A stretch of DNA of 6,007 nt from a virus: the IMG/VR virus record IMGVR_UViG_3300013939_000005, positions 1-6,007 of that record. One strand, written 5' to 3'. The translations under genes were made by a program, and so were the position numbers. Below the pieces are notes generated by a model. It did no database searches and was not told the origin of the DNA. It saw only the letters and a program-made list of their open reading frames with translations. Numbering within the stretch: position 1 is the stretch's first letter; each line of letters starts with the position of its first letter. This document shows positions 1-6,007 of the stretch, piece by piece.

Positions 1-78
1 GGGAGGGCGCATGAGCGCCCTCTCTTCCATCGCACTGGGAATCGCGCTGCTGCTGGTCTGCGCCACCCTCATTGCCGC
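1..78. repeat. Left copy of an exact 78-nt terminal redundancy (identical to 5930-6007)
   Basis: Base-by-base comparison shows gggagggcgcatgagcgccctctcttcc...ccctcattgccgc at both ends. The repeat is cut off by the window edge, so its true extent is unknown. The period is 5929 bp. Confidence 0.97.
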
Positions 79-208
79 CGCGCTCTGGACCATCGGCGAA
101 GTCATCGACCGATGGAACACTAAGCGCGAAAGGGCGCATCAAGAATTCGTCGCGCAGTGCGCCGCAACGGCAGCGCTGCACAAGGCTCAGCGGGAGCTTT
201 CCGAATGA
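11..208 (+). CDS. Small membrane protein, 65 aa, function unknown (N-terminal TM helix, charged C-terminal tail)
   Basis: GGAGG at 2-6 sits 4 nt upstream of ATG 11. The ATG overlaps the stop of the upstream ORF (ATGA, seen at 5940-5943 in the second copy). Hydrophobic stretch SALSSIALGIALLLVCATLIAAALW is followed by a Lys/Arg/Glu-rich tail. Stop TGA 206-208 overlaps the next ATG. Confidence 0.6.
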   Translation: MSALSSIALGIALLLVCATLIAAALWTIGEVIDRWNTKRERAHQEFVAQCAATAALHKAQRELSE

Positions 209-348
209 GCATTGAAATCGTGCAGTGGGAGGGTGGCGTCTTTCTGGTGGTTATCCGCGAAGCTGGCGAGCAGCAGCGGCGCGTGTTCGTGCCATCCGTG
301 GTAGATGGACTGGACTTCTGCAAGCGCTATCTCCGGGGCGATGCATGA
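205..348 (+). CDS. Hypothetical small protein, 47 aa
   Basis: ATG 205 forms an ATGA overlap with the previous stop. GGGAG at 192-196 lies 8 nt upstream. Third-position GC is about 70% by hand count. Stop 346-348 overlaps the next ATG. The ORF-track start at 157 is rejected in favour of the coupled start. Confidence 0.5.
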   Translation: MSIEIVQWEGGVFLVVIREAGEQQRRVFVPSVVDGLDFCKRYLRGDA

Positions 349-530
349 GCGAACTGCGCTACTGCATTCAGCGCCTCGATGATGGCGTGTGGGTCCACAA
401 ATCGAACTACGGCTCAGACCTCGATACCTGCATGCAGAACGCACGCTGGTTTCAGGCCATGGGTCGTGGTCGTGTTCAATACCGCGTCGTCGCTCAGCTG
501 GGCGATGCGGTTTCGGTGTTGCTGCAATGA
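345..530 (+). CDS. Hypothetical small protein, 61 aa
   Basis: ATG 345 forms an ATGA overlap with the upstream stop, and stop 528-530 overlaps the Rep ATG at 527. It is in frame with track ORF 225-530, but the coupled internal start is preferred. No recognisable motif. Confidence 0.5.
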   Translation: MSELRYCIQRLDDGVWVHKSNYGSDLDTCMQNARWFQAMGRGRVQYRVVAQLGDAVSVLLQ

Positions 531-1282
531 CGTTCGCGGTCGCCACCAGTCAAGCGAGCGCAGCGAGCGCTGGGCTTGTCCATACTGGAACAACTCAGAT
601 GAGAGGGTTCCGCTTCAAGAAAACTATCTCGGATGCCGAACAGCGGGGGAAACGCCTCCGCCGCATGAAACAGAACGTCATTACCTCGGCACGCTTGAAC
701 GTCGAGGAAGCCCAGCAAGGCGGATTCCGTGGCCGCTGGGCGATGCTCACGCTGACCTACCGCGAGGACGTGCGGTGGATAGCGAACCAAGTAGCCGCGC
801 TGCTCGATTGCCTGCGCAAGTATTGCGCCCGCTGCGGCTTCAAAGCCCGTTACGTGTGGGTGCTGGAACTGACGAAGCGGGGCAGGCCGCATTACCACGT
901 GTTGGTGTGGCTCCCGAAAGGTCGCAGCCTGCCCAAGCCCGACAAGCAAGGCTGGTGGAAGCACGGCCTGACCCGCATCGAGTGGGCACGCAACGCCATT
1001 GGCTATCTCGCCAAGTACGCCAGCAAGGGCGATGACTACGACTTGCGCACGCTGCCCGGTGGCGCGCGCCTGTCAGGCAATGGCGGATTGTCCGCGAAAT
1101 CCCGCGTTGAACTGCGTTGGTGGAAGTTGCCCACGTGGGTCCGCGAGGTCTGGAACGAAATCACAAACGTGGGCCGCACCAAAGGCGGCTACGTCAATCG
1201 CGACACCGGCGAATTCCTCGCCAGCCGGTATGCAGTCGCATTCGTTGGCGGGGCACTGTGTCTATACGAGGTCACACCATGA
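527..1282 (+). CDS. Rolling-circle replication initiator (HUH endonuclease, pII-like), about 251 aa
   Basis: HUH motif H-Y-H in RGRPHYHVLVWLP (codons at 890-898). Two-tyrosine motif YLAKYASK (1004-1027) resembles the phiX174 gpA / P2 gpA-type YxxKYxxK active site. It sits immediately upstream of the ssDNA-binding gene. The start is uncertain: ATG 527 (ATGA coupling) is preferred, ATG 599 (MRGFRFKK) is possible, and the track start at 389 is unlikely. Confidence 0.85.
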   Translation: MTFAVATSQASAASAGLVHTGTTQMRGFRFKKTISDAEQRGKRLRRMKQNVITSARLNVEEAQQGGFRGRWAMLTLTYREDVRWIANQVAALLDCLRKYCARCGFKARYVWVLELTKRGRPHYHVLVWLPKGRSLPKPDKQGWWKHGLTRIEWARNAIGYLAKYASKGDDYDLRTLPGGARLSGNGGLSAKSRVELRWWKLPTWVREVWNEITNVGRTKGGYVNRDTGEFLASRYAVAFVGGALCLYEVTP

Positions 1283-1548
1283 GCAATGAAATCATCATCG
1301 AAGTGCGTTCCACCGAACTGACCCGCGTCAAGCCATACAACAACAAAATGTACGGGACGCAGGTCGCCGCCATCTACAACGGCTCCGACTTCCCGCTGCC
1401 CATCAATGTCAACGTGGAGCAGGGGCACGAGTACCCGAAGGGCCGTTACACCATCGACCCGCGCAGCTTCACCCGCGATGACATGGGCAACCTGAAAATC
1501 AAGGGCCTCAAGCTGTTGCCGCTGGGCGGCACGTCGGCCAAGAGCTAA
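1279..1548 (+). CDS. ssDNA-binding protein (pV-like), 89 aa
   Basis: ATGA overlap with the Rep stop. GAGGT at 1268-1272 lies 6 nt upstream. Size and position directly after Rep are typical of inovirus gene V. The protein is small, soluble, and rich in Tyr, Lys and Arg (MSNEIIIEVRSTELTRVKPYNNKMYGTQ...). The call rests on synteny and size, not a diagnostic motif. Confidence 0.65.
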   Translation: MSNEIIIEVRSTELTRVKPYNNKMYGTQVAAIYNGSDFPLPINVNVEQGHEYPKGRYTIDPRSFTRDDMGNLKIKGLKLLPLGGTSAKS

Positions 1549-1551
1549 GCG

Positions 1552-1758
1552 GTGGCCATTCCGCAGGCAGCCCACGTCCTTTACTGCGTCGAGGTCGATG
1601 CAGCCACGCAGACATGTCTGCAACAGGCGTGGCTGCCTGCGCCATCTCTGCTGCCACCTCTTTCCGCGTCGGAGGTGGCGGCGCTTCTCGGTGTTACGGC
1701 TTATGCGTTTGCCATGGCATGGGGAGGCAAATTTCTCGGACGCGTTATCAGAGACTAA
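1552..1758 (+). CDS. Small membrane protein, 68 aa, possible minor virion protein (pVII/pIX position)
   Basis: The only available start is GTG 1552, one codon after the ssb stop and in the same frame. AAGAG at 1540-1544 is a weak SD. The C-terminus SEVAALLGVTAYAFAMAWGGKFLGRVIRD has coat-like acidic / hydrophobic / basic organisation. Stop TAA 1756-1758 lies inside the coat-gene SD. Confidence 0.4.
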   Translation: MAIPQAAHVLYCVEVDAATQTCLQQAWLPAPSLLPPLSASEVAALLGVTAYAFAMAWGGKFLGRVIRD

Positions 1759-1769
1759 GGAGTCGTGTA

Positions 1770-1901
1770 ATGGATGTTGCAGAAGTCGTCACGCTGATTG
1801 CGGGCATCGGTACCGCCGTCGGCCTCATCGGTGCCGCCAAGCTCACCCCCGCTGCCATTTCGGTGGGCTGGAAGTGGGCCAAGGGTGCCATCTTCGGCTA
1901 A
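1770..1901 (+). CDS. Major coat protein (pVIII-like, Pf3-type without a cleavable leader), 43 aa
   Basis: Strong SD AAGGAG (1757-1762) lies 7 nt upstream. Sequence MDVAEVVTLIAGIGTAVGLIGAAKLTPAAISVGWKWAKGAIFG has an acidic N-terminus, a hydrophobic core and a basic/aromatic C-terminus (WKWAK) for DNA contact. A strong terminator follows immediately, as for gene VIII in Ff phages. Confidence 0.8.
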   Translation: MDVAEVVTLIAGIGTAVGLIGAAKLTPAAISVGWKWAKGAIFG

Positions 1902-1915
1902 GCCGGGGCGGGTGA

Positions 1916-1941
1916 GGGGGCCTTCGGGCCCCCTTTTTCTT
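1916..1941 (+). terminator. Rho-independent terminator after the major coat gene
   Basis: Perfect 7-bp GC stem GGGGGCC (1916-1922) / GGCCCCC (1927-1933) with a TTCG tetraloop, followed by TTTTTCTT (1934-1941). Confidence 0.85.
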
Positions 1942-1962
1942 CGGGAGAAATGAAATGTTGGG

Positions 1963-3213
1963 ATGGTACGCGTTATGTGTTGGATTAATGGCGCTCTACA
2001 TTGTGTTCGGCGACTGAGGTCTGCACTTCTCGGGTTGTTGGTGGTGTTAGTGGTGGCATCTGCACACGGTCAGTCTCCGGGAAGCGGAAAAATTGATGTT
2101 ACGCCGCAAACCAATCGATGGGTTAGAGCATCTGGCGGCGGTTTCGAGTCGCATGCATCCGTCATGGCGCGCTATCAGCGTGCGGCCGATGCAGCTGCAC
2201 AGACAACCTATCACCGCGTTCCGGTACAAACATCGGCCGCAACGCTCGGCAGGCTTGCGAAAGGCGGATTGCGTCGCGTAGCGGGGCCGGTGGGCTGGTA
2301 TTTCGTGCTGAAGGATTTGGTAGATGGCGCTGGCTGGGTGATTGACGAATTAGGTCAGCAAGTGATGGATGGTCCGGCGCGAGACCAAGACACCGCGCCT
2401 GCGGGTACACGCATGTGGTGTTCGACCGGTGGGCATGGCTGCGCGCTTACACCGCAAAGCTATTTGAGTTCAGGTCTGTGCACGGCACAGGTTCGCTATA
2501 CCTATCCGAATAACGCGGGCTTGTCCTGCACTTCTATTCTGTCGTGTTCCGGTGACCCGTTGCGTTGTAACTTCCAGCTTTCCGACGGCGGTTCTCACGC
2601 CAAATCTACAACGTTAGTGTCCACGCAGACGCCGGTTTATGGAACAGGGCATGTCCCTCAACCCGTGACAGACCAGCAGCTAGGGGACTTGGTGAAGGGG
2701 AGCCCCGAGGTTGTAAATGCGGTTCTGACGGATCCTCAGACGGGCGCGCCGATTCAGTATCCGGAATTGGTTGATGCCATGAACAACTTGCGTAAGGAAT
2801 TGGAGCAGCAGCGCGGCGCGGAGCCGGGCCCCGACATTGTTCCGAACCCGGATTATGAGAATCAGCCGCAGCCGAGTGAAACGGATTGGCCGGGGTTCTG
2901 TGATTGGGCAACGAAGGTGTGCGAACTGGTGGATTGGGTGATGGAGCCGGAAGAGCCCGAGACGGAAAAGCCTGAGGTTCCGTGGGAAGAGTCAGAGGTT
3001 CAGCCATCAACGTGGACTAGTGGATTGGGCGGCGGTGCATGTCCTGCGCCAATTGGTTTCTCGATTGCTATTGGCGGGCAGACTGCAAATCCTGAGTTCG
3101 ATATGGAGGGAATTTGCTCGTTCGGCTCGATGATTCGGCCACTAGTAATTGCGATTGCGACGGTGGTTGCGGCGTACATTCTTGGCGGCATAAGGAGCAG
3201 CAAAGATGCGTAG
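1963..3213 (+). CDS. Adsorption / minor coat protein (pIII-like), 416 aa
   Basis: N-terminal signal peptide (RRLRSALLGLLVVLVVASAHG/QSP). Cys-rich domain with 6 Cys in aa 153-202 (nt 2419-2568). Pro/Glu-rich linker (nt about 2818-3009, e.g. PEEPETEKPEVPWEESEVQP). C-terminal membrane anchor IRPLVIAIATVVAAYILGG followed by basic RSSKDA. Positioned between coat and pVI-like genes. Start is ATG 1963 or ATG 1975. Confidence 0.75.
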   Translation: MVRVMCWINGALHCVRRLRSALLGLLVVLVVASAHGQSPGSGKIDVTPQTNRWVRASGGGFESHASVMARYQRAADAAAQTTYHRVPVQTSAATLGRLAKGGLRRVAGPVGWYFVLKDLVDGAGWVIDELGQQVMDGPARDQDTAPAGTRMWCSTGGHGCALTPQSYLSSGLCTAQVRYTYPNNAGLSCTSILSCSGDPLRCNFQLSDGGSHAKSTTLVSTQTPVYGTGHVPQPVTDQQLGDLVKGSPEVVNAVLTDPQTGAPIQYPELVDAMNNLRKELEQQRGAEPGPDIVPNPDYENQPQPSETDWPGFCDWATKVCELVDWVMEPEEPETEKPEVPWEESEVQPSTWTSGLGGGACPAPIGFSIAIGGQTANPEFDMEGICSFGSMIRPLVIAIATVVAAYILGGIRSSKDA

Positions 3214-3493
3214 TTGGCTGGCTAATCTTTTGCGCAACCTCTTCGGTGATGCGGTCGCCCGAATTTTCGGCGGTGCGGGTCTGGCGCTGGTGACTTCGGC
3301 GGTCATGATTCCCGTGGTGACAACCGCACTCAATCAAGCAGCGGCAGCCTTCGGCGGAATCCCGGCAGATATTCTCAATGTCGTGCTTCTCTTCGGGTTC
3401 GGTGAAGCCATGTCCATCATTGGCGCGGCCATGCTTACGCGCTTGGCGGTCCAGTCGGCCAATGTCGGCGTTCGGAGGGCCACGCGTCCATGA
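3206..3493 (+). CDS. Minor coat / membrane protein (pVI-like), 95 aa
   Basis: Strong SD AAGGAG (3192-3197) lies 8 nt upstream. There is an 8-nt overlap with the pIII stop. Multiple hydrophobic segments are present (GGAGLALVTSAVMIPVVTTAL, ILNVVLLFGFGEAMSIIGAAML). The position between pIII and the Zot-like gene is the canonical gene VI slot. The stop overlaps the next ATG. Confidence 0.7.
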   Translation: MRSWLANLLRNLFGDAVARIFGGAGLALVTSAVMIPVVTTALNQAAAAFGGIPADILNVVLLFGFGEAMSIIGAAMLTRLAVQSANVGVRRATRP

Positions 3494-4614
3494 TGTTCTT
3501 GATTACCGGGCAACCGGGTAACGGCAAAACTCTGCGCGCCATGTGGGTGATGCAGCAGGAATACGAGCGCAATGCGGCGGCAGTGAAGGCGGGCAAGGAG
3601 CAGTCCCGTCGTTTCTTCTCTAACATTGCTGGTTCAACGGTAGATGAAAATCCGGACGCGTTCCCATGGGTGGAACGGATGCCGGAAGATAATGACTGGA
3701 CGAAACTGCCGGACGGTAGTTTTGTCGTCTACGACGAATGCCACGCTGATGGACAGACGCCGGAGCTTGCGCGCTATGGTGTCTTGTTTCCTTCCACAGG
3801 CAAGCCGGGCGAATCCAGTGACCCGCGAATCCGCGCTATGTCAACGCATCGGCATCGCGGGTTCGACATGGTTTTCATGACGCAATACCCGAACAAGGTT
3901 CATCACAATGTGCGTTCACTGCTGGGTTCGCACACACACATGAATCGTTCGATGGGGCTGGCGGCGGCTGGCGTGCTGACGTGGAGCCGCGTCCAGATTG
4001 ACCCGTATGACGAAAGGCAGCGCGAGAAAGCGGAAGAGGAAATCTGGAAGTATCCCAAGGAGCTATACAAACGCTTTCTGTCATCCAGCCTGCACACGTC
4101 GGCACACAAGTTTAAGGTGCCAAAAAAGGTGTGGGGCGCGCTGTCTACGCTGGTTGCAATCGTGTTTGTCTGCTGGGGTGTGTGGTCGTGGGCGCAGAGC
4201 CGAATTAAGACGGGCGAACGTGCGCCAGAGCAGGCGCGAGGGGAGGCCAGCTTGCTGGCCCCCGCGCCTGCTGCTTCTGTTGAGGAAATTCCTATGGCTG
4301 TAGGGGTAGGGCACGCTACTCAAATCAATACGGTTGCAGTGCCAACACTGGCGGGTGTGGTGGCATCGGAGCGCGGGTGTCGCGCGTTCAACACGGAGGG
4401 ATTTCAAATCGACATGAGCGAGCGCGATTGTCGCCGACTGCTGGAGGCGCCGCTACCGTTCAATGTGTTTCATGAGTTCAAGGCGGCTACGGGTAGTGCC
4501 AGACCGGAGGATTCCAAGTCTGCAAGCGCACCGGTAACCATGTCGTTACCGGGAAACATCACCCATGTCGGCGAAACGGCGAACGTTGTAGAGGCTCCGG
4601 AACCCCACTTTTAA
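3490..4614 (+). CDS. zot: Assembly ATPase, Zot / pI family, 374 aa
   Basis: N-terminal Walker A GQPGNGKT (3508-3531) and Walker B FVVYDECH (3721-3744). Single TM helix WGALSTLVAIVFVCWGVWSWA (about 4132-4194). A roughly 140-aa periplasmic C-terminal domain follows. ATGA overlap with the upstream gene. This architecture is characteristic of inovirus pI / zonula occludens toxin-like proteins. Confidence 0.9.
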   Translation: MMFLITGQPGNGKTLRAMWVMQQEYERNAAAVKAGKEQSRRFFSNIAGSTVDENPDAFPWVERMPEDNDWTKLPDGSFVVYDECHADGQTPELARYGVLFPSTGKPGESSDPRIRAMSTHRHRGFDMVFMTQYPNKVHHNVRSLLGSHTHMNRSMGLAAAGVLTWSRVQIDPYDERQREKAEEEIWKYPKELYKRFLSSSLHTSAHKFKVPKKVWGALSTLVAIVFVCWGVWSWAQSRIKTGERAPEQARGEASLLAPAPAASVEEIPMAVGVGHATQINTVAVPTLAGVVASERGCRAFNTEGFQIDMSERDCRRLLEAPLPFNVFHEFKAATGSARPEDSKSASAPVTMSLPGNITHVGETANVVEAPEPHF

Positions 4615-4662
4615 ATCGCGCAGGTTCGTGGTATCAGAGCGTCCAGTAACCAAGGGCTAAGC

Positions 4663-4860
4663 ATGGACGTTTCTTTCGTGGTGCGTGGTTTTATCGGGTT
4701 GGCGGTGGCTGTCGTGGTGGTTGGCGCGATTGCCGTCATTGTTGCCAAGATGTTCGGCGGTGTGAACAAGCGGCGGCAGAAGGCGGTGGCGCAATTGGTG
4801 TTTGCCGTGGGCATAGTTGCATTCCTGTTCTTCGTGTTCCCGAAGCTACTAGGGGTGTAG
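4663..4860 (+). CDS. Small two-TM membrane protein, 65 aa, function unknown
   Basis: AAGGG (4652-4656) lies 6 nt upstream of ATG 4663. Two hydrophobic helices (FVVRGFIGLAVAVVVVGAIAVIVA and VAQLVFAVGIVAFLFFVF) are separated by the basic loop KMFGGVNKRRQKA. It is the last gene of the + operon, in the post-zot slot. Confidence 0.55.
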   Translation: MDVSFVVRGFIGLAVAVVVVGAIAVIVAKMFGGVNKRRQKAVAQLVFAVGIVAFLFFVFPKLLGV

Positions 4861-4875
4861 GGGCATAGCCCCTAC
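4857..4875. terminator. Perfect 8-bp hairpin between convergent genes; possible bidirectional terminator or ssDNA structural signal
   Basis: GTAGGGGC (4857-4864), loop ATA, GCCCCTAC (4868-4875). It overlaps the TAG stop at 4858-4860 and lies 10 nt from the stop of the minus-strand gene (4885). There is no clear U-tract on either side, so confidence as a terminator is modest. Confidence 0.4.
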
Positions 4876-4884
4876 GGTGACGCT

Positions 4885-5166
4885 TTACCCGGCACGTCTC
4901 CTGGGCATGGGCATGTCGGGCCGGATATGGTCCCGGAGTCGGGTGACGTTGCTGCCACCTTGGATAACCTGCGCCTCACCGCGCTGGACCTGCTCCATCA
5001 ACAGACGCCATTCCCGAGCGATGTTGCAGGTCAGTGACCACCACCGCATGTCCTCGGGATACAGCGTGTAGTTCTCCGGCGTCCACATGTGTCCAGCCTG
5101 AAAACCGAAACCGGCCCAAGGGCCGGTTAGTTCGGTACGGTCGTGAGGGTCAATCAGCTTCTTCAT
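4885..5166 (-). CDS. Trp-rich hypothetical phage protein, 93 aa (possibly a DUF3653-like phage protein; recalled from memory, unverified)
   Basis: GGAGG on the minus strand (complement of 5174-5178) lies 7 nt upstream of the ATG (5166-5164). ATGA overlap with the stop of the upstream repressor-like gene. High third-position GC. Motif LTGPWAGFGFQAGHMWTPENYTLYPEDMRWWSL. Preferred over the antisense + ORF 4877-5071. Confidence 0.6.
   Translation of the reverse strand: MKKLIDPHDRTELTGPWAGFGFQAGHMWTPENYTLYPEDMRWWSLTCNIAREWRLLMEQVQRGEAQVIQGGSNVTRLRDHIRPDMPMPRRRAG
5109..5128. repeat. Perfect 9-bp inverted repeat (hairpin) inside the 93-aa gene
   Basis: AACCGGCCC (5109-5117), AA, GGGCCGGTT (5120-5128). 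On the minus strand it encodes the GPWAG motif. Confidence 0.9.
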
Positions 5167-5645
5167 AGCGGTGCCTCCGTGGCGGCATGGGAAAGCCGCC
5201 TGGGAGGCAAGAGCCGGTCCAACAGCAGTCGCAGCAGGGACCAGTAGTACTGCCAGACCCGCCGAACCGCCCCCATAGCCAATTTCGCATAATGCATAGA
5301 ACGCGCCTGCTCAAAGTCGCCTGTGGCCGCATCAGCGTGTAAGGGCAGGGCAACCAGCACCCCCAGCAATAGGGAGGCAGCGGTTGCGGCCAGCTTGCGC
5401 CATAAGGCCTTCTCTCGCGGGCTGTGCGCGGTTTCCTGTAAGTGGCTGGCAACCGTTGCCCGAATGTCCCAGCCAAGGGCCTGCGCGCAGCCAATTACCG
5501 CGTCCACGTCCATTGACCGAATCCCGGTGACGTAGTTGTTAAACCGGGGTGGCTGTAACCCTGCGAGCCGCGCAAGTCCTGCCTGTGATTCGTTCGGGTA
5601 CTTCTCTTGGAGGGCCTGAATTAGCCGTTCCTGCGTGCTCATCAT
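5163..5645 (-). CDS. HTH DNA-binding regulator (putative immunity repressor) with a central hydrophobic/TM segment, about 160 aa
   Basis: The N-terminus QERLIQALQEKYPNESQAGLARLAGLQPPRFNNYVTG fits a helix-turn-helix (about 5526-5588). Hydrophobic segment AATAASLLLGVLVALPL lies at about 5340-5393. It is divergent from the main promoter and adjacent to repeated operator-like motifs. SD AGGTG (complement of 5649-5653) favours the second Met (5642) as the start. The opposite-strand repressor of about 160-165 aa matches my recollection of Cf1-type Xanthomonas phages, which I could not verify. Confidence 0.75.
   Translation of the reverse strand: MMSTQERLIQALQEKYPNESQAGLARLAGLQPPRFNNYVTGIRSMDVDAVIGCAQALGWDIRATVASHLQETAHSPREKALWRKLAATAASLLLGVLVALPLHADAATGDFEQARSMHYAKLAMGAVRRVWQYYWSLLRLLLDRLLPPRRLSHAATEAPL
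5282..5298 (-). other. dif-like candidate attP core (XerC-arm plus central-region look-alike)
   Basis: The + strand reads ATTTCGCATAA-TGCATA. Compared with E. coli dif GGTGCGCATAA-TGTATA-TTATGTTAAAT, it matches 8/11 in the XerC arm and 5/6 in the central region. The XerD arm is not conserved (2/11). The reverse complement TATGCATTATGCGAA differs at one base from the 15-nt attP/dif core TATACATTATGCGAA that I recall for Xanthomonas filamentous phages (Cf1c, phiLf, XacF1). That recollection needs verification. Confidence 0.5.
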
Positions 5646-5710
5646 TCACACCTGTTGACATTGCATTCACGGGTGTTTATACAGTGCCCAGCATTCACGC
5701 GTGTGAATGC
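5643..5710. promoter_or_regulatory. Operator-like repeats: four copies of CATTCAC around the promoter
   Basis: CATTCAC occurs at 5643-5649 (overlapping the repressor start codons), 5664-5670 (promoter spacer) and 5692-5698. It occurs inverted as GTGAATG at 5703-5709. The last two form the palindrome GCATTCAC-gcgt-GTGAATGC (5691-5710) just downstream of the -10 element. Confidence 0.55.
5655..5683 (+). promoter_or_regulatory. Near-consensus sigma70 promoter for the main + strand operon
   Basis: TTGACA (5655-5660), a 17-nt spacer, then TATACA (5678-5683). It lies in the only sizeable intergenic region, oriented toward the first + ORF at 5776. Confidence 0.7.
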
Positions 5711-5711
5711 G

Positions 5712-5744
5712 CCCCTCCCCGGTCGCCCTTGGCCGGGGCAGGGG
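5712..5744. repeat. GC-rich imperfect hairpin (11 bp, one bulged C) in the leader of the + operon
   Basis: CCCCTCCCCGG (5712-5722) pairs with CCGGGG-C-AGGGG (5733-5744). The loop is TCGCCCTTGG. No T-tract follows. Confidence 0.8.
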
Positions 5745-5748
5745 ACTT

Positions 5749-5764
5749 CAAGGGCACAAGGGCA
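5749..5764. repeat. Perfect tandem 8-mer CAAGGGCA x2, part of a GGGCA-rich repeat cluster
   Basis: CAAGGGCA occurs at 5749-5756 and 5757-5764. GGGCAGGG also occurs at 5736-5743 and 5760-5767. Confidence 0.9.
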
Positions 5765-5775
5765 GGGAACTACCC

Positions 5776-5943
5776 ATGACGCTGGACCAGTGGAATGCGC
5801 TTCAACCGCGCATTGTCGATGTGCAACGCCTCGCCCTGCTGTTCGCCGAACTCGGCGAAAGCAAGGTCAGCTACCTGCTAATGCAGGCCGCCACGCGCGC
5901 CGCCCGCATCAAGCCGGTGAAGGAAGCAGGGGAGGGCGCATGA
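5776..5943 (+). CDS. Small protein in the Cro position, 55 aa, possible HTH
   Basis: First ORF downstream of the promoter. AGGGA (5764-5768) lies 7 nt upstream of ATG 5776. The segment LFAELGESKVSYLLMQAATR loosely fits an HTH pattern. The stop overlaps the next ATG (ATGA 5940-5943). The track start ATG 5707 lies in the operator palindrome without an SD and is considered less likely. Confidence 0.5.
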   Translation: MTLDQWNALQPRIVDVQRLALLFAELGESKVSYLLMQAATRAARIKPVKEAGEGA

Positions 5944-6007
5944 GCGCCCTCTCTTCCATCGCACTGGGAATCGCGCTGCTGCTGGTCTGCGCCACCCTCA
6001 TTGCCGC
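5930..6007. repeat. Right copy of the exact 78-nt terminal redundancy (identical to 1-78)
   Basis: Same comparison as for the left copy. This fits circular-genome wrap-around or the start of a second tandem unit. Confidence 0.97.
5940..6007 (+). CDS. Second (partial) copy of the 65-aa membrane protein gene seen at 11-208
   Basis: Identical to nt 11-78 and truncated by the window end. It shows that the gene at 11 is translationally coupled to 5776-5943 across the circular junction. Confidence 0.6.
   Translation, partial: MSALSSIALGIALLLVCATLIA

Follow-up and report, generated by a model that had tools for sequence, protein, structure and literature searches.

Integration at dif is a well-known lifestyle of filamentous phages. 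The classes of integrative mobile elements exploiting Xer (IMEXs) have been described together with the tandem-dependent production of CTXphi (PMC4246890). In phages of the phiLf type, attP lies inside the repressor gene; in phiLf-UK, the annotated xerC/D site sits beside PSB15 in a DUF3693 gene homologous to the regulator gene described below. Nucleotides 303-315 of phiLf-UK fall within its experimentally mapped ori SL2 (bioRxiv 10.1101/2023.12.30.573655), and the WAGFXF motif of PSB15 has been described as well (bioRxiv 10.1101/2024.03.19.585677). For phiSHP2, ORF1 and ORF2 are RstA and RstB according to a preprint.

The window analyzed here, that is, the whole stretch of 6,007 nt under study, is one complete filamentous phage genome of 5,929 bp with 14 genes, of the Inoviridae type and temperate. 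The phage is new but of an ordinary kind. We are highly confident that this inovirus unit is complete and dif-integrating and that its closure stems from a real attP-type junction; this confidence concerns the unit and its junction, and the physical presence of a tandem is weighed separately.

Closure and gene content of the unit

The two ends of the window carry the same sequence, as the original prediction had noted:

1..78, no strand: first copy of the terminal overlap, exactly identical to 5930-6007; the identity runs past both window ends in Ga0117790_1000037
5930..6007, no strand: second copy of the terminal overlap and start of unit 2, exactly identical to 1-78

Within the 6,007-nt window, 78 is the sole length at which prefix and suffix coincide, and the chance of such an end identity is ~1e-45. 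The window has a period of 5929 bp, and the repeat is indeed limited only by the window edges. The window is an internal stretch (positions 6512-12518, 100% identity) of the metagenomic JGI contig Ga0117790_1000037 (78,290 bp), in which the end identity carries on for 648 nt to the left of nt 1 and for 5220 nt to the right of nt 6007. The 78 nt are therefore merely the window length (6007) minus the period (5929), a cutting artifact of the tandem period that is no att repeat and has no biological meaning. Phage rather than host DNA adjoins nt 1 on the left, and beyond nt 6007 the sequence proceeds as from nt 79 onward up to 5298, without diverging into host genes there; both results favor the original prediction. 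Its observation that no host-like DNA is visible anywhere holds inside the window, which contains none, but not just outside it, where host DNA is present.

The continuity of reading frames through the join, noted there as well, was confirmed: orfA spans 5929/5930, and its stop overlaps the start of orfB in an ATGA (5940-5943, equal to bases 11-14) that serves as the loop of a hairpin at 3-22 with an 8-bp stem. Further ATGA start/stop overlaps lie at 205, 345, 527, 1279, and 3490; the minus strand has one at 5163-5166. The coding density of the 14-gene model is 95.3%, with noncoding gaps of 3, 11, 61, 48, 24, and 130 nt. Its genes are as follows:

5776..5943, plus strand: orfA, 55 aa, first gene of the rightward operon (phrog_31802; 55-aa gene call in public assemblies)
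11..208, plus strand: orfB, 65 aa, predicted N-terminal membrane helix; start overlaps the orfA stop (ATGA)
205..348, plus strand: orfC, 47 aa, ATGA-coupled; homologue in L034, 48% identical
345..530, plus strand: orfD, 61 aa, ATGA-coupled; homologues in Stenotrophomonas prophages L006 and L007, 46-47% identical
527..1282, plus strand: rolling-circle replication initiator (pII-like), 251 aa (PF23343, E=2.8e-32; phrog_2969, E=1.4e-59)
1279..1548, plus strand: ssDNA-binding protein (pV-like), 89 aa (PF02303, E=9.3e-10)
1552..1758, plus strand: orf68, small and hydrophobic, in the pVII/pIX position (phrog_4644 and phrog_9110, ~2.5e-7; 38% identical to phiSHP2 ORF63)
1770..1901, plus strand: major coat protein, 43 aa, without leader peptide (PF05356 Coat B, E=9.6e-7; 56% identical to phiSHP2 ORF45)
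1963..3213, plus strand: pIII-like adsorption/minor coat protein, 416 aa, with signal peptide and C-terminal membrane anchor (phrog_19149, E=7e-69)
3206..3493, plus strand: pVI-like minor coat protein, 95 aa (PF10734 DUF2523, E=4.9e-11)
3490..4614, plus strand: Zot/pI-like assembly ATPase, 374 aa (PF05707, E=3.5e-16, above gathering score; aa 1-234 66% identical to phiSHP2 Zot)
4663..4860, plus strand: orf65, small, two predicted membrane helices (Pfam matches sub-threshold only)
4885..5166, minus strand: PSB15 homologue (packaging-signal-binding protein), 93 aa (WAGFGF at aa 17-22; phrog_2188, E=2.8e-30; weak DUF3653 match)
5163..5645, minus strand: HTH/DUF3693 repressor-type regulator, 160 aa (PF12472, E=1e-8; phrog_638, transcriptional regulator)

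The Zot ATPase, the hydrophobic coat with pVI- and pIII-like proteins, and the HUH Rep with a pV-type protein argue for an Inoviridae-type phage (Tubulavirales). The claim of a complete 5,929-bp inovirus unit was borne out by the Pfam matches of Rep, the pV-like ssDNA-binding protein, Coat B, DUF2523 (pVI-like), and Zot. The size, which had been placed at the small end for filamentous phages, is small but unexceptional beside phiSHP2 (5,819 bp), Pf3 (5,833 bp), and phiLf-UK (6,062 bp). In the sequence of Rep we read an HUH motif (HYHVLV) and YLAKYASK with two tyrosines; public gene calls take an alternative start at 599, yielding 227 aa. The coat protein scored 29.2 bits for PF05356 (cutoff, 23.5), and the pIII-like protein is 44% identical to phiSHP2 ORF328 in its C terminus and 35% identical over its full length to a protein of the S. 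humi prophage. The product of orf68 is probably a minor virion protein; orfB had no family match in Pfam or PHROGs. The structural order of coat, gIII, gVI, and gI is that of phiSHP2 and phiLf-UK, and no pIV gene is present. With its N-terminal WAGFXF motif and its homology to phiLf-UK ORF9/PSB15 (locus 5091-5294; aa 13-82 49% identical), the 93-aa protein belongs to the PSB15 family, with a putative role in DNA binding.

Candidate signals were located at these sites:

556..583, plus strand: candidate plus-strand origin, hairpin AGCGC-AGCGA-GCGCT then GGGCTTGTCCAT, CTTG recognition/nick motif as in phiLf
1914..1945, plus strand: intrinsic-terminator-like hairpin and T-run behind the coat gene (fold z=-3.0)
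4857..4875, no strand: hairpin GTAGGGGC-ATA-GCCCCTAC between the convergent orf65 and orf93 (PSB15 homologue), from folding
5646..5775, no strand: divergent control region with operator-like half-sites, promoter-like site, and GC-rich hairpin

The first of these contains a 13-nt exact match to phiLf-UK nt 303-315, of which 12 nt are kept in L034, and we infer an origin function for 556-583. The hairpin at 4857-4875 is a candidate bidirectional terminator or cis-acting site; in the prophage region of S. humi, its conservation is 97-100%, although the genes on either side are only ~65-75% identical. A control function of 5646-5775 is suggested by the operator-like half-site GCATTCAC at 5663, at 5691, and inverted at 5703 (3 observed versus 0.33 expected), a promoter-like TTGACA-17-TATACA read from the sequence at 5655-5683, and a GC-rich hairpin at 5712-5745 with a strong fold (z=-4.8). 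A search for a hairpin matching the Xanthomonas PS consensus was negative.

Junctions with the host chromosome

The source contig contains exactly two units in head-to-tail orientation, identical at all 5929 positions and flanked by host genes. Closure had been ascribed to a circle, an assembler wrap-around, or a head-to-tail tandem, and the contig as assembled agrees with the third option. From left to right, host DNA and attL (XerC arm, center, and phage arm) precede unit 1, an attP-type junction separates it from unit 2, and attR (complete dif) leads back into host DNA; the three core copies have a successive spacing of exactly 5929 bp. The unit holds a single site of this kind:

5282..5309, plus strand: attP, with XerC arm ATTTCGCATAA, center TGCATA, and degenerate XerD arm GAACGCGCCTG; three junctions in the 78-kb contig

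On the left, phage sequence begins at the att core, while unit 2 corresponds to window positions 1-5298 at 100% and is then followed by host DNA. A 17-bp core is common to all three junctions, and the right arm is exchanged with the host TTATGTAAAAG, which places the crossover within or at the end of 5282-5298. The left end of the array is a hybrid site, and the right end is a complete dif. Compared with the host dif, attP agrees at 17 of 17 positions of the XerC arm and center (ATTTCGCATAA-TGCATA) and at 3 of 11 in the XerD arm; the host dif itself (28-bp attR) shares 22 of 28 positions with E. coli dif. KOPS-like GGGNAGGG motifs converge on the site, albeit in small numbers (left, 2 forward and 0 reverse; right, 1 forward and 6 reverse), and GC skew, computed over the short flanks, was uninformative.

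Searches of the 14 ORFs against Pfam, and of most of them against PHROGs (orfC, ssb, coat, g6, and Zot against Pfam only), detected no integrase or recombinase in the unit. No tRNA was found, and the 95% coding density leaves no space for a further gene. A tyrosine integrase gene 1.3 kb outside the array lies in a neighboring island and is not part of the unit. These features suggest that the phage is an integrase-less IMEX that integrates at the chromosomal dif via host XerC/XerD. Its attP layout, with XerC arm and center as in dif and a degenerate XerD arm, appears closest to that of the TLC type and the phiLf phages. Judging from the flank proteins, which group with Pseudoxanthomonas spp. 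at at least 90% identity, the host is a Pseudoxanthomonas-like bacterium. In L011, a related host contig, dif is adjoined by the same right flank; no empty attB of this host was recovered.

The attP junction, and with it the closure of the unit, is present in two assemblies, Ga0117790_1000037 and the independent Logan assembly of eel-mucus run SRR1578068. The Logan contig comprises the unit plus 30 nt (k-1) and includes the attP junction. It breaks off precisely at position 5298, the attR branch point (chance of coincidence, 1 in 5929), and forms a closed cycle that passes the attL merge point (start at 5269, not 5281), ignoring the attL in-branch. An intact repressor gene across attP is on record only on contig Ga0117790_1000037.

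Tandem prophage or free circles, and a proposed life cycle

We lean slightly towards the dimer being physically present in one chromosome. A substantial possibility, which we nonetheless rate below even chances, is that each chromosome carries a single dif-integrated prophage accompanied by a free circular RF and that the assembler threaded the attP junction into an apparent exact dimer. The 5929/5929 identity of the copies is what one sequence traversed twice would give, the dimer is the shortest (minimal de Bruijn) path taking in the attL, attP, and attR edges, Illumina or 454 short reads make up the eel-mucus data sets, and the relatives in S. humi are single-copy. However, this account assumes that JGI sample 3300014042 is a short-read assembly and that it is the eel data set, a recent second integration would likewise give identical copies, and tandem Xer-integrated filamentous prophages are common (PMC4246890). 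The closed Logan cycle suggests more attP reads than host-junction reads in SRR1578068, but low host coverage combined with tip-clipping accounts for it equally well. A single prophage with RF is a variant nested within our best explanation and not exclusive of it: like a physical tandem, it implies that the attP junction is real and that the unit is complete and closable.

It is very improbable, in contrast, that the phage is a purely episomal circle that never integrated, with the host flanks of the 78-kb contig due to a mis-join and the overlap to a circle or wrap-around. The self-closing Logan contig with its k-1 overlap and the lack of host DNA in the window would fit such a circle, but it is largely refuted by the position of both host junctions exactly at the 17-bp dif-type core, with a reciprocal arm swap as in site-specific recombination, and by the canonical 28-bp dif recreated at the right junction. 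The same geometry in the isolate genome of S. humi DSM 18929, the right flank beside dif in L011, and the Logan break at the attR branch point speak against it as well. Direct repeats at both ends commonly mark mobile elements, and the original prediction had named a short att-type repeat as the alternative that would overturn it; we rejected this reading of the 78 nt, as flanking a single integrated element, and consider its probability negligible: the 78 nt belong to coding sequence (orfA/orfB), their identity extends past both window ends in the source contig, and the true att core lies at 5282-5298, a dif-like site of 17 bp.

For a dif-integrating phage of this kind, XerC/XerD would, by homology, catalyze recombination between the 28-bp attP (5282-5309) and dif. 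The HUH Rep would drive rolling-circle replication from the origin at ~556-583; with two tandem copies, it could nick the ori of unit 1 and terminate at that of unit 2, giving a unit-length circle without excision, in a CTXphi-like manner. Packaging would proceed via the PSB15 homologue, and export via Zot through a host secretin, which is proposed because a pIV gene is absent. The DUF3693 repressor may control lysogeny through the GCATTCAC repeats.

As attP occupies repressor codons 116-122 (SMHYAKL), only a sequence that runs through an attP junction, in the circle or between tandem copies, encodes the regulator at its full 160 aa. A solitary prophage would encode a hybrid repressor with its last ~38 residues host-side, here a 178-aa hybrid with an unrelated tail. 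The tail-encoding stretch (5207-5298) is 82-89% conserved in otherwise unalignable relatives, and since this tail is exchanged on integration, the swap could give the phage a built-in readout of its integration state or its copy number and so shift it between silent lysogeny and virion production. We consider this role unlikely, if conceivable; no discussion of it was found in the consulted papers on these phages and Xer integration.

Comparison with known filamentous phages

By its similarities, the genome is a mosaic, with a structural module akin to that of Stenotrophomonas phiSHP2 and a module of Rep, origin, PSB15, and repressor/attP akin to that of Xanthomonas phiLf. With the phiLf group (phiLf, phiLf-UK, Cf1c, and XacF1; Lophivirus and relatives), it shares the plus-strand order of rep, ssb, small protein, coat, gIII, gVI, and gI, the minus-strand PSB15 followed by a DUF3693/HTH regulator, the ~6-kb genome without a pIV gene, and attP in the 3' part of the regulator gene, encoding (S)-I/M-H-Y-A. 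The 15-bp core TTCGCATAATG-N-ATA is one base different, and the degenerate arm is similar (GAAGGTGCCG in the phiLf type versus GAACGCGCCTG here). Rep is 41% identical to the C-terminal 250 aa of phiLf-UK pII, PSB15 is 49% identical with WAGFXF, and the ori 13-mer is identical to the mapped ori. In contrast, coat, gIII, gVI, and Zot have no similarity to phiLf-UK detectable by tblastn, Rep lacks the N-terminal ~95 aa of pII, with four small ATGA-coupled ORFs upstream instead, and the PSB15 homologue has 93 aa rather than 108. The center is TGCATA, as in the phage's own host dif, and not TGTATA, and the host is Pseudoxanthomonas-like. Genome-wide similarity to Lophivirus (phiLf-UK) is absent, with only Rep and PSB15 detected by tblastn and no megablast match; the module layout is shared.

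The best nucleotide match is phiSHP2 (Siphunculivirus SHP2), which has the same size and overall order and homologues of the Zot N terminus (66% identical), coat (56%), pVI-like protein (44%), orf68 (38%), gIII C terminus (44%), and PSB15-like protein (58%). However, just 14% of the genome aligns, at 70.5% identity, and with homologues for 6 of 14 proteins (38-66%) the similarity falls short of the genus level; Rep, ssb, and repressor have no tblastn similarity, and phiSHP2 contains no dif-like core even with 2 mismatches allowed. Prophages of S. humi DSM 18929 (L006), a Stenotrophomonas MAG (L007), and IMG/VR UViG 2713896756_000002 have homologues of gIII, gVI, coat, orf68, and orfD and encode a Zot that is 65% identical. 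The S. humi prophage likewise lies between a hybrid attL and dif, its repressor 3' end abuts the core, and the 4857-4875 hairpin is kept, but it is a 7.5-kb, single-copy unit with dif center TGTATA. The Stenotrophomonas prophages have another replication module (no Rep match), and nucleotide similarity to them is confined to ~0.8 kb.

Sequence homology to the V. cholerae IMEXs (CTXphi, VGJphi, and TLCphi) is limited to the dif-like site and generic inovirus genes, and attP is a single double-stranded site rather than the folded ssDNA attP(+) of CTXphi. What the phage has in common with them is the lack of an integrase, the proposed use of XerC/XerD at dif, the regeneration of a functional dif on one side, and, as assembled, tandem arrays (PMC4246890). 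Tandem copies, which allow rolling-circle production of CTXphi from the chromosome, may do so here as well, and an attP with identical XerC arm and center and a degenerate XerD arm is also that of the TLC type (PMC4246890).

A closed unit within an assembled, host-flanked array

The first 78 nt of the window are exactly identical to nt 5930-6007, and 78 is the only length at which a prefix of the window equals its suffix, which gives a period of 5,929 bp. A chance identity over 78 nt has a probability of ~1e-45. This comparison confirmed the original prediction of identical ends bounding a 5,929-bp unit. The unit has a G+C content of 59.5%, and its GC skew is positive over most of the plus strand. 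Using an exact-protein look-up of Zot, we traced the unit to the 78,290-bp contig Ga0117790_1000037 (JGI sample 3300014042; referred to here as L002) and to a 5,959-bp Logan contig, SRR1578068_12583. On the JGI contig, all phage genes except the regulator are called twice, in the same order and with host genes on either side.

BLAST placed the entire window at L002 6512-12518 with 100% identity (record positions 13894-19900, reverse strand). A second match aligned window 1-5298 with L002 12441-17738, again at 100%, with complete divergence beyond, and the phage sequence on the left of the array starts at the same short core. This core, ATTTCGCATAATGCATA, occurs three times in L002 (5864, 11793, and 17722) with a spacing of exactly 5,929 bp each, and the two units of the dimer are identical at 5,929 of 5,929 positions. 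Among indexed public assemblies, only this contig has an intact regulator gene (160 aa) extending across the internal junction. We conclude that the window was cut from inside the L002 dimer. The overlap of 78 nt is just the difference between 6007 and 5929 and has no biological meaning, so that the idea of a short att-type direct repeat can be dropped. Among the sources of closure proposed earlier, a head-to-tail tandem prophage is the one supported as assembled, and past nt 6007 the sequence goes on as in the window from nt 79 to 5298 before host DNA is reached. The orfA/orfB junction had no exact match in IMG/VR, indicating that the window is not an IMG/VR DTR contig. For genome scans, the lesson is that a self-closing window may have been cut from within a tandem or unrolled prophage, in which case the overlap length is biologically uninformative.

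From the ORF list, family searches, and public gene calls we built a model of 14 genes, which covers 95.3% of the circle.

Genes of the 5,929-bp unit (window coordinates, strand, description)
5776-5943, plus, orfA, reads across the 5929/5930 join
11-208, plus, orfB
205-348, plus, orfC
345-530, plus, orfD
527-1282, plus, rep (PF23343, E = 2.8e-32), alternative start at 599 in public gene calls
1279-1548, plus, ssb (PF02303)
1552-1758, plus, orf68 (phrog_4644)
1770-1901, plus, coat protein of 43 aa (PF05356)
1963-3213, plus, gIII-like gene (phrog_19149)
3206-3493, plus, gVI-like gene (DUF2523)
3490-4614, plus, zot (PF05707)
4663-4860, plus, orf65
4885-5166, minus, orf93
5163-5645, minus, DUF3693/HTH regulator

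This coverage, together with the family matches, bears out the earlier description of a nearly fully coding unit with recognizable core functions. Reading frames do run through the join, as had been noticed, with orfA crossing 5929/5930 and sharing an ATGA start/stop overlap with orfB at 5940-5943 (bases 11-14). The same type of overlap links orfB/orfC, orfC/orfD, orfD/rep, rep/ssb, and gVI/zot on the plus strand as well as the regulator and orf93 on the minus strand. At window 3-22 (5932-5951), the orfA-stop/orfB-start overlap forms the loop of a perfect, GC-rich hairpin of 8 bp (GAGGGCGC-ATGA-GCGCCCTC), which may affect translational coupling of the two genes. The start of rep is ambiguous: ATG 527, which is ATGA-coupled to orfD, gives 251 aa, and ATG 599 gives 227 aa. 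Family searches found no secretin or recombinase among the ORFs of the unit, which also contains no tRNA. The unit had been placed at the small end of known filamentous phages; it is indeed small at 5.9 kb but not exceptional compared with phiSHP2 (5,819 bp), Pf3 (5,833 bp), Ralstonia phage YO182_1 (5,909 bp), and phiLf-UK (6,062 bp).

Host, dif-type junctions, and copy number

No nucleotide similarity was seen between the host flanks and the loci of Stenotrophomonas humi DSM 18929 and a Stenotrophomonas metagenome-assembled genome (MAG), so that we took the host identity from protein clusters. Of the five flank proteins, four (ArsH, ACR3, DUF2306, and a 428-aa hypothetical protein) belong to clusters at 90% identity in which nearly every named member comes from Pseudoxanthomonas (P. 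japonensis, P. beigongshangi, and spp. PXM04, z9, and 22568); the remaining one, AdhP, groups with Xanthomonas and Stenotrophomonas. The right flank has a G+C content of 66%. This right flank recurs at 92-99% identity on a second metagenome contig, L011, beside the same dif, with the end of a different, related phage on the other side. SRR1578068 derives from the skin mucus of European eels, a metagenome with abundant Stenotrophomonas-like Gammaproteobacteria (PMC4223461, PMC4310352).

Junctions of the array in L002
attL: host...ATTTCGCATAA TGCATA GAACGCGCCTG...phage
Internal junction (attP, window 5282-5309): phage...ATTTCGCATAA TGCATA GAACGCGCCTG...phage
attR: phage...ATTTCGCATAA TGCATA TTATGTAAAAG...host

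The 28-mer at attR matches Escherichia coli dif at 22 of 28 positions and is organized into an 11-bp XerC arm, a 6-bp center, and an 11-bp XerD arm. Compared with this host site, attP is identical in the XerC arm and center (17/17) and matches 3 of 11 positions in the XerD arm. Judged by sequence, this is the reciprocal arm swap expected of site-specific recombination between attP and dif, and the reconstructed attB reads H_left + ATTTCGCATAATGCATATTATGTAAAAG + H_right, where H_left and H_right are the host DNA on either side of the array. KOPS-type motifs (GGGNAGGG) converge on the site, with two forward and none reverse on the left and one forward and six reverse on the right, although these numbers are small; the GC skew of the host flanks, which are short, is flat and uninformative. 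A scan of metagenomes with the host-type dif returned neither an empty attB for this host nor a free circular contig; a contig of 5,929 bp (L052) was rejected as a free circle, being unrelated to the phage.

Several further features surround these sites. The ~45-55 nt left of the attL core (L002 5809-5863) are ~70% identical to phage 5237-5281, the regulator tail, with a 1-nt indel, and are probably left over from an earlier, related element integrated by Xer. Window 5207-5298, which takes in the att core and the sequence just to its left, has 82-89% identity to three metagenomic relatives (L011, L040, and L056) that are otherwise unalignable with the unit, implying that the regulator tail or an accessory arm of attP is probably under constraint. 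Another junction type, AATTTCGCATAATGCATA followed by GGCAAG(T/A)GAAAA(G/C)G, is present in eight metagenome contigs (L017, L026, L027, L033, L038, L051, L053, and L055) and looks like the attL or attP of another recurrent element that exploits Xer through the same dif variant. To the left of the array, L002 1-5721 holds a defense-type island abutting the dif region, with a SAVED/2TM effector and a DncV-like nucleotidyltransferase (CBASS-like), a BrxR-type WYL regulator, a tyrosine integrase, and a DUF2971 gene. As the junctions are of the dif type and this integrase is encoded outside the repeated unit, it was rejected as the integration enzyme.

As to copy number, we lean slightly toward a physical tandem dimer. 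There is an appreciable, if less than even, probability that a single prophage coexisted with free replicative-form (RF) circles and that a de Bruijn assembler unrolled them into a dimer, given that an exact dimer with 100% identical copies is the shortest path using the attL, attP, and attR edges. The Logan contig (k = 31) comprises the unit plus 30 nt, starting at 5269 and ending at 5298, and so closes into a cycle whose cut falls precisely at the branch point between attP and attR. The attP junction lies within this contig, which also passes through the would-be attL merge point (5281), suggesting that host junctions are minority paths in SRR1578068; however, low host coverage would yield the same Logan result. 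The favored tandem and the prophage-plus-circle reading both imply integration at dif and a genuine, closable unit.

Candidate cis-acting elements and a proposed life cycle

Window 571-583 (TGGGCTTGTCCAT) is identical to phiLf-UK nt 303-315, which lie within a stem-loop with the CTTG recognition sequence and nick site of an experimentally mapped origin. A short GC hairpin precedes the motif in both phages, and 12 of its 13 positions are kept in L034, a metagenomic prophage with a related Rep. We infer that 556-583 is a candidate plus-strand origin. A rep start at 599 would put this hairpin and nick motif in a 68-nt intergenic gap.

A hairpin with a T-run (1914-1945) lies 3' of the coat gene. 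The 130-nt divergent region 5646-5775 contains three GCATTCAC half-sites versus 0.33 expected, a TTGACA-17-TATACA promoter-like site, and a strong fold (z = -4.8). Between the convergent genes, the hairpin 4857-4875 (GTAGGGGC-ATA-GCCCCTAC) is 97-100% kept in the S. humi region, where it occurs twice, in both orientations, and where the flanking genes are only ~65-75% identical; it is 89% kept in the MAG, again far above the flanking genes. The hairpin may act in cis, for example as a terminator, packaging signal, or minus-strand origin. With its 3-nt loop and different sequence, it was rejected as a Xanthomonas-type packaging signal. A search of the unit for that signal as GGX(A/-)CCG(C/T)G with a 7-8-bp stem and a 6-10-nt loop found no convincing hairpin, and the sole consensus match, at 1138 inside rep, was discarded because it is not in one.

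These elements can be arranged into a putative life cycle. After infection, single-stranded DNA would be converted to the RF, and XerC/XerD would recombine attP with dif. In the attP of TLCphi, the XerC arm and center are identical to dif and the XerD arm is degenerate (PMC4246890); this layout is seen here and also in phiLf phages. Recombination would regenerate a functional dif on the right, at which a second copy could integrate to produce a tandem array. Integration would also split the regulator gene, with attL keeping codons 1-122 fused to host-side DNA (a 178-aa hybrid in L002) and the full-length gene existing only across an attP junction. From tandem copies, Rep could nick the origin of unit 1 and terminate at that of unit 2, releasing a unit circle without excision, as shown for CTXphi in work cited in PMC4246890; excision by recombination between attL and attR is also conceivable. 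PSB15 (orf93) and Zot, together with a host secretin, would then assemble and export virions.

Relatives and modular exchange

No match to the unit was found by megablast among 50,697 phage records. In sensitive blastn, the best match was Stenotrophomonas phage phiSHP2, with 14% of the genome aligned at 70.5% identity. At the protein level, the two share Zot (66%, aa 1-234), the coat protein (56%), the gVI-like protein (44%), orf68 (38%), the gIII C terminus (44%), and orf93 (58%), but not Rep, ssb, or the regulator, and the dif core was not found in phiSHP2. For Rep, similarity is instead to phiLf-UK, with 41% identity to the C-terminal 250 aa of pII, and orf93 has 49% identity to ORF9 of that phage. 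The latter is PSB15, a genetically identified packaging-signal-binding protein with a WAGFXF DNA-binding motif (bioRxiv 10.1101/2024.03.19.585677), which occurs in orf93 as WAGFGF. Furthermore, the annotated xerC/D site of phiLf-UK (5393-5407) falls within its DUF3693/HTH gene, directly upstream of PSB15, an arrangement shared with the window, and both att sites have a similar degenerate arm and encode an I/M-H-Y-A peptide. The core of the window's phage differs from the Xanthomonas core, TATACATTATGCGAA (bioRxiv 10.1101/2023.12.30.573655), by one central base, at which it matches the dif of its host.

Among 185,579 species-representative genomes scanned, two relatives with 65% Zot identity were retrieved, in S. 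humi DSM 18929 and the Stenotrophomonas MAG, and IMG/VR contained one relative. The S. humi prophage is a single 7.5-kb copy whose left boundary is ATTTCGCATAA TGTATA AACGGTGCAGC and whose right boundary is ATTTCGCATAA TGTATA TTATGTCAACG, with the 3' end of its regulator gene abutting the core. Phage-like DNA in inverted orientation is also found right of dif in this locus (L006 11964-19300), including a PSB15-like gene (12076-12243, plus) and a Zot-like gene (14832-14227, minus), and a 1.39-kb inverted repeat joins 6343-7730 and 17601-18986 at 86% identity. Directional Xer integration would not yield such an arrangement, which may reflect two prophages having recombined to invert the DNA across the terminus. 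L034 (Ga0055531_10001543, 8169-9487) lies beside a TGCATA-type dif and resembles the window in Rep (69%), ssb (52%), and rep nucleotide sequence (77%), but its Zot is only 28% identical, a pattern that provides further evidence that replication and structural modules are probably exchanged independently.

Genome-wide similarity fails for both Siphunculivirus and Lophivirus, so that the phage represents a new species and probably a new genus. No described Pseudoxanthomonas inovirus appeared among the top-ranked matches of a library search, which was not exhaustive. The current understanding of inoviruses and of Xer-mediated integration is unchanged by this element, which adds one complete genome with exact boundaries for the small integrative filamentous phages, from the host genus Pseudoxanthomonas. 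By its protein similarities, it is a mosaic member of the integrative filamentous phages of Xanthomonas and Stenotrophomonas, displaying exchange between a phiSHP2-like structural module and a phiLf-like module for replication, packaging, and lysogeny.

Follow-up and report, generated by a model that had tools for sequence, protein, structure and literature searches.

Evidence that an uncultured filamentous phage of a Pseudoxanthomonas-like bacterium integrates at dif through a site inside its regulator gene

Results

The window, by which we mean the whole 6007-base stretch analyzed here, contains an inovirus core module at positions 599..4614 on the plus strand, recognized by Pfam and PHROG matches to Rep (a REP_ORF2-G2P replication protein, 599-1282), a helix-destabilising ssDNA-binding protein (SSB, 1279-1548), the major coat protein (Inovirus coat B protein, 1770-1901), a pIII-like protein (1963-3213), a pVI-like protein (DUF2523, 3206-3493), and Zot/pI (3490-4614), all encoded on that strand. 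The minus strand carries a gene for a 93-aa DUF3653 protein (4885..5166) and a gene for a 160-aa HTH/DUF3693 regulator (5163..5645), a putative repressor or immunity protein. No recombinase gene was found when all ORFs of the 5929-bp phage unit were scanned against Pfam and PHROG, in agreement with the original prediction, and the unit encodes only Rep, SSB, coat, pIII-like, pVI-like, Zot, DUF3653, and DUF3693 proteins together with small ORFs. The closest cultured relative of the phage is Stenotrophomonas phage phiSHP2. Megablast of the window against phage records gave no match, nor did tblastn of the regulator at E<=1e-3, and the connection to known phages came solely via Pfam DUF3693 and the DUF3653 gene.

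The exact regulator protein was located on a 78-kb JGI metagenome contig (L001), where the phage is present as two exact head-to-tail copies within chromosomal DNA (L001 4419-16293). The window equals L001 9639-15645 read on the opposite strand; it spans the internal phage-phage junction and is therefore not an episomal genome. Bases 1-78 recur at 5930..6007 on the plus strand as a 100% direct repeat with a spacing of 5929, the window being longer than the 5929-bp unit of the tandem array; what had been taken for a phage genome is a slice of a chromosomal tandem prophage. The exact 5.9-kb tandem pair might have been assembled from a mix of episomal and integrated reads, but both host junctions are independent of that. 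The internal junction of the array retains one intact attP and one intact operon of the regulator and the 93-aa gene, which is the copy in the window.

The regulator matches Pfam DUF3693 at 35.1 bits (cut-off 21) and phrog_638, a transcriptional regulator family. Its layout consists of an HTH, a hydrophobic segment at about residues 85-103 (hydropathy peak, mean 1.96), a linker at residues 116-122 encoded by the attP, and a Trp-rich tail. The Pfam DUF3693 match stops at the site, covering residues 70-116 here and 64-121 in XacF1 ORF12, which belongs to the same Pfam family, as do phiSHP2 ORF150 and XaF13 ORF10. An operator-like cluster of three direct and one inverted copies of CATTCAC lies at 5643..5709, where 4/4 of the window matches to this heptamer fall, with 0.99 expected window-wide, and we consider these repeats likely operators. 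The cluster adjoins the regulator start in the divergent intergenic region, its inverted copy forms CATTCACGCGTGTGAATG, and a promoter-like pair, TTGACA-17 nt-TATACA, is found among the repeats. A consensus promoter scan gave nothing useful in the intergenic region, and it also missed the obvious promoter region there.

The start of the 93-aa ORF overlaps the regulator stop by 4 nt (ATGA). The encoded protein matches phrog_2188 (E=2.8e-30) and is a homologue of phiLf-UK PSB15 and of the DUF3653 domain of XafT, being 47-62% identical to its counterparts in XacF1, Cf1c, phiLf, XaF13, and phiSHP2. It scores 18 bits against Pfam DUF3653, under the cut-off of 22.4, and 30.5 bits against the NCBIfam VC1465 Xer recombination activation factor family, under the cut-off of 70; relatives 55-58% identical to it exceed the Pfam DUF3653 cut-off. 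DUF3653 is the XerD-activating domain of TLC-phi XafT and occurs in all dif-integrated Xanthomonadales phages (PMC6744903). PSB15 of phiLf-UK is characterized by LTG, WAGFXF, and TPE motifs, binds the packaging signal, and is needed for virion assembly and not for integration (bioRxiv 2024.03.19.585677). These N-terminal motifs are present in the window protein, with WAGFXF as WAGFGF (...TELTGPWAGFGFQAGHMWTPE...). We considered the 93-aa protein as an XafT-like activator of XerD and downgraded this candidate in view of the sub-threshold family scores and of the dispensability of phiLf-UK PSB15 for integration; as PSB15 is the closest studied homologue, an activator step like that of TLC-phi is not established. 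We treat the 93-aa protein as a PSB15-type DUF3653 protein with putative packaging-signal binding. Inside its gene, a GC-rich hairpin with a T-run (AACCGGCCC-TTGG-GGCCGGTT TCGGTTTT) occurs on the minus strand at window 5109-5128, exactly over the conserved LTGPWAGFGF codons, and was called terminator-like by the scan.

Within the regulator gene, ATTTCGCATAATGCATA at 5282-5298 on the plus strand is the sole window match even when up to 3 mismatches are allowed (0.01 expected from shuffles). It begins at the third base of codon 116 and ends with the first base of codon 122 in the 160-aa ORF at 5163-5645 (residues S-M-H-Y-A-K-L), and so lies inside the HTH protein, as had been noticed. The motif comprises an XerC-binding arm, ATTTCGCATAA (5282..5292, plus strand), with 11/11 identity to the host dif XerC arm rebuilt from the prophage junctions, and a central (crossover) region, TGCATA (5293..5298, plus strand), identical to the host dif centre in contigs L001, L025, L026, and L027. 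The XerD-side arm that follows, GAACGCGCCTG (5299..5309, plus strand), is degenerate, with 8/11 mismatches against the host XerD arm TTATGTAAAAG, and the reading of the motif as an XerC arm and centre with a decayed XerD side was thereby upheld. XerD-arm degeneracy of a like kind is present in XacF1, Cf1c, phiLf, and XaF13, and the XerC arm is also found in dif sites of Xanthomonas, Stenotrophomonas, and Lysobacteraceae. As previously stated, the reverse complement of the motif, TATGCATTATGCGAA, differs at a single base from the published core of Xanthomonas phages, TATACATTATGCGAA, which was reported for phiLf-type phages and which we found in XacF1, Cf1c, phiLf, and XaF13.

BLAST of the window against L001 returned three pieces. 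One covers window 1-6007 at 100%; the left copy matches window 1-5298 to L001 9716-4419 at 100% and ends exactly at the last base of the motif; the right end matches window 5237-6007 at 98%, the second copy and the right end running on through the site. In window orientation, junction A (phage to host) reads ...CCATAGCCA ATTTCGCATAA TGCATA TTATGTAAAAG CATGG..., a regenerated complete 28-bp dif, and junction B (host to phage) reads ...TGGTAATA ATTTCGCATAA TGCATA GAACGCGCCTG... The attP and the host dif show 17/17 identity over the XerC arm and central region, and both junctions lie at the motif, exactly at 5282-5298 and not in the intergenic region at 5646-5775 that had been named as another possible place. 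The XerC arm plus the central region is precisely what attP and the host dif have in common, and the crossover occurs inside that stretch. The proposal of a dif-like attP at this position, resembling the dif of its host, is thus confirmed by the single match in the window, the shared XerC arm and TGCATA, and the two junctions. On its host side, junction B is bordered by 45 nt resembling phage 5237-5281. We considered an alignment artefact here and rejected it, since tail remnants of this sort also lie next to dif in L025, L026, and L027.

The two ends of the prophage each hold a part of the regulator gene. At the left end in L001, the last 39 codons and the 93-aa gene adjoin the regenerated dif, detached from the promoter region; the tail-coding segment (codons 122-160 and the stop, 5163..5281, minus strand) is the part moved to the opposite prophage end by integration. 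At the right end, the regulator is native through residue 122 and then continues into host DNA, giving a 178-aa chimera ORF (L001 15930-16466). The loss of roughly 40 codons and the fusion to host sequence, which had been deduced from the position of the motif, are therefore what the contig contains.

An identical 28-bp dif with its host flank was found in the related host contig L025, and the same-species contigs L026 and L027 were recovered through the neighboring DUF2306 gene. The host is Pseudoxanthomonas-like, the neighboring DUF2306 protein being 74% identical to a P. beigongshangi protein. L026 has a different inovirus at the same dif and L027 has a remnant only, both with the TGCATA centre. 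Relatives in Xanthomonas translucens, Stenotrophomonas rhizophila, and Lysobacteraceae MAGs have TGTATA, as in the dif of their own hosts; the TGCATA of the window matches its host dif in the same way, and therefore the one-base "mismatch" is an adaptation to the host site. A search of metagenome contigs for the exact 28-bp host dif returned one contig, which bears an element remnant and is no empty site. L027 is not a truly empty attB either: its XerD arm is a variant, and what is left of an older element lies on the XerC side.

The inovirus of L026 (1466-8707; Rep_trans, G7P, and a 432-aa Zot) has an attP of opposite polarity, AAGCGGGTCAA-TGCATA-TTATGTTCAAA, inside a DUF3693 regulator. Diverged remnants of regulator tails lie on the XerC-side flank of dif (L001 16294-16337, L025 1243-1317, L026 1416-1465, and L027 2932-2981); every strain examined had remnants, and partial DUF3653 genes accompany some of them. 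The dif neighborhood is a graveyard of older Xer-exploiting elements.

A homologue search with the regulator returned 53 homologues, which were aligned, giving 54 family members with the window. The N-terminal 110 residues are well conserved in this 54-member alignment. The core was found at the same linker in 42/54 members, where it reads as xHYAK, Y(A/T)LCE, (Y/C)IMRN, MYIM, CILC, or VYYV, and most of the others have near variants. These six peptide readings are the dif core translated in two orientations and three frames, and such variety of embedding at one linker indicates that the constraint is on the DNA and not on the peptide. Conservation beyond what the protein demands, one of the checks proposed with the original prediction, is thus what the family displays. 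The tail pattern (a Trp/Tyr-rich helix, L..RPKP, and LEA) was recognized in ~20/31 full-length members by eye and in 12/31 by a crude regex. It is kept regardless of the frame or orientation of the core, and the tail is therefore under protein-level selection in many members.

A check at the DNA level of 19 loci revealed two classes of site at the same gene position. Type 1 sites are antisense, with a perfect XerC arm and centre and a degenerate XerD arm (the window, L007, L009, L014, and L021), and type 2 sites are sense, with a degenerate XerC arm and a good XerD arm (L008, L010-L013, L015-L020, and L022-L024). L007 and L009 are single prophages with a full dif on one side and a degenerate site in a truncated regulator on the other. 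Many related loci have a full dif on the wrong strand. This seemed at odds with the logic of integrative mobile elements exploiting Xer (IMEX) and was resolved by the opposite-polarity attP class of Cf2, phiSHP2, and SMA7. Where the host of a type 2 prophage has an XerD arm reading TTATGTAA..., a TAA stop codon in that arm closes the truncated regulator exactly within the site (...GMYIM-stop); this ending occurs at L010 10333-10360 and in proteins P0019, P0023, P0024, P0027, P0029, and P0034.

Discussion

We conclude, with a probability of nearly nine in ten, that the motif serves as the functional attP by which an uncultured filamentous phage of 5.9 kb integrates at the dif of a Pseudoxanthomonas-like bacterium via Xer, in an architecture that is standard for Xanthomonadales inoviruses of the XacF1, Cf1c, and phiLf type. 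With no recombinase of its own and integration at dif, the phage is an IMEX. Hijacking of XerCD, which the original prediction had put forward, is the expected route for a phage without an integrase, and by analogy with related phages we consider it well supported. The attP is a perfect host XerC arm and 6-bp centre followed by a degenerate XerD arm, and its recombination with dif yields two sites, a crippled hybrid on one side and an intact dif on the other; with an intact dif remaining on one side, the host would retain dimer resolution. Catalysis by XerC/XerD is presumed from precedent (XacF1, Cf2, and the phiLf-UK annotation), and the integration/excision equilibrium of XacF1 suggests that the reaction may be reversible. 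Homology and published studies of related phages are the basis of all functional statements made here. Integration cuts the regulator gene after codon 121/122 and moves the conserved tail and the overlapping DUF3653 (PSB15-like) gene to the far prophage end, off the promoter; the order of strand exchange and any regulatory effect of the split are inferred.

The alternative that the motif is a chance dif-like sequence, or one kept only by the demands of the protein, with the true site elsewhere (for example, in the intergenic region at 5646-5775), is extremely improbable, given that the junctions fall exactly at a motif with a chance expectation of 0.01, that the core is kept in three frames and both orientations, and that its centre co-varies with the host dif.

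The location of the site in a regulator gene, which had been called unusual, proved to be already on record. In work published in 2017, the attP of XacF1 was placed within ORF12, which is split upon integration, and integration was ascribed to XerC/D (PMC5666396). When the 5′ part of ORF12 was deleted, integration was delayed and the prophage was unstable (PMC5666396). GenBank annotations place the site within the regulator CDS in XaF13, in Cf2 (5499-5512, Cf2_10), and in phiLf-UK (5393-5407, a 'DUF3693 family' HTH gene), and in the phiSMA7 provirus record ORF150 is joined across the record ends. Cf2 is reportedly the subject of a paper titled 'XerD-dependent integration'. An attP within the regulator is thus a documented norm of Xanthomonas and Stenotrophomonas inoviruses, and neither the location nor the two polarities are new.

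Like the phage of the window, XacF1 and Cf1c (Coriovirus) and phiLf and phiLf-UK (Lophivirus) are inoviruses without an integrase whose attP consists of the dif XerC arm and centre with a degenerate XerD arm. In these phages, as here, the attP is antisense in the 3′ part of a minus-strand HTH/DUF3693 gene, just upstream of an overlapping DUF3653 gene, and the regulator ORF is split on integration; XaF13 likewise has the core in the 3′ part of such a minus-strand regulator gene. However, nucleotide similarity between the window and XacF1, Cf1c, and phiLf is limited to ~140 nt in the DUF3653 gene, the regulator being too diverged for tblastn, the centre is TGCATA instead of the TGTATA of these phages, and the replication protein and host genus differ. 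Cf2, phiSHP2, and phiSMA7 (type 2) share the regulator family, the linker position, and the splitting of the regulator by integration, but their sites are sense and of the opposite polarity, the XerD arm being good and the XerC arm degenerate. TLC-phi, a Vibrio cholerae IMEX with XafT, also has a degenerate XerD arm and a centre fully identical to dif and encodes a DUF3653 protein. In TLC-phi, XafT is an HTH-DUF3653 fusion that activates XerD, whereas in the window the HTH and DUF3653 are on separate ORFs, and the 93-aa protein, unlike XafT, scores below the family cut-offs and has as its nearest studied homologue PSB15, which is unneeded for integration. In lambda sib retroregulation, the position of attP relative to a transcription unit causes expression to differ between the integrated and excised states; the parallel with the window is one of concept only, as the components and the recombinase are unrelated and a regulatory use of the split is hypothetical here.

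Why the site sits inside the gene can be explained in two ways, which are not mutually exclusive. The placement may be permissive and historical, a reading to which we give somewhat less than an even chance: any peptide is tolerated in the linker following the hydrophobic segment, which gives a compact genome room for its attP, and the site persists as a mosaic boundary for Xer-mediated module swaps between co-resident elements and not as a sensor. Six peptide readings of one core at the same position favor this explanation, as do the older element tail remnants flanking dif in L001, L025, L026, and L027. It is also favored by L028, which has another replication and structural backbone and shares window 5283-5767 at 87.6%, the homology stopping exactly at the site, and by L014, a frame-mismatched hybrid at the site. 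What it leaves unexplained is why the site is absent from the intergenic regions of these phages and why the tail is conserved downstream of the site.

The placement could instead be functional, which we hold as a tentative possibility. Here the attP, lying between the promoter/HTH half and the tail with the PSB15-like gene, would form an integration-state switch, full-length regulator and assembly factor requiring the excised or tandem state. In line with such a switch, the DUF3653 start overlaps or adjoins the regulator stop in the window, XacF1, Cf1c, Cf2, and phiLf-UK, and the attP is always ~80-120 nt upstream of that start. Whichever of the six embedding modes is used, many full-length members conserve the protein sequence of the tail; PSB15 is required by phiLf-UK for assembling virions (bioRxiv 2024.03.19.585677), phiLf-UK lysogens release ~1e4 PFU/ml compared with ~1e11 after infection (~1e7-fold lower), and deletion of the 5′ part of XacF1 ORF12 destabilises the prophage (PMC5666396). 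The switch is harder to reconcile with L014, where the tail is out of frame with the N-terminal part at the site, so that in-frame continuity is not always kept, with the poor conservation of the XacF1 tail, and with the source locus, a tandem array that has one intact operon. An internal DUF3653 promoter would also speak against it; none came up in a consensus scan, which overlooked the obvious intergenic promoter region too. The integration-state sensor put forward in the original prediction is a hypothesis, and at the source locus a tandem copy retains one intact regulator gene. That the position of attP has been selected, with integration uncoupling the HTH/membrane half from the Trp-rich tail and the translationally coupled PSB15-like factor, efficient assembly being licensed only after excision or in tandem, and the site serving in addition as a breakpoint for immunity-module swaps between unrelated inovirus backbones, we consider rather unlikely.

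Although no new kind of system is revealed, the locus provides a demonstration, from sequence only, of an Xer-exploiting phage at its host dif, with both junctions, the regenerated dif, and a centre tuned to the host, and it adds an uncultured Pseudoxanthomonas-like host to those in which the XacF1/Cf/phiLf architecture is known. The comparison across the family indicates that the site, and not the peptide, is selected at a fixed point of the regulator, with six modes of embedding, a tail conserved in many members, and mosaic boundaries at the site. In addition, the published but unexplained phenotype of XacF1 ORF12 becomes directly testable.

Two of the related loci suggest exchanges at the site between different phages. 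In L028, the match to window 5283-5767 (L028 5944-6428, in a Rep_trans inovirus) takes in only the regulator N-terminal part and the operator region, suggesting an immunity cassette exchanged at an Xer site. In L014 (8290-8490), the N-terminal part enters the core as GIYIMRN, and the conserved tail RRLRWIWLWIVSCLPQRPPKDDEIQA lies in the other frame (IHYAK...), overlapping the DUF3653 start; this site looks like a hybrid formed between two different phages.

A tyrosine recombinase that is not XerC or XerD by score lies a few kb from dif on the XerC side (L001 17532-18662) and is 74% identical to an equivalently placed Stenotrophomonas rhizophila gene (L010 2611-3474). Defence genes occur around the dif-side recombinase, namely, BrxR and a DncV-like NTase in L001, AbiTii in L026, and AIPR in L027.
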